A DNA stretch of 64,000 bases from Promethearchaeati archaeon SRVP18_Atabeyarchaeia-1 (GTDB taxonomy: Archaea > Asgardarchaeota > Atabeyarchaeia > Atabeyarchaeales > Atabeyarchaeaceae), in contig CP147779.1 in the NCBI GenBank assembly GCA_037308085.1, forward strand, positions 1,440,001 through 1,504,000, given 5' to 3'. Of the stretch, positions 1-64,000 are shown piece after piece; within the stretch, counting starts at the first letter, position 1, and each line of letters starts with the position of its first letter. Position numbers and translations under genes: made by a program. The notes under the pieces were generated by a model. It was given only the letters and a program-made list of their open reading frames with translations, was not told the origin of the DNA and searched no databases.

Positions 1-860
1 TCGTCAGGCACCTTGATGACCGCTGTGAACGCTCTGGGATCCTTTCTTGGTCTCTTCTCCATGTCAATCATAATGTTCTTGTGCTGCGATATTATGAAGC
101 CCATTCCTCTAAGTGTCTTATCGAGGATCCCTAGGGCTCTTTCCTCTTTGAAGTAAGAGTCAAACTGCTTGGCTCGAAATACATATGTAGCATCGTGTTT
201 CTCGGCTTCGCCGAGCTCTACTCCCACAACCTGCTTCAATTTCTCGCCCATCTTTTCAACCCAAAGGGAATCGGTTTTCTGAACAAAGGACGTCATTGCA
301 TTGTCAAGTTCTTCGAAGTTGATACTCTTTGTATCGCGATACAATTCGAGGTAGTTTTTGTATCCGAGTTCTCTGGACATGCCGTGAAGCTTCTCCATTC
401 GCTCTCGTAGAACAGGTTCCAGCTTTTCCTCTATTGCCTTGTTCCTGGCGTCGAAGATCTTTGCCCGCTTTGTCCTGTTGTCTTCGTTGAAGTACATTAC
501 TTCTGCGAGTCGAAAGGGGATCTCTTCCCCATCAACCTTGATGACCTCCTTCGCCGCGGTCGTGTATGATATGTCAGTCAACTCTTTTACATGCTGGGAC
601 AGCAACTCATGAGTCACGAAGCCCTGAAGGTAGCGCAGCTTTCTATCTTCCTCTCTCCCTTTTCCTTTCTTGGACCTGAGCTGCCTGATCTCCAGTATTT
701 TCCTCTTGTCGAACAAGTGGCCGTACTTCTCATAGATGCCGGAAAGGTTCAATTCATCTTTTTGACCAGACCAATTGAGATAATACTCCAGCTCGGAATC
801 TTGGCTAAAGCCGTCGACGTCACTTCTGAATCTCTCAAGGTTAAGCAAGTTCCACCCCAT
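1..860 (-). CDS. M3/M32-like oligopeptidase-related protein, runs off the left edge
   Basis: Not in the ORF track. My translation from ATG at 860 (MGWNLLNLERF...ELGYKNYLELY...DMEKRPRKDPRAFTAVIKVPD) stays open to base 1. The LGY..Y and D.E.RP.K.PRAF segments resemble M3-like peptidases. No HExxH lies inside the window. Confidence 0.6.
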   Translation of the reverse strand, partial: MGWNLLNLERFRSDVDGFSQDSELEYYLNWSGQKDELNLSGIYEKYGHLFDKRKILEIRQLRSKKGKGREEDRKLRYLQGFVTHELLSQHVKELTDISYTTAAKEVIKVDGEEIPFRLAEVMYFNEDNRTKRAKIFDARNKAIEEKLEPVLRERMEKLHGMSRELGYKNYLELYRDTKSINFEELDNAMTSFVQKTDSLWVEKMGEKLKQVVGVELGEAEKHDATYVFRAKQFDSYFKEERALGILDKTLRGMGFIISQHKNIMIDMEKRPRKDPRAFTAVIKVPD

Positions 861-1037
861 CCCTGTCACAAGAATCTATAGATGTCTTATGCGGAATACA
901 AATAAAAGCCTATTCGGCCGCCTCGCGTGCCTTCCATCAAGAATACTGATATAAACATGGACACCATTATTGTAGTTGAGGGAAGCAGGCTGGATTCAAG
1001 CAGACCTGTTGTTGAAAAGTCGCTGTGAGGAGTTGCT

Positions 1038-1556
1038 TTGACAAGCCCTGGCGAGGAATCCTACATCAAGATCATTGTCGCTGGAGAGGCCGACGTGGGA
1101 AAAACCGCCCTAGTGAACAGGTACTCTACCGGAAGGTTTGATATCCCAGAGACAATCGGAATAGGTTTCTCCTCGAAGGCCGAGAAGACGGCTGAGCTGG
1201 GAAAATTCAAGTTCTCCATACTGGATATGGCAGGAGAGGAACGTTTTCGCTTCATATTGCCAGAAGTTTGTAGGGGAGCAAAGGCAGTCATGCTACTCTT
1301 CGATCTATCCAACCCCAAGAGCTTCAAGAACTTGGGCGAGTGGGTTGACCTGATTAGAGAATGCCTTGAAAATGCTCCTATTCTGCTCATCGGGTCAAAA
1401 TCAGATCTTGACAGCAAGGTTCCAGAGAAACAGATCAAAGACTTCGTAAATCAGAAGAAGTTGAGCGGCTACATGAAGGTGTCAGCAAAAATGAACACGA
1501 ACGTTGATACGGCCTTTCGTCAGATAACAGAGCTGATAAAAAAAGGAGCCCGCTAG
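1038..1556 (+). CDS. Rab-like small GTPase
   Basis: G1 GEADVGKT, G2 TIG, G3 DMAGEE, G4 GSKSD, G5 VSAK. No C-terminal CAAX. Confidence 0.9.
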   Translation: MTSPGEESYIKIIVAGEADVGKTALVNRYSTGRFDIPETIGIGFSSKAEKTAELGKFKFSILDMAGEERFRFILPEVCRGAKAVMLLFDLSNPKSFKNLGEWVDLIRECLENAPILLIGSKSDLDSKVPEKQIKDFVNQKKLSGYMKVSAKMNTNVDTAFRQITELIKKGAR

Positions 1557-1664
1557 TGAGTATTAGTTAGGCGTTCTACACATCTCCAGAGATCGGAAAG
1601 TGGATAAAACACCTTCCCCCAAGTTCCGGTTGAGATAACATAGTTAGCAGGGAAGCGCTGGCAG

Positions 1665-2870
1665 TTGAAGCCTCGTGAGAGACTGATTACAGTTCTTGAG
1701 AAACATGAGCCAGATTGCATCCCCATTGTGCTTCAATCAATAATCTCCTCAAACGTCTCGAACGAGCTGATGAGGATTACTTCGAGAAGCCGTGCCCGGG
1801 ACTCATCCAGTGTTGACGGGGGAATCACCTTTCAAAAGGTCAGGGAGTTCTCGGACAGGATTGCAAGGGTGAATCCTTCAAACTGGAAGAAAGAGTTTGA
1901 GAAGATAGCAAACTCGGCATCAAGGGCTCCCATTGACGTCAATGTTTATGCGAGGCTCGGAGTTGACGGTTTTTTCTACCCTAGTACGCCTGGGCAAATA
2001 AGAATTCTGGATCAGAAGCATTTTGTCAACGAATTCGGCTCCACCTGGGAATTCGGAGACGCAAATGGAGAACTCATCAACTGGTACAAAGACGGATGCC
2101 TCAAAACACCTGAACAAAGAGACCGATGGCCACTACCCAAACCAGAGGCGGAACGCGTCAGAAGCTACCAAGAGGCACTCAAGATATATGGAGAAAGAGT
2201 CTACCCGATCGGATTCGTGGTCGGCATATTTGAATTGACATGGCAATCTATGGGCTTCACCGAATTCGCCCGCAACTTGAAAACTAATGCTAGCTTCGTA
2301 CATAGAGTATATGAGGAGCATGCAAAGTTCGCTGAGGAGTTGGCCAAACTCTTCTTAGATGCTGGAGCTGAGATCATAGGTATAGGTGATGACGTAGCCT
2401 ACAAGAACAATCTAATGGTTTCACCGAAAATGTGGTCAGAGTTCGTCCAGCCACTTGCGTCGAGAATAGTGAACACTATCCATAAGCGTGGCGGGCTGGT
2501 GTTCATGCACTCCGACGGATACATTACACCCCTAATAGATCTGATCATTAGAACTGGATATGACGGAATCCAAAGCCTAGAGCCGCTGGCAGGAGTAAGA
2601 TTGGCTGAGGTCAAGGAGAAATACGGGGACAGGATTGCTTTGATCGGTGGTATTGACACATCTCAGTTACTTCCGTTTGGTACTGAGAAGGATGTGGAAA
2701 AAGCAGTAAGGGATGCTATCAAGGCGGCGGGGATGAAAGGTGGCTATGGAATTGGGCCCTGCACGGAAATCCACTGGAAGTGCAGACCTCAGAACGTCGT
2801 GGCAATGGTGAAGTACGCCAGAAAATACGGCAATTACCCACTCCAAGTCGGTGGCTCAGACCCTAGCTAA
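1665..2870 (+). CDS. Uroporphyrinogen decarboxylase / MtaA-CmuA family protein
   Basis: MKPRER..PDCIP N-terminus, NEFG, GDDVAYK, HSDG, KYGDRIALIGGID motifs. Confidence 0.8.
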   Translation: MKPRERLITVLEKHEPDCIPIVLQSIISSNVSNELMRITSRSRARDSSSVDGGITFQKVREFSDRIARVNPSNWKKEFEKIANSASRAPIDVNVYARLGVDGFFYPSTPGQIRILDQKHFVNEFGSTWEFGDANGELINWYKDGCLKTPEQRDRWPLPKPEAERVRSYQEALKIYGERVYPIGFVVGIFELTWQSMGFTEFARNLKTNASFVHRVYEEHAKFAEELAKLFLDAGAEIIGIGDDVAYKNNLMVSPKMWSEFVQPLASRIVNTIHKRGGLVFMHSDGYITPLIDLIIRTGYDGIQSLEPLAGVRLAEVKEKYGDRIALIGGIDTSQLLPFGTEKDVEKAVRDAIKAAGMKGGYGIGPCTEIHWKCRPQNVVAMVKYARKYGNYPLQVGGSDPS

Positions 2871-2941
2871 GTTTGCGAACCCGAACACAGCGACGACCGA
2901 CTAGAAGCTGGGAGAGAATTTGGCCGGGACAGTGATCATCG

Positions 2942-4192
2942 TCACGCCAAGTCTTTGACAACTTGCCTGACGGTGTCGGTGAATATCTTGACTTCTTTGA
3001 GTGTGTTATAGAAATAAAGAGATGCTCTTGCCGATCCCTCTAACCCATGGGCGTTAAACCAGCTGTGTACGCAGTGCCTTCCTGACCTTATCATGATGTT
3101 CGCCACTTCATCGAGGATCATTGCGACATCATGGGGATTCATACCCTTAACATTGAAGCTGAATATTCCTCTTCTAAGACTCGGTTCATGTGGACCGATT
3201 AGGGTGAGCTTGTCTACGTCCGCAAGTTGTTGTGTCATTGCTCGGTTGAGATTCACTTCATGCTGCTCTATTTCCTCTAAACCCACTGCCGCAAGATACT
3301 CTGCGGCGGCGCCTGCCCCAATTATGCCCGCGTAGTTCTGGAGCCCAGCCTCGAATCTCTCTGGTGGCTCAAGCAGAGTGTAGGAATCGTAGTGCGTGTC
3401 AGAGACGGTGTCTCCCCCCGTTATGAAGGGCCTAAGCTTCTCCAACTCATCACGCTTTCCGTAGAGGACGCCGATCCCGCTCGGGCCGCACATTTTGTGG
3501 ATTGAGAAAGCGAAAAAGTCAACATCCAGATCTCTGACATCGATCTTCATGTGAGGGGCGCTCTGCGCCCCATCAAGCATCACCAGCGCGCCGCGCTCAT
3601 GCGACTCTTCAATGATAGCCTTTGCCGGTATAGTCACTCCGCACAGGTTTGACGTGTGAACCATTGAGACTAGCTTCACGCTTCGATTCATAGCTTTCTC
3701 GAATTCACTCATATTGAAAGTCGTGTCATCATTTGACCTGACAGCAACATGCTTGGTTCCGATTCTTTCAGACAAAACAAGCCACGGGACAAGGTTCGAG
3801 TTGTGCTCATAATCCGTCGTTACAACAGTGTCGCCGCTCTTAAGAGCTAGAGAATTCGCGACAAGGTTGATCGCCTCAGTACAATTCTTGGTGAAGATAA
3901 CTTCGTCACTTCGCTCAGCGCCGATGATGCGACTAATCTTCTCACGAGCTTCGTCGCAAAGCCTTGTGACCTTCAACCCGAATTTGTGTAAGCTTCGACC
4001 TCCGCAGGCAGGATAATTCTCATAGTATTCATTCATGGCTTCGACTACCTGTCTCGGTCGAAGGGTCATACAGGCATTATCGAAGTATATCGGCAGCTTG
4101 CCGCTGATGGGCTTGCTAAGCACAGGGAAGTCTTCTCTTATCCTCTCGACATCCAACTCTTGCTCTGACCTCCTAGTGTTAAAGCTCCACAT
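2942..4192 (-). CDS. SufS/CsdA-like (group II) cysteine desulfurase
   Basis: IREDFP, YFDNA, DGAQS, FSIHKMCGP (PLP Lys), RSGRHC, RASLYFYNT. Confidence 0.9.
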   Translation of the reverse strand: MWSFNTRRSEQELDVERIREDFPVLSKPISGKLPIYFDNACMTLRPRQVVEAMNEYYENYPACGGRSLHKFGLKVTRLCDEAREKISRIIGAERSDEVIFTKNCTEAINLVANSLALKSGDTVVTTDYEHNSNLVPWLVLSERIGTKHVAVRSNDDTTFNMSEFEKAMNRSVKLVSMVHTSNLCGVTIPAKAIIEESHERGALVMLDGAQSAPHMKIDVRDLDVDFFAFSIHKMCGPSGIGVLYGKRDELEKLRPFITGGDTVSDTHYDSYTLLEPPERFEAGLQNYAGIIGAGAAAEYLAAVGLEEIEQHEVNLNRAMTQQLADVDKLTLIGPHEPSLRRGIFSFNVKGMNPHDVAMILDEVANIMIRSGRHCVHSWFNAHGLEGSARASLYFYNTLKEVKIFTDTVRQVVKDLA

Positions 4193-4211
4193 GAACTCAG
4201 TCTCATGCGCT

Positions 4212-4574
4212 TCAGCTTTTCCTCAGAACCGCCGCTGACAATACTCTGTTCACTAGCTGCAGAGTCTTGACTGCGTCGTCGCGGTCCTTGGCACGCCTTA
4301 TGATTATCTTTCCTTCCTTGAATACGTGAATCCTCTTATCTTCGTACTCAATTATCGCGTAGCCCATCTCACTTGAGCAGCGGACCCTCGAGAAGTCCTT
4401 GCTCATCTTCAATACCTCGCACAGCTTAACCCCGTCAAAATACGCTTCCTTTCTCTCGACTCCAGCCTCGGTCTTGAGAATTGATTCGAGTGTTACCTTG
4501 CCATCTTCGGTGCAAGGATTCACTTCGATCATTTGCCTCTCCGCATGCTTATCATCGCTAGCGGCGACGGGCAT
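4212..4574 (-). CDS. Small hypothetical protein between two desulfurases
   Basis: 120-aa co-oriented ORF with tight spacing. PC and RCS cysteines and an IHVFKEGKIII motif. Family assignment uncertain. Confidence 0.6.
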   Translation of the reverse strand: MPVAASDDKHAERQMIEVNPCTEDGKVTLESILKTEAGVERKEAYFDGVKLCEVLKMSKDFSRVRCSSEMGYAIIEYEDKRIHVFKEGKIIIRRAKDRDDAVKTLQLVNRVLSAAVLRKS

Positions 4575-4627
4575 CTAAGATACCACCAAGCCTTCAGCTA
4601 ATAGTGACAATGCTTTGTCTTCTACGC

Positions 4628-5812
4628 TTATGACTCTGACGGTGCGATAGGTGACATTGCTCGCAGCTTCTTGACAATGTCAGGAAGATTCTTTAGTATG
4701 ACGTCGACGTCACTGTCCGTGTTTGACTTGCCCAGACTGAATTGGAGGGAGCCGTGTGCTTCCTCGTGCGCGCATCCTATGCCGATAAGCACGTGGGAAG
4801 GTTCAAGTTTCTTAGATGTGCATGCCGAGCCAGACGATAGTGATACCCCCAGCATGTCGAGGTTTAGAATCATCGACTCTCCTTCAACGTAGCTGAACCT
4901 TATGTTTGCGTTATTTGGGACTCTCTTGGTTGGATGTCCATTCAAAAATGCGTGATCAACGCTTTCCAATAGTCCTTTTATTAGCTTGTCCCTTAACTTC
5001 GTAAGCCTTTTTCCTTCATCCTTCATTTCGTTCTTCGCCAATTCGGCTGCCTTTCCTATGCCGACGATACCCGGCACATTTTCAGTTCCTGATCTCATCC
5101 CCATCTCCTGTCCCCCACCCTGGATGATCGGCTGAATTCTCACATCCTCGCCCACGTAGAGGACGCCCATACCCTTGGGACCATACATGTCGTTGGATGA
5201 TATTGTCATCAAGTCAATCTGCTCCGCCTTGACGTTGATGGGGATTTTTCCAGCGGCGGCCACAGCATCAACGTGTAGCGGCACACCCTTGTCGGCAGCT
5301 ATCTCGCCTATTTCGGCGATTGGCTGTATCGTCCCTATCTCCCCATTTGCGTAAGCCAAGGTTATGAGAACAGTCTTGGCCGTTATAGATGATTTCAGTT
5401 TGCCCACGTCAACCAGACCGTACTCGTCCACTGGGGCATAAGTTATCTTGAACCCCTCTTTCTCAAGCGATTTCAGAGTGTTGAGAATCGACATGTGCTC
5501 AATCGGCGTTGAAACTATGTGGTTACCTTTGTCCTTGTTCTTGGAGGCCACGCCCTTGATAGCCAAGTTGTTCGATTCAGTTCCCCCCGAGGTAAAGACT
5601 ATTTCTCTAGGGTTCTCGGCGCCTATCAGTTGAACGAGCTGCCCCCTGGCAGTCTCGACGGCGCTCTTGGCCTCCATTCCAGCGCTGTGAACCGATGATG
5701 GATTACCGTACTTGTCCGTGAAATATGGCAGCATCTCCTTCAAGACCCGGGGGTCTACCGGGGATCCTGCTACATGATCCATATAGATTCTTTTTGCGTT
5801 TTGCCCACTCAC
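4628..5812 (-). CDS. iscS: IscS/NifS-type cysteine desulfurase
   Basis: YGNPSS, FTSGGTESNN, RSGTENVPGI, SSGSACTS catalytic Cys loop. The usual PLP motif SxHK reads SSND here. Confidence 0.85.
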   Translation of the reverse strand: MSGQNAKRIYMDHVAGSPVDPRVLKEMLPYFTDKYGNPSSVHSAGMEAKSAVETARGQLVQLIGAENPREIVFTSGGTESNNLAIKGVASKNKDKGNHIVSTPIEHMSILNTLKSLEKEGFKITYAPVDEYGLVDVGKLKSSITAKTVLITLAYANGEIGTIQPIAEIGEIAADKGVPLHVDAVAAAGKIPINVKAEQIDLMTISSNDMYGPKGMGVLYVGEDVRIQPIIQGGGQEMGMRSGTENVPGIVGIGKAAELAKNEMKDEGKRLTKLRDKLIKGLLESVDHAFLNGHPTKRVPNNANIRFSYVEGESMILNLDMLGVSLSSGSACTSKKLEPSHVLIGIGCAHEEAHGSLQFSLGKSNTDSDVDVILKNLPDIVKKLRAMSPIAPSES

Positions 5813-5864
5813 TTCTCCGCACCTCTCCTAGACGACAATATTAGAATCAAACCAAATAAAGTTC

Positions 5865-5891
5865 GTGATGACTATGTTCAATAGTCATCAC
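5865..5891. promoter_or_regulatory. Perfect 11-bp inverted repeat, candidate operator upstream of iscS
   Basis: GTGATGACTAT-gttca-ATAGTCATCAC, directly upstream of a minus-strand TTTATTT box (5854-5860). Confidence 0.6.
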
Positions 5892-5938
5892 TAATCTGAA
5901 CTTAACTGTTGCTTTGATAGTTCCTTCGTCAAAGACTC

Positions 5939-6343
5939 CTAGAACCACATTGTGCCATCTGCCTCAAGCACGACGTCGTTGAGCGTGGCTGCGCCGACAA
6001 CTTGACCTGCGGGTATGAATGCACCCTTTGGATCCAGGCCAAACAACGCGCAACTCTGTCCACAAATCATTAGTTTAACCCCCGCCTTCGTGGCGTCGTC
6101 CATGACTTGTTTCAATGTGGGGAAGCTGCCGACCTTGATTTTCTCGGCTTCGCCTTTCTTCACTACCAAGACTCCTTTGCCCAAGAAGTATACTGTCGCG
6201 TCCAAACCCATTGCCTTGGCTGTCTGCGCAAGTATGAATGGTGAGTATAGTCTCTCTGGGGTATCTGGGCCGCTTGTCTGAACGTAGAGCAACGATTTCT
6301 TCTTTTCAGTTTCCCTCTTAGTTGTTGTTTTATTCTTTGCCAC
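5939..6343 (-). CDS. DsrE/DsrF-like protein
   Basis: Small alpha/beta protein with YSPFILA..AKAMG, GVKLMICGQSC and VGAAT motifs typical of the DsrE family. Confidence 0.85.
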   Translation of the reverse strand: MAKNKTTTKRETEKKKSLLYVQTSGPDTPERLYSPFILAQTAKAMGLDATVYFLGKGVLVVKKGEAEKIKVGSFPTLKQVMDDATKAGVKLMICGQSCALFGLDPKGAFIPAGQVVGAATLNDVVLEADGTMWF

Positions 6344-6355
6344 TGCTTAATCACC

Positions 6356-6616
6356 TCACTTCTTTTTCCGTATGAGGAATCGAAGTTTGCCGTCATCAGA
6401 CTTGGTAAATGAGATTATCTCTTGGTCGGTTCTTTTTGCCCACCGAGTTATGTCTTCTTCAGCGGCGGGGTCGTCCGCAAGGACCTCCAGAACCTGTCCG
6501 ACCCTCATCTTGTCGGTCTCCTCTCTTGTGCGATACACCGGAATTGGGCAGTAGAACCCGACCAGATCCAGGGTCTTGTCAGGTTTCGGCATAGGCGCCT
6601 TTTTCGTTGGGTTCAC
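6356..6616 (-). CDS. tusA: TusA/SirA sulfur carrier
   Basis: LDLVGFYCPIP (CPxP), VLEVLADDP..EEDI..W. Confidence 0.9.
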   Translation of the reverse strand: MNPTKKAPMPKPDKTLDLVGFYCPIPVYRTREETDKMRVGQVLEVLADDPAAEEDITRWAKRTDQEIISFTKSDDGKLRFLIRKKK

Positions 6617-6860
6617 CCTCTTCTCATCTCCTCACTATTTCTCATAACGGGAGGTTTTTTGGCAAATCACACCACACTGACAGGGATAACGTTTGACTCT
6701 ATTTACACTTATGTTTGTTCTAAGAGTACCGAGTTAAAAATCTGAGACTAAACCATGGCTGCTCGAATAGTGCCGAGGTTAGAAAAAGCCGGCTTGGAGC
6801 GCTACGCTCGAGCGCTCCTCCATGTCGTGCCCACACCGATTTCAGGGGCGTTTCTGAAGT

Positions 6861-8051
6861 CTATTCTCTTTCCAGTATTACTGCCGCTCCCTGCCCGCCG
6901 CCGCAGCATGCGGTTGCCAATCCATATTGTGCCTTCTGTGCTCTTAGCATTCGGGCAGTGGTTCCTACGAGTCTTGCACCTGTCGCCCCAAGTGGATGTC
7001 CTATCGCTACGGCTCCTCCCTTTACATTCACCTTTTTAGGATCAATTTTGAGTTTGTCCATGGCGTAAAGGACGACGACTGCAAATGCCTCGTTGATCTC
7101 CCAGAAATCAATATCGCTTGCTTTGAGCCCGGCTTGCCTGAGGGCTTTCTGGCTTGCAGGGACATTCCCCTTTCCCATAATGTACGGCTCTACACCCGCC
7201 CAGCCCATTGATTTCACCGCGGCCATTGGCTTTATTCCATACTCATCAGCCTTCTCCCGAGACATCAAGAGTACAGCAGAAGCGCCTGCATTGAGCGGTG
7301 ACGAGTTGCCTGCAGTTATCAGGCCAGTCTTCGGCTTGAATACAGGAGGCAGCTGCCTCAGTTGGTCAATCGTTGTGTCAGGACGAACGCTCAAGTCATG
7401 ATCAACAACCTCGGTCGACCCGTCTGCCTCCTTTACTTCGATTGGCATAAGTTCGTCTTTGAAGTAACCCTCCTTGATCGCCTTCGCAGCTTTCTGATGG
7501 GACTCCAAGGAGAATTGATCCATCTCTTCCCGAGTGAATTTTCTTTCTGCCACTGCCAACCTTTCCGCCGTCTGCCCCATGACGAAACCTGTCTGCATAT
7601 CGTACTCCTTTTGCTTTAACACACTCAGGTTAGGTATGAAGTGTGGATTGTCCTGCATTGGGACGTGCGTCAAGTGCTCCATTCCCCCCGCTATCACTAT
7701 GTCAGAATTGCCTGTTTGGATCTCCATTGTACCTATCTGCACCGCACTCAGCGACGAGCCACACTGGCGATCCATCTGTATAGATGGTACGTGTACTGAT
7801 AGTCCTGCTAAGACCGAGATTAGCCTTCCTGCATAAGTCCAGTTTTCTCCCACTCCAAGCGCGCAGCCAACGATGAGGTCTCCGATCTCCTCCTGGTTTA
7901 TCTTGTTCCTCTCAACAATAGTCTTCACCAAGCGAGAGAGCATCTCATCCATTCGAAAATGGTTGAACTTATCCTTCTCTGGCTCCTTTGGTCGGGACCT
8001 TGAGAAGGGTGTCCTCAGATAGTCAGCTATTATGACTTCTTTCATTCTCAT
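6861..8051 (-). CDS. Acetyl-CoA C-acyltransferase (thiolase)
   Basis: RQCGSS, NEAFA, GHPLGATG, CCGGGQG. Confidence 0.95.
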   Translation of the reverse strand: MRMKEVIIADYLRTPFSRSRPKEPEKDKFNHFRMDEMLSRLVKTIVERNKINQEEIGDLIVGCALGVGENWTYAGRLISVLAGLSVHVPSIQMDRQCGSSLSAVQIGTMEIQTGNSDIVIAGGMEHLTHVPMQDNPHFIPNLSVLKQKEYDMQTGFVMGQTAERLAVAERKFTREEMDQFSLESHQKAAKAIKEGYFKDELMPIEVKEADGSTEVVDHDLSVRPDTTIDQLRQLPPVFKPKTGLITAGNSSPLNAGASAVLLMSREKADEYGIKPMAAVKSMGWAGVEPYIMGKGNVPASQKALRQAGLKASDIDFWEINEAFAVVVLYAMDKLKIDPKKVNVKGGAVAIGHPLGATGARLVGTTARMLRAQKAQYGLATACCGGGQGAAVILERE

Positions 8052-8265
8052 CCTACCCTCTTGATTTGTTGCACTACAATGCTTGAACTAGATAGCAAGC
8101 TATTTCCTAGATAAATCTGATCTTTCCTGTCTTGCGATAATCGCTATCATGCTGCTTGGGCCTATCATTTAGCCTGCCTAGAATCGGAAACGATTTTAAT
8201 AACATATTCACTCATTCTAATTGCGGTCCTAGCAAAAATGATGCAATTCATGGTAGTCGAGCGCT

Positions 8266-9741
8266 ATGGTAGAGATGGAAAAGAAGATCCGAAAGTTTAC
8301 AAGAGACACTTGGATTAGAATCCAACCCTACATCTTCATCATCCTGATGATCTCTGTCGTTGCAGTCATATTGCTTTTCGGCGCTGCAGCCCAAACGGTA
8401 TCAGCCATCTTCATCGCAATAACACTCATAACATACGCGCTGATTGCGACAGAGAAAATGCACAGGACGCTGGCCTCCTTAGGCGGGGCAATATCGACCT
8501 TGATTGCCTTGAAGATAACTGGCAAGATGCCTGACCTCATGGATGTCATAAGCGGTTCATCTCCACTCGTTGACTGGAGCGTCATACTCATAATAATCTC
8601 GGTGGCAATAGTATCCGAGATCGCAAAGGATTCAGGCCTGTTTGATTTCATCACGATAAAGATGATCAAGAGAAGCGGGGGCGAGCCACTGAAACTGCTT
8701 CTTTACTTCTCGCTCCTAATGGTCCTTCTTTCAGCGCTCCTAGGGGATGTGCCAGCTTTCATGATAGTCTGCACGCTCACGATGATGGTTACAAAAGGGC
8801 TTGATTTGAACCCAGTCCCATACGTGATGACAGAGATCATAGTAGCCAACGCTACCGCGATGGTTACAGTTGTAGCCAGCTTTGTTAATCTACTCGTTGC
8901 CGGCTACTTCGGAATGAACCCTGCCTACTTCCTTTCTTACGTGGGCTTCCTAGCCATTGGCTTACCCTTTGCCCTCATCGCCATGGTTGTCACCTACCTG
9001 TATGTGAAACGGTTCTACCGCAAGGATTTGCAGAGGGAAGGAATAAGTAGAACAGAGATCGAGAAACTCAAGAAATCAATAATGTTGCTGAACGAGAAGG
9101 AATTCATCAAAGACCCCAAGTTCTTCAGGAACTCGGCAATAATACTTATCGGTACACTCTTTCTCTTTGCCATATCATCATTCATAGGGATTCCATTCTA
9201 TGTCGTTGGCTTAATCGGTGCTTTCGCATTCATCTTCATGTCTGGCATTGACCCACTTGACGCCTTCCACAAGGTGGACTGGAGCCTCATCTTCTTCATA
9301 ATGGGATTGTTCATTGTAGTGGGAGGTCTCGACAGGACAGGCGTACTGGCTGCGGCAGGCAGCGCCATTGGAGCAGCGGCAGCTGGAAGCCTTCCCCTTC
9401 TCATAATCGTGATCACCTTGTTCGCAGGCACGATCTCGGGTTTCCTTGACGACATATCCGTGGCAACGGCGCTAATATACACGGTTAAACCAATGATGGT
9501 CGCGGCTGGCTTGCTAACTCCAACTCCAATATTGTGGGCAATAATGATCAGCGCAAACCTCGGTGGGAACATCAGCCCCATAGGCGGCGTCGCCAACATC
9601 ATGGGTATTACCGCCCTTCAGAAAGCAGGCGCAAAGCAAGGATGGAAACAATTCTTCAAAGTCGGAGTGCCACTAACATTCATCTTCTTGGGGTTAGCCA
9701 TGGTATACTTGATCATTGTGTCAGCACTCCTCGGATGGTAG
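8266..9741 (+). CDS. ArsB/NhaD/SLC13 (IT superfamily) permease
   Basis: Multi-TM protein with DSGLFD, VDWSLIFF and ANLGGNISPIG..AN motifs. Confidence 0.85.
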   Translation: MVEMEKKIRKFTRDTWIRIQPYIFIILMISVVAVILLFGAAAQTVSAIFIAITLITYALIATEKMHRTLASLGGAISTLIALKITGKMPDLMDVISGSSPLVDWSVILIIISVAIVSEIAKDSGLFDFITIKMIKRSGGEPLKLLLYFSLLMVLLSALLGDVPAFMIVCTLTMMVTKGLDLNPVPYVMTEIIVANATAMVTVVASFVNLLVAGYFGMNPAYFLSYVGFLAIGLPFALIAMVVTYLYVKRFYRKDLQREGISRTEIEKLKKSIMLLNEKEFIKDPKFFRNSAIILIGTLFLFAISSFIGIPFYVVGLIGAFAFIFMSGIDPLDAFHKVDWSLIFFIMGLFIVVGGLDRTGVLAAAGSAIGAAAAGSLPLLIIVITLFAGTISGFLDDISVATALIYTVKPMMVAAGLLTPTPILWAIMISANLGGNISPIGGVANIMGITALQKAGAKQGWKQFFKVGVPLTFIFLGLAMVYLIIVSALLGW

Positions 9742-9904
9742 ATCACTAACAAGAAGAAATCTAGAGAATCCGAAGAACGAGGTTCAGCGATATATTCATA
9801 ATGACATTCTCTTTTTTTTCTCAGAATCATCAACAATTATATCTGATACGAGATACACTCTCCATACCGATGGAGTTAGCATCAACGATGGTGGATCACC
9901 GCCT

Positions 9905-10444
9905 ATGGCATATCCCGTAGATTCAACTAGAATTCGACGTGAGATAGCTAGGAACTACGAATCAGATCCTAGGAACTGGCGCCTACTATGGAGCATCGAC
10001 ACGAGAGGACACTACAATCTCCTCGCAGCAAAGGACTCTAGGTTGTGGTGGTTGAAGGAGGAACTCATTAATCCTCTCCTCAGCGTCGGTTGCGGCATTA
10101 GATCTCCACTCGAAGGAGACCTGGAACGAAAAGTCTTCAGCGAGGAGGAGTTCAATCCGTCGTTCGGACTGCGACCAGTACCAGAAGAGCAACTGAAGAG
10201 CATAATCATGAATCTCAAGATGGGAAGAAGTCCAGAGACACCTATTCAGCAAGTACTAAACTCGGAGCCGAGACCTCTCAAGGAACTGGATACTCCCATT
10301 CTTATGCAGGGTCCGCTCTATCATGTGCCCCAACTCGCAGATATGTTGTCTGACAAGCAGAGAGAGTTGGATGCCAAGCTGAATTTGGAGCTCGAGCGTT
10401 TGGTTCTCAAACGTTATCCACAGCTAACGATGTCCTATACCTAG
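9905..10444 (+). CDS. Hypothetical protein
   Basis: Likely start ATG 9905 (MAYPVDS) within track ORF 9716..10444. Globular composition, no motif recognised. Confidence 0.65.
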   Translation: MAYPVDSTRIRREIARNYESDPRNWRLLWSIDTRGHYNLLAAKDSRLWWLKEELINPLLSVGCGIRSPLEGDLERKVFSEEEFNPSFGLRPVPEEQLKSIIMNLKMGRSPETPIQQVLNSEPRPLKELDTPILMQGPLYHVPQLADMLSDKQRELDAKLNLELERLVLKRYPQLTMSYT

Positions 10445-10563
10445 TCTGCTTTTTGCGTATATGACGTCGCCAATCTCAGTTAATAAGAGGACAGAAATGC
10501 TTATGAATTGGGGCACCAACCATTAATCGATTCATCTGTATTGAGTTCTTTGGGTGATATTAA

Positions 10564-11517
10564 ATGCCATTGTCACTGAAAGGAAAAGTTGCCATAGTAA
10601 CCGGTGCCGGAAGAGGTCTGGGAAGAGAGGAGTCGCTGCTCCTCGCAAAGTACGGAGCGAAAATTCTTGTGAATGACATGGGCGGAGCCCATGATGGAAA
10701 GGGCCAATTCAGAGGTCCCGCAGACGACGTGGTGAAAGAGATCAAGGGCATGGGCGGAGAAGCTGCGCCCAACTACGAGAGCGTCACGAGCTTCGAGGGA
10801 GCAAAGAAGATCATAGACCAAGCTGTAAGCACGTTCGGGAAACTAGACATCCTTGTCAACAACGCAGGAATACTCAGGGACAAAATGATATTCAACATGG
10901 AGGAAGAGGACTGGGACTCAGTAGTTGGGGTGCACCTAAAGGGAACCTTCAACTGCACGAGACACGCCTGCAGTTATTGGAGAAACGAGCAAAAAGCTGG
11001 AAAGCCAGTTGCGGGAAGAATAATAAGTACGACATCGGACGCGGGGCTGCTCTATAACCCAGGTCAAAGCAATTACGGTGCAGCAAAAGCGGGCATAGTG
11101 GCATTCACACTCATTGCGGCGAAGGAGATGGAAAAATACGGTGTAACGGCCAATGTGATAGTGCCGCTAGCTAGGACGCGCTTAACGACTGAGGCGACGC
11201 CTTCTCTTGCCCCAATGATGGGAACCAAGGAGTCCTTCGAAAAGAAGTACGGCTACGATGTTTTGGCCCCAGAGATGATGGCTCCGCTGGTCGTCTACTT
11301 GGCATCTGACGATGCCAAGGGAGTATCTGGACAGGTAATGAGGGTAGTAGGCGGCAACCTCTGGCTGATGCAGAGTTGGAAATCAGGTGATGTGCAGAAG
11401 CGTAGCCCGCCGGGAATGTGGAAGCCGGAAGAGATGGGTCCAGTACTGAAACAGATCATGGCAAAAGCCTCGAAGAGAGAGGAACTAGTAGGGGTGCTGA
11501 GCAGCGTTCTCAAGTAG
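10564..11517 (+). CDS. SDR family oxidoreductase (hydroxyacyl-CoA dehydrogenase-like)
   Basis: TGAGRGLG, VNNAGILRD, YGAAK. Confidence 0.9.
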   Translation: MPLSLKGKVAIVTGAGRGLGREESLLLAKYGAKILVNDMGGAHDGKGQFRGPADDVVKEIKGMGGEAAPNYESVTSFEGAKKIIDQAVSTFGKLDILVNNAGILRDKMIFNMEEEDWDSVVGVHLKGTFNCTRHACSYWRNEQKAGKPVAGRIISTTSDAGLLYNPGQSNYGAAKAGIVAFTLIAAKEMEKYGVTANVIVPLARTRLTTEATPSLAPMMGTKESFEKKYGYDVLAPEMMAPLVVYLASDDAKGVSGQVMRVVGGNLWLMQSWKSGDVQKRSPPGMWKPEEMGPVLKQIMAKASKREELVGVLSSVLK

Positions 11518-11621
11518 ACCTTCTCCTCCTCTTTTTGTTATCAGAAAGTCATTTAATCAGGTCTTCTCCAATATTACCTAGCATGCGGTACTGCTGCAAA
11601 TGGTGGAGAGATAGTTTTAGC

Positions 11622-14243
11622 ATGTCTGCTAAGTTCACGAGTGCTTGGCTTGCGCGACGCCATTTTTCTCGAAGAAAACTCAGGAATTCCTTAATAATTG
11701 TCGCTGTGGCACTCTCAGTCGCAATGGTAGTCAGTTCCAGCATCGCATCCCAGAGCATTTCGGCACAAGTTGTGACGAGTGTGCGGAGCGTAGGCGGAGA
11801 CGTAGACCTGTCTATCAGGAAGGTTACAGCTGAACCCTTCAACGACACCATATTCAACTCCGTCGCTAACAATGGTGCGATAACTGCCGAGAACGGATTC
11901 ACAGCTCCGCGATACTCCGGAAAATGCATTCTGTCGGGAACTTACGTTCCTTTGAATCTGGCCAGCGTTGTCGGGGTAGATCCCAGATTGGAAGACAACT
12001 TTGGTTTCTCGAATTCTTCGCTATCCGCCCTGAGCAGCGGTGACAACGTCATAGTCACAGACGACGCTGCTGCTGCCTTAGGCATCAAGAATGGTTATGA
12101 CGTTAGGCTGGGTATCGATCTTCCCAACGGGACAAGTAGATATATCGACCTCACAGTCGCCTCTATAGTGCATGTTGAGGGGAAAGGGTACAATGGTGCA
12201 CTAATGGTCAATATTAGTAGAGTGCAATGGCTTTTCGCATCCCCTCATCAGATTACTGAAATCGTAGTGAAACTTCCCAACGCGGGTAACACGCTTCGAG
12301 TGAGGGATGCGCTAGTTCAATCACTAAGCGGATATGGGGGAATCGAGGTAATTGCCCCGAAGGAAGCACTGATATCCAGCCAACTTAGCCTGGTCAATGC
12401 TTTCGGTCTTGCTCTCGATGCTGTCGCGGGAATAAGCCTAATGTCAGCAGTTATTCTTTCAGCCAATTCTCTTCTCATGGCCGCTAATGAACGAAAGAAA
12501 GAAATGGGAGTGCTTCGAGCGGTGGGCGCTTCGAGAGGATCGCTGTTTAGGATATTCATATTTGAGGGTATGATAATCGGAGTGATTGGCGGGGTAACAG
12601 GTATCCTAGTGGGCATCCTCGTGTCAGCTGGGATGACCACTGTGATCAGCTCCTTCACTGGCTACCAGCCTTCAACTCTCATTATTTCACTCCAGACTAT
12701 TGTGGCAAGCTTTGCGGTCGGCGTGCTCATAGCTACTGTGGGCTCACTATACCCCGCGTTGGTAGCTTCCTTCGCTCCTCCTGCCAAGGCAATGAGACTT
12801 AGGGCAAGAGCTGCTCATGAAAGAAGATCCACGGCGCTTCTGCTCACTCTGGGAACTGCTTTCATTGCATCAGGCGTTTTTGGCGCCCTGACGGCCGCCA
12901 GCTGGATCATGGAGATAGCCACCGTGTTTCTCATAATCGTCGGCAGCTTGCTCACGATCTCAGCTCTGACAAGGCAAGTTGTGCGGATCCTCGGGATTCC
13001 CGCTAAGCCACTTTTGAAAGTCAGTCAACCTGTCACCGTCCGCAATATCGCTAGAAATAGAAGGAGGACATCACTGACAATAGGTGTTGTCTCAATTGGA
13101 TTGACATTCGTGATCTTCGTCGGAGGCATCCAGGGTAGCCTGACTTATGGACTCAACGACTTCCTTTATCGACAGCTCGGAACAGACATAATGATACGCC
13201 CCGCGTCGAGCCTCAACATAACCGATATAGCAGCCTTGGGATCGTTCGAGGGGGTTTCGCAATACTCCTTCTGCGAATTCTACGTGACAACCATCGGACG
13301 CGCCGCCAGTTCAGTGATAGGTTACAACACGACGGCGGTCGTCGGAGTCGAGCCCAACACGTTCGCCTCTGTATCATCAGTTGATCTGAAACCCCCAGGA
13401 CCTACGGACCTAACCTTGGTTATGGGCAAGTTATCCGCCGACAATCACTCAATCGCACTTTCGACTAAACTTGCTGCAGACCTTGGCGTGTCAATAAACG
13501 ACAACGTGACGATCCTGCTCTACAAATCAGTCTTCGCCAACTTCACGGTCGTTGCGCTTTTCTACGGTTCAGGGCTTATCCAGTACGGCGATCTAACCTT
13601 GGACGTAGCTTCGCTGATGAGCTACGAAGCCATGCGCAGCCAATTCAATTTGCCGGAAGCTGTCGGACCAATTCCTAATAGAGCGACATCAGATGGCCTC
13701 ATCTTGGTGAAAACCACCCAAGGGGAAAAGCCAAGTGCCGTAGCAGAGCGCATCAAGACTTCAGGCAAGCTCGGACCAGCGCAAGGCCTCGACATACTGA
13801 CCTCAGAGTCCATTACCCAAGCTTTTGCCATCGCAAGCGGGGAAATCGTCCTGCTGTTTCAAATGCTCTTGATCGTATCCATAGTAATCGCTCTACTAGG
13901 GCTCTCAACCACAATGTTTATGTCAATCATGGAAAGACGGCGTGAGATAGGAATACTAAGAGCAATCGGAATGAACAAAAGTGAAGCGCTTCGTGGAGTA
14001 TTGGGAGAAGCGCTGATACTAGGGCTGGGTGGGCTCCTGCTTGGCTTCATCGACGCCCTGCTGCTGACTTGGATCTTCCTAACCGCGATATCCACCTTCG
14101 GCTTCTATCTGCCATTTGTCTTCCCACTACAAGGAACCATCATCGCGATTTCCCTTACCTTGGTTATCAGCCTGCTAAGCGGAGCTTATCCAGCACGAGT
14201 GACATCGAAACTCAAGATAGTGGACGCGCTGAGATACGAATAG
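11622..14243 (+). CDS. ABC-3 (MacB/FtsX-like) permease with duplicated halves
   Basis: Two ERxxE(M/I)G.LRA.G motifs, two extracellular domains, C-terminal ALRYE. Start probably ATG 11622. Confidence 0.85.
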   Translation: MSAKFTSAWLARRHFSRRKLRNSLIIVAVALSVAMVVSSSIASQSISAQVVTSVRSVGGDVDLSIRKVTAEPFNDTIFNSVANNGAITAENGFTAPRYSGKCILSGTYVPLNLASVVGVDPRLEDNFGFSNSSLSALSSGDNVIVTDDAAAALGIKNGYDVRLGIDLPNGTSRYIDLTVASIVHVEGKGYNGALMVNISRVQWLFASPHQITEIVVKLPNAGNTLRVRDALVQSLSGYGGIEVIAPKEALISSQLSLVNAFGLALDAVAGISLMSAVILSANSLLMAANERKKEMGVLRAVGASRGSLFRIFIFEGMIIGVIGGVTGILVGILVSAGMTTVISSFTGYQPSTLIISLQTIVASFAVGVLIATVGSLYPALVASFAPPAKAMRLRARAAHERRSTALLLTLGTAFIASGVFGALTAASWIMEIATVFLIIVGSLLTISALTRQVVRILGIPAKPLLKVSQPVTVRNIARNRRRTSLTIGVVSIGLTFVIFVGGIQGSLTYGLNDFLYRQLGTDIMIRPASSLNITDIAALGSFEGVSQYSFCEFYVTTIGRAASSVIGYNTTAVVGVEPNTFASVSSVDLKPPGPTDLTLVMGKLSADNHSIALSTKLAADLGVSINDNVTILLYKSVFANFTVVALFYGSGLIQYGDLTLDVASLMSYEAMRSQFNLPEAVGPIPNRATSDGLILVKTTQGEKPSAVAERIKTSGKLGPAQGLDILTSESITQAFAIASGEIVLLFQMLLIVSIVIALLGLSTTMFMSIMERRREIGILRAIGMNKSEALRGVLGEALILGLGGLLLGFIDALLLTWIFLTAISTFGFYLPFVFPLQGTIIAISLTLVISLLSGAYPARVTSKLKIVDALRYE

Positions 14244-14332
14244 CAGAACGGTACTAGAATCCTAGTAACACATATTTAGTAGATGAAGGAGAATAGAATA
14301 AGACAGCATCAAATTGGCTATCATCTTGGGAG

Positions 14333-15400
14333 ATGAGTTCCATGTCTTGGAAGGCACTCATAGTAGCGCCGTTTAGTAATGAGGGTCTCACTTTGCTGAA
14401 GAAGTATATGACAGTCACCTATGAGAATTGGAAAGAAACCAACAAGCTCTATACCGACTCAAGAGAGCTGGCCGAAAGAATTCAGCGTGGCAAATTCAAT
14501 ATCATCATTTGCGAGGGTGACAACGTTGATGAAGAGCTAATCAACAAGTGTGACCTGAAAATCATAGCATGCTGTAGGGCCAACCCCATCAACATTGATG
14601 TCGACGCAGCTACGAAGAGGAATGTACCAGTGATCTATACTCCCGCAAGAAACGCCGACTCAGTCGCCGACCTAACAATAGGTCTAATGATCGCACAGGC
14701 TCGGCACATGACGCTGGCCGACAGACTGCTAAGATCTGGACAGATCAAGGTTGAAACCGAGGAAGAAATGATAAAGTCACTGGAGCGCTTTAGTGGAGTG
14801 GAGCTTGGGCTCAGAACAGTGGGAATCATAGGGTTTGGCGCGATCGGTTACCGCGTCGCCAAAAGGCTAAGAGGTTTTGGGTCCAAGATACTCGTATACG
14901 ATCCCTTCATCGAGGCAGGTGACCCTAGGCCTAGAGAAGTCGGAGCTACAGTTGTCACGAAACTTGATACGCTCATGAAAGAGTCGGACTTCGTAACCCT
15001 TCACGTCGCGGCGTTGCCCGAGACAGACAAACTAATCTCAAGAGAACTGATAGGCATGATGAAATCAACATCCTACTTCATTAACACGTCCCGCGGGTTC
15101 TGCGTCGACGAGGATGCACTCTTCGAATCATTGAAGGAGAAGCGAATAGCAGGCGCTGGTCTTGATGTCTTCGTAGCCGAACCAGTTGAATCGACAAACA
15201 GGTTCCTGGATCTTGACAACGTCACAGTCACTCCGCACATAGGCGGGGACACGGTGGATGTGGTCATGCACCACTCAGAGATGATCGCGACCGACATAGA
15301 ACGCATCATCAAAGGAAAGAAGCCCAACTACTTGAAGAATCCTGATGTGCTAAGTGCAGGCAAGATCAAGAAGGGCAAACCTGCAAGGCGAAAGAAGTAG
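14333..15400 (+). CDS. D-isomer-specific 2-hydroxyacid dehydrogenase
   Basis: GIIGFGAIG, INTSRG, LDVFVAEP, TPHIGG. Confidence 0.9.
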   Translation: MSSMSWKALIVAPFSNEGLTLLKKYMTVTYENWKETNKLYTDSRELAERIQRGKFNIIICEGDNVDEELINKCDLKIIACCRANPINIDVDAATKRNVPVIYTPARNADSVADLTIGLMIAQARHMTLADRLLRSGQIKVETEEEMIKSLERFSGVELGLRTVGIIGFGAIGYRVAKRLRGFGSKILVYDPFIEAGDPRPREVGATVVTKLDTLMKESDFVTLHVAALPETDKLISRELIGMMKSTSYFINTSRGFCVDEDALFESLKEKRIAGAGLDVFVAEPVESTNRFLDLDNVTVTPHIGGDTVDVVMHHSEMIATDIERIIKGKKPNYLKNPDVLSAGKIKKGKPARRKK

Positions 15401-15434
15401 AACGAGGAAGAATAGGAAAAGGCGGACTATTGGT

Positions 15435-16979
15435 TTGTCAGACGAGTATCTAATTGGCATAGACTTTGGCACGAGTGGCGGGAAGTGCCTTATTACGGAT
15501 CTCAAGGGAAACGAGAAAGCAAGAACATTCAAAGAATGGTGGTATAGCTCCCCGGAAGAGATCAGACCTTACGCGAAAGAGTTCAACGCAAACGATTTCT
15601 GGCGCTTCATCTCGGAGGCCGTAAGGGAGACACTTCGCAAAGCAAAGGTGCCGGCTGGCAAGGTTGTAGGTGTAAGCTCAAGTAGCCTCCGCCAGGGCAT
15701 AGTTCTACTAGATGCCGATGGAGAAGAGCTTTACGCTGGACCGAATATCGACGCCAGAGGTGCGCTGGCCCAGGACAAGATCTTGAACACGCTAGGGGAC
15801 CAAGGTATTTTCGACATAACTGGGCAGGGACCAACAGTGATTTGCGCCCCGGCGCGGCTGCTATGGTTTAAGGAGAACAAGCCCGAGGTCTACAAGAAAG
15901 TCAGTCACATGCTGATGGTGAACGATTGGGTACTATACAGGCTGAGCGGAGTATACGCGTCCGAGCATTCCTGTGCCTCATCCTCCGCGTTCTTGGATGT
16001 GGAGAAGCGGGAGTGGTCAGCAAAAGTATGCCAGGAGCTTGAGCTACCAAGTGAGATACTAGCCGACCTCTATCGCTCGGGCGAAAAGATAGGAGCGGTG
16101 ACTATGCAAGCATCAAAGGAGACAGGGCTTGCAGAAGGCACTGCCGTAGTGACTGGCGGCGGAGATTCCATGCTGGGGCTCCTCGGCACAGCTGCAGTGG
16201 ACGACTATGATACAACCGTAATCGGTGGGACGACCTCAATGCTACAGACTGTCCTCTCAACCCCCTTGGTCGACTCAGAGAGACGGATACCCACGAGTTG
16301 CCATGTAATCCCCGGAAAATGGGTCATCGAAGCAAACGCAGGCATGACTGGAAAAGTCTACAACTGGCTGAGACTGGCACTGAGCAAAGCATTGGCTACT
16401 GGGAAAACGTCAGATCGAAGCCAAGAATTAGATTTCAAACAGATGGATGAACTCGCTGGACAAATACCGCCTGGCTCCGACAACATGTATGCGATTCTTG
16501 GATCAGAGATCATGGATCTAAAGAAGATCGAGACAATAAGACCGGGCATGTTCCTATTTCCGCCACCAGCGAATCCGATGACAGTCACTCCAACGGATGC
16601 CAGACACATGATTAGGGCGACGATAGAGAACATGGCATGCGCCCTTCACGGAAACAAGCTTGTGATAGAAGAAGTCATAAAACGGAAAATCAAGAAGGTT
16701 AAGGCTACTGGCGGGTTGTCAAAGGGGAGAATCTGGGTTCAAACCCTTGCCGACGTCTCAGGGATTCCTGTTGAAACCTTCAGGCTAAAAGAGGGAAGTC
16801 TACTGGGCTGCGCAATATGCGCCGCTACCGGAATAGGAGAATACGGGAGCTTGGAGGAAGCCGCCAAGAACATGGTTCAGCTCGAAGCAACGCTGGAACC
16901 TAACAAGGAAGTTCGCGAAGTCTATGAAGGATACTTTGATAGATGGAGAGAACTCTATGACAAGATAGTAGGCTTCTAG
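15435..16979 (+). CDS. FGGY-family carbohydrate kinase (LsrK/YoaC-like)
   Basis: GIDFGTSGGK, RQGIVLLD, NIDAR, GGGD, GG.S motifs. Start probably TTG 15435. Confidence 0.85.
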   Translation: MSDEYLIGIDFGTSGGKCLITDLKGNEKARTFKEWWYSSPEEIRPYAKEFNANDFWRFISEAVRETLRKAKVPAGKVVGVSSSSLRQGIVLLDADGEELYAGPNIDARGALAQDKILNTLGDQGIFDITGQGPTVICAPARLLWFKENKPEVYKKVSHMLMVNDWVLYRLSGVYASEHSCASSSAFLDVEKREWSAKVCQELELPSEILADLYRSGEKIGAVTMQASKETGLAEGTAVVTGGGDSMLGLLGTAAVDDYDTTVIGGTTSMLQTVLSTPLVDSERRIPTSCHVIPGKWVIEANAGMTGKVYNWLRLALSKALATGKTSDRSQELDFKQMDELAGQIPPGSDNMYAILGSEIMDLKKIETIRPGMFLFPPPANPMTVTPTDARHMIRATIENMACALHGNKLVIEEVIKRKIKKVKATGGLSKGRIWVQTLADVSGIPVETFRLKEGSLLGCAICAATGIGEYGSLEEAAKNMVQLEATLEPNKEVREVYEGYFDRWRELYDKIVGF

Positions 16980-17089
16980 ATCTGGGGTCGCGCCAACCTA
17001 CTTCTTTCTTCAGCTTGGAGAAACTAGCAAAGCTTTTGTACTAATAGACAACATAGGCTGCAATCAAAATAGAATTCTTTTGGATGTGA

Positions 17090-18349
17090 GTGTTTACGAG
17101 CAAAGGAACACAGGTCTACGGTTACCGTTGGGCTATCCTGCTTGCTTTTGCCGCAATAAATGCAATCGGGGGCATAGTCTACATCATCTTCTCACCGCTT
17201 GCCGACCAAGTTCTTACTCCATTCTATGCTGGCGAACACATATCCAGTTTTCTAATTGGTTTTCTCACCTTGGTCAACCCGCTCATGTATGTTTTCCTAG
17301 CGCTCCCCTTCGGGATACTTGCTGACAAGAAGGGTTGGAAGATAACGGTCGGAATAGGAGCAATTCTGATGGCGGTGTTCTGTGTTCTAAGGATATTCGC
17401 GCTTGATATGGGATTTATGTGGATGTTGATCGCGCAGACAGGATTCTCGTTCGGCGGTCCGCCCGTATTGGCTTCGGTTCAGAAAATGGTTGTGAAATGG
17501 TTCCCGGTTAAGGAAAGAACGGTAGCAAGTGGACTCGGAATACTTACCACCTTCCTTGGACTTATGCTTGGGTCATTTCTGTCACCGAAACTCTTCTACA
17601 TGTTTGCAGCATCGCCTACCGACTACTATGGTGGATTAAAAGGGACGCTAACAATCGACGGGATAATAATCGTAATTGGCGCAGCCATATTCTTCGCAAT
17701 AGCCAGAGAGGCTCCAGCCAAACCGCCTGCGATCGAGGAGAAGGTCACTTTGAAGATGGGGGGGATGCTCAGAACTAGAGATCTCTGGCTGCTTGCAGCG
17801 GGATTCTTTGCAGGGTTTGGGATCTACTTCGCACTACTGACTTGGACATCATACATCCTCGGAGCGATCGGAATAACAAGTGCAGGTGACGTGGGACTCG
17901 TGCAAGCGTGCATGACGCTCGGAGGAATATTCGGATGCATAGTAATTCCTAGAGTGTCTGACGCGTTTGGACGAAGGAAGCCATTTCTGGTAATGGCAGG
18001 ACTGTTCGCTGCGGTATTCTCGTACATCATTGGGACAGTTGGTGTGCTTCTGGTTTCAGTGATTTCTGCGTTGTTCCTGGGATTCTTCGTCATATCAGTG
18101 CTACCTATCGCTCTATCGATGCTGGGGGAGATGAAGACTATTGGTCCAATGTTAGTGGGTGCTGCATCGGGACTAACAATGACTATTGGTTACATTGGAG
18201 CGGTTGGCATCGGGATGACCGCACTGATCCTCTCCGCGCCAGGGAACTGGTACACTAGCATACTCTTCCTAGTCATACTCGGACTGGCAGGAACCATGAT
18301 AATGGCACTAGTCAAGGAAACCGGCACTGCAGCTCAGAAGAAGAAGTAG
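17090..18349 (+). CDS. MFS transporter
   Basis: About 12 TM segments. Motif A GILADKKG / SDAFGRRK, WFPVKER. Confidence 0.9.
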   Translation: MFTSKGTQVYGYRWAILLAFAAINAIGGIVYIIFSPLADQVLTPFYAGEHISSFLIGFLTLVNPLMYVFLALPFGILADKKGWKITVGIGAILMAVFCVLRIFALDMGFMWMLIAQTGFSFGGPPVLASVQKMVVKWFPVKERTVASGLGILTTFLGLMLGSFLSPKLFYMFAASPTDYYGGLKGTLTIDGIIIVIGAAIFFAIAREAPAKPPAIEEKVTLKMGGMLRTRDLWLLAAGFFAGFGIYFALLTWTSYILGAIGITSAGDVGLVQACMTLGGIFGCIVIPRVSDAFGRRKPFLVMAGLFAAVFSYIIGTVGVLLVSVISALFLGFFVISVLPIALSMLGEMKTIGPMLVGAASGLTMTIGYIGAVGIGMTALILSAPGNWYTSILFLVILGLAGTMIMALVKETGTAAQKKK

Positions 18350-18435
18350 ACATGAGGATTGAAGTGCGTGTGGCGACGAAGGCTGACGTATAGAAACTGA
18401 GTAGCTACTTTTCTTTCCCCTTTTTTTTCGGGGTA

Positions 18436-18903
18436 TCAAGGCTTTGTGCGGACTTTCCCGATCAGCTTCGATAAATGCCCTTCTATTTTCCTTGCTGTCT
18501 CTAAGTACTCTTCTTCGGTTCCTCCGTAAGGATCTCTGATGTCACCTGCTTCATTGTCGCCCACATATTCACTCAAAGTGTAAGTTCTGTCAGGTGATGC
18601 CCATCCGTAATAGATTGCGCGTTCTTTCTGTTCCCTGCTCATGGTCAGAATTAGGTCGGCCTTGATGCCCTCTTCCCTGTTCAATTCTCTGGGAACGTGT
18701 TTTGAAACATCAATCCCATATTTGTCCTTCATGACTTTGTCGGTGTAGAAGCCCGTTGTGAAGTGTCTGACATCTAATCCTCGAGAACACACTTGAACGC
18801 CTTGTACATTAAGTTCCCTCAGCATCTTCCTGAACATGTACTCGGCGATAACACTTCGACAGCTATTCCCCTCGCACACGAAGAAGATTCTCAAACAAGG
18901 CAA
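18436..18903 (-). CDS. Low-molecular-weight protein tyrosine/arginine phosphatase
   Basis: VCEGNSCRS (CX5R) and DPYGG. Confidence 0.9.
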   Translation of the reverse strand: MPCLRIFFVCEGNSCRSVIAEYMFRKMLRELNVQGVQVCSRGLDVRHFTTGFYTDKVMKDKYGIDVSKHVPRELNREEGIKADLILTMSREQKERAIYYGWASPDRTYTLSEYVGDNEAGDIRDPYGGTEEEYLETARKIEGHLSKLIGKVRTKP

Positions 18904-19027
18904 TTCTCCTATGCATATAGACTAAATGTCGAAGGCTGAGGTTTGTGTGCTCAGGTCTGAAAGCTCGGACCTAAATTACTGTTGCTGACGTCCACGCGTC
19001 CTCATACTGGTTCTGACTTCACTTAGT

Positions 19028-19729
19028 CTAGCGGCTCCATTCTCCATCTCTCAGATACGGATATACACTCTTCTGCATTTCAACGGTTTCCTCAGGCAGC
19101 AATGTCGGTTTTCCGATACTTAATGCTGTGACATAGATCTTGGCGATGTGCTCAACTATTTCAGCTGCTTCGAGTGTCTTTTCCACGTTCTTGCCCGTGC
19201 ACAATACTCCGTGGTTCGCTAGAAGCACGGCGCTCTTTTCGCCAAGCCCCTTAACGGCGTTGGCTGCCAGTTCATCCGAGCCTGGCATGCCATACTCGGC
19301 CATCTCTATCGTGCCCCCGAGGAATGGCACCATCTCGTCGATGAAAGCTGGTATTGACATCCTGTTTACTGCTAAAGCGCTGGCGTATGCGGAGTGCGTA
19401 TGGATCACCGCGCCGACATCCGGTCTCGCCTTATAGACAGCAAGGTGCATCCTGTTCTCGCTGGATGGGTTTCTTATTCCGCTTACGACTTTCCCATTGA
19501 AGTCCACGACCAGCAGGTCTCCGACCTGGGTTTTGTGATGACCAAAGTGGCTGGGTGTGATTATGAATTGTTCGCGGTTAGGGATTCTCGCGCTGATGTT
19601 GCCCGCTCTTTTGCCCACTAGACCGCTAGTGTATATGGCTCTGCAAGTCTCAACTATCTTCTTCTTTATTTCCGCTATTGTAGCATCCGACTTCTTACTC
19701 ATTCTTGGATTCTCAACTCCTTCTCTCAC
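19028..19729 (-). CDS. Class II aldolase/adducin family (fuculose-1-P aldolase-like)
   Basis: GNISAR, PSSE..MH, HTHS, LANHG. Start may be the downstream MSKK. Confidence 0.9.
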   Translation of the reverse strand: MREGVENPRMSKKSDATIAEIKKKIVETCRAIYTSGLVGKRAGNISARIPNREQFIITPSHFGHHKTQVGDLLVVDFNGKVVSGIRNPSSENRMHLAVYKARPDVGAVIHTHSAYASALAVNRMSIPAFIDEMVPFLGGTIEMAEYGMPGSDELAANAVKGLGEKSAVLLANHGVLCTGKNVEKTLEAAEIVEHIAKIYVTALSIGKPTLLPEETVEMQKSVYPYLRDGEWSR

Positions 19730-19981
19730 GGTAGAGTGCTTACTAGGAGTCTTATCATCATCAGAGTTATTCTACTTCCCTAAAAGATTTAGCGTGTTTG
19801 TCGGATTTCTGTCGAGGTTTCTTGTGAATCACCCTGAGATCGGCCCCTATTCTGTTAGGTTTAAGAAGCTCTCTGGTTTTTTGTCCTGGACGATCCGAGG
19901 TATTGCGCGGACTCTATAATAACTAGGATTCTTTTGGCGCTAACTCTTTCGCCGAAAAGTGTGGAAAAAGCACTCGTAACA

Positions 19982-20083
19982 GCAACTGTGGATGCACAGT
20001 TGCCCAAGCAGGGGATCATCTTGTTCATAATAAGGTTTTAAAGACGGGTTGAGTCAAACTACGTTTTGGATTACGTTTAATCC
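19982..20083 (+). promoter_or_regulatory. Hydrogenase operon promoter with flanking inverted repeats
   Basis: GCAACTGTG-gatg-CACAGTTGC (19982-20003), TTTTAAAG box (~20036-20043), GGATTA-cgtt-TAATCC (20068-20083), then GGAG RBS. Confidence 0.5.
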
Positions 20084-20101
20084 TAGGAGTGAGAACTGAA
20101 T

Positions 20102-21127
20102 ATGTCCTTTGTAATAGAGAAAAGCGCTTTGGACTCTTTCACTAACCTGCTCCGTAAGAAAGGCTACGAAGTGTTTGGTCCAATCCGTAAGGGACCAGAG
20201 TTCGTCTTTGGTACCGTCAGTCGCGCAAGCGACTTAGCCCTCGACTACATCACCACAATAATATCTCCGAAGAAGTACCTCTACGCCCCCTCCGAGAAAC
20301 TCTTTTCCTACAATTCTGATAGCTTCGCCATCAAGGAATCTTCAGACGGCACGGGGAAACAAGCTATATTAGGAGTGCACCCGTGCGACCTCAGCGCTAT
20401 CGCTCTTCTAGACAAGGTTCGCATAAGTGGCGCTGCTTTTGAAGATCCAAAATACAAGGAGAAAAGAAACAACACTCTCCTAGTTGGCTTGAACTGTTCT
20501 AGGGCTGGCGAAGAATGTTTCTGCCCGTCTTTCGGAACTGGTCCTGAAGCCAAGCAAGGCTTCGACTTGCTCTTGACGGATCTCGGAGACCGATACTTGG
20601 TTGAGACTGGAAGTGATTCTGGCAAGGCTATCGCCACAGACCTCAAGCTGAAGAAGGCAGTGGCATCTGATACCCAAGAGAAAGAGAAGAAACTGAAAGC
20701 AGTCCGCCAGTCGATCAAGCGTGGCATCAGCACTGACGGCTTGCCCAAAACTCTTGACAAGAACTTCAATCACGAGATCTGGGGAAAGATGAAGGACGAC
20801 TGCTACTCGTGTGGTGTATGCACTACCGTGTGCCCCACATGCTATTGCTTCAACGTAGTAGACAACGTAGATTTCTCTCTCAAGAACGGTGAACGGGTGA
20901 GAAACTGGGACTCGTGCCAGCTTATTGAGTTTGGACAGGTTGCCCTAGGCGCAAACTTCAGAAAAGACCGCGATGCCAGAGTGAAGCAATGGATCTACCA
21001 TAAGCTCAACTACTTCCCACAACAGTACGGGGGCAACTTCGCGTGCGTCGGATGCGGCAGGTGCATAAAGAACTGCACCAAGGGAATAGACGTGACCAAT
21101 GTAGTCAAGAAGATACAAACAGCCTAA
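20102..21127 (+). CDS. hydB: Group 3b [NiFe] hydrogenase beta subunit (4Fe-4S, AsrA-like)
   Basis: HPCD, CYSCGVCTTVCPTCYCF, WDSC, CVGCGRCIKNC. Confidence 0.9.
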   Translation: MSFVIEKSALDSFTNLLRKKGYEVFGPIRKGPEFVFGTVSRASDLALDYITTIISPKKYLYAPSEKLFSYNSDSFAIKESSDGTGKQAILGVHPCDLSAIALLDKVRISGAAFEDPKYKEKRNNTLLVGLNCSRAGEECFCPSFGTGPEAKQGFDLLLTDLGDRYLVETGSDSGKAIATDLKLKKAVASDTQEKEKKLKAVRQSIKRGISTDGLPKTLDKNFNHEIWGKMKDDCYSCGVCTTVCPTCYCFNVVDNVDFSLKNGERVRNWDSCQLIEFGQVALGANFRKDRDARVKQWIYHKLNYFPQQYGGNFACVGCGRCIKNCTKGIDVTNVVKKIQTA

Positions 21128-21140
21128 GGGGTGAGAAAGA

Positions 21141-21965
21141 ATGAAAGCAGACTTCAAACCAGACAAAGTAGTAATCAAGAATATGAAGGATCAAACGCGC
21201 GACGTCAGGACGTTCACACTGAATTTTGCCGATGGTAAGAAGGACTCCTATTCCTTTGTGCCGGGTCAGTTCAATATGCTTACACATCTCGGCTTCGGGG
21301 AAGCAGCAATCTCGATAAGCTCAGACCCAAAGATCAAAGACACCCTCGACCACACTGTCAGGAAGGTGGGTAACTTTACAGAGGCTCTATTCCGGCTAAA
21401 GAAAGGCGACACGATAGGACTACGAGGTCCATTCGGCAAAGGCTGGCCAATGGACGAAGCTAAGGGTAAGAACGTTCTGATAGTGGCTGGAGGCGTTGGT
21501 CTAGCCCCTCTGCGCTCAGTGGTCATGGAAATCGCCAGCAACAGAGCCAGCTATGGCAACTTCGAGATACTATATGGCGCGAGAAATCCTGGTGAGATGC
21601 TGTTCACGGACGAATTCGATCAATGGAGGAAAATTAAGAACGCGAATCTGGAGCTTGCTGTAGATGCTGTTCCGCCGGGAGAGAAGTGGGCCCACACAGT
21701 TGGAGTTGTCACAGTTCTATTCGACAAGATGCAGAGCAAACCCAAGGACACAGTTGTCATGACCTGTGGTCCAGACATAATGATGCATTTCGGAGTCCAA
21801 GGGCTCTTGAAGAAGGGATTCACAGAAGACCAGATCTACGTTTCACTTGAACGAAGAATGAAGTGCGGCATGGCTCAGTGCGGAGCATGTCAAATCGGAC
21901 CTAACTATGTCTGCAAGGACGGACCGGTATTCAAGTCGCGCATAATGAAGGAGTTGTACGCCTAA
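21141..21965 (+). CDS. hydG: Group 3b hydrogenase gamma subunit (FAD/NAD(P), 2Fe-2S)
   Basis: PGQF, RGPFG, AGGVGLAP, CGP, ERRMKCG..QCGAC..CKDGPVF. Confidence 0.9.
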   Translation: MKADFKPDKVVIKNMKDQTRDVRTFTLNFADGKKDSYSFVPGQFNMLTHLGFGEAAISISSDPKIKDTLDHTVRKVGNFTEALFRLKKGDTIGLRGPFGKGWPMDEAKGKNVLIVAGGVGLAPLRSVVMEIASNRASYGNFEILYGARNPGEMLFTDEFDQWRKIKNANLELAVDAVPPGEKWAHTVGVVTVLFDKMQSKPKDTVVMTCGPDIMMHFGVQGLLKKGFTEDQIYVSLERRMKCGMAQCGACQIGPNYVCKDGPVFKSRIMKELYA

Positions 21966-21982
21966 GAGGAGGTTAAGTCGAA

Positions 21983-22825
21983 TTGTCATCGAATAGTGGA
22001 AAACCGAAAGTTGGTGTCTTCAAACTAGCTAGTTGCGCAGGTTGCCAAATGGTTCTTATCTACCACCACGACTACTTGCCCGAGATACTCGGCGCAGTTG
22101 ATATAAAGAACTTCAAAATGGCGAGACGAGACAACGATCCAGAGAGCAAGCTTGACCTCGCACTCATAGAAGGTGCTGTCACAGAGCCTGAACACGTCAA
22201 GTTGCTCAAAGAGCTAAGACCGAGGACAAAGCTACTTGTCGCCATGGGCTCATGCGCTTGCGACGGCGGAGTAGTAAGCCTAAAGAACACGGTTCCAGAG
22301 CATCAAGTTGAATCGGCAGTCTACACAGATACATCAAAGTTCACGTCTATGAAAGCTCAGCCTGTTGACGAGGTTGTGAAGGTCGACGCATATGCCAGAG
22401 GGTGTCCGGTTGATGGTCCTGAGCTTCTTGAGCTTCTAAAGTCAACACTAATGGGCAGAAAAGCTAACCTCTCAAACTACAGTGTCTGTATGGAGTGCAA
22501 ATTGAATGAGAATCCGTGCCTTTTTATCAACAACAAGGATGTGTGCATGGGACCAATAACTAAGGGTGGATGTGGATCACTCTGCCCAACAAACAATCGG
22601 GCCTGTCGAGGATGCAGAGGACCAACAACCGACGCGAACATCATCTCGTATGCCCGCACAATACTGGAACGCGATATACCTGGACGCGAGGATCTGATCA
22701 AGAAGAGAGAACTCGCGGAGTTCGCGCCGCCTAACGTGTTTCCCCAAGGAAGAAACGTTACCAAACTAACTGAAGTTGCTGTGCTGACGCCGCTTAACCC
22801 AAAGAAGGGAGGTAGTTCACAATGA
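21983..22825 (+). CDS. hydD: Group 3b hydrogenase delta (small) subunit
   Basis: SCAGC, GSCA, GCP, VCMEC, CMGP..GC..CP..CRGCRG. Confidence 0.9.
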   Translation: MSSNSGKPKVGVFKLASCAGCQMVLIYHHDYLPEILGAVDIKNFKMARRDNDPESKLDLALIEGAVTEPEHVKLLKELRPRTKLLVAMGSCACDGGVVSLKNTVPEHQVESAVYTDTSKFTSMKAQPVDEVVKVDAYARGCPVDGPELLELLKSTLMGRKANLSNYSVCMECKLNENPCLFINNKDVCMGPITKGGCGSLCPTNNRACRGCRGPTTDANIISYARTILERDIPGREDLIKKRELAEFAPPNVFPQGRNVTKLTEVAVLTPLNPKKGGSSQ

Positions 22826-24117
22826 CAAGCGAACAGAAAACAGTCCAAGTCGACTACGTAGCGCGAGTAGAAGGAGAAGCCCTGATCGACGTTAAAGTTG
22901 ATAACGGGGAAATAAAGGAACTCAAGCTGAATATCTGGGAACCGCCACGGTTCTTTGAGGGTTTTCTTGTCGGATGCAAGTACAGCGATGTTCCAGACAT
23001 AGTATCCAAGATCTGTGGAATCTGCCCAGTAGCGCATATGATTACGTCGTGCAGGGCAGTGGAAAACGCAATGAGCTTTGCTCCAAGCCAGCAGACAAGG
23101 CGCCTTAGAGACCTCCTTGCATGGAGTCAGAACCTCTCAAGTCACGTGCTCCACGTTTACTTCCTTGCTGCCCCAGACTTCCTCGGCTACGACAGCGCCA
23201 TCACGATGCTGCCAAAGTACGGAGACGTAGTCAAGAGAGCGCTCAAGATGAAGACTGTCGCAAACGAACTCACCACAGTGGTCGGTGGAAGAGCAGTAGC
23301 TCCGCCAGCATGTGTTGTGGGTGGGTTCACAAGACTTCCATCAGAGGATGCACTGAAGAGAAGTAGAGAGGCGCTGAAGGGAATAAAGCAGGATGCGGTT
23401 GAGACAGTCAAACTTGTATCTCAACTTAAGCTCCCCGACTTCGAAAGGGAGACCGAGTTCGTGGCGGTCAGAGGTGAGAAGGAGTACGCCATCAACGAAG
23501 GCTACCTATGTTCAAGCAAAGGGATCAAGGCACCTGAACGTGAATTCCGCAAATACATAGCTGAGGTCCAAGCACCCCACTCGAATGCCAAGTGGAGCAA
23601 AGTCGCTGGGCGAGACTCGTTCCAAGTTGGCGCTCTTGCCAGGGTAAACCTAAACCAGGATCAGCTATCAGAAGACTCCAAATCCGCAATAGAAGAAAGT
23701 GGCTTCAAGTTCCCAACGACAAATAGCTTCGCAATAACTGCCGCGCAGGCAATTGAAATCATTCAGAGCATCGACGCCTGCATCAGTATTATTGATGAAA
23801 TCCTGCCGTTGAAGGAAGACAAGCAGAGCGTAACAGTTGCACCTGGAGAAGGATACGCTATAACGGAGGCGCCACGTGGACTTCTATACCACAACTACAG
23901 AATCAATAGGAAAGGATACATTGAGAAGGCTGACATAGTCAGTCCGACAGCTCACAACTCGTTGAACATGGAAAATGACCTAAAGGCGCTAGTGCAGAAG
24001 TACATTGACCTCCCAACAGAGAAGCTGACATTCCTCTGTGAGCAACTGATCAGAGCATATGACCCCTGCTTCTCGTGCTCTGTTCACAGCCTGAAGGTAA
24101 AGATAACGAAATACTAA
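22822..24117 (+). CDS. hydA: Group 3b [NiFe] hydrogenase alpha (large) subunit
   Basis: RVEGE, PRFFE, L1 KICGICPVAH, EAPRG, L2 RAYDPCFSCSVH followed by a short C-terminal extension. Confidence 0.92.
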   Translation: MTSEQKTVQVDYVARVEGEALIDVKVDNGEIKELKLNIWEPPRFFEGFLVGCKYSDVPDIVSKICGICPVAHMITSCRAVENAMSFAPSQQTRRLRDLLAWSQNLSSHVLHVYFLAAPDFLGYDSAITMLPKYGDVVKRALKMKTVANELTTVVGGRAVAPPACVVGGFTRLPSEDALKRSREALKGIKQDAVETVKLVSQLKLPDFERETEFVAVRGEKEYAINEGYLCSSKGIKAPEREFRKYIAEVQAPHSNAKWSKVAGRDSFQVGALARVNLNQDQLSEDSKSAIEESGFKFPTTNSFAITAAQAIEIIQSIDACISIIDEILPLKEDKQSVTVAPGEGYAITEAPRGLLYHNYRINRKGYIEKADIVSPTAHNSLNMENDLKALVQKYIDLPTEKLTFLCEQLIRAYDPCFSCSVHSLKVKITKY

Positions 24118-24155
24118 ACATGCCTTGCCCTTGATGGCACTAGTGGAAGACGGAG

Positions 24156-24608
24156 CTAGGATTCGTCCGAAGATTCTTCGTCGTCCCTCTCTCTCTTTTT
24201 CGCCCTGCTCGCTTCTTTCATGTTCGTAATTGAACGTTTTACTTCAGTCGCGACTCCATCCATCTGATGCTTTACCCCAGTCACGACGACTTCCACTTGC
24301 TGCTTCACTTCGGCTACGACGCCTCCAACCTGCTGCTTGACTCCCGTTGCGACATCCTGTCTGAAGGATTTCCTGTAGTCTCTGATTGTTTGCTCAAGTT
24401 CCTTTTTGCGCCGCAACTCTGGGTCTTCTTTCTGTTCTTCATGGAACGCAGCCTTGAGTTTCTCAGTTAGGTCGCTTGCTCCATTTTCTCTGCGTCCGGT
24501 GCCGCGCTTACCAGAGAAAGCCTCCTCCTTTTTCACGCTTCCTTCAGGAGGCGCACTCCCTGCCTTCTTGATCTTCTCTTTCAAGCTGCTGAGCCTCTTA
24601 AACTCCAA
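24156..24608 (-). CDS. Charged hypothetical protein with four 11-aa repeats
   Basis: 150-aa ORF. Repeats VATGVKQQVGG / VVAEVKQQVEV / VVTGVKHQMDG / VATEVKRSITN. Confidence 0.7.
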   Translation of the reverse strand: MEFKRLSSLKEKIKKAGSAPPEGSVKKEEAFSGKRGTGRRENGASDLTEKLKAAFHEEQKEDPELRRKKELEQTIRDYRKSFRQDVATGVKQQVGGVVAEVKQQVEVVVTGVKHQMDGVATEVKRSITNMKEASRAKKRERDDEESSDES

Positions 24609-25010
24609 GGGTTTCCCACATTTCCTATTTTCTATCCAACCTGAATCCCAACTGGACTGCCGCGGAGACAGTCAATCGACACATTGTTCCCCCAGCAGTT
24701 CCTCAATTGTTCTTCGCGGGTACTCGATAGTCTTCAAATAGAGATACTCGAACACAGAATATAATAGGCTATTGTCTGAGCCAATTGCCGACCCGCTTGA
24801 AGCGGCGATTCTCGCAAATCTGGTTGCAGGCGGCCCCACTTTGGCATCAGGTAGCCCAAGATCACATTCCCTGTGGCCAATTATCACAATTCTGTCGCAG
24901 GGAAGCCCACGCCCTTCACGGGTGGGAGGAGCTGCAGTGGCGGCAGAGTCTAAGGGCAAAATGGGTGTCAGATGGTCTGTTTGAATGCTTCTGCCATGAA
25001 TAGTTCTTTG

Positions 25011-25281
25011 GGCCCTGGGGCGAGACCGCGCGGGGTGGCGCCCCCCGATGCGAAGCCTGAGTCTCTGTTTCCCAGGGCGGATCGTGGTCTCCGAGCACGG
25101 AGACGCGAAGCGTAACCCACCACGCCTGGCGAGGTGAGCGGGCTGGAAAAGCGCGGCGCGCGAAGGCCCAGGAGTCGCAACTTCCGTAACTGGCTTTCCG
25201 GAACCACCGACCCGGCGACGGGCGGACGCAGGGAAAACGAAACGGAAAGCCCACCGGCTCAAAGCCGTGGGAAGAGGTTAC
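25011..25281 (+). ncRNA. Orphan structured element ending in an IS200/IS605 right end (omegaRNA-like RNA or non-autonomous element)
   Basis: GC-rich run of hairpins with A-rich linkers. Ends AAAG-CCCACCGGCT-caa-AGCCGTGGG-aagagg-TTAC. The terminal GGTTAC is complementary to upstream GTAACC (25112-25117). Confidence 0.6.
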
Positions 25282-25293
25282 TTCTTACCTACG

Positions 25294-28224
25294 CTAAGGT
25301 GCGCTCCTTCGAAGTGCTTCGCTTGCTTGGAGATCAACCCGCGAATCCCTGGTTGCCTCCCCTTGCATCTCTTCGGCATCTACCACTAGAACCTTTTTCA
25401 GGAATTGCCCGGTGTATGATTGAGGAACACGCGCGATTTCTTCTGGTGTTCCTTGTGCGATTATTCTTCCCCCGTTCTCCTGCCCTCCTTCTGGGCCAAG
25501 GTCGATTACTAGGTCTGCTGTTTTTATCACATCTAGGTTGTGCTCAATTACGATCACCGTGTTGCCTGCGTCCGTAAGCCTGCTCAATACCTCCAGAAGC
25601 TTATGTATGTCTGCGAAGTGAAGACCAGTGGTGGGCTCGTCAAGCATGTAGAGAGTTTTTCCCGTAGCCCTCCTGCAGAGTTCGGTAGCCAGTTTTACGC
25701 GTTGAGCTTCGCCACCCGATAGTGTCGTCGCAGGTTGCCCCAGCTTGATGTAGCCTAGCCCGACATCGCATATCGTCTGCAGGATTGCCTTGACATGGGG
25801 TATGTTCTCGAAGAACGCGACCGCCTCATCTATCGTCATTGAAAGGATATCAGCGATGTTCTTTTCCTTGTATGTGATCTCAAGAGTCTCCCTGTTGTAC
25901 CGATTGCCTTTGCAGACCTCGCACGGAACATAGACGTCAGGTAGGAACTGCATCTCGAGCCTGATTATGCCATCTCCTTTGCATGCCTCACATCTGCCAC
26001 CGCTTACATTGAAGCTGAACCTTCCAGGTTTGTACCCCCTGGCCCTAGCTTCTTGAAGCTTCGAGAATAGATCCCTGATGAAAGTGAAGACGCCGGTGTA
26101 CGTCGCTGGGTTTGATCGCGGAGTCCTGCCAATGGGCGACTGGTCTATCATGACGGCCTTGTCGATGTTCTGAATTCCTTCGATTCTATCGTGAGCGCCT
26201 GGTTTCTCCTTGGCTCCGTGCAGCGTTCGGGCAAGGGCCCTATAGAGTATGTCGTCTAGAAGTGTGCTCTTCCCCGAGCCTGAGACACCGGTGATGCAGA
26301 TTAATAGCCCTAAGGGTATCTTCACGTCGATATTCTTCAGATTGTTCTCTCGAGCACCTCTTACAGTGATATACTTCCCATTTCCGGGTCTCCGCGAGCT
26401 CGGCACCGGTATCTTCAGCTTTCCGCTTAGATACTGACCAGTTATTGATTTCTCACACTTCGCGACTTCCTCAACGGTGCCAGACGATACGAGATACCCA
26501 CCATGCGCCCCTGCGCCTGGTCCGAGATCGACAACCCAGTCTGCCGCCCTTATTGTCTGCTCATCATGTTCAACGATTATGACTGTGTTTCCTAGGTTTC
26601 TCAGTCTCTTCAGAGTTTCAATCATCCGCCTGAGATCCCTCTGGTGTAGGCCAATAGATGGCTCGTCGAGTATATACAGAACCCCAACCAGACTCGTTCC
26701 GATTTGGGTTGCAAGCTGGGTTCGCTGTGCTTCCCCACCTGACAGTGTGCTTGTCGTCCTGTCCAAGGTTAGGTAATCGAGCCCCACATCCATCAAGAAC
26801 CCTAAGCGGCTCTTAATCTCCTTCAGGACCTGGTGGGCTATGAGTTGTTCTTTCTCAGTGAGTTTAAGAGCGTCGAAGAACTTGAGCGACTGAGACACGG
26901 ACATCTTCGTCATTTCAGCCAATGATTTTTCTGAGATCTTCACAGCCAGACTCTCTGGGCGCAGGCGGTCGCCGTTACATGCCGGACACCTCTTGACAGA
27001 CATGAACTTCTGGTACCAAGCACGCATTTCCTCGGACTTTGTTTCCACGAATCTGCGTTCCAGGTTGTTTATGACTCCCCTTGTGGGGCGTTCATGTTCA
27101 TAGAGTACCTTTTTATTCTCGTCCTCGTATCGGAACTTGATCTTCTCTTCGCCCGACCCATATAAGATCACGTGAAGCTGCTTGGCTGTCAAATCCTTCA
27201 ATGGTGTGTCCAATGAGAAGCCGTAGTGGTCTGCCAAGGACTTCATCGACTGCATCCACCAAGAATCAATGTTCTTGCTCATCGGGACTATTCCGCCTTC
27301 CGCGATCGACTTGGTCTTGTCGGGGATGACCAACTCGGGGTCGATATTCATTTTTACACCGAGCCCACTGCATTCCCTGCAAGCACCGAAGGGAGAGTTG
27401 AATGAGAAGTTCCTTGGGTTGAGCTCACCGTAGCTCACTCCGCAGTCAGGGCACGAGAGCTGTTCGCTGTAGAGCTGCTCGTCTCCGCCTTCCTTCCCAT
27501 CCTCCGCTGTTCTTATGATGACTAGTCCCTCGCTGAGTTTGAGGGCAGTCTGGACCGAGTCAGCTATCCTCCCCCTTGTCTCATCCTTGACTGAAAGCCT
27601 GTCAACAATCGCTTCGATCGTGTGCTTCTTCTTCTTGTCAACGAATCCGACTTCTTCCACCTCTACGTTCCGGCCATCTAGCCGGATCCTGACAAACCCT
27701 TGCTTTCTCAGTTTCTCCAGAATTTCTTTGTGCTCACCTTTTCTCGCTCTAACGACAGGAGCCAAGATCTGAATCCTTGATCCTGACCTCAGCTTCATGA
27801 CTTGATCGACAATTTGGTCAAGGGTTTGCCTCTTTATCTCTTTTCCACATTTGTAGCAATGAGGTATGCCGATCCTCGCAAAAAGCAACCTCAAGTAATC
27901 ATGAATCTCGGTAACGGTTGCTACCGTGGAGCGAGGGTTTCTGCTTGCGGTCCTCTGCTCAATGCAAATTGCAGGTGACAACCCCTCAATATAGTCGACA
28001 TCAGGCTTGCTCATCTGCTCGAGAAACTGTCTGGCATAGGCTGAGAGCGACTCTATGTACCTTCTCTGACCTTCAGCGTAGAGCGTGTCGAACGCCAGCG
28101 AAGACTTGCCGCTTCCGCTCACACCAGTTATGACGACCAGCTTGTCTCTCGGAATTTCAACGTCGATGTTCTTAAGGTTGTTCTGTCTCGCTCCCTTGAC
28201 CACAATCAGACTAGCGTTTCCCAT
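25294..28224 (-). CDS. uvrA: Excinuclease ABC subunit A
   Basis: Two GVSGSGKS Walker A motifs, LSGGEAQR signatures, zinc fingers, [13 protein letters not shown]. Confidence 0.98.
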
Positions 28225-28453
28225 TTACCTCTCTTCCTAAATTGCCGGCAGAATAATCCAGAAACCACATCTATCCCACTGCAAGAAGGGATAGAACCGC
28301 TACCGTATTTAAGGGAACCATTTGCCTCTACAAAGGAAAAAGAATCCCATATAAAGACATGAGGATGTGTCTTCTACGAAAACTGAAAGACAAAATTGCT
28401 TGCGATCGTTTCACTGCAGACGCGCATCGCAAGCTTGGGATTCAGACACATGC

Positions 28454-29305
28454 TCACTCGAGCGGGTTCATGCATCTGAAGCAAACCTTCGAACCGGCTT
28501 TGTTCTCAACGCCGCACATGGGGCATATTATTGGTGGCCCTGCCGGTGCAGTCGCTGAACCTGCTGCCTCACCTTCCCCTGACGGTTCAGGTCCTTCAGA
28601 AGGTATCGGTGGCAACTTCAACACTGAGGAACCCCCAGAACTCGCTAGAGGGCGTGTGAGCTTAGAGGCTACCCCCGTCGCGGCAGGTGCTGGTATAAGT
28701 GGTGTAGGTCGACCTCTGGTTATTTCCACTTGGTTCCAAGGCTCAACTTGCTTTCCCTGCCAATTTGATACTCCGGTAACGATCCTGTTTGCAATGTTAA
28801 ACAGGTCTTCAATTATCTTCCTTGGCGTTGCGTTCATTGCCGATAGCGCGTCTCTCCAATCCTTCTCAGCCTTCTTAAGGGGGACCTCGACTCTGCACCC
28901 CTCTTCCTTGGGTGAGACGCTGATCTTCTTGTTTGCCCTTATCATGCCTCCGTTGTATAGGTTGAGGATCCAGCTCTTAAGTTCCTCATCATAATCCACT
29001 AGTTCCCCGATGTTTCCCCACTTTCCTCCACCCGCAGCCGCAAGACTCCCATCCCTGAGTTCGATCTCAAGATCAAAGTTGGGATCGACTGGTGGCCTGA
29101 AGTAGAAGTACACGTGGACATTCGCATCGCCCTCAACGAACGATGCCTCGTCGATCACGCAGTTCTTCAACTTGAATCTGACTTTGTCCTTACCAGAGAT
29201 GAACTGAGGAAGACTGCTAAAGAATATCTCATCTACCAAGACCGTCTTGCGTAACTTGCCGGCGAGGAAGTGGTCAAGAGTGGACTCCGTGATACGTCCC
29301 TCCAT
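28454..29305 (-). CDS. Hypothetical protein with Pro-rich linker and C-terminal zinc ribbon
   Basis: C-terminal CPMCG...CFRC preceded by a Pro/Ser/Gly-rich linker. Confidence 0.75.
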   Translation of the reverse strand: MEGRITESTLDHFLAGKLRKTVLVDEIFFSSLPQFISGKDKVRFKLKNCVIDEASFVEGDANVHVYFYFRPPVDPNFDLEIELRDGSLAAAGGGKWGNIGELVDYDEELKSWILNLYNGGMIRANKKISVSPKEEGCRVEVPLKKAEKDWRDALSAMNATPRKIIEDLFNIANRIVTGVSNWQGKQVEPWNQVEITRGRPTPLIPAPAATGVASKLTRPLASSGGSSVLKLPPIPSEGPEPSGEGEAAGSATAPAGPPIICPMCGVENKAGSKVCFRCMNPLE

Positions 29306-29681
29306 TCTAATTCTTCTGTTACTCTTACGATGACTGCGCCTTATATTCTTGTCAGCCGAGTTAGCCTTGCACTAATACGCGCCTTACATAGTTGCTGTCG
29401 CTTCAGACAATCAACTGTGAAAACCACAACAGCGCTTCTCTACAGAAAGTAAGAATGTTCTTGCTTGAAAAACCTTTCTTTTTATGCAGGGATCGCCCAA
29501 AATCAGCCGGAAAGATCGCAATAGCCAGAGCATATGCGCGCTGCCAGTCCATTCCGCCGGCGAGCGGAGATATTCTTAAATGCATCATCCATTCTAAGAG
29601 AATCAACTCGCGATTGAGAACCCGTTTTTATGAAATCCCTAATCAATATTGATCGTTGCTTTTCCTAGGAGTCGATTCCTA

Positions 29682-30995
29682 TTGGACAAAACTGTGAATC
29701 AAATTAGTCTCTCCACCGATGAGCTTCCCAGGAAATGGTATAACATAATCCCTGATCTCCCTGAGCCGTTGCCCCCTCCCCTCGAGCCGAATGATGGGGT
29801 ATCCAGATTGGATCTACTGAAGCGCATCATGGTAGGGACCTGCTTAGGTCAAGAATTCTCAACCGACCGCTGGGTAGACATACCTGAAGGGATAAGAGAA
29901 CTCTACCTACAAGCGGGACGTCCGAGGCCGCTCCACAGAGCGCGTCGCCTCGAGCGATACCTGAAACTGCCTGAGGATAAGATCAGGCTCTATTACAAGA
30001 GAGAGGACCTCAGCCCAACTGGTTCACACAAAGTGAACACGGCCTTAGCCCAAGCGTACTACGCCGCGAAGGAGGGCCACGAGACGGTCTCCACAGAAAC
30101 TGGTGCGGGGCAGTGGGGGAGCGCACTATCATATGCAGCCAGCCTCGTCGGTCTGAAGTGCGTGGTGTTCTGGGTGAGATTTGCCCATGACTGGAAACCT
30201 GAAAGAAGAGTCTTAATGAATCTATACGGGGCTGATGTCTATGCTTCTCCGAGTAAAGAAACCGATTATGGAAGAAAACTGCTATCAAAGGATCCGAAAC
30301 ACCCAGGTACCTTGGGCATTGCCATAAGCGAGGGTATGGAGTGGGCCATGAATCACGAGAAAACGGTCTACTGCCTCGGCTCAGTTCTGAACCACGTTCT
30401 CATGCATCAGTCAGTAATAGGCTTGGAGGTTATGGAGCAATTCAAAAAGGTGGACGACTGGCCAGACCTCATGGTTTCATGTCTTGGTGGTGGGAGCAAC
30501 TTCGGTGGATTCGTTCTCCCAATCATCGGAGAGGTCATAAAGAAGAAGCGCGAGACTAGGTTCCTCGCAGCACAAACTGAGGCAGCCCCAAGCCTCCTTA
30601 AAGGCGAGTACAAGTATGACTTTGCTGACCCGGCGCACCACACACCACTGCTCAAAATGTATTCCCTCGGGCCTGAGGCAGAGCTCCCAACAATCTACGC
30701 TGAGGGAATCCGCTATACTGCAGCATCTCCAATACTAAGCCTACTCAGGAACAAGAAGTACATAGACGCAGTTGCCTACCCAACTGACGAGAAGCACGTC
30801 TTTGAGATGGCGAGGACATTTGTGGCGACCGAAGGATTCATTCCAGCTCCAGAATCAGCTTACGGAGTGGCGTGTGCAATAGATGAGGCACTGAAATCGA
30901 AGAGAAAGAACGAGGAAAAGTGCATCGCTTTCAATATCTCAGGCCACGGCTTCTTGGATCTACCAGCATACCAAAAGGTGCTGGGAATAAAGTGA
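29682..30995 (+). CDS. trpB2: TrpB2-type tryptophan synthase beta-like PLP enzyme
   Basis: PRKWYNI, SPTGSHKVNTA, TETGAGQWG, GGGSNFGG, PAPES, SGHG. Start probably TTG 29682. Confidence 0.9.
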   Translation: MDKTVNQISLSTDELPRKWYNIIPDLPEPLPPPLEPNDGVSRLDLLKRIMVGTCLGQEFSTDRWVDIPEGIRELYLQAGRPRPLHRARRLERYLKLPEDKIRLYYKREDLSPTGSHKVNTALAQAYYAAKEGHETVSTETGAGQWGSALSYAASLVGLKCVVFWVRFAHDWKPERRVLMNLYGADVYASPSKETDYGRKLLSKDPKHPGTLGIAISEGMEWAMNHEKTVYCLGSVLNHVLMHQSVIGLEVMEQFKKVDDWPDLMVSCLGGGSNFGGFVLPIIGEVIKKKRETRFLAAQTEAAPSLLKGEYKYDFADPAHHTPLLKMYSLGPEAELPTIYAEGIRYTAASPILSLLRNKKYIDAVAYPTDEKHVFEMARTFVATEGFIPAPESAYGVACAIDEALKSKRKNEEKCIAFNISGHGFLDLPAYQKVLGIK

Positions 30996-31049
30996 GACAA
31001 GACTGACTGCCCCTCCTTTTTCCTCTTATCAGATCTTGAGGAAACCAAA

Positions 31050-31880
31050 ATGCCTGAGCTTCCAGATTTGGAGTACCTGAGGGAGTTCCTGACATCGAAG
31101 CTAATTGGCGTGGCAGTCGAAGATCTCAAGGTAATGGGACCAATAGTGGTCAGATCTGCGGATCCTGAGAAGTTCGGCGAATCGTTGAAGGCTAGGAGAT
31201 TCGAGAGCATAAGACGACGCGGAAAATACCTGCTCTTCTCTTTTGACTCTGGAGCATTAATAGTGATTAGCCCGATGCTCTCAGGGAGACTTCATTATCG
31301 GACGATGGGAGACTTCGATGCGAAGAAGAGATTCTTCCTTTCGATTATCTTGGAGGACGGAGCTGAGATTCGGTATTCGGATGACACCGCGATGGGCAGA
31401 ATATATCTGCTCGATAACGAAGGCGCCTTGAACAGCGTGCTGAAGTTCGCTAAGCTTGGGACGGAAGCACTTGACACGGCACTCTCACTCCAGAAATTCG
31501 CTACACTTCTGAAGCACTTTGACTGGGAGGTCAAGAGGGTGCTGACCTACCAGAGCTTCATAGCTGGGATCGGCAACGCATACTCGGATGAGGTACTCTT
31601 TGACGCGAGGATCAACCCCTTCCGCAGATGCAACACTCTCTCCCAGGAAGAGAGCGCAAGGTTATACAATTCGATGAGGAAAGTGCTAACCGAGGCAATC
31701 AAAACTCTTAGGAAAAGGGTTGGCGAAAATATCGAGGTCGAGGTTAGAGATTTCATGAAGGTTCACGGTAAAGGTGGTCAGCCTTGCCCAACATGTGGAA
31801 CGAAGATATCTGAAGTGAAAGATGAAGGGCGAAAAACCAATTTCTGCCGGAACTGCCAGCCCGGATCACTCTTCAAGTAA
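31050..31880 (+). CDS. Fpg/Nei family DNA glycosylase
   Basis: N-terminal MPELP, RRGKYL, GIGNAYSDE (H2TH), C-terminal CPTC..FCRNCQ zinc finger. Confidence 0.92.
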   Translation: MPELPDLEYLREFLTSKLIGVAVEDLKVMGPIVVRSADPEKFGESLKARRFESIRRRGKYLLFSFDSGALIVISPMLSGRLHYRTMGDFDAKKRFFLSIILEDGAEIRYSDDTAMGRIYLLDNEGALNSVLKFAKLGTEALDTALSLQKFATLLKHFDWEVKRVLTYQSFIAGIGNAYSDEVLFDARINPFRRCNTLSQEESARLYNSMRKVLTEAIKTLRKRVGENIEVEVRDFMKVHGKGGQPCPTCGTKISEVKDEGRKTNFCRNCQPGSLFK

Positions 31881-31899
31881 AGAATCCAGCTTGTGAGGC

Positions 31900-34800
31900 T
31901 CACACATCTGGCAGTCGGATCTGCTTCGATTCCTTCTTTTCTCTTATCTTCTCTTTGTGGTCGTCTCGCGCTTCCTTCAATTCCTTTATCCTATCTCTTA
32001 TCTTTGCCGCCCTTTCGAATTCCAGTTTCTGTGCTGCGATTAGCATTTCCTCTTCGAGATTGGCGATTATGATATCTATCTTGTCCTTGGAGTATTGCCG
32101 GTAACCCTTTGTCTCTGTGAATGCAGTTGAGGCTTCAGCTATCTTTGCCGGGGTCTCCAGTAGCGCTCTTACTTCTTTCCGCACCGTCTGTGGAGTCACC
32201 TCATGCTCTATGTTGTACCGAAGCTGAATTTCCCTCCTTCTTTCTGTCTCCCCTATTGCTTTCTCCATCGACTTCGTGATCTCATCGGCGTACATGATCA
32301 CCTGCCCGAAAACGTTCCTTGCAGCCCTCCCCATCGTCTGTATGAGCGCCACCTCCGATCTCAGGAACGACTCCTTATCTGCATCCAGTATTGCCACGAG
32401 CGACACCTCGGGCAGATCCAAACCTTCGCGAAGGAGGTTAACCCCAACGATCACGTCGTACTCACCTATCCTGAGATCCCTCAGTATCTCTGTTCTCTTC
32501 AGCGTCTCAACCTCCGAGTGAAGGTACTGAACCTTGATCCCTAGCGGCTGAAGATATTCCGTCAGGTCTTCAGCCACCCTCTTAGTCAATGTGGTAACCA
32601 GAGTCCTCTCGTTCTTCTCCACCCTCTTCCTTATCTCCTTGAGCAGGTCATCGACCTGTCCCCTTGTAGGCCGTATAATGATCTCCGGGTCAACCAGCCC
32701 CGTTGGCCTCACAAGTTGTTCGACTACCTGTTCACTTATCTGGAGTTCATAAGGAGCTGGCGTCGCCGAAGTGTATATGACTTGGTTGATATGCTGCTCG
32801 AATTCACTGAACAAGAGAGGCCGGTGATCGTAGGCTGAGGGCAGGCGGAAACCATAATCGATGAGATTCTTCTTCCTCGACCTATCACCATAGTACATTC
32901 CCTGCAGCTGAGGGATAGTGACATGTGACTCGTCTATAACCATGAGGAAATCCTTCGGATAAAAGTCGAGCAGAGTGAAAGGCGGTTCACCAGGTCTGCG
33001 ATCGTCAAAGTATCTGTCATAGTTTTCGATGCCAGCGACGTAACCCACCTGCCTTATCATCTCCAAGTCGTACTTCGTCCTCTGCTCAAGTCGCTGGGCT
33101 TCGACAAGCTTCCCGGCCTTTCGAAGGTCTTCAACGCGTGCAAACATCTCTTGCTCGATTTCGCGGAGACTCCTCTCTTTGGTTTCCTGAGGGATGACGT
33201 AGTGGCGCGCTGGAAATATCAGGGTACCGCTCATTTCTTCCAGAGTATTGCCAGTCACGTGGTCGACCCGGATTATCCTATCCACAACTTCGTCGAGCAG
33301 TTCGATTCTGACGATGTTCTCCTCATCAGCCGTACACACCTCAATGGTGCCTCCTCTAGCTCTGAATCTCCCCCTCGCCAAGGCCGCATCATTTCGTTCG
33401 TACTGCATTTCGGCGAGTCTCCGCAGTAGCCCGTCTCTATCCACTCTCTCCCCCTTCTTGACGATTAGCGACATCGCCCTATACTCCTCTGGCGAGCCGA
33501 GCCCATATATGCAGGAGACACTAGCAACAATGATCACGTCCCTCCTTGTAAGGAGGGCTTGAGTGGCCCGATGCCTAAGCCGGTCAATCTCATCATTAAT
33601 GGACGAGTCCTTCTCGATGTACAGGTCAGGCTCAGGCAAGTATGCCTCAGGCTGATAGTAATCATAGTACGACACAAAGTACTCAACCGCGTTCCTGGGG
33701 AAGAACGCCCTGAACTCGCTGCAGAGCTGGGCAGCAAGAGTCTTGTTATGCGAGATCACCAGCGTAGGCCTCTGAACGTTCTGAATCACAGACGCCACAA
33801 CAAACGTATTATGAACAAAGATGTTGCCAAGGCCGGCAATGAAATTTTGGTTTCCCACTACGCCAATGTCATATAAATATCCGTTTGTTGGCTTGACCTT
33901 CCTCATCTTTACTATTCTGCGCAGGTTGAATTTCAGTAGATTGCTGAGCCTCCGCCGATCATTGGTAAGTTCTATTATACTTTTGAAGAGTCTCTTTGAG
34001 GGTAGTCGCTTGTGGTGCTCGATCATTGACACGTGACTTCTATTACAGCCTATCTGTTCTGCAAACTTCCTCTGCGATAGGTTAAGCTGTGATCTAAGAT
34101 CCTTCACGAACTGTGAGCAACCTGGAAAAAGGTCAACATTTGTGTTGGTCTTTTCCGCAATTGTTTCCTTCAGTGCGTGATTCTTGTACGGCAGAGAAAA
34201 CGATATACCGTTCTTGAATTTCAGCAGATTATCCCGACCAGAGATCGCCAGTTCAAAGTATTCTTTCGGGATGATATTACCTTTAGCGTCTCGATATCTT
34301 ATCTTCTTACTCCTGATCCTCGGGATTATGCCAAATCTCAATAGTAGGTTTCTGATGTCGAAGACCAATTCCTGTGACGCGGATAAGTAGCAGACTTCAT
34401 TGGCGTTGACATATCCATCACCATCGAAGAGTGCTCTGAGGAAGACAGAGGTTTGATCTGGTCGCAAGTTGTAAAAAAGGTCAGTCATCCGTTTGACCTG
34501 TGCGTACTTGCCTAGACTTTTGAAGAAGTTCGACAAGATTGAGGAATTAAAGCGCATATCCTTGTAGTTGGCTCGAGTGCAACTGATCTTCAGAGATCTA
34601 GCAAAGCTTTCACAAGCTTTGTGGAGATTCTTCTTGGAGGTTGAGATTAGAACCGTATTTTTCGCGTAGCAACCCTCAGATATGTATAACCCGCAAAAGG
34701 TTAGAAAACTGTAATCTACAGGTATCATGGGTTTGACGAAGTCTTCGCCTTTCGTAATCAATCTAATTTCTCTGTAGACTTCTGAGAAGCTCAGTCCCGT

Positions 34801-35532
34801 CACCGATAGGAGCCTCTCCATCTGACCTACGGTGATTCCGCGCATCTTGGTTTCATTTATGATCTGGTCGTACTTCCATTTCGGGGCAGAAAAATCATGT
34901 TTGAGAAGCTCCTTGATCCTTTGGCTCAGCTCTGGATGATTACGTATTAGGTCACTTACGTTCACTTTCACGTGCGGATTGTAGTCAAGGAGATTCAAAT
35001 GCGATACAAATTTCTCCGGGAACGGGATCGAATTTGCGGTGAGTGTATAGTCACCCACTTGCAGTGATCCTGTATCACATAGTTCCAGCCTGCAGTCTGC
35101 TAAACGAAAGCAATTATGATCCTTGCTCACTCTTATCTTGGATCCATCATCAAGAACGATCTCGGTCAACTCGGATCCTTTATGCCTCGACACTTGAATT
35201 ATTTCTTTTTCCTCAACTTCATATGTCTCTGGGTTGAAGGAAATGATTCTTGAACCTCTCGTCTCTTGAAAAGAAGTTCCATCTGATTCTCTCGATGCAG
35301 TCAACTTCAGATCCACAAACTCACCAATTCTCACCTTTCTTACGTAGCCATCTTCATCAGTGATAAGCATGAATTCATCATGATCCACACTTTTGCCGGA
35401 GCCCGTGACGCCCAGGAGTGTCTGGTGTTTCAGCCCCTTCCTAACTCCTTCCGTCAACATGGCAATTGCCTTTGGCTGGTCACCGCGTGGGATGAAGTCT
35501 GTTACCAGCTTGAACTTCCCGTCGCTAATCAT
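31900..35532 (-). CDS. uvrB: Excinuclease ABC subunit B with intein
   Basis: GDQP, GVTGSGK/T, HNKTLAAQL, YYDYYQPEAY, DESH, NLLREGLD, GRAAR, C-terminal UVR coiled coil. Start probably ATG 35532. Confidence 0.95.
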   Translation of the reverse strand: MISDGKFKLVTDFIPRGDQPKAIAMLTEGVRKGLKHQTLLGVTGSGKSVDHDEFMLITDEDGYVRKVRIGEFVDLKLTASRESDGTSFQETRGSRIISFNPETYEVEEKEIIQVSRHKGSELTEIVLDDGSKIRVSKDHNCFRLADCRLELCDTGSLQVGDYTLTANSIPFPEKFVSHLNLLDYNPHVKVNVSDLIRNHPELSQRIKELLKHDFSAPKWKYDQIINETKMRGITVGQMERLLSVTGLSFSEVYREIRLITKGEDFVKPMIPVDYSFLTFCGLYISEGCYAKNTVLISTSKKNLHKACESFARSLKISCTRANYKDMRFNSSILSNFFKSLGKYAQVKRMTDLFYNLRPDQTSVFLRALFDGDGYVNANEVCYLSASQELVFDIRNLLLRFGIIPRIRSKKIRYRDAKGNIIPKEYFELAISGRDNLLKFKNGISFSLPYKNHALKETIAEKTNTNVDLFPGCSQFVKDLRSQLNLSQRKFAEQIGCNRSHVSMIEHHKRLPSKRLFKSIIELTNDRRRLSNLLKFNLRRIVKMRKVKPTNGYLYDIGVVGNQNFIAGLGNIFVHNTFVVASVIQNVQRPTLVISHNKTLAAQLCSEFRAFFPRNAVEYFVSYYDYYQPEAYLPEPDLYIEKDSSINDEIDRLRHRATQALLTRRDVIIVASVSCIYGLGSPEEYRAMSLIVKKGERVDRDGLLRRLAEMQYERNDAALARGRFRARGGTIEVCTADEENIVRIELLDEVVDRIIRVDHVTGNTLEEMSGTLIFPARHYVIPQETKERSLREIEQEMFARVEDLRKAGKLVEAQRLEQRTKYDLEMIRQVGYVAGIENYDRYFDDRRPGEPPFTLLDFYPKDFLMVIDESHVTIPQLQGMYYGDRSRKKNLIDYGFRLPSAYDHRPLLFSEFEQHINQVIYTSATPAPYELQISEQVVEQLVRPTGLVDPEIIIRPTRGQVDDLLKEIRKRVEKNERTLVTTLTKRVAEDLTEYLQPLGIKVQYLHSEVETLKRTEILRDLRIGEYDVIVGVNLLREGLDLPEVSLVAILDADKESFLRSEVALIQTMGRAARNVFGQVIMYADEITKSMEKAIGETERRREIQLRYNIEHEVTPQTVRKEVRALLETPAKIAEASTAFTETKGYRQYSKDKIDIIIANLEEEMLIAAQKLEFERAAKIRDRIKELKEARDDHKEKIREKKESKQIRLPDV
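33808..35391 (-). mobile_element. Intein (528 aa) with LAGLIDADG endonuclease and HTH insert, in the UvrB Walker A
   Basis: GSGK|SVDHDE ... FVHN|TF. Block B SKDH, endonuclease motifs GLYISEG and FLRALFDGDG, HTH-like LSQRKFAEQIGCNRSHVSMIE, block F YDIGV. Confidence 0.92.
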
Positions 35533-35902
35533 GGCTGAACGAGACCTCTCTGCTAGAAGATGGTTATGATCCGATAGAAGCTGGGAACGCCAGTGAATCT
35601 CTGGATATGACGACATTAAGCAAACAATGGCTTAAAACACTTCCATATGAGACAGAAATCTGTTCATGAACCGAGGCTCGGGTTTTCCTGATGTGTGCGA
35701 AACCCATCTTCTTCAATTGGATAGACACATAGGCCCGGCCATTGTCAGATTCATCGTCATTTAGGACATGCCCCAGTTGACCATTGTCAGGTGCTATTGA
35801 CCGAAAACCCATTAGGAACGACGTCAATCGTGGACAAAACCGTAAATAGCGGATCGACGCGTGTACTTTTCTTATCTCCTGGTTGGAGGTGCGCGTTCTG
35901 CC

Positions 35903-36976
35903 ATGGTGACCATTAGGGAAGAACTAATGGGGCTAGCTGCGAGAATAGCTTCCAGCGCTGAAGAGGAGTACGATGGACACTGGTGTTTATTCGCTGGCTT
36001 CGCATTCGTGTTGAATGGTGTTGAAAAGAAGACTTACGATATCGATTTGCTGACTAAGGATGTAGGTGCTTACAGGTACCTCACCGGCTTGCTCCAGAAA
36101 CTGGGACTCAGACTTATGACCGCGACGGAAGGTTACTCATCTTTCAGGGCTGCCGTGACAGACCGGGAACACTCACAACAGCTGACCCTGGATCTCCTAA
36201 GCATAGACAGCGAATGGTTGAAACCCCTGAAGAACATGTGGAGCAAACTGGAGAAGATACGTGTCGGAGAAATCCCCATTCCTGTTGCACATCCGATTCA
36301 CTTGATCCTGCTCAAGATGTTGGTTAACTCTCGCCGCCAATCCGGGGATAGAAAAAAGGAACAAGACTTGGTAGATGTCAAGCGGATTATGGCAATACGT
36401 TCTATCACAACCCCGCAGGTGATGAAGGAGGCATCAATACAGGACATGGAAGACACAGCAACCAAGTTCTTAGAGAGATTGGACGGATTATCGTGTAGCG
36501 GCAGTAATGAAGAGGCAGCTGGACGAATAACCTTGAGGAGGATGACTGAAGCAGACACCGACACTGCCATAGAACTCGCAATGCTGGCAAACCCACTTGC
36601 TGCTAAGGAGAGATATGGGAAGTTCATTATCTCTCAAATGTCGGAGTTCCCGGAGCTCACATTCGTTGCAGCAACTGATGGGGGCAGACGCGTTGTTGGA
36701 TATGTCACATCCGATACTAGCGGTGATGAAGCCTGTATTGAAGACATTGCGGTGGCACCACCATGGCAAAGAAAAGGAGTCGGAAAAATGCTCCTAACAG
36801 AGTCAATCAGACTGCTGAGGGAGAGAAAGACGCGGCTCGTTAAAGTCGAAGTCCACTACAAGTGCTCCTCGGCGATTCCCTTCTACTATGCTTTCGGCTT
36901 CAGGTTTGCTAGCTGTACACGTGACAGGTTCGGGAAGGGAGAAGATGCTATGACTCTAACAAGAGAGCTCTCGTAG
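35903..36976 (+). CDS. Nucleotidyltransferase-GNAT acetyltransferase fusion
   Basis: N-terminal AGFA..TYDIDL..LK..KEQD..D. C-terminal IAVAPPWQRKGVG and AIPFYYAFGF. Start probably ATG 35903. Confidence 0.8.
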   Translation: MVTIREELMGLAARIASSAEEEYDGHWCLFAGFAFVLNGVEKKTYDIDLLTKDVGAYRYLTGLLQKLGLRLMTATEGYSSFRAAVTDREHSQQLTLDLLSIDSEWLKPLKNMWSKLEKIRVGEIPIPVAHPIHLILLKMLVNSRRQSGDRKKEQDLVDVKRIMAIRSITTPQVMKEASIQDMEDTATKFLERLDGLSCSGSNEEAAGRITLRRMTEADTDTAIELAMLANPLAAKERYGKFIISQMSEFPELTFVAATDGGRRVVGYVTSDTSGDEACIEDIAVAPPWQRKGVGKMLLTESIRLLRERKTRLVKVEVHYKCSSAIPFYYAFGFRFASCTRDRFGKGEDAMTLTRELS

Positions 36977-37035
36977 TGCCTTGCCTGTTAAGGTTACGGT
37001 CTGTCGGCAAAAGCGGATCCAAGTCATAAGTGCGT

Positions 37036-37623
37036 TTAGATCGAGTACCTCATTATTGGTCGCGTCTCAGAGCGGCGCAGTACTTCGATGAATCCTACTT
37101 TGAGGAATGCGGATGACAAGCCAGTATATGCAAACGCATCGGGAGTCTTTCCTTTTCTGGGCTCCACCGGATAGCCTTCCACGATTTTGCCGCCGGAATC
37201 GCGCACATAACCGATCGCGGTCTCTAACAGCCTCAAAGTGACTCCTTTGCGCCTGAACGGCTTTGCAACGTAGAAGCAGACCACAGACCAGACAGGCTTA
37301 TCATCAACCCGTCCAAGTGTCCGCGAGTTATCTAGGACCAGATAGGTCTCTCTTGGTGCGACGGAACACCAGCCAATCGGTTCGCCTCCCGCGTAAGCGA
37401 GGATCCCAGGCACTTCCCCTGAGTCCACGATCTTCCTCAGCGCCTCCCTGTTGCCCTCCCCTTTCTGCTGGTTGAACAGTGAACGCTTTATTCTCCACCA
37501 CATGCACCAGCAGCCTCCACAAGCTCCACGACTACCGAATAGCTTCTCCAAGTCTGGCCACCGGTCTCGCGTCAGTGTCTGTACCTTGACATCTGCTAGC
37601 TCCGCTTTACTCATTGAAACCAC
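37036..37623 (-). CDS. GNAT family acetyltransferase
   Basis: CWCMWWR, GWCSVAPR, CFYV...RRKGV, VEGYP. Confidence 0.85.
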   Translation of the reverse strand: MVSMSKAELADVKVQTLTRDRWPDLEKLFGSRGACGGCWCMWWRIKRSLFNQQKGEGNREALRKIVDSGEVPGILAYAGGEPIGWCSVAPRETYLVLDNSRTLGRVDDKPVWSVVCFYVAKPFRRKGVTLRLLETAIGYVRDSGGKIVEGYPVEPRKGKTPDAFAYTGLSSAFLKVGFIEVLRRSETRPIMRYSI

Positions 37624-37812
37624 TTCTTATTGCGCGGTCAGGCGCCCCACACAAATGCGAATGACATAACTTGAGTCACCCGGTCCTGCACGAGATGATC
37701 ATCGACGAAATCCTTTTGTTTGACGCACAGAGTATATTCCAAGATTCTTAAGATTGCATCCAGTAAGTGCCTCAGATAAACGGATCCTTGTTTCTTCATT
37801 GATGAATTACTT

Positions 37813-38415
37813 CTATTTCACTCTTGGAGAAGGTGATTGTTTCGCTTCCTGCCGCGTTCGGCGCCAAGAAGACAGATTATTTATCCGTTTTCTCATTCTC
37901 TTGTCCATCTTGCTCAGCTGCGCCGATACGCCTAGCTTCCTAGCAGTACTCCTTAGACCATTAACGTCGATGTGTTGGAATTGCCTGGCGTATATGCCTT
38001 CAGCATCCCGTGTGTCCTGCTCACTCCCCGAGAAAAGCTTGTTAGCGATCATGTCTTCAGGAGATGCCAGATAAATCTCAGTCTTTCCGATGAGGATCTT
38101 CTTCTTTGTGCGCAGGGTTTCAAGCTCTCTCGGTCCATATGCTCCCTTTGCGTCGATACGGAGAAGCGACTTTTCATCGTGTGTGGTGAAGTGTGACTTC
38201 TCTTTGAGAGCCATCATAATGTCGTTCTCTGTCAGTGAGAAATCCCGTTTCCTTAGTGCTCCAGCTAGAACCGGTACATCTTCATCTTTAATATTCATAA
38301 CGACATCGATGCCTAGTGTTGTCCTCACATTTCCCCAACTCGTCGCTGCGATCCCACCAACGATCGCGTAGTCTATTCCGAGCTGGTCTAGGGTCTCTGC
38401 AAGTTCCTTAACCAC
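37813..38415 (-). CDS. Nucleotidyltransferase (DUF6036/AbiEii-like), putative toxin
   Basis: YAIVGGIA..WG..RTT.GID, SPEDMIANKL..G.EQD..D. Confidence 0.8.
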   Translation of the reverse strand: MVKELAETLDQLGIDYAIVGGIAATSWGNVRTTLGIDVVMNIKDEDVPVLAGALRKRDFSLTENDIMMALKEKSHFTTHDEKSLLRIDAKGAYGPRELETLRTKKKILIGKTEIYLASPEDMIANKLFSGSEQDTRDAEGIYARQFQHIDVNGLRSTARKLGVSAQLSKMDKRMRKRINNLSSWRRTRQEAKQSPSPRVK

Positions 38416-38419
38416 GTCT

Positions 38420-38605
38420 TCAATGCTTCTTCTCTTCTGCGCTATTTTCAGTCACCTTGTTCATCTTGATTGCAAAGTCGGTCAATTCAGATACGATCCT
38501 CAGAGTTTCCGCTGGACCTATTGTACGGAGCATTATGGCCTCCTTCAACAACTCATGCTCCTTGTCGTGGGCCGATTTCAAGCGCGATACTCGAGGTCGC
38601 CTCAA
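38420..38605 (-). CDS. Small protein, putative antitoxin partner
   Basis: 61 aa, stop 4 nt before the NTase start, predicted helical (PAETLRIVSELTDF). Confidence 0.55.
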   Translation of the reverse strand: MRRPRVSRLKSAHDKEHELLKEAIMLRTIGPAETLRIVSELTDFAIKMNKVTENSAEEKKH

Positions 38606-38765
38606 CAGTCAGTATCTCCTCCACACGGCAGGACTATCGATCTGTCTCCATTATTATCTTTATGCAGGCCTGACCTTGGAACAAATATGCATCAACACCT
38701 GGCGTCCACAAAGCTCAAGAACAGAGAAATGCTGGAATGGGTCTTCCAGAAAACAAACCCAGCAC

Positions 38766-39116
38766 TCACTGTAATATTCCTTCGCGGATCGCTGTTCGGT
38801 ATATGGGGTTAGCCTGCGCTTCTTCTCTCGTTGCCAGGTGGATCTCGAAGGGGTGATATAGAGGTAGCCCAGCTAATTCTTCTAGTCTCGCTTTTGCGTT
38901 TCCTCTGCTTTTCTCGCCTTTGGGTATCTCGCGGCAGACTATGAGGATATCAACATCGCTTGCTCCTGTAGCTGTTCCCTTGGCAACGCTTCCGAAGACA
39001 TAGACCTGGCATTCGCCTAAGGTTACTTTCGCGGCGCCAGCTATCTTCTTCGCCCAAGGGCGCCACTTGTAGACTAATTTGCCAACTTCAAGCTTTGCCT
39101 TTAAGATTTTTAACAA
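38766..39116 (-). CDS. Minimal nucleotidyltransferase (MNT)
   Basis: VYVFGSVAKG....SDVDIL, PFEIH. Confidence 0.9.
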   Translation of the reverse strand: MLKILKAKLEVGKLVYKWRPWAKKIAGAAKVTLGECQVYVFGSVAKGTATGASDVDILIVCREIPKGEKSRGNAKARLEELAGLPLYHPFEIHLATREEAQANPIYRTAIREGILQ

Positions 39117-39486
39117 AGTCTATTGCCTCCTGGGCGAAGTCTACAAGTTCTCTTGTCTCCTCTTTCTCATACTCTCTTGGGGTGTAGCGTGAATTTATGT
39201 AAGTATCCTCAAGTCTGATGAGCAGACTTCTGTTCCTAGCCACGAATTGGTCAATTTGGCTGGGTTTGTCGACTGTGGTTTTGAGCGAGTTCAATAGTTG
39301 CCTCAGTGCGTGGATGCGTGGGATCTCTCCTGCGTACTCTAGGAGGATAGATTTCGCATATAGCTGGATGGATTGTTCTGCCATGAAGGCGGCAATATCG
39401 TAGTCTCCTTTAGCTAGGCTGTCCCTAGCTGAGCTGAGCATTCTCAGCGACCTATCCTTGAGCAGGTCGACTTCACTGCGACTCAC
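39088..39486 (-). CDS. HEPN domain protein
   Basis: AAF.AEQS.QL..K, PRIHAL, Y.NSRY. Overlaps the MNT gene. Confidence 0.9.
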   Translation of the reverse strand: MSRSEVDLLKDRSLRMLSSARDSLAKGDYDIAAFMAEQSIQLYAKSILLEYAGEIPRIHALRQLLNSLKTTVDKPSQIDQFVARNRSLLIRLEDTYINSRYTPREYEKEETRELVDFAQEAIDFVKNLKGKA

Positions 39487-39683
39487 ATAAACACCATACT
39501 AGACTGGGTCTCGCATAGCTGAAATACTTATCGCTGGCCCGGCCCGTCACAAGGAGATTGCCATCGAATTTATTCTCGAAGTTGCCTTGGTATTTGCTTC
39601 GCGTGACATTCAGGTCTCTTTTAGAAAACCAAATAACCTTGAGTCACTCTAAGAAGGTGCAAGGTGTTTGGAAGTGATCTGTT

Positions 39684-40421
39684 TTGAGTAGTCAGGAAAC
39701 CGTTCTCTACGAGAAGAAGGGCAAGGTAGCAGTCATCACGCTCAACCGCCCTGAACTGAACTTGGTCAACGGAGCAGTAGTGAGTAGAGTGATGGAAACT
39801 CTAGAAGACGCTGAAGATGACCAGAACATCCGCTGCCTGCTCCTCGCGGGCGCCGGAAAGAAGGCCTTTTCAGCTGGGATAGATCTGAAGCACGTCAGCT
39901 CCCTTACGGGGGATGGCCAGCTGAAGTTCGCCGAGTCAACTCACGATCTTGTCTACAGGATTGCTCGATTCAAGAAACCCACGATTGCAGCCATCCATGG
40001 ACACGCTATAGGCATGGGCTATATGCTTGCTGTGGCGGCAGATATCAGAGTAGTTGCGCAAGACGCAAGCTTCAAGATACCTGAGGTGGAACTGGGAATG
40101 TTTCCAGGCTCAGGCATAACTGTCCTGTCACTGAAAAACGGGTTCCCACCTTCACAGCTGCTTGAGCTGATACTCACTTGCAGAGAATTCGGAGCGGTCG
40201 AAGCAGACAAGCTAGGGTTGGCCAACAGGATAGTGAAGCCCGAGGAATTGGAGGAAGTAGCCCTATCGCTTGCAAAGAAAATCTCTTTGGCGGACTCAGC
40301 AGTTGCGGTGCCAATAAAGCAGCTTATTAGGGACTACGCTGCGGCGGGATTCGACGAATCTCAGAGAAAAGAAACCGAGTTGCACTTCACCTACATGAAG
40401 CGGAGATTTCTAGGCAAGTAG
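39684..40421 (+). CDS. Enoyl-CoA hydratase/isomerase family
   Basis: ITLNRP, FSAGIDL, KPTIAAIHG, PEVELG. Confidence 0.9.
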   Translation: MSSQETVLYEKKGKVAVITLNRPELNLVNGAVVSRVMETLEDAEDDQNIRCLLLAGAGKKAFSAGIDLKHVSSLTGDGQLKFAESTHDLVYRIARFKKPTIAAIHGHAIGMGYMLAVAADIRVVAQDASFKIPEVELGMFPGSGITVLSLKNGFPPSQLLELILTCREFGAVEADKLGLANRIVKPEELEEVALSLAKKISLADSAVAVPIKQLIRDYAAAGFDESQRKETELHFTYMKRRFLGK

Positions 40422-40487
40422 AAGAAGGGGGCACCGACGCCGAGCCGAAGAGGAAGTTCAAGGCGATTTGGCTTTAAGGTGCCGGTC

Positions 40488-41588
40488 TCAAGGTGAATTC
40501 ATGCGCTTCAGTCTCTCTATTCTCTCGAACATTGATGGGTGACCCTTCAGGATCCCTATGATCTTCGGAAACTTCATGGGAACAAGGTTGTAATCCGCCA
40601 GTTTTTCCAGCGACGTCGCCAGATCCATGGGATTCGTACATCTAGCTGCAAGTAGGTCCGCTTCATTTTCGAACATACGTCGCAGCTTCAGTAGCAGTAG
40701 ATACAGGAATACGAAAGGCACCAAGTAATCCATGACGATCAATATAAAAAAGACCATTTCATCCGTAACGATAATGCCGGTCCCTATGAGGAAGTAGACG
40801 AGTAGGGAGGCAGCAACTGTAAAGACTGAATACAAGCCGAGCATTAGGGCAATTAGAATTGCAGTTAGCTTCAAAATGTGACGCAGTCTCAGGTGCGCGA
40901 ACTCATGTGCGACTACAGCTTCAATCTCCTTCTTATTCAACACCTTCTCAATATCACCGATCAGGTACACCCTTGCCTGCCTTCTGGAAAAACCTAGCTG
41001 CGCCGCATTCACGACTTTAAAACCCTCAACTGGGACGTGGTATGCGCCAGTAAACTTGCCCTTGATACCCATCTTATCTGCCAACTCTCTTATCGAGTCA
41101 AGCAAGCCTTGGTCTTCGATCTTTTCCTTCTTGAGGATTGATCCGTATATCTTTGGCATCGCCAATCCAATGATCAAAACCATCGCCAAGGTTGTCGCAA
41201 ACGTGAGAAGCTGCGAGTAGTCAGCATCACTGGGCGCAAATAACCAGAAAGCCACAAAGAGCAGTAGAAGCATAGCGAAGGGCATTAGAAATACGAGTCT
41301 CGAACGCAGCTTGTAACCAAGGTATCTTCGAAACCCAAACGTGGTTCTACCATACTTCCTATCAAGCCTGTACTCCAGCGGTGTGACGAGGAACGTCGAG
41401 ATGAGGAATACGACCCCTATTAGCGCTGTTATTGCAATAACCTGAAAATAGTCATCGATCATGAATAGAGGCACGTAGAAGAACAGGTAAATCAGTCCCA
41501 CCAATGAGGTGAAGCAGACCAGAAGCAATGAAAGGAACTTGATTGCATAGCCCTCAAGATAATACTTCCTGATCAATCGTTCATCCAT
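40488..41588 (-). CDS. M48 (HtpX/Ste24-like) membrane metalloprotease
   Basis: NAA, HEFAH, ENEAD, HPS..ERI, several TM helices. Confidence 0.9.
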   Translation of the reverse strand: MDERLIRKYYLEGYAIKFLSLLLVCFTSLVGLIYLFFYVPLFMIDDYFQVIAITALIGVVFLISTFLVTPLEYRLDRKYGRTTFGFRRYLGYKLRSRLVFLMPFAMLLLLFVAFWLFAPSDADYSQLLTFATTLAMVLIIGLAMPKIYGSILKKEKIEDQGLLDSIRELADKMGIKGKFTGAYHVPVEGFKVVNAAQLGFSRRQARVYLIGDIEKVLNKKEIEAVVAHEFAHLRLRHILKLTAILIALMLGLYSVFTVAASLLVYFLIGTGIIVTDEMVFFILIVMDYLVPFVFLYLLLLKLRRMFENEADLLAARCTNPMDLATSLEKLADYNLVPMKFPKIIGILKGHPSMFERIERLKRMNSP

Positions 41589-41726
41589 GGCTCGAATCGC
41601 CTTGTTTAGGGCCGTTGATTAAGGGAATACCCACAACAAGATGAGGTAATACGGTTTTCTCTCTGGACAAAAAAACCGGGAGTTCATGTAGGAGGCCTGC
41701 AGATCCCTCGGGCACATGAGCTGTTC

Positions 41727-42608
41727 CTAACTCTCTTGATCTAGAGGGTTCTGCCCCTTGCTTACCACCCTGCGGACGGACTGGACAATGACGTTCATCA
41801 CGGAATCCCTGTACACGGGGTCGATGGCTACACAGCCGAAAGTCTTGACTCCCAGTTGCCTTTCGATCTCCTCAGGCTTAAGCCTTCCAGGGAGGTCTTG
41901 CTTATTCGCTATACAGATGATCTGTGCCTTTGGTTCCACCCTGTGGCACAGGTCGAGAAGAGGTTTGCTGCCGACTACATTCTCAACCGTGGAATCCGTC
42001 ACGAAGAGAATCAGTGCAGCTCCCCTTAGGAATATGACCCAAGTCTTGTGGTACTCCTGCTGTCCAGCCAAGTCCCAGATAATCACTCTAGTTCCATCGA
42101 TCTGGAAGAGTTTCCGATCCACGTCTGCGCCTATGGTCGCATGGTAAGCCGCTGGAGATGCCAGCCCCTTGAGCAGGTTAAATAGAGTTGTCTTGCCCAC
42201 AGCGGCACGACCGGCCAAGGCGATCTTAAGTCTCGCGCCCTGTTTGGCCTTCATTCCTTCTTCGAGCGCACCAACCTGAGAGACTAAAACCTTTTCGGCA
42301 GCGGACGATAATGACGTATCGCTTCCAGATACACTCTTGACCGAGTATATGTCTGGCATCTGCTGGGCATCCTGCTCAGCTGTCTGTGTCTGCTCGATTA
42401 TAGGCGGGGCTATCGGTGGAGCAGTAAACGGAACGATCGATGGTGCGCTCGCTGCAACCCCCAATGCTTTTTCGATTTTCTCAACTTCGCCAGCAAAATC
42501 AGCCAAGGCACCTGAAATCTGCCATATGAAAACCCTGGTTGCCCTGATCAATTCTCTCAGTCCTTTATCGTTGGGAACTGAACTCAAGTCACACCCCTCG
42601 AACATCAT
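41727..42608 (-). CDS. Small GTPase (Arf/Rab-like) with N-terminal helical and Pro-rich extension
   Basis: GRAAVGKTT, TIG, WDLAGQ, ANKQD, CVA. Confidence 0.88.
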   Translation of the reverse strand: MMFEGCDLSSVPNDKGLRELIRATRVFIWQISGALADFAGEVEKIEKALGVAASAPSIVPFTAPPIAPPIIEQTQTAEQDAQQMPDIYSVKSVSGSDTSLSSAAEKVLVSQVGALEEGMKAKQGARLKIALAGRAAVGKTTLFNLLKGLASPAAYHATIGADVDRKLFQIDGTRVIIWDLAGQQEYHKTWVIFLRGAALILFVTDSTVENVVGSKPLLDLCHRVEPKAQIICIANKQDLPGRLKPEEIERQLGVKTFGCVAIDPVYRDSVMNVIVQSVRRVVSKGQNPLDQES

Positions 42609-42876
42609 GAAGATGAAGAAGCGGTCGATACGCCAAATTCTCTCCAGAATTGGACTGGCCTTTTATTCTGCTCCGGTGTACAGAAAAGATGGAGACGAAT
42701 ATATGAACCTATACACTTGCAGTATCCCAGAACTGTGCACCATTGCGAAGTTTCTAAGATCAAGGAAGCTGCCAAGCAAGAAGTAACTAAAACATTAAAT
42801 ATCCACGCGTCATAGGTATAGGTATCAGAATCAGCTGATTTAGAACTCATACATATCACTCTGGAGTGTAGGGAGC

Positions 42877-43968
42877 TTGCCTCAGGGAATAGTCGTAGTA
42901 CGGTGGGATGAAGCTGAGGGCACAATCCTCGAAGCGAAGCATCCCCAGACAGTTGAAATCTCTTCGGATGAGATGATGAGGATTTTTACCAGCCACGCGA
43001 TGGGCGAAGGTAAGCCGGGTTTCCTCGCAATGAAGATCGGCACACTTAACATAGCGAGCTACTACACTGGGCTTGCGCTGAGAGGAATGCCTCAACACTA
43101 CATTGCGCTACTACTAGCTGATGAGGAAGATGCAACAGTCTTCGAGGGGCCCCTAACCGAGACATCAACTGAACTCATGCAGAAAGTGGGTTCCGACAAC
43201 TTCCCAACCTTTCTGGAGGAAGCTTATAGAAAGCTTATCGACTATCTAACTCTAACCGATGAACAGATGACTGCCTTGGTTATGAAGGACCGCCGCCGTA
43301 GCCTTCTGCTCCAGAAGCTCGCTGGTGGCCCGATGAGCAAGGTGGAGGCCAAGGAAATCCTCGAACAGGAGCTTCAGACAGAAATAGTCAATATTGACCT
43401 CCTGCTCGATCCACTCATCAAGATGGATCTGGTGAAGAAAGCGATCGTCGAAGGGATACCTAGCGAAGTACTCTTCCTACTCGAGGACATTTTCTCAGTC
43501 AGAATGCCACCGGATCTAACCGTCGTGAGAGCTCTGAGGAGCAGGATACCTGATAACCTTGCCACGAAGTACGAGCAGCAGGTGGCGAAGTTCTTTGAGA
43601 AGTATAAAGTGCTCGAAGAGGAACCCGAAGCAGTGTCGAATATTCTAACAAACCCAGTTCAATACAAGATAATCGAGGCCTTGAGAACCTCCGTCTATAC
43701 GGTGGCTGAACTGGCCCTGAACCTGAAGATGGAGCCGTCTACTGTCGAGAACGCCCTAAAGGCTCTACGCAAGGCAGATGTCGTGAGCGAGGTCTCCGAT
43801 AGAAGCGGAAACAGGTACATGGTGATCAAGGCTAACCCAACATTCCTTAAATTCTTCCCAGAATACATGGTTAATGTAACGAGGCAGAAGTGGGCGGCAG
43901 GAATGCTGGAGGACTCCATTGCCAGGAAGCACCTCGAACTTCTGAAAGAAACCTACACAACTCTATGA
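42877..43968 (+). CDS. uDENN/longin-like protein with C-terminal winged-helix domains
   Basis: N-terminal GIVVVRWDEAEGTILEAKHP resembles the uDENN start motif. C-terminal TVAELALNLKMEPSTVENALKALRKADVV is wHTH-like. Confidence 0.6.
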   Translation: MPQGIVVVRWDEAEGTILEAKHPQTVEISSDEMMRIFTSHAMGEGKPGFLAMKIGTLNIASYYTGLALRGMPQHYIALLLADEEDATVFEGPLTETSTELMQKVGSDNFPTFLEEAYRKLIDYLTLTDEQMTALVMKDRRRSLLLQKLAGGPMSKVEAKEILEQELQTEIVNIDLLLDPLIKMDLVKKAIVEGIPSEVLFLLEDIFSVRMPPDLTVVRALRSRIPDNLATKYEQQVAKFFEKYKVLEEEPEAVSNILTNPVQYKIIEALRTSVYTVAELALNLKMEPSTVENALKALRKADVVSEVSDRSGNRYMVIKANPTFLKFFPEYMVNVTRQKWAAGMLEDSIARKHLELLKETYTTL

Positions 43969-44053
43969 CATTTATGTGAAGAATTGCACGATATTACTTC
44001 AGTCAAGAAAGGTTCATTTAACACGTATCTGGAAAAGGAGCTGAAGTTGCCCG

Positions 44054-47000
44054 ATGGGGGATGTAGCCAGGTCCACAACCAAGAGAATGCTGATTGCTGT
44101 CTTCCTTTTCTCAATACTCGCTGTATCATCCGCTAATCAGTACTACTCACCAGGCTCAACCATGCAGCTTCAAGGTGGCGGATCAGGGCAACTAGGTGGA
44201 GTGGGCCCCCTTTTTGCGTCGGACCCTCAAGCCTCAGCCAGACCGGTGAATGACAGTGCCATCGGCTTCGACTCAGGTGGCGGCTCAGGCAGAACGATAA
44301 ATCTACCGAACCTAGGGACAAGTGGTCTCCCAGTAACCCTGGACTACGGATGGTCTTCAGGCAAGATAACCGCCACGGTTCTCGGCCTCTGGGATCAGAG
44401 AAACTGGATCAGGAACGGAACCTTCGACACGGGAAGAAACACGCCATACCCGCCCATCTCCCCGCCGTGGACCTACCGTAAATGGTACGACACTCATCAA
44501 TCAGGTCACCCCAATGCCAGCATTGACACGGGTAGCTGGGTAAGCTCAGGTAATAGCAGATACATCACTGCAACCATGCCTTGGCAGGGTCTTTATCAGC
44601 TTGGTGGAGGAACTCGTGATTACTATACAGGGGAATACTCAGCTTGGAATGAGACCTTCACCTTACCAAGAGGAACTGTGTTGGCGGCGAATCTGTCCCT
44701 GAACTACAATCCAAGGTTCACTGATATATTCGCGCTTGACGAGTTCCAGATATTTGTTCAAGTGAATAGCCACTTTGTCTACGAGAAGGGCTTTGCTCAG
44801 ATAAAATTCGACGGGGAAAACAACAAATGGAATCTTCGAACGAATATCAATGTCCTGACAGATGTGAACGGCTCGTCGGTTTTCAACACACCTGCACAGC
44901 AGACAATTTCGATCTCAATAGGTGTTATTTATGTTTCACACACTGACCACTGGACGAACTTCGGATCAAGCGATAATGGTTGCTGGTTCGACAACGTGAC
45001 ATTGGCCTTGAAAGCCTTGGTGAGACCGGATCAGGTTCAACTCAAGCTCAGGCAACCTAGCAGCGGAGCTTCAACCAACATTATTGCCTCAAACTATGGT
45101 TCCGGCAACGGCACTCTGACTGGGTTTACAATCGGCCCAGCACCTTCAATAACCACATACGACTTTGGCTTCACTTCAAACGTGACTTCGCCTACAACCG
45201 GCTCTTTCAGCGCAAACGCCACAGTCTATGTCACTCGGCAGAGGACTGCCACGACAACCTTTGTAAGCCAAGGGAATGTCGTCAACTGGAGCATATCACT
45301 GGTAACGGCATTTCAGCAAAGCGGGCAGTTTGTCGGGACAACCAAGTACTCTAGTTACTACTTCAACGTTACAACTCAGAAGGATTGGAACCTCACAACC
45401 TGCTTGGACCCCAGCGGAGGCAGCCATACAATCAAGTCGGATCCGAACTTCAGCAACAGAACGGTCGGCTCGATCAGAATCCTAAAAGTCAACGTGGCGG
45501 GCATAGGTTCATACTCAACGCTACCGAATCTCTACCCATATATCATTCACGCCATATCGAGCAACTACATCAAAAGCCTAACCACACAGCTGCAGAGTGG
45601 TTCGACTTGGGTGAACTCTTCGAATTTCTACCCCACGCAGACAATGAAGTTTGTTGCGTACATCAGAGGGTCATCGCCAATATCGACCGGCATTGCCAAC
45701 CTAACCATCCGAGGACCGCCAACGTACAACGCTTCGCCTGCCGTAATAGACACCATCACTGGTGTTGTCCCTGTCAGCGGGTTTGCCAATTTCACGAAGC
45801 TGTTGCCGACCAGCTATGCTGCCGGCAATTACTCAGCACAAGTTGACTGGGTTGATAGCTCACTTGGCGAGGCAGGTTCACTCACATCCAAGTTCAATGT
45901 GACTCACGTGTTCACCCTGAGCGTCGCATTTCCTGCATCAGGAGATGTTATCTCCAAAGGGACAGTACTTTTCAATCCTCCCACAAGCGTGAGCGTGCGA
46001 GACTTCTACACAGGCCAGTTTGTAACCGCAAGCGTCAAGGGCAGAGCTTCATGGGAAAGCGCAGGAAGATGGGACACGTTCACAACGTTCTCCACGGTAA
46101 ACGCAACTTACACGAACGTAACCTACGTGCCTTCCTCCCTGACTGTCGGAAATAGGTATTGGCTTGCAGCTAACGCCACCAAGCCCTTCTATGACAAGGC
46201 GACCGCGAACAGCACGTTCTGGATAGGTTCGGCAGCTACGGTCGGCACTCAGACCGCCATCAACGTCTACTACACTGAGACCAACACGTTCTTCGTGAAG
46301 CTAGACCAGATACCGTACAAGGAACAGGGTGGTGGTGACATCACAAACGCAACGATATCGCTCAGTGCGTCGATCTCTTCGAACGATACGCTCGTGAAGT
46401 GGAGCACTAGGTTCAGTGCAGACTACAGCCATCAGGGCACGGGCACCTACTCTGGCTGGATATACATAGGGACACTATCACCTTCTGTAAGGGCGATCCC
46501 TCCTGGGACCTATACGGTCTGGTTCAAGTTGTCTCAGGGTCAATACTACGAAACAAAGTTCTTCAGTCTCCAGCTAACAATATTCCCCGCCATATCTTAC
46601 TTAGATCATCTGAGTGGAAGCGATCAATACGTCTTCTGGGGGCAGACTGCGGTCATCAAACTCAACTTCACAACCTACTGGTCATACGGCTCGTACTCGC
46701 TATCCAAAACACCCATAGTAAATGATTCCTCTCCCTATGTGAGAGTCATATGTGGATGGGCTGGAGGTTGGACGGCCACTCATTCCGTACTAGACCCCGA
46801 TGGTATGTATACTCTCTCCGTTGACACGACATCTTTTGCGACTCCAACGGATGATGGCAGCGGGGCTGGAACGACTTCCTTCAATGTGAGGTTCAACAAG
46901 ACGTACTACGTTCTATCCAACTCGGTGCCAATAACCTTACACATCATGAGGCTTACAACTTCAATGACCGGTGCAGTTCGGAATGGAGTAGTCTACAGCT

Positions 47001-48460
47001 CAACGAACACGACGAGCGTGTATTCGGGCGACTCGAAGTCTATCTATGCCTGGTACAATGATACTCACACAGGTCTCCCAGTGGGTATTGGAGGTTCATC
47101 CATCACTTACACTTCATCAGGTGGCAACATACTTGGGTCAGGAACTCTAAACGCCGTAGCTGGCACGCCGGGCTTATACAACCTTACTCTATCTGGGGCG
47201 AGCACGAACCAGATTCCTGGAACCTACCAGATATTTCTGACAGGATCTAACACTCCACACTACGTGACGCGCAGCATAACCTTAACTCTAAATGTTCTTC
47301 CCATACCATCAACATTGCAGACCTATCACCCGCCCACCACTATCTACTACCTAGATCGGGTTGTATTTCTCATCTGGTACAATGACACGCACAATGGTTT
47401 GCCCATAAGCGGCGCCACCATATCCGTAACGGCTCCTGGAGTAACCATCGTCGCTCCATCCGAAGTGCTTGGAACGCCAGGACTATACAACCTCACGATT
47501 CCAGCAGGGCAGACCGTTGGCGACTATAACATCAACGTTGGAACGAACAAGACCAAGTACGCTGACGGCGCAACACTCATACATCTTCACATTACGAGTT
47601 TGCCGACTGTGCTCTCAACATACTCGGTCGTGTCCGGTGGTCAGCCAGTTATCGGGTCAAGTGTAACGGTCCCGCTGGGAGGATCATTCACGATTTACAT
47701 GTGGTTCAATGACACTCACCACGTTGTCCCCATACCTGGTATGCAGAACTTCATCACGTACAATTCCACCGAGTTCGGTCAGTCGTGGGTTACACCAACT
47801 GGCACCCCTGGCCTATACAGAGTGCCAATAGCCACCACTCCGGACGCCGGCATCTTCACAATCACACTCACGGCAAACGCAGCCGGATACGATCCTCAAG
47901 TACTCGTCTTCACGGTGACGGTGCAGGCTCCTGCACCAGGCTTCAGCCTAATCACCCTAATGCTCGTGGGCGTGGGCGGAGGCGGCGCAGTCTTGGTCGG
48001 CGCTTTGGCTTTGTTGTTCATGAGGCGGGCACGTATCCCGTTCATTGTCAAGAAGATTGATGAGTCGATGAAGCTCATCGCCAAGGGCGACCATGAGGGT
48101 GCGACTCCCGTTGCGCTGAGGTCCAGGGAGGAGCTCATCGTAGGCATAACCCAGGAAAGGGTAGATGCCTTCACAGCCAAGAAACCGGCAAAGGGAGAGG
48201 CTACCGAGTCACTCGCTGGGGAACCCCCTGTCGAGCCTCCTACGACTGGTGCATCCGCGGCGCTGAAGACCGAGCTTGAAGCGGTTGAAACCAAGGAGAA
48301 GCCCGGCGAAGCGATAGAAGAGGTTGAGATGGATACCCTGGACCAGGAGCTGCAGAAGCTCGAGAAGTTCGAGGACAAGGAGAAGCTCCCGGACGGCGCC
48401 AAGGAAGTCCGCGACGTCATAGAGAAGTACAAGGACGGAAAGAAGAAGAAGCCCGAGTAG
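44054..48460 (+). CDS. Large single-pass cell-surface glycoprotein
   Basis: Signal peptide, Thr/Ser/Asn-rich beta domains, many NxS/T sequons, ~108-aa repeats (W(Y/F)NDTH ... GTPGLY), one TM helix, charged cytoplasmic tail. Confidence 0.85.
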   Translation: MGDVARSTTKRMLIAVFLFSILAVSSANQYYSPGSTMQLQGGGSGQLGGVGPLFASDPQASARPVNDSAIGFDSGGGSGRTINLPNLGTSGLPVTLDYGWSSGKITATVLGLWDQRNWIRNGTFDTGRNTPYPPISPPWTYRKWYDTHQSGHPNASIDTGSWVSSGNSRYITATMPWQGLYQLGGGTRDYYTGEYSAWNETFTLPRGTVLAANLSLNYNPRFTDIFALDEFQIFVQVNSHFVYEKGFAQIKFDGENNKWNLRTNINVLTDVNGSSVFNTPAQQTISISIGVIYVSHTDHWTNFGSSDNGCWFDNVTLALKALVRPDQVQLKLRQPSSGASTNIIASNYGSGNGTLTGFTIGPAPSITTYDFGFTSNVTSPTTGSFSANATVYVTRQRTATTTFVSQGNVVNWSISLVTAFQQSGQFVGTTKYSSYYFNVTTQKDWNLTTCLDPSGGSHTIKSDPNFSNRTVGSIRILKVNVAGIGSYSTLPNLYPYIIHAISSNYIKSLTTQLQSGSTWVNSSNFYPTQTMKFVAYIRGSSPISTGIANLTIRGPPTYNASPAVIDTITGVVPVSGFANFTKLLPTSYAAGNYSAQVDWVDSSLGEAGSLTSKFNVTHVFTLSVAFPASGDVISKGTVLFNPPTSVSVRDFYTGQFVTASVKGRASWESAGRWDTFTTFSTVNATYTNVTYVPSSLTVGNRYWLAANATKPFYDKATANSTFWIGSAATVGTQTAINVYYTETNTFFVKLDQIPYKEQGGGDITNATISLSASISSNDTLVKWSTRFSADYSHQGTGTYSGWIYIGTLSPSVRAIPPGTYTVWFKLSQGQYYETKFFSLQLTIFPAISYLDHLSGSDQYVFWGQTAVIKLNFTTYWSYGSYSLSKTPIVNDSSPYVRVICGWAGGWTATHSVLDPDGMYTLSVDTTSFATPTDDGSGAGTTSFNVRFNKTYYVLSNSVPITLHIMRLTTSMTGAVRNGVVYSSTNTTSVYSGDSKSIYAWYNDTHTGLPVGIGGSSITYTSSGGNILGSGTLNAVAGTPGLYNLTLSGASTNQIPGTYQIFLTGSNTPHYVTRSITLTLNVLPIPSTLQTYHPPTTIYYLDRVVFLIWYNDTHNGLPISGATISVTAPGVTIVAPSEVLGTPGLYNLTIPAGQTVGDYNINVGTNKTKYADGATLIHLHITSLPTVLSTYSVVSGGQPVIGSSVTVPLGGSFTIYMWFNDTHHVVPIPGMQNFITYNSTEFGQSWVTPTGTPGLYRVPIATTPDAGIFTITLTANAAGYDPQVLVFTVTVQAPAPGFSLITLMLVGVGGGGAVLVGALALLFMRRARIPFIVKKIDESMKLIAKGDHEGATPVALRSREELIVGITQERVDAFTAKKPAKGEATESLAGEPPVEPPTTGASAALKTELEAVETKEKPGEAIEEVEMDTLDQELQKLEKFEDKEKLPDGAKEVRDVIEKYKDGKKKKPE

Positions 48461-48480
48461 AAGTCAGTTTTAAGGCATCT

Positions 48481-50304
48481 CTAGGCACGCATCTTGCCTA
48501 TTCTTTCTTGTTTTCGCGGTTCTTCTGCATTCTTCTTTGCCCCTTGCACCATCGGGTTAGGTTTCCCCGATTTATCCCACCCTCTTAGTTCATAGTACCT
48601 ATTCACCATTTCTGTGAATCTCGTTCTGTTTACGGTATTGCCACTACTTCCTCCCTGTGGGAGCGGTTGTTCGAAGAATCTCTGTGGCAGGTCATCATCC
48701 TTGGCTGTTATGCCTTCTCTGACGTTGAACAATCTTGTCAGAGTAGCGATCCTGTTGGCGGTTTCTCTTAGCTTGGCTTCGTTTAGATCTGCTCCTGTCA
48801 GTGCTTTCAAGATGTGGGGTAGCCTCTCCCAAGTAGCTATGTCCCGTATGAATCTGCAGATGATGAGGCTGTCGAATATTATGTATCGGTCTTCGAGGTC
48901 GACTACATACTGGGGTTTCTGGTCATACGCGAATCTGTCTATCATACCCCGCAGCTCTTGCACCTGCACTGTCGAACGAAGGTGGCATGCGCCCCTGCAC
49001 GAAACTGCGTAGGCCAAGCCCATGCCAATTACCCCTCGGGGGTCATACCCGGCTGGCTCAAGACCCTTAACTGTCACGTCGAGCCCGGGCAGCCGAAGTC
49101 TCTGAGATGCCCTCCTCACTCCTTCGGCAAGGATGTCTCCGGCACCCTCCCTCTCTGTGATCATCTTGAGGAGTCTCATGGTCTTCTCTAGGTCGCCGTA
49201 GTCCATGCTTATTCCGGTCTTCAGCTTGCCTCGCTTCTCAGCTTCAACTGCAAAGGCAGCCACGTTGCCCGCGGTAATAGAGTCGATTCCCGCTCTATCA
49301 CAGTAGTCGTTAATCACCATGATTGACTCGATGTCGCCGATGTCGCATAGACCGCCGAAGGCATAGACAGTCTCATACTCCGGTCCCTCGACCCTCAACC
49401 CCTTGTATTTTCCCGTTCGAACTTCACATAGCTTTCCGCAGGCGATAGGGCAGTTCCAGCAAGCCCTGGAGCTGAGCAGGACTCTCTCCCTCATGGCAGC
49501 GCCGTTGAACTTCTCCCTGTGAGCCGATACTCCCTCACTCCAGTATCTTACAGGGAACACGCCCGCCTCATTCACGACGTCAACCATTGCCAGCGTGCCA
49601 TAATTCCTATAATTGCTTGTCGCGCTGCTCTCCTTGATTGCCGTGAGGCTCTCTCCCACGACCTCATCCAATAGTGCCTGATCATGAATCGCAGGGTCCT
49701 TGTCGCCTTGGAAGGCGATTGCCTTCAGCTTCTTGGAGCCCATGACGGCGCCACAGCCGCCTCTCCCAGCGCTCCTCCAATAATCATTTTCTATAAGCGC
49801 AAAGCGTACCAGATTCTCACCAGCAGGGCCGATGCACACGACGCCAAGGTTTCTATTACCCAGTTCCCTTCTAACGGCGTCATCCGTGGCAAAGGTATCC
49901 AGCCCCCAAAGTTCACGGGCATCCCTGAACTCCACTCCCTTCTCATTGATGACCAAGTAGGTTCGTCTGCGCGCCTTGCCTTCAATGATAAAAACCTCAC
50001 TGCCTGTAGCCCTCATTCTGTTAGCAACGTGGCCTCCAGAGTAGCTTTCACCATATATCCCTGTCAGAGGCGACTTGAAGAATACGCCGTATCGGTTCGC
50101 CGTGGGATAACTCGTTCCAGTCGCAGGACCCACTGCAAATATCAGTTTGTTTTTCGGCGAGAGAGGTTCTACCATTTCGCTGACTTCATTGTACAGGAAC
50201 CATGTCCCCAACCCTTTGCCACCAATGAGATCTGCGACGAGTTTTCCATCCATTTCTTCCTTGGAGAACTTCATTCTGGCAAGGTTGATCCTCAGGAGCT
50301 TCAT
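48481..50304 (-). CDS. aor: Aldehyde:ferredoxin oxidoreductase family (W/Mo-pterin)
   Basis: KSPLTG, IGPAGE, AGRGG.GAVMGSK.LKAI, CWNCPIAC, EYET, D..GID, RGACH. Confidence 0.93.
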   Translation of the reverse strand: MKLLRINLARMKFSKEEMDGKLVADLIGGKGLGTWFLYNEVSEMVEPLSPKNKLIFAVGPATGTSYPTANRYGVFFKSPLTGIYGESYSGGHVANRMRATGSEVFIIEGKARRRTYLVINEKGVEFRDARELWGLDTFATDDAVRRELGNRNLGVVCIGPAGENLVRFALIENDYWRSAGRGGCGAVMGSKKLKAIAFQGDKDPAIHDQALLDEVVGESLTAIKESSATSNYRNYGTLAMVDVVNEAGVFPVRYWSEGVSAHREKFNGAAMRERVLLSSRACWNCPIACGKLCEVRTGKYKGLRVEGPEYETVYAFGGLCDIGDIESIMVINDYCDRAGIDSITAGNVAAFAVEAEKRGKLKTGISMDYGDLEKTMRLLKMITEREGAGDILAEGVRRASQRLRLPGLDVTVKGLEPAGYDPRGVIGMGLAYAVSCRGACHLRSTVQVQELRGMIDRFAYDQKPQYVVDLEDRYIIFDSLIICRFIRDIATWERLPHILKALTGADLNEAKLRETANRIATLTRLFNVREGITAKDDDLPQRFFEQPLPQGGSSGNTVNRTRFTEMVNRYYELRGWDKSGKPNPMVQGAKKNAEEPRKQERIGKMRA

Positions 50305-50536
50305 AAGACGTGGTCCCCTTTTCTTCCAGTCTACTTTCCCGTCAATCCGTACGCTTACCGTTATCAGCCGGACGTCCTTTAAGGTTATGTGGCTCCCTAC
50401 CGATGAAGTGGAGCTTCAATAAGATATTTATGCACGAAAAGGATTAGTAGATGAAGCCTAGCGGGGGTAGTGCTGCTCTGCCAGAGAGGGCAGATGCCGA
50501 ACTAGAGGTCACAAGGGTCTAGACAGGGGCTTAGAA

Positions 50537-53500
50537 TTGGGAAAAAGGGTTTGCAGGGCATCGCTAGTGGCGATTTTCGTGGTCCTCCTAATGGGGATCA
50601 TTGTCACTGAGGTGCCAAATATCGGGAACGTCACCGACGTAGGCAAGCCCGCCTCGGAGAACCCGCTTTTCAGTCCAGCATTTAATGGAGTCAAGTTCTC
50701 TAGCTCGGGTCCTCCTCGTGGTGTTACAGAGTATCTGTCTGGCAATAAGGATATGACTCAGCAGAGTATCATTTCAGGAGGCACCGATACCCTCGGTATT
50801 GACATACCCAATGGATGGAGCCCGATAGATCTCTCTGCCAAGATCTATCAATTATCGGCAAATCAGAGCTTCCTACGTAACTCAGAGTTCGCAAATGGGT
50901 ATCGTCAGGATGCTACCCACGTGCTTCCGTCCTATTGGACCAACAAGAGTTCAGACGCTCCGGGCATTGCATATAACTTGGCAGAATGGGACAATGGCAC
51001 AGAGCAAGCTGTGTACACAGCTTCAGTCACGGGTCACAATCATCAGACTACAGAATTCGCTGGCTGGACGCAGCTAGTCTACATAAATGGGACCAGCCCC
51101 ACTAATACAATACTTGAATTCAAGATAAAGAGAGTCGGAGACATAGGGAATCCTGATAACCGTCACTTAATTGCCTATGCATATGTCAACGGGATACAGT
51201 TCATGAATTTGGAGTACCGGTACATCAATGCTTCTTATGACAGAGTAGTGATAAACGTGTCCAGTGCTGTTCCGTCGCTTCCAGCATTGGTGGACGTGAC
51301 CCTAATGATGGGCTATTCCGGTCATATGAACCCCAGCCCGAGCGCCTACATATACTTTGACAGCGTCTACTTGCACACGAACTGCTCAGTTGTTCCTAAA
51401 GCCGTAGACTTGAAGCTGAATGGAGCGTCTATTTCGGGTCGGCGATACGGACAAGGGGCGGCGTCCCTCCACGGCGTGCTGGCTACGCCTTTCACTTTCA
51501 CATCCAATACTACTGGCTCTGTTCGCTTCAAATGCAACTCAACCATAGTCATTTTCGAAGCCAAGTTGAGCGACCTAGTTACACTTATCGCCATACAGGG
51601 ATCAAATGTGAGCAACAATGCTAGCAAAACATCATTCTTTGATGCTAGTTCTTGGACTTTAGGTTCCACCCTGTATACCCGAGACGTGCTGAATGTGTCG
51701 ATCCCACATGACTGGATCTATTCTGGCGTCATTTTCCCCAACGGCACCAAGGTGGCGGGAGAAAGCCTTGGTCGCATAAAGAAGTATGACAATGTCTCGT
51801 CTTGGATAATAAGTCTGAACGTAACCTCGATAGGATCCTATGGGCCCAGCCCCTACGTAGTTCAGGCAACCTCGCCAAACTATCTGGGTGCTGTATCCAC
51901 TTTCAGGAAGATCACTGGAGACTGGACACCCGCGAGCTTCTTCGTAAATGGTAGCAGAATAATGATAAACGCAACAGTTCAAGGAGGCAGCTCCTCCCAT
52001 GGCAGCGCTTATGCAGTCTTCTACAACGCTTCCGACTACAGTGTGTGGAAGAACATGAGTTCATACGCAGTGAACCCAGGTGGCACTGGAATCTTATCTT
52101 TCAATTTTGCCTGGTCAAACGCCAACGTCACGGCGTCCAACCTGATATCCCTAGTTCTTTGGAGTAATAGCAGCGAGGTGGGTGTGAATTGGATTCCCAT
52201 AACCTTTGACCTGACCCCGCCTCAGGTGAGGATCGCACTCCCCTACTCCAGCCTATGCGCGGGTGGAACAGCCGACGTAACTGTTTCAAATCTGGATGCC
52301 CATCCGAGGAATATCACCCTCTTCATCGACGGATCTCAGGTTGGAACATGGACTTCTCCCAGCGCCACTTATACGTGGAACACAAGGCTGCTCCCTGATG
52401 GCCTGGTTCAGTTGAAGGTTACGGGATGGGACTGGGTTGATCACGTGAATACTACCACATTTCAGGTAATCGTGGATAACACTCCCCCGACATTGACGAC
52501 CAATTTCCCCGCAAATTACTCTTATGTCCACAGGACGGTTACGTTAACTGCATCGTTCACAGATGCAAACCCCAAGAATGTCACTATCCTCTTGGCGGGT
52601 GTGCCCTCTTTCAGTTCGTCTGGACCTGCTACTTTCTACTGGAACACTAGCCTTCACACGGATGGGCCTGTCGAGCTGACTGCAATATCCTGGGATCAGG
52701 CTGGGAATTTCAACAGGATCAAGTCGCTTGTTACCATCGATAATACTCTGCCGACCCTGCGCGTAAACTTCCTGAATGCTAGTCTATACACCCGCGGGAA
52801 TATCACAATAAGCATCTCATGTACGGATATTAATTTCAAGAACGTGACACTGTCCCTGGGCGGGACCCCTGTTGGCGCTTGGACCTCCGCCAAGCCCAAC
52901 TACAAGTGGAACACTACTACTTGGTTAGACGGCGGATACCCTCTGACTGTGAACGGGTGGGACTTGGCTGGGAACAATAATATGACATCAATGATCGTAT
53001 ATGTCGACAATACTCCTCCAACAGCTCCTACGCTCATCTACCCGAATAACGGGGAGGAATTCAACGTTACAACCCTCACCTCGCCGCTGCAATGGCAAGC
53101 CGCCTCGGATTTTGGTTCCGGCGTGGATCACTATATTCTGCAACTGGATACGTCGCCACTGTTCAGCTCTGCCAACCTCAGAACAATCTCTGTGCCCGGC
53201 GTGAACTACTCGATTCCAGTTGCTAGTCCTCTTTATGATGGAAATTGGTCCTGGCGTGTAAGCGCTGTTGACCGAGTCGGCAATCCCGGAGGATACTCAT
53301 CCCCAAGATCATTTCAAGTGGTCGTCAGGTTGGCTCCCCCGCCTGGAGGTCTACCCATAACTGTCATACTTGGTCTTGGGGTAATTCCTGTAGTAGCGGT
53401 ACTGTCATCAATCATATTTCTGAGAAGAAGAAAGGCTGAACCCGAGGAATACGACAGAAAGAATCTCCGTGTCGCATACGTATTTGCTGGCGACGGGCGC

Positions 53501-54517
53501 GCAATGTTCTCGCATCAGTTCAAGGAAGTCAAGGTGGAGCCGCAGCTGGTTTCAGGTTTTCTCACGGCCATATCGGAGATGATGAAGGAGGTCGTGGGAG
53601 GAGATAGGCGGCCGCTGAAGACCATTGAGAGAAGCGATGCCAAGATAATCATTGAGTTTGGCACTATGGTGACCGGAGCTCTCGTAGCATCGAAGTCATC
53701 TCGCGAATATAGGCGGCGTCTAAAGGCATTTCTGAGAAGATTCGAGGACGATTACGCCGACAGGATCACAAATTGGGACGGAGATCAGTCAATATTCCAA
53801 GCTGCGCCCGAAACAATTGAGGAAGCCTTCAGCGAAAGAGCAAAAACAACAACTTATCCAACTATCGGAGGTCTAGAAGACCTGCTCTTCACGGGTAAGC
53901 TGAGCGGCGTGGCCGTATCTGTAGCCGGCAAGACTGGCAGTGGAAAAACGGAATTCTGCTTGAGATATGCGTCTTCTCTTCTGAAGAGGGGAAAACCCGT
54001 AATAGTGATCGCGGCGTCGCTGGCACCCAAAGATGTAAGAGAAGCGCTGAAGAGCGACGACGTGGATCCCGTCCAAGCAGAGAAGGCTGGAAGCCTCGTA
54101 CTATACGATGCATTTTCCGAAATCTCGGGCGTTCACACCACCGAGAAACTGAGATTCGGCAGCCCTGGAGAACTCAACAAGATCAATCTCTCACTGTCCA
54201 GAAATCTCAGTGAACTCAAGAACGCGACAATAATCTTTGACTCTTTGTCGGCGATGGCCGACTATAGCGAATTGGAGCTCGTAGTTGACTTTGTAAGAAC
54301 TGTCAAAGTGAAAATACTACAGGGTGGACATACGGCCCTCTTCATCGTCGATTCATATGCCCACGACAAGAATCAGCTGAATTACATCTTTTCTGCGATG
54401 GATGGAGAAATCGAGACGGCAACCGAGACCACTAAGAAAGGAGAGCAGGAAATGCTCGTCTCCTTCAAGAGGCTGAAGGGCTTCAAGGTAAAGCCTGGAT
54501 TCCACGAGTTCAAGTAA
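50537..54517 (+). CDS. Receptor-like surface protein: ectodomain, Ig/FN3-like repeats, TM, longin-like domain, KaiC-like ATPase domain
   Basis: Signal peptide, DNTPP / WNT..DG / WD.AGN repeats, TM followed by RRRK, then LVSGFLTAI...F..RFE..Y...WDGD..F (longin-like), then GKTGSGKT and IIFDSL. Confidence 0.8.
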   Translation: MGKRVCRASLVAIFVVLLMGIIVTEVPNIGNVTDVGKPASENPLFSPAFNGVKFSSSGPPRGVTEYLSGNKDMTQQSIISGGTDTLGIDIPNGWSPIDLSAKIYQLSANQSFLRNSEFANGYRQDATHVLPSYWTNKSSDAPGIAYNLAEWDNGTEQAVYTASVTGHNHQTTEFAGWTQLVYINGTSPTNTILEFKIKRVGDIGNPDNRHLIAYAYVNGIQFMNLEYRYINASYDRVVINVSSAVPSLPALVDVTLMMGYSGHMNPSPSAYIYFDSVYLHTNCSVVPKAVDLKLNGASISGRRYGQGAASLHGVLATPFTFTSNTTGSVRFKCNSTIVIFEAKLSDLVTLIAIQGSNVSNNASKTSFFDASSWTLGSTLYTRDVLNVSIPHDWIYSGVIFPNGTKVAGESLGRIKKYDNVSSWIISLNVTSIGSYGPSPYVVQATSPNYLGAVSTFRKITGDWTPASFFVNGSRIMINATVQGGSSSHGSAYAVFYNASDYSVWKNMSSYAVNPGGTGILSFNFAWSNANVTASNLISLVLWSNSSEVGVNWIPITFDLTPPQVRIALPYSSLCAGGTADVTVSNLDAHPRNITLFIDGSQVGTWTSPSATYTWNTRLLPDGLVQLKVTGWDWVDHVNTTTFQVIVDNTPPTLTTNFPANYSYVHRTVTLTASFTDANPKNVTILLAGVPSFSSSGPATFYWNTSLHTDGPVELTAISWDQAGNFNRIKSLVTIDNTLPTLRVNFLNASLYTRGNITISISCTDINFKNVTLSLGGTPVGAWTSAKPNYKWNTTTWLDGGYPLTVNGWDLAGNNNMTSMIVYVDNTPPTAPTLIYPNNGEEFNVTTLTSPLQWQAASDFGSGVDHYILQLDTSPLFSSANLRTISVPGVNYSIPVASPLYDGNWSWRVSAVDRVGNPGGYSSPRSFQVVVRLAPPPGGLPITVILGLGVIPVVAVLSSIIFLRRRKAEPEEYDRKNLRVAYVFAGDGRAMFSHQFKEVKVEPQLVSGFLTAISEMMKEVVGGDRRPLKTIERSDAKIIIEFGTMVTGALVASKSSREYRRRLKAFLRRFEDDYADRITNWDGDQSIFQAAPETIEEAFSERAKTTTYPTIGGLEDLLFTGKLSGVAVSVAGKTGSGKTEFCLRYASSLLKRGKPVIVIAASLAPKDVREALKSDDVDPVQAEKAGSLVLYDAFSEISGVHTTEKLRFGSPGELNKINLSLSRNLSELKNATIIFDSLSAMADYSELELVVDFVRTVKVKILQGGHTALFIVDSYAHDKNQLNYIFSAMDGEIETATETTKKGEQEMLVSFKRLKGFKVKPGFHEFK

Positions 54518-55307
54518 ACCCGCTCTCTCTGGTCATGGCTAGGGGGGTTCTTCCGATTACTCGCTCGTGAAGGTGAACGGTTATTCCATCTGCGTTGATC
54601 TCGAATGGTCTCAAACCAAGAGTGTGGCTTACCCCCCGCATCTTTCTTACCTCCACAGCTCTGATGCGCTCAGTTGACTGCTCGAGCATGTAAAGAATTA
54701 TGACGCCGTCGGTAGTGAACTCCTCAACGCCGTACCTGCCGAAAGCTTGGGATCCTCTCACTATCTCTGAAGTCAGAAGTGAGGTGCAGCCCATCTTGTC
54801 CAAGACCCTTGATAGTCCGAAGATCTCTTTTCGGACCTCGAAAGGTTCCTTGAAGTGACTCCCGAGTATTGTGATGGGGTCTATCACCACCCTGGTGGCA
54901 TTTACCTCTCGAACCGCCTCCTGTATCTCCTGGTAGAAATCTTCAGCCAGGAATTCCGAGAGCGTGAAAGGCTTGACTTTTGTCGGTATGCTGTTGGATA
55001 TGTCGGCTGGTCTGGCAATCGAAGCGTCAACAATCTTGAGTCTGCCTTGTGCTATTAGGTCAGCTAGATCCCAGCCGAAGCCGAGCTTTGCATTCCTTGC
55101 GATGCTGGAGGGGGGCTCTTCGAGGGTGACGAGGACGCCGTTTTCCCCATAAAGTTCAATGCCCTTTACTAGGAATTGGCATCCGAATATGGTTTTTCCG
55201 GCGCCTGGTTCACCCGCAACCAGGTATGCAGAACCCTTGAGAAGCCCGCCGCCGATCAGTTCGTCCAGCCCTGGGATCCCTGTCGGAACCTTGACAAACT
55301 CCTCCAT
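54510..55307 (-). CDS. Single-domain KaiC/RAD55-like ATPase
   Basis: TGIPGLDELIGGG, GEPGAGKT, VTLEE, VVIDP, DGVIIL, KMRG. Confidence 0.92.
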   Translation of the reverse strand: MEEFVKVPTGIPGLDELIGGGLLKGSAYLVAGEPGAGKTIFGCQFLVKGIELYGENGVLVTLEEPPSSIARNAKLGFGWDLADLIAQGRLKIVDASIARPADISNSIPTKVKPFTLSEFLAEDFYQEIQEAVREVNATRVVIDPITILGSHFKEPFEVRKEIFGLSRVLDKMGCTSLLTSEIVRGSQAFGRYGVEEFTTDGVIILYMLEQSTERIRAVEVRKMRGVSHTLGLRPFEINADGITVHLHERVIGRTPLAMTRESGFT

Positions 55308-55460
55308 ACTACCTACACCCCTACAAATCTAGCATTCTAATTATTTGCAGAGGAAGTAATAAATCTGCCCCCAGAGTGGTTATCATAGAAACTGCCCGGC
55401 TCAGAGTGAGAGCGGCAAAAAAAGGCTCTGTCTTACTTTCCAACTGATCCGAAAGGCACA

Positions 55461-55496
55461 AAATAGGAAAAAGAATGGACCGCTAAGAGTCCATTC
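55461..55496 (-). terminator. Hairpin plus T-rich tract downstream of thiolase
   Basis: GAATGGAC/GTCCATTC stem (55473-55496) followed on the minus strand by TTTTTCCTATTTT. Confidence 0.4.
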
Positions 55497-55522
55497 GCTA
55501 GATTCAACCGGGGGTTGTCCAC

Positions 55523-56722
55523 TTACTTTTCTCTCTCAATTATCGTTGCGATGCCTTGGCCCATGCCGACGCACAAGGTTGCTAGCCCATACTGGACATT
55601 TCTGCGTTCCATTTCGTTGAGCATCGTTGTGATGAGCCTCGCACCCGAACACCCCAGAGGGTGTCCAAGCGCTATGGCTCCTCCGCATGGGTTGATTCTC
55701 TTGTCATTCATGAAGTCGTCGAATTTCTCGCCCCATTCCGAGCCCGTAGCTATGCAGACTGATGCGAATGCCTCGTTGATCTCGATTACTCCCATGTCCT
55801 TTATGGTCAGACCTGCGCGTTTCAGGGCTTTGGCTGAAGACGGTGCTGGCCCGGTCAGAGCGATGACGGGATCCACTCCAACAACCGCCATGGACTTTAT
55901 CGTCGCCCTAGCCTTCAGACCAAGTTCGTCCGCCTTATCGCGTGATCCCAGCAATATTGCGCATGCTTGGTCGTTTATGCTTGAGGAATTTCCGGCAGTG
56001 ACCTTTCCAGTTGGGGGCTTGAATGCCGGGGGAAGCTTCGCAAGTTTTTCTAGTGAAGTCTGCTCTGGGACTCTTCTGGCTCCTTCATCCTTCTCCACAA
56101 CCTTGACGGTGCCGTCCGGCTGCTTGACATCGGGCATGGGTACGATTTCATTCTTGAATTTGCCTGCGTCTTGGGCAGCTACCGCTTTCTGGTGGCTTGA
56201 AAGCGCGAATTTGTCCATTTGTTCCCTTGGAATCTTGTATTTCTCTCCAACGGCTTCGCCAGCAAGACCCATGTTGGTGATTGGGTACTTCTTGTATAGT
56301 TTGGCCGCCGCTAATGAGTTTATGACTCCATCTGCGATTCCCATGGCGAACCTCGACATGTTCTCAACGCCGCCACCTACGGCGAAGTCAGCGTTTCCAG
56401 TCATTATTTCGCTGGCAGCAAATTGTACTCCCGTCATCCCTGAGGCGCAGAACCTGTTGAGTGTGACGCCAGCGACGCTGATGGGGTATCCCGCTTCGAG
56501 TAGTGCTACTCGGGCGAGATTTCCAGCTTGGTCTCCGAACTGCGTGTTGCAGCCAATTACGACATCCTCAATTTGGCTGGAATCTATCTTTGTCCTGTCA
56601 ACTAGGGCCTTTAGGCAGTGAGCTAGCATGTCATCTGATCGAGCTTTGCTAAGTTGCCCTTCTCTCTTTCCAGATGCCGTGCGCACAGCATCGATTATCA
56701 CAGCTTCACGGAGTTCAGTCAT
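55523..56722 (-). CDS. Thiolase (second paralogue)
   Basis: NRFCASG, NEAFA, GHPLGCSG, CVGMGQG. Start probably ATG 56722. Confidence 0.95.
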   Translation of the reverse strand: MTELREAVIIDAVRTASGKREGQLSKARSDDMLAHCLKALVDRTKIDSSQIEDVVIGCNTQFGDQAGNLARVALLEAGYPISVAGVTLNRFCASGMTGVQFAASEIMTGNADFAVGGGVENMSRFAMGIADGVINSLAAAKLYKKYPITNMGLAGEAVGEKYKIPREQMDKFALSSHQKAVAAQDAGKFKNEIVPMPDVKQPDGTVKVVEKDEGARRVPEQTSLEKLAKLPPAFKPPTGKVTAGNSSSINDQACAILLGSRDKADELGLKARATIKSMAVVGVDPVIALTGPAPSSAKALKRAGLTIKDMGVIEINEAFASVCIATGSEWGEKFDDFMNDKRINPCGGAIALGHPLGCSGARLITTMLNEMERRNVQYGLATLCVGMGQGIATIIEREK

Positions 56723-57016
56723 TTTTCGATCAATTCCTCCTTCAATCAATTGCCTCGATAGACAAAACAATCCTCAGTCTTCGATCAACCACTCTAATCT
56801 GCTACTTGCAGTCAGATGGTATTATAGCGTTATTTGATCACAAGCAGAATGACGGTCTTATTTAAGCCTTTACTACCACTGGCAGTATGCGAATGATTAC
56901 GGTCGATTTGTGACTCGCGTCTTCAGCTTGGAGTAAAATCCATTCATGAAGACCTTTTGCTGTAACTTTCCTTACATAATCTCATGAAAAAAAGCAGCTC
57001 CGAACTGAGGAATGAA

Positions 57017-57838
57017 TCAAAGCAGCTTCAATGGATCTGAAGTGACCGCTGGTTCTCCCTTAACTTGGTTGGCTATCTCCCATGCTTTTCTGACGTTCTC
57101 TTCGTCTCCCTCAAGCATCAACGTCACTGAACCTTCAGCCCCCGCTATGCCGCCACCTGCCAAGGGAACTGCTTCAACATTTGAGAGGATCTTGAAAGAT
57201 GCTATTTCAGTGACGACTTCGCCGGGAAGAAGGTATATCTTGAATAGTGGCAGTCCCATCTGTTTCCATATCTTCACATTGCCTTCTTCGAGTCTTCTCT
57301 TAACGTAGTTTAGGGACCATGGGATAGTCTTCTCAAGCCCAACTGGTACGACGAGTTTCATCCCGTTGTTCTTGAGGGCCTTCCAGGCTGCTCCTATCGT
57401 TCCGCCAGCTGGATCCACCGTAATCACGCCAGCGTTCCCCTCGTGGTCGATCGCATTGGCACCCTTTATGAAAACGTCCTTGGGACCCATTCCTTCAAAC
57501 AACTTGGGCAAGTCAGCAGGTTTGATCTCTGTTATCTCGCCCCTTCGAATCAGCAGGGGGTAGAGCCTCTTGGAGACGTTTGTCATTCCTAACCCTTGCG
57601 GCGTTATTATTCCCGCGCTGAAATGCTGCTTGTCGATTCTTCTCCCTGTCACTTCCTCGGCTACGAATGAGTTGGTGGTTCCAACTCCAATGAGGACCGA
57701 GCCATCCTTAAGGGCTCCACTCACAACATCCATCTTGGCAACCGCCTTGCCGATGATCCTCTTCGACTCGGAAGGAGTTAGCGTCACAACGATTCTCGCG
57801 ATTTTCGCATTAACCAAGAAATGGTCACCACGCTTCAA
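57017..57838 (-). CDS. Conserved hypothetical protein (possibly NagB/RpiA/CoA-transferase-like fold)
   Basis: LTPSESKR, GTTN, KGANAID, GGTIG, PVGLEK, AGG..GAEG motifs. Fold assignment tentative. Confidence 0.65.
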   Translation of the reverse strand: MKRGDHFLVNAKIARIVVTLTPSESKRIIGKAVAKMDVVSGALKDGSVLIGVGTTNSFVAEEVTGRRIDKQHFSAGIITPQGLGMTNVSKRLYPLLIRRGEITEIKPADLPKLFEGMGPKDVFIKGANAIDHEGNAGVITVDPAGGTIGAAWKALKNNGMKLVVPVGLEKTIPWSLNYVKRRLEEGNVKIWKQMGLPLFKIYLLPGEVVTEIASFKILSNVEAVPLAGGGIAGAEGSVTLMLEGDEENVRKAWEIANQVKGEPAVTSDPLKLL

Positions 57839-57879
57839 CAGTTCTGAATTATGTTCTAGCCAAGATAACCCGTAGAGAG

Positions 57880-58542
57880 CTAGATCTTCACGAGCTCGAC
57901 TGTGACCTCTGGCTCCAAGGATACGATTGCTGCTCTGCGTGTGAACGCTGGACCAGGGTTAACTGCCACCGTTGAGTTAATCTTCTCCACACCGGCAGCT
58001 TCATGAATATGTCCACAGGAAGCTAGGATCGGTTTCTCTCTCAAAATGAACTCCTTGACACTCTTGCTCCCAACGTTGGTTCCTATCGTTGTCTTATCAA
58101 GAGAAGTTGAGTTTGGAGGATCATGAGAAACAAGAATTAGCTTGTCTCTGCTCGTAGTGGAGCTGAGCGCCTTGTTCAGTGCAGCCTCGATCTCTTTGTC
58201 ACTAGTGGTGAAAGGAGACCAAAATGGCGCAGGCACGGCACCAGAGACGCCGACAAACGTGTATTCCCCGATCATGTGCGACCTACCGTGGAGACAGAAG
58301 GCGCCTGAGCCGTCAACACCATTAGAGATCTCCGGGGGATCGAAATTGCCTGAAACGTAGAGAACGTTCGGCGTAGCATCAAGCAGCGTATTCAGAAGAT
58401 ACTCAGCGTCTTCAGCTGTTCCCGCATGCGTTATGTCGCCGGAAACAATTATGGCATCCAGATGCTTCTCCTCGAAATACCTGACGACGCCCAAGGCCGC
58501 TTCAACTTCTCCGTGGTAGTCTGCCGTCACGATCAGATTCAT
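57880..58542 (-). CDS. Calcineurin-like metallophosphoesterase
   Basis: DYHG, GDIT, GNFD, HDPP, GHIHE, NPG. Confidence 0.9.
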   Translation of the reverse strand: MNLIVTADYHGEVEAALGVVRYFEEKHLDAIIVSGDITHAGTAEDAEYLLNTLLDATPNVLYVSGNFDPPEISNGVDGSGAFCLHGRSHMIGEYTFVGVSGAVPAPFWSPFTTSDKEIEAALNKALSSTTSRDKLILVSHDPPNSTSLDKTTIGTNVGSKSVKEFILREKPILASCGHIHEAAGVEKINSTVAVNPGPAFTRRAAIVSLEPEVTVELVKI

Positions 58543-58784
58543 CTTTGGCTCCTCCTTTTCGACATGGCTTGATAACTATCCGATCAAGAGGAAAGACGCA
58601 GAGAGCTACCCTGCCTCCACGATCCGCCCAGAACTGATTGGGCGCTTAAGTGTAAGTCGGTGCAGACATGAGATAAAGGCTTTTTCTCCTTGGCTGGGAG
58701 CGCGCTACACGTGAATCCGATGATCAGTATTAATACGTAATGGGCGAGACCACTTGAGGATCTTGCATCGCAAATGTCAGCAGG

Positions 58785-59312
58785 TTAAGCGCCACTTCTT
58801 CTTAGCTTGCCACGCGTGCTTGCTGATCCCTTAAGCGCAGACCTAGCGCTTAACGTGGCCAGCTTGCTTTCGACTTCTGCGGCAGATTCATAGTCACCAC
58901 TCTGCCTGTACAGAGTAGCCGCCTCCACAAGCGCCTTATTTGCTTCTTCTTCCCGCCCAGACTCATGAAGCGTCAATCCCAGCCAATGCCACGCCTTACC
59001 CAGTCCTGGGCGTATCTCGATTACTTTCTTGAAAGAATCTGCTGCACCCCTGAAGTCCTTAGAGTTGTACTTAGTGCGTCCCATATCCATCCAAGTATTA
59101 AGATCAGAAGGATCAAGTTGAGATGCAATGCTCAGTGCCTTTAGCCCCTTCTTGAGGTCCCCCTTGATCATGAAGGCAGACCCCAGGTTCTTCCAGGCCT
59201 TAGCATACTTGGGATCAAGCTCAAGTGCTTTCATGTAACACTTGATCTCTTCATCAATGTTTCCCCTGATACCGTTCTCAACCCCTCTCCTAAACCAAAG
59301 CTCAGATGACAG
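58785..59312 (-). CDS. TPR-repeat protein, probable non-canonical start
   Basis: TPR repeats (KALELDP..AW.NLG). The frame stays open 28 codons upstream of the track ATG, completing the first TPR. CTG at 59312 or ATA at 59318 follows a GAGGGG RBS. Confidence 0.75.
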   Translation of the reverse strand: MSSELWFRRGVENGIRGNIDEEIKCYMKALELDPKYAKAWKNLGSAFMIKGDLKKGLKALSIASQLDPSDLNTWMDMGRTKYNSKDFRGAADSFKKVIEIRPGLGKAWHWLGLTLHESGREEEANKALVEAATLYRQSGDYESAAEVESKLATLSARSALKGSASTRGKLRRSGA

Positions 59313-59542
59313 TTCTATTCAGTCCCCCTCTTGTCGGGATGACAGAAACCCATTTCCACGGTAAGACGCTCAGCGGTTCCCTCAGAGATCGGATTTCACG
59401 ATCCCAGTATCCAGGTTGATATGGACAAACGTGTAGTATGCTACCTTAACATTTCCGACGTAATTTCATATATAGCTTTCTCTCGCACATCTACGCGTCA
59501 CGTCTTTGCATAAGAAGGTTCAGGTGAGATTCCAGATTGCAC

Positions 59543-59720
59543 TCGTTCTACGTGCTTGACGACCGTTGTCCGAAACTTACCCGTTTAGGGCGCCGCCCAA
59601 ACGGCGTTCGGTTCCTGCTTCATCGGCGGGCACCTGCCACGCGGCATGAACCTCCCGCCTCTCGCAGGCGTTTAGCGTCTCCGCCCAACTGGCGGCGACG
59701 AATGCTAAGTTTAAAGCGGC
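59543..59720 (-). ncRNA. Predicted TnpB omegaRNA (scaffold over tnpB 3' end plus ~20-nt flank guide)
   Basis: Hairpins such as CCGTTTGGGCGGCGCCCTAAACGG just before the right end. Predicted guide TCGTCAAGCACGTAGAACGA. 5' boundary approximate. Confidence 0.65.
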
Positions 59721-60773
59721 GTTGAGGTCGCGGTCAGCCTCAAAGCCGCAACGTTCACACCTGAAGGTTCTCTCGGAGAGCGGCATCTCATCCTTCACTG
59801 CTCCGCAGTTGGAGCACCGCTTCGTGGATGGGAAGAACGGGTCTGCTGCGACCACCACGCTCCCATACCACTTCGCCTTATACTTCAGCTGGCGGAGGAA
59901 CTCTCCGATTCCAGCGTCCGCAATCTGCTTCGCCAGGCAATGGTTCTTCATCAGCCCAGCCACGTTCAGGCTCTCCACGCCGACAACTGACTTGGTTCTC
60001 GCCAGCATCGCCGTGGCTTTGTGCTGGGCGTCCCTGCGGATGCAGGCGGTCCTGAACTCGCACCGAGCCAGACGTGACTGGGCATCCGCCCAGTTTCTGC
60101 TGCCCTTCACCTTCCTAGAAAGTGATCTTTGGAGCCGCTTCTTTTTCCCCTCATAGTAGAGCAGCGCTCTCGGATTCTCAACGGTGGTTCCGTCGCTGAT
60201 CGTGGCGAGCTTTGGTATGCCCATGTCGATCCCCACAGTCGGACCGACGTTTACTGGAACTTCAATTTCCTCATCTACCTGAACACTCACAAACCAGCGC
60301 CCCGCCTTTTCAGAGACCGCCGCAGACAGAATGTGAACTCCGTCAGTTGGTAGGTAGCCTTTCTCCTTGAGCCGAACCCTGCCGATTCGGGGCAACTGAA
60401 TTGAATTGCGGGCAACTGTAATGGAACCCGTGAGCCTGAAACCGCCGACTCCACGCCTCCTGCTCCTGAACTTCGGGTATCGGCTCCTCCCCTCGAAGAA
60501 GTTTCTGAACGCCCTATCCAAGTCGCGGAGGGCTTCCTGCGGGGCGCACTTCGAAACCTCGTACATCCACGGGAAGGTCGCGCGCTTTAGCGCATTCAAC
60601 TGCCGGTGCAGCTCGATTGCGTTCGAGGACTTTCCAGTCTTCTCGTATTCCTCCTTCCGCCGGGCAAGCCCCCAGTTGTAGGCAAACCTAGCTACGCCAG
60701 CAGACTTGAGGAGGAGCGTCTTCTGGACGTTGTTAGGGTCTAGCTCCGTCTTGTAAGCACGGTCAACCAGCAT
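59577..60773 (-). CDS. tnpB: RNA-guided endonuclease TnpB
   Basis: RFAYNWGL, RuvC-I GIDMG, RuvC-II VESL, CSNC/CERC zinc finger, RuvC-III DRDLNAA. Confidence 0.95.
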   Translation of the reverse strand: MLVDRAYKTELDPNNVQKTLLLKSAGVARFAYNWGLARRKEEYEKTGKSSNAIELHRQLNALKRATFPWMYEVSKCAPQEALRDLDRAFRNFFEGRSRYPKFRSRRRGVGGFRLTGSITVARNSIQLPRIGRVRLKEKGYLPTDGVHILSAAVSEKAGRWFVSVQVDEEIEVPVNVGPTVGIDMGIPKLATISDGTTVENPRALLYYEGKKKRLQRSLSRKVKGSRNWADAQSRLARCEFRTACIRRDAQHKATAMLARTKSVVGVESLNVAGLMKNHCLAKQIADAGIGEFLRQLKYKAKWYGSVVVAADPFFPSTKRCSNCGAVKDEMPLSERTFRCERCGFEADRDLNAALNLAFVAASWAETLNACERREVHAAWQVPADEAGTERRLGGALNG

Positions 60774-61329
60774 CTTTAGTAGCCTCCATTGCTCTCATAG
60801 CCCTATTCTTCGCTGCTCTCTTCCCATACAGTCCGGCGCAGAAGCTAGTTAGGACATCGATCATATCCGTTACTAGATCGTCCTTGCATTCAATTTCATT
60901 GGCTATCTCTGCTGTCCGATTGGCCGCTTTTAATGCGGCTATGATGTAACCCCATCCAAACCGTGCCAACCTGTCACGGTGTTCAACCACGATAGTGGAG
61001 ACGGAGGGATTTTCTAGAAGTTTGATGAGCCTCTTTCTGTTACCATTTAGCCCCGATCCAATCTCAGAGACCTCCTGAACCACATGGAGTCCCTTTGCGG
61101 TGGCATATTCACGTAGCCTTTGGAGTTGCCGTTCCAAGTCTTCTTTCTGATCTGATGAAGATACTCTGGCATATAGAGCCACGTTGTTGGTAGTTGTTGG
61201 AAGTTCATGTATGAGAATTGTTCCAGTTGGGAGCGGTTGCGTCGGGCATGGAAACTGCCCTGAACGATAGAGACGATAGGCAGTCTTGTAGTCCAGACCA
61301 TTCTTCCTTGCCCAATCTGCCAGCTTCAT
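60763..61329 (-). CDS. tnpA: IS607 serine recombinase/transposase
   Basis: N-terminal HTH (KLADWAR..G..YKTAYR), YARVSS, EIGSG, EHRDRLAR, LYGKR. Confidence 0.95.
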   Translation of the reverse strand: MKLADWARKNGLDYKTAYRLYRSGQFPCPTQPLPTGTILIHELPTTTNNVALYARVSSSDQKEDLERQLQRLREYATAKGLHVVQEVSEIGSGLNGNRKRLIKLLENPSVSTIVVEHRDRLARFGWGYIIAALKAANRTAEIANEIECKDDLVTDMIDVLTSFCAGLYGKRAAKNRAMRAMEATKDAG

Positions 61330-61649
61330 GCTAAATACCCGACCATAAATGGGTTGTATTGGTTATGAACTAATCTATCTGTTGAAACCCCACCGAAGAC
61401 GTTGGCCCTGGGTCAAGACGGCGATTGCTCCTGAGGGCGAAACCTGGGCAACTAGACGACTCGCACGACGAGCGATCCGGCGCTTATCTATATCCTTATT
61501 ACGTCTCAGAAGGATAGCAGAAGGTGCGGCCATAGTGGACATATAGGCGCAGTTTCAGACGGCTGGTTCCTATGGCTGCCTTTGCTAATTCCCGAATAAT
61601 CGCGGAGGTTGAAACGGTCTTGGTCAATATGAACCCTTTGTTGGCATCA

Positions 61650-63314
61650 ATGTCCGATGTAGAGAAGGAGATATTTGAAATATGGAAGGAATATGAGCCA
61701 GCCCTTGCTTTCGGCAATGGTCTTGAAGAATACGCGGGCAGAATGTTCATACCGACAGAGAGTAACATCAACGAAATGGGAAACAAGATACAATCCATAT
61801 TGAAGAAGACAAGAGAGAAGAACCAGCGGAAACTACTTGAATCAATGGGAGTAATGCTGGAGTTCCAAGAACCATACAAGGTCCTCTCGGTCGCCAGAGA
61901 CATCTTCTTTGCTCACATTGTAAAGGAAGGAATAAACAGTAAACACTTGATGTCGCTGGCGGATGATGCCGAGAAAGCCATAGCAGCAAGCAGAGAGCGT
62001 CTTGCAGGAAAGAAGTGGCCTACTGAAGTTAAGATAGTCACATGTCAGTGCAGTGGGGAACTCAAAGGAATACTAGCAACGATTCGTGAAGAAACGAATG
62101 ATCAAGGTCTGAAAGATAGGATTGATAGGCTCGTTGAGGCGGTAGACGACTACCGGAAGGTCTTCAATGTCGAGGGAATAGTTGAAGGCGATTTTACAGA
62201 GGTCTTCCCCATACTTGAGAAGCTTGGAGGAGACTTGGGGCACAAGAGGATTTACCCTCAAATACTGAAATATGGATTCGACTTCTATGAAACGCCTAGG
62301 CAGATCGAGGAAAAGGCCCTGAAGCAACTGAGAAAGGAATTACCACTATTCAAGGAAATCGTGCAGAAGCTTGCCAAGGTCTACGGTTGTGAGCCAACCT
62401 ACGAGCAAGTCGCGAAGGCGATGAATGAGAGGACTGCGATACCCAAGGCTAAGACGGTCGAGTTTGTTAATGAAATGAGGAAGAAGCTGCTCCCTGTTCT
62501 GGCGAAACACCTCGTAAGAATAACTCCAAAATACGACACAAGGGTAATTGAGACCCCTCCCTATTTGCTCAACTTCATAACCACAGCTGCGACGAGCGCT
62601 TTTGATCTTCTGACTGACAAGCCTTTCTCGATCTTCTTCGTCACAACTGACGAGAAGAGATCCCCCGCATCTGGTGCGGCCGACATCATTCAGACTATAG
62701 TCCATGAGGAGACTGGGCACTGTGTCCATTATCAGAACTCAGCCGCCGGCTTTGGAGCAAAACCCTCTCCTGCTGACCTAATGGATAGCTACCTCTCATA
62801 CGCAGTGAGCGACGGGATATCTTTCCACAGGGAGTACGAGTTTCTGGGGCTCCTGAAGAAACTTGCAGGCATGGACGAAGGCTCTCTTTCAAACGAGGAA
62901 AAGGGATTCCTCGATGCGATGAAGGGCAAAAGAGGCATCAGTGAGTCGTTACTGGAAAATGAGTTTGTGCTGATGCAATGGAGGCTCGTAAGATTCCTCA
63001 GGGCAATATTCGACTCCAGAGTCAACACCGGCAAACAGACAATAATCGAATTCGTGAAGTGGGCAAGCAAAACCACAGGCCTTGCTGAAAAACTGATATT
63101 CAACCAGACATGGATCTTCCTAGACAGAATAGGCTACGCCCCAGTATACTTCATCGTAGGGGACGCGCTGAGGGCTTTGCAGGAGAAAGCAATCAAAAAG
63201 GGAGTAAATGTCATCGATTTCAACACCTACGCTACATCAATCGGTTACGGCGCGAGAACTGTCTTCGAAGAGAGACTAGAGGACTACACAAGAGAGCACG
63301 GCACCAAAAAATGA
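61650..63314 (+). CDS. Zincin-like metallopeptidase (DUF885-like)
   Basis: HEETGH..H motif with a downstream DG.S..RE segment, helical protein. Start probably ATG 61650. Confidence 0.6.
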   Translation: MSDVEKEIFEIWKEYEPALAFGNGLEEYAGRMFIPTESNINEMGNKIQSILKKTREKNQRKLLESMGVMLEFQEPYKVLSVARDIFFAHIVKEGINSKHLMSLADDAEKAIAASRERLAGKKWPTEVKIVTCQCSGELKGILATIREETNDQGLKDRIDRLVEAVDDYRKVFNVEGIVEGDFTEVFPILEKLGGDLGHKRIYPQILKYGFDFYETPRQIEEKALKQLRKELPLFKEIVQKLAKVYGCEPTYEQVAKAMNERTAIPKAKTVEFVNEMRKKLLPVLAKHLVRITPKYDTRVIETPPYLLNFITTAATSAFDLLTDKPFSIFFVTTDEKRSPASGAADIIQTIVHEETGHCVHYQNSAAGFGAKPSPADLMDSYLSYAVSDGISFHREYEFLGLLKKLAGMDEGSLSNEEKGFLDAMKGKRGISESLLENEFVLMQWRLVRFLRAIFDSRVNTGKQTIIEFVKWASKTTGLAEKLIFNQTWIFLDRIGYAPVYFIVGDALRALQEKAIKKGVNVIDFNTYATSIGYGARTVFEERLEDYTREHGTKK

Positions 63315-63348
63315 GAATCCATGGGCACAGCTCGCATCGACCTAGCAG

Positions 63349-64000
63349 CTATGTCTCAATCCTCGAAAGCAACTCGGGCAGACTGTGAATCACATTGATC
63401 CGGTTTGCCCCACGTCTTCTCATTTTTCTCTTTTTTGTTTCGAGAAGGAACGGAACCATCCCAGCTTTCTCAGCTCCGACATAGTCATTATCGTATTCGT
63501 CTCCGACGAAGACAGTTTCGCCGGGGTTGACCTTGAGTCTCTTGATGGCATACAGGAAAACACCGGGGTCAGGTTTCTTTTTTCCTACAGTATCCGCGGC
63601 GACAAGTATATCGAATGCGTCCCCCACATCAAGCTTCGGAAGTATCTTCTCGAGATCCGACTCATACCCATTTGTTACCACGCCGAGCTTCACGCCACGC
63701 TTCTTCAGTGCTCTGAGAACCTCAGACATGCCTGCGTGGGGTTGTATCTCCATGTAGTCGAACCAGTGCTTGTCAATCTCCTCGGCGAGTTCAGTGTCTC
63801 GCTCATAGATCCTGAGTCGATGAAGTATGTTTAGGTTCCATCGGACGTAGTACTCTGCATCTCCGGGAACCTTGCTTCCATATTCCTTCTTCAGCTCTCG
63901 CTCGGCTTCGAGCATCGCTTCCTTGACATCATCTCTGGATCTTCTAATACCCTTCAGCTTCAATATCCTGTGGAAAGTGTCATAGAGCTCAGCCGAGCGG
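63349..64000 (-). CDS. HAD-superfamily hydrolase, runs off the right edge
   Basis: GVVTNG, KKPDP, FVGD..DND..GA..AG. The frame is open to the window end. Confidence 0.88.
   Translation of the reverse strand, partial: RSAELYDTFHRILKLKGIRRSRDDVKEAMLEAERELKKEYGSKVPGDAEYYVRWNLNILHRLRIYERDTELAEEIDKHWFDYMEIQPHAGMSEVLRALKKRGVKLGVVTNGYESDLEKILPKLDVGDAFDILVAADTVGKKKPDPGVFLYAIKRLKVNPGETVFVGDEYDNDYVGAEKAGMVPFLLETKKRKMRRRGANRINVIHSLPELLSRIET

Follow-up and report, generated by a model that had tools for sequence, protein, structure and literature searches.

The window, a 64,000-nucleotide stretch of the chromosome of an Atabeyarchaeia (Asgard) genome (G000), contains the gene uvrA on the minus strand (ORF 25294-28224, stop codon 25294-25296) and, next to its 3' end, an element of 394 bp without a protein gene (24888-25281). 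Its 3' two-thirds are formed by an island of hairpins with a G+C content of 63-67%, compared with about 50% in the surroundings. Read on the plus strand, the order of features is a flanking TCAC, a left-end hairpin, a TATA-like box, a structured RNA of about 270 nt, a right-end hairpin and TTAC. ORFs inside the element gave no Pfam match, blastx against all TnpB ORFs detected no tnpB coding remnant inside the elements, and a tRNA/tmRNA scan gave no match.

The element starts directly 3' of the TAM TCAC (24884-24887). The left end (24888-24945), conserved in seven copies and in a second genome, G002, comprises an 18-nt leader from 24888 that ends in a DNA-guide-like GAAG (24902-24905), an imperfect hairpin at 24906-24926 (CCCACGCCC..GGGTGGG) and, after the hairpin, the conserved AGGAGCTGC. 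In the copy alignment this is followed by a variable spacer (24946-24979), which in the window copy has about 18-27 extra bases and then the conserved CAGATGG. The TATA-like box (24980-24987) keeps its position in all copies and lies 22 nt upstream of a G run at the RNA start; it reads TTTAAATA/TTTAAGTA in the other copies and is degenerate in the window copy (TTTGAATG). Judged by archaeal promoter geometry, it probably acts as a promoter. The right end (25246-25271) consists of a DNA-guide-like AAAG (25246-25249) and an imperfect hairpin at 25250-25271 (CCCACCGGCT..AGCCGTGGG; CCCAC-C-GGCT caa AGCC-GTGGG) that covaries across subfamilies. The two subterminal imperfect hairpins are thus on the same strand, each preceded by an NAAG motif. 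The cleavage motif TTAC (25278-25281) provides the last bases of the element, and homology among the copies stops exactly at 25281. Loose ends of DNA contigs at the locus break at 24884 and start at 25281; contigs break at the repeat, and none that skip the element or are joined across it were seen. The sequence-only reading had placed the hairpin motifs of the island correctly and had described an orphan IS200/IS605 right end. The right end stands; the description as orphan does not, since both ends and a TATA-like promoter box are present. The extension to the left as far as 24888, the left-end hairpin, the box at 24980-24987 and the repetition of the element had been missed.

The Atabeyarchaeia chromosome carries seven full copies and one 5'-truncated copy with 74-97% identity. 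The flanks are unrelated at every one of the eight, and no repeats were found in them. The left flanks of the full copies end in ATCAC, TTCAC, TTCAC, TTTAC, TTTAC, TTCAC and ATCAC, and that of G002 in TTCAC; T(C/T)AC is therefore present in 7/7 full copies and in G002. Six of nine copies terminate in TTAC, the others having CTAC, TTAA or a lost end; the degenerate copies are c4 (TTAC absent), c7 (ending in TTAA) and c8 (5'-truncated). Genes adjoining copies encode Memo, isochorismatase, NiFe hydrogenase and UvrA. Neither tnpA nor tnpB adjoins any of the eight copies, so that the earlier statement of no adjacent tnpB or Y1 gene holds throughout the genome and, with one tandem exception, also for the relatives described below. 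The 3' flank differs in sequence from copy to copy, as the sequence-only reading had proposed to check for its scaffold. At the window copy it begins with TTCTTACCTACGCTAAGGTG (25282-25301), the would-be guide. Because uvrA lies on the minus strand, this segment is antisense to uvrA and overlaps its stop codon, as had been predicted; the position is confirmed, and the role as guide is putative. A genome search found no second match to the flank-derived guide. In G001 and G002 the element is missing from the orthologous intergenic region, which cannot be aligned with the locus and is too diverged to give an exact empty site.

The structured RNA body extends from 25010 to 25281. Its helices were defined manually on the basis of local folds that recurred, with pair counts as a check. 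P1 pairs GCCCTGGG (25012-25019) with CCCAGGGC (25071-25078) and encloses P1b (25022-25026/25061-25065); P2 (25087-25093/25098-25104) is GTCTCCG-agca-CGGAGAC. These three helices show compensatory changes within the family. They are followed by P4 (25118-25136), P5 (25142-25157), P6 (25171-25185), P7 (25194-25200/25243-25249) and P8 (25207-25225), the last with a GCGA (GNRA) loop in CCCG-gcga-CGGG (25211-25222). G-U pairs and the GNRA loop are consistent with the plus strand. Single-sequence folding energy was no better than that of shuffles (z = -1.27 for the plus strand, -1.26 for the minus strand), and the case for structure beyond chance therefore rests on comparison, that is, on the eight copies and their compensatory changes. 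Within the family, six pairs of P1, P1b and P2 have double changes, a count matched or exceeded in 3 of 500 shuffles. For the 3' domain, in an alignment of 17 sequences from five subfamilies that was fitted to the model, double changes were found in 24 of 38 pairs and 91.5% of cells were paired (0/500 shuffles; slid controls 5-8 pairs). The long-range structure returned by RNAalifold for the eight close copies disrupts the right-end hairpin and was set aside. The long-range closing stem GGGCC/GGCCC of the minimum-energy fold, which c3, c6 and c7 do not preserve, was likewise rejected.

The last six bases of the window element, GGTTAC (25276-25281, including TTAC), can pair with GTAACC at 25112-25117. 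This pairing, proposed in the sequence-only reading, is borne out by covariation: the pairing partner of the terminal hexamer lies 170-218 nt upstream, and the two strands show covariation in seven of nine subfamilies. The terminal and upstream hexamers are GGUUAC/GUAACC, GGUCAC/GUGACC, CGUCAC/GUGACG, UGUCAC/GUGACA, AGUCAC/GUGGCU and GGUGAU/AUCACC in different subfamilies. Perfect hexamer pairing was observed in 22 of 34 elements, compared with 155 of 910 cross-controls. In the ISDra2 omegaRNA, bases -5 to -3 pair with -103 to -105 in a pseudoknot (PMC10097598). The pseudoknot of the element matches that of ISDra2, and a pseudoknot adjacent to the guide is a typical feature of TnpB/Cas12 guide RNAs.

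With covariance models, related elements, likewise devoid of protein genes, were detected in 14/151 Asgard genomes and two metagenome contigs. Their distribution is patchy, spans several Asgard families and includes deeply diverged subfamilies. In a first scan with exact patterns, only the sister genome was matched among genome contigs and no viral or metagenome contig was found; a second such scan matched two metagenome contigs and no viral contigs. A scaffold copy behind tnpB, which the sequence-only reading had suggested looking for, was not found: among the strong matches whose neighbors were examined, no scaffold relative lies directly behind tnpB in the Atabeyarchaeia genome, the 150 other Asgard genomes or the metagenome matches. 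In the single tandem exception, L031, a frameshifted tnpB is situated upstream, and the element's own left end lies between it and the RNA. TnpB genes are present in all four RNA-bearing genomes checked (G001, G002, G011 and G069) as well as in G000.

The left end is homologous to sequence upstream of tnpB at G000 1948250, 1960031, 2541095, 2423702 and 1965885, and the left end with the promoter matches tnpB elements with nhmmer E-values of 1e-10 to 5e-7. In the tnpB genes with this left end, the same box (CTTAAATAC) precedes the ATG by about 29 nt, and the right-end hairpin of the window element is related to those of tnpB elements, CCCACAAGCTTCAGCGGTGGG. The RNA body resembles tnpB 3' regions only marginally by local alignment (z = 3; 3 of 300 shuffles as good), by nhmmer (E = 0.06) and by covariance model (E = 0.03-0.06 on two tnpB 3' regions, mostly from the right-end hairpin); a tnpB of G073 gave E = 3e-4, mainly from the right-end hairpin. 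The Atabeyarchaeia genome contains 42 TnpB-domain matches above the Pfam cut-off and three Y1 TnpA (Y1_Tnp) genes. The TnpB at 59.6 kb of the window is adjoined by a resolvase, in agreement with its earlier assignment to the IS607 type. Behind one Y1_Tnp gene (1955413-1955769) lies a right end with 85% identity to that of the window element. A tnpA-tnpB unit (G000 1955202-1957003) has, on its tnpA side, an end homologous to the right end of the element family on the tnpA-sense strand; this single-copy unit may therefore be bounded by two right ends that face outward.

The closest parallels within the genome are insertion sequences that encode tnpB only (G000 1948250-1949590, 1958690-1960031, 2541095-2542360 and 308680-310020). 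They share with the element a homologous left-end hairpin, GAAG, spacer and TATA box, the TCAC target and a related right-end hairpin (CCCAC..GTGGG), and their RNA, too, has a pseudoknot of six bases at its end (GUCAGU/ACUGAC). Unlike the element, they carry a tnpB of 394-421 aa, and their scaffold, about 125 nt long and ending in TAACTGAC, has marginal similarity to the RNA body of the element, mainly in a GGUGA(A/G)..GGG..GAAA motif.

Among characterized systems, PATEs (palindrome-associated transposable elements) are protein-less IS200/IS605 derivatives; according to Meers et al. 2023 (PMC10055086), they 'often encode omegaRNAs', on which TnpB acts in trans. PATEs and the element both have IS200/IS605-type ends, no ORF and many copies; a need for TnpA (and TnpB) in trans and a right-end RNA reading into the flank, both predicted for the element, are further common features. 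The element differs from PATEs in an RNA of 270-330 nt, in its own TATA-type promoter box fused beside the left end, in an RNA-only form conserved with covariation across several Asgard families, and in that the genomes searched yielded no parent element with both this scaffold and a tnpB. In TnpB right-end RNAs, about 16 nt of the flank serve as guide (Karvelis 2021, PMC8612924). The ISDra2 TnpB omegaRNA/reRNA (PMC8612924; Nakagawa 2023, PMC10097598) resembles the RNA of the element in its location at the right end, its strand toward the flank, the right-end hairpin within the scaffold, pre-guide bases pseudoknotted with a far upstream segment, and a guide (predicted for the element) made of flank DNA by a TAM equal to the transposon target motif. 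The RNA of the element, in contrast, neither overlaps nor follows a tnpB ORF and has no detectable sequence homology to that of ISDra2; at 270-330 nt, its scaffold is about twice as long as characterized TnpB omegaRNAs (116 nt in ISDra2).

With moderate confidence, 24888-25281 is interpreted as a PATE-like non-autonomous element of the IS200/IS605 type that has no protein gene and carries a TnpB-type guide RNA used in trans, the use by TnpB being deduced from the features above. The trans-acting guide RNA or non-autonomous element of the sequence-only reading thus gains support from the copies, the ends and the pseudoknot. All protein genes are lost, but the ends, the putative promoter and the guide-type RNA are kept, and the element therefore probably borrows both transposase and nuclease from other elements. 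Under the proposed mechanism, a Y1 TnpA encoded elsewhere (three are present) would move the element as single-stranded DNA; precise excision would leave TCAC|TTCTTACC. Transcription would start at about 25010 from the TATA-like box, and the transcript would read through the right end into the flank, so that some 16-20 flank bases would become the guide. A TnpB from another insertion sequence would bind the scaffold of the element, the best candidates being the TCAC-targeting family with a homologous left end (G000 1948311-1949576, 1958705-1959970 and 2541172-2542356). The borrowed TnpB may then cut the empty site (TYAC plus flank) left by excision, and repair would restore the element.

An RNA with no role for TnpB is the main competing explanation: a mobile, protein-less IS200/IS605 element whose RNA works with another unlinked effector, acts as an antisense or regulatory RNA, or aids TnpA-mediated transposition or retention. 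It would account for an RNA much larger than known TnpB omegaRNAs, for an RNA body without significant homology to tnpB 3' regions, and for a tnpB-linked scaffold relative found nowhere searched, and the RNA of the window copy would run antisense into the uvrA 3' end. The flanks of the copies differ, however, and thus offer no common antisense target; the last six bases before the flank form a covarying pseudoknot of the kind that distinguishes TnpB/Cas12 guide RNAs, tnpB elements have a homologous left end and promoter, and TnpB genes exist in G001, G002, G011, G069 and G000. This explanation is considered unlikely. More improbable still is a decaying, functionless MITE, whose hairpins would reflect only recent copying and GC-rich sequence. 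Single-sequence folding no better than shuffles, the degenerate copies c4, c7 and c8 and the weakened TATA box of the window copy would suit such decay, but stems have been preserved by compensatory changes, inside the family as well as between deeply diverged subfamilies in several Asgard families. Moreover, constraints of transposition at the DNA level do not explain P7, P8 or the pseudoknot, none of which is a TnpA hairpin.

Two further assignments concern the class of the RNA. IscB omegaRNAs are large (200-300 nt), and IscB/IsrB-like RRXRR genes occur in G000 (three) and G011 (five), which would speak for an omegaRNA element of the IscB/IsrB type. IscB-type RNAs, however, have their guide at the 5' end, whereas the element has an internal promoter-like box, a strand fit running from left end to right end and a pseudoknot at the 3' end. 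RRXRR genes are found in only two of four RNA-bearing genomes and never adjoin a copy, G002 and G069 have the RNA and no RRXRR match, and the Rfam HEARO match is absent; this assignment is highly improbable. A structured housekeeping RNA (SRP RNA or RNase P RNA, for example) might be expected of a GC-rich island of about 280 nt in an archaeal genome of 50% G+C, and a hit to either had been named beforehand as a refutation of the guide RNA. Rfam gave no match in the whole window at gathering score, and at E<=10 only chance-level matches over 24700-25500, which excludes SRP and RNase P RNA; covariance models of the known families (SRP, RNase P, HEARO/IscB RNA, group I/II introns and ribozymes) were unmatched. 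Eight copies per genome with transposon ends and a patchy presence in 14/151 Asgard genomes also argue against a housekeeping function, the probability of which is close to nil.

Beyond the preferred interpretation as a PATE-like element, it is tentatively suggested that the family may be a long-lived mobile lineage consisting of a guide RNA only, whose enlarged scaffold diversified across Asgard archaea without a linked nuclease gene. It might be a hyperparasite that takes TnpA and TnpB from other insertion sequences, or a supplier of guides to an unlinked, possibly domesticated TnpB-like protein. With its mapped helices and a pseudoknot backed by covariation, the family is a source of natural scaffolds of the TnpB type, and pairing the RNA of the element with one of the TnpB genes of the genome would be a direct test of the specificity between scaffold and nuclease. 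The more surprising outcome would be that no TnpB uses the RNA, in which case the family would represent a conserved mobile RNA without an assigned function. If the RNA is used in trans, an RNA gene of 0.4 kb could spread and defend its insertion sites with proteins encoded elsewhere, and in the closest prokaryotic relatives of eukaryotes guide and nuclease would be mobile modules independent of each other.

The GC-rich island noticed at 25011-25301 (63-67% GC against about 50% in the surrounding DNA) belongs to a two-ended, gene-less, multi-copy IS200/IS605-type element at 24888-25281 on the plus strand. The hairpins and motifs listed by the sequence-only reading all lie where it placed them. 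The island is real, and the view that it has a right end only was given up, as alignment of copies and flanks revealed a longer repeat with a left end as well. Several scaffold copies with differing 3' flanks, which that reading had proposed to look for, were found: a search of the Atabeyarchaeia-1 genome (G000; 2.81 Mb, single contig) gave seven full-length copies and one 5'-truncated copy with 74-97% identity. Their flanks are unrelated outside the element bounds and contain no target duplication. In the aligned copies the element starts at 24888, directly 3' of a flanking T(C/T)AC (here TCAC, 24884-24887), and ends exactly at 25281, the C of TTAC. Metagenome contigs from four runs diverge at 24884 and 25281, where the flanks of other copies take over.

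An 18 nt leader from 24888, ending in GAAG, is followed on the plus strand by an imperfect left-end hairpin, CCCACGCCC..GGGTGGG (24906-24926), a spacer that varies among the aligned copies, and a conserved A/T-rich box (24980-24987), which reads TTTGAATG here and TTTAAATA or TTTAAGTA in most copies and stands 22 nt 5' of the G run with which the GC-rich body begins. At the right end, AAAG is followed by the hairpin CCCAC-C-GGCT/AGCC-GTGGG and then by AAGAGGTTAC. Taken together, these traits are those of an IS200/IS605-family element: both subterminal hairpins lie on the same strand, insertion occurs 3' of a constant tetranucleotide, the last four bases are constant too, and the target is not duplicated. 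The spacer between left end and putative promoter holds approximately 18-27 extra bases in this copy (24946-24987). With its box weakened to TTTGAATG as well, it may have a lower level of transcription than the other copies.

Single-sequence folds were no better than those of shuffled controls on either strand, and the meaning of the hairpins was therefore settled by comparison. Compensatory changes within the close family keep helices P1 (25012-19/25071-78), P1b (25022-26/25061-65) and P2 (25087-93/25098-104), with double changes in six pairs, a count equalled or exceeded in 3 of 500 shuffles. Among five subfamilies whose 3' domains were aligned to the model, double changes affected 24 of the 38 pairs and 91.5% of the cells were paired; no shuffle reached this number and slid controls gave 5-8 pairs, an effect that is large even though an alignment fitted to the model favours structure. 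This covariation takes in P7 (25194-200/25243-49) and P8 (25207-25), neither of which is a transposase hairpin. Read on the plus strand, the most conserved motif, GGCGAC, is a GNRA loop (GCGA), and several pairs are G-U there; both features identify the plus strand as the RNA strand.

The pseudoknot proposed between GGTTAC and GTAACC was borne out by covariation across subfamilies. In each subfamily the terminal six bases pair with a hexamer that lies 170-218 nt further upstream, and the two strands vary in step: GGUUAC/GUAACC in this element and one copy of the Asgard genome G069, GGUCAC/GUGACC in the other G069 copies, CGUCAC/GUGACG in G001, UGUCAC/GUGGCA in the g13 group of genomes, UGUCAC/GUGACA in G031, AGUCAC/GUGGCU in G019, and GGUGAU/AUCACC at G000 428635-428764. 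Of 34 elements, 22 pair perfectly, against 155 of 910 combinations of a tail with the body of another subfamily. In the ISDra2 TnpB complex, omegaRNA bases -5 to -3 pair with -103 to -105, and that pseudoknot is described as a feature conserved in all Cas12 guide RNAs (PMC10097598). On this comparative evidence, the element encodes a conserved, structured RNA whose 3' end takes part in a pseudoknot.

A pattern scan led to the sister Asgard genome Candidatus Atabeyarchaeum deiterrae (CP147780), which has one full copy with identical ends (TTCAC|AATTCTG ... GGTTAC|). A first covariance model (R1), covering the 177 nt at the 3' side, recovered nothing in G000 beyond the known copies and the right-end relatives; weaker relatives were picked up in two further Asgard genomes. 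With model R2, based on 17 sequences, family members were detected in 14 of the 151 Asgard genomes, and two further diverged subfamilies in G000, at 2412925-2413095, ending in GGACGTCAC, and at 428635-428764, ending in GGTGAT with the matching AUCACC partner. The distribution is patchy, with a member in one of six genomes of one genus; further members lie on two metagenome contigs. The relatives from G069, G011 and the two contigs, read over their full length, share this layout: a hairpin at the left end, an A/T box (which is not evident in G069), roughly 270-330 nt of RNA, a hairpin at the right end and ..GGTCAC as the last bases. Housekeeping genes adjoin these relatives.

DNA homologous to the left end, spacer and A/T box lies upstream of several G000 tnpB genes (nhmmer E 1e-10 to 5e-7). 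The flanks of these tnpB elements likewise end in TCAC, the hairpin at their right end, CCCACAAGCTTCAGCGGTGGG, is related to the one here, and their last six bases, ACUGAC, were read as complementary to an upstream GUCAGU. Their A/T box, CTTAAATAC, lies about 29 nt 5' of the tnpB ATG, the position expected of a putative archaeal TATA box for tnpB. Given the relatedness of left end, box and right-end hairpin, the element resembles a tnpB insertion sequence with an RNA in the place of tnpB, whose putative promoter would now drive that RNA. Smaller derivatives of about 160 bp (G000:C1:1306467-1306624 and 1319871-1320035) hold the left end, A/T box and right-end hairpin only, without the RNA body. 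By eye, most of the G000 IS200/IS605 ends inspected have a cleavage/target motif T-N-A-C and the four bases N'-A-A-G 5' of the hairpin, N and N' being complementary (TCAC/GAAG, TTAC/AAAG, TGAC/CAAG); this pattern suggests that a single N/N' base pair sets target choice.

Against a guide RNA for TnpB counts the outcome of the search for a scaffold relative behind tnpB, which found none in G000, the other Asgard genomes searched or the metagenome matches; no contig of G011 or G069 carries both an RNA match and a TnpB domain match. The scaffold is also about twice the size of characterised TnpB omegaRNAs, and its similarity to tnpB-linked RNAs is marginal (local alignment z = 3; nhmmer E = 0.06; covariance-model matches with E = 0.03-0.06 and many broken pairs). 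On metagenome contig Ga0315282_10002294 (700-2560), the gene directly 5' of an RNA-only element is a frameshifted tnpB, with ..GCCGCTCAC at the end of its own 3' region. This tnpB was ruled out as a linked gene because the left end and A/T box of the RNA element stand between the two; the arrangement may be a tandem insertion, perhaps after the TCAC of another element's right end. An RNA of the IscB/IsrB type is unlikely, as the polarity does not fit and two RNA-bearing genomes are without RRXRR genes. RRXRR-domain, IscB/IsrB-like ORFs occur three times in G000 (C1: 774713-775186, 793465-793992 and 817276-817548) and five more times in G011. Housekeeping RNAs were excluded by copy number, patchy distribution and Rfam, where the match to SRP or RNase P RNA that would have spoken against the sequence-only reading was not found.

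That reading's trans-acting guide RNA or non-autonomous element is supported, corrected to a two-ended, multi-copy element. As it had noted for this copy, no tnpB or Y1 transposase adjoins any of the eight G000 copies, whose neighbours include a Memo-like gene, an isochorismatase, a NiFe hydrogenase subunit and UvrA; blastx found no TnpB coding remnant within the element. Elsewhere the genome has three genes for Y1 TnpA, and 42 TnpB-domain matches that exceed the Pfam cut-off. Behind the Y1 tnpA at G000 1955202-1955769 lies a right end with 85% identity to that of the element, which makes this TnpA a candidate mobiliser. Its gene is part of an oddly arranged unit (G000:C1:1955202-1957003) in which tnpA and tnpB diverge from a shared, palindromic promoter region; the tnpA-side end is homologous to the family's right end on the tnpA-sense strand, and the tnpB-side end is a normal right end on the opposite strand. 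Both ends of the unit would thus be right ends that face outward, and a left end is not recognisable. The TnpB at 59.6 kb is IS607-type, as proposed: directly after a serine resolvase gene (60763-61329) comes that of a TnpB of 398 aa (59577-60773) with HTH, OrfB_IS605 and zinc-ribbon domains, the unit spanning 59577-61329 on the minus strand.

Transcription would start about 22 nt past the A/T box, at the foot of P1, and read through the right end, leaving some 16-20 flank bases as a putative guide; flank bases serve as guide in TnpB right-end RNAs (PMC8612924). TnpB of another element would bind the RNA and cut the empty site, TYAC plus flank, and Y1 TnpA supplied in trans would move the element. 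Since uvrA occupies 25294-28224 on the minus strand, the bases past 25281 run antisense across its stop codon, where the candidate guide had been placed. The candidate guides of the eight copies have no second match in G000, which fits homing and not targeting of other loci.

Protein-less IS200/IS605 derivatives are already known as PATEs, which according to Meers et al. 2023 (PMC10055086) often encode omegaRNAs that TnpB acts on in trans, and the element is thus of a known kind. Neither of the two papers on Atabeyarchaeia mentions IS200/IS605 elements, TnpB or such RNAs. What appears to be new is the large scaffold, the fusion of a left-end putative promoter to it, the lack of a tnpB-bearing parent among the genomes searched, and the way the RNA-only form has persisted in several Asgard families with its structure conserved.
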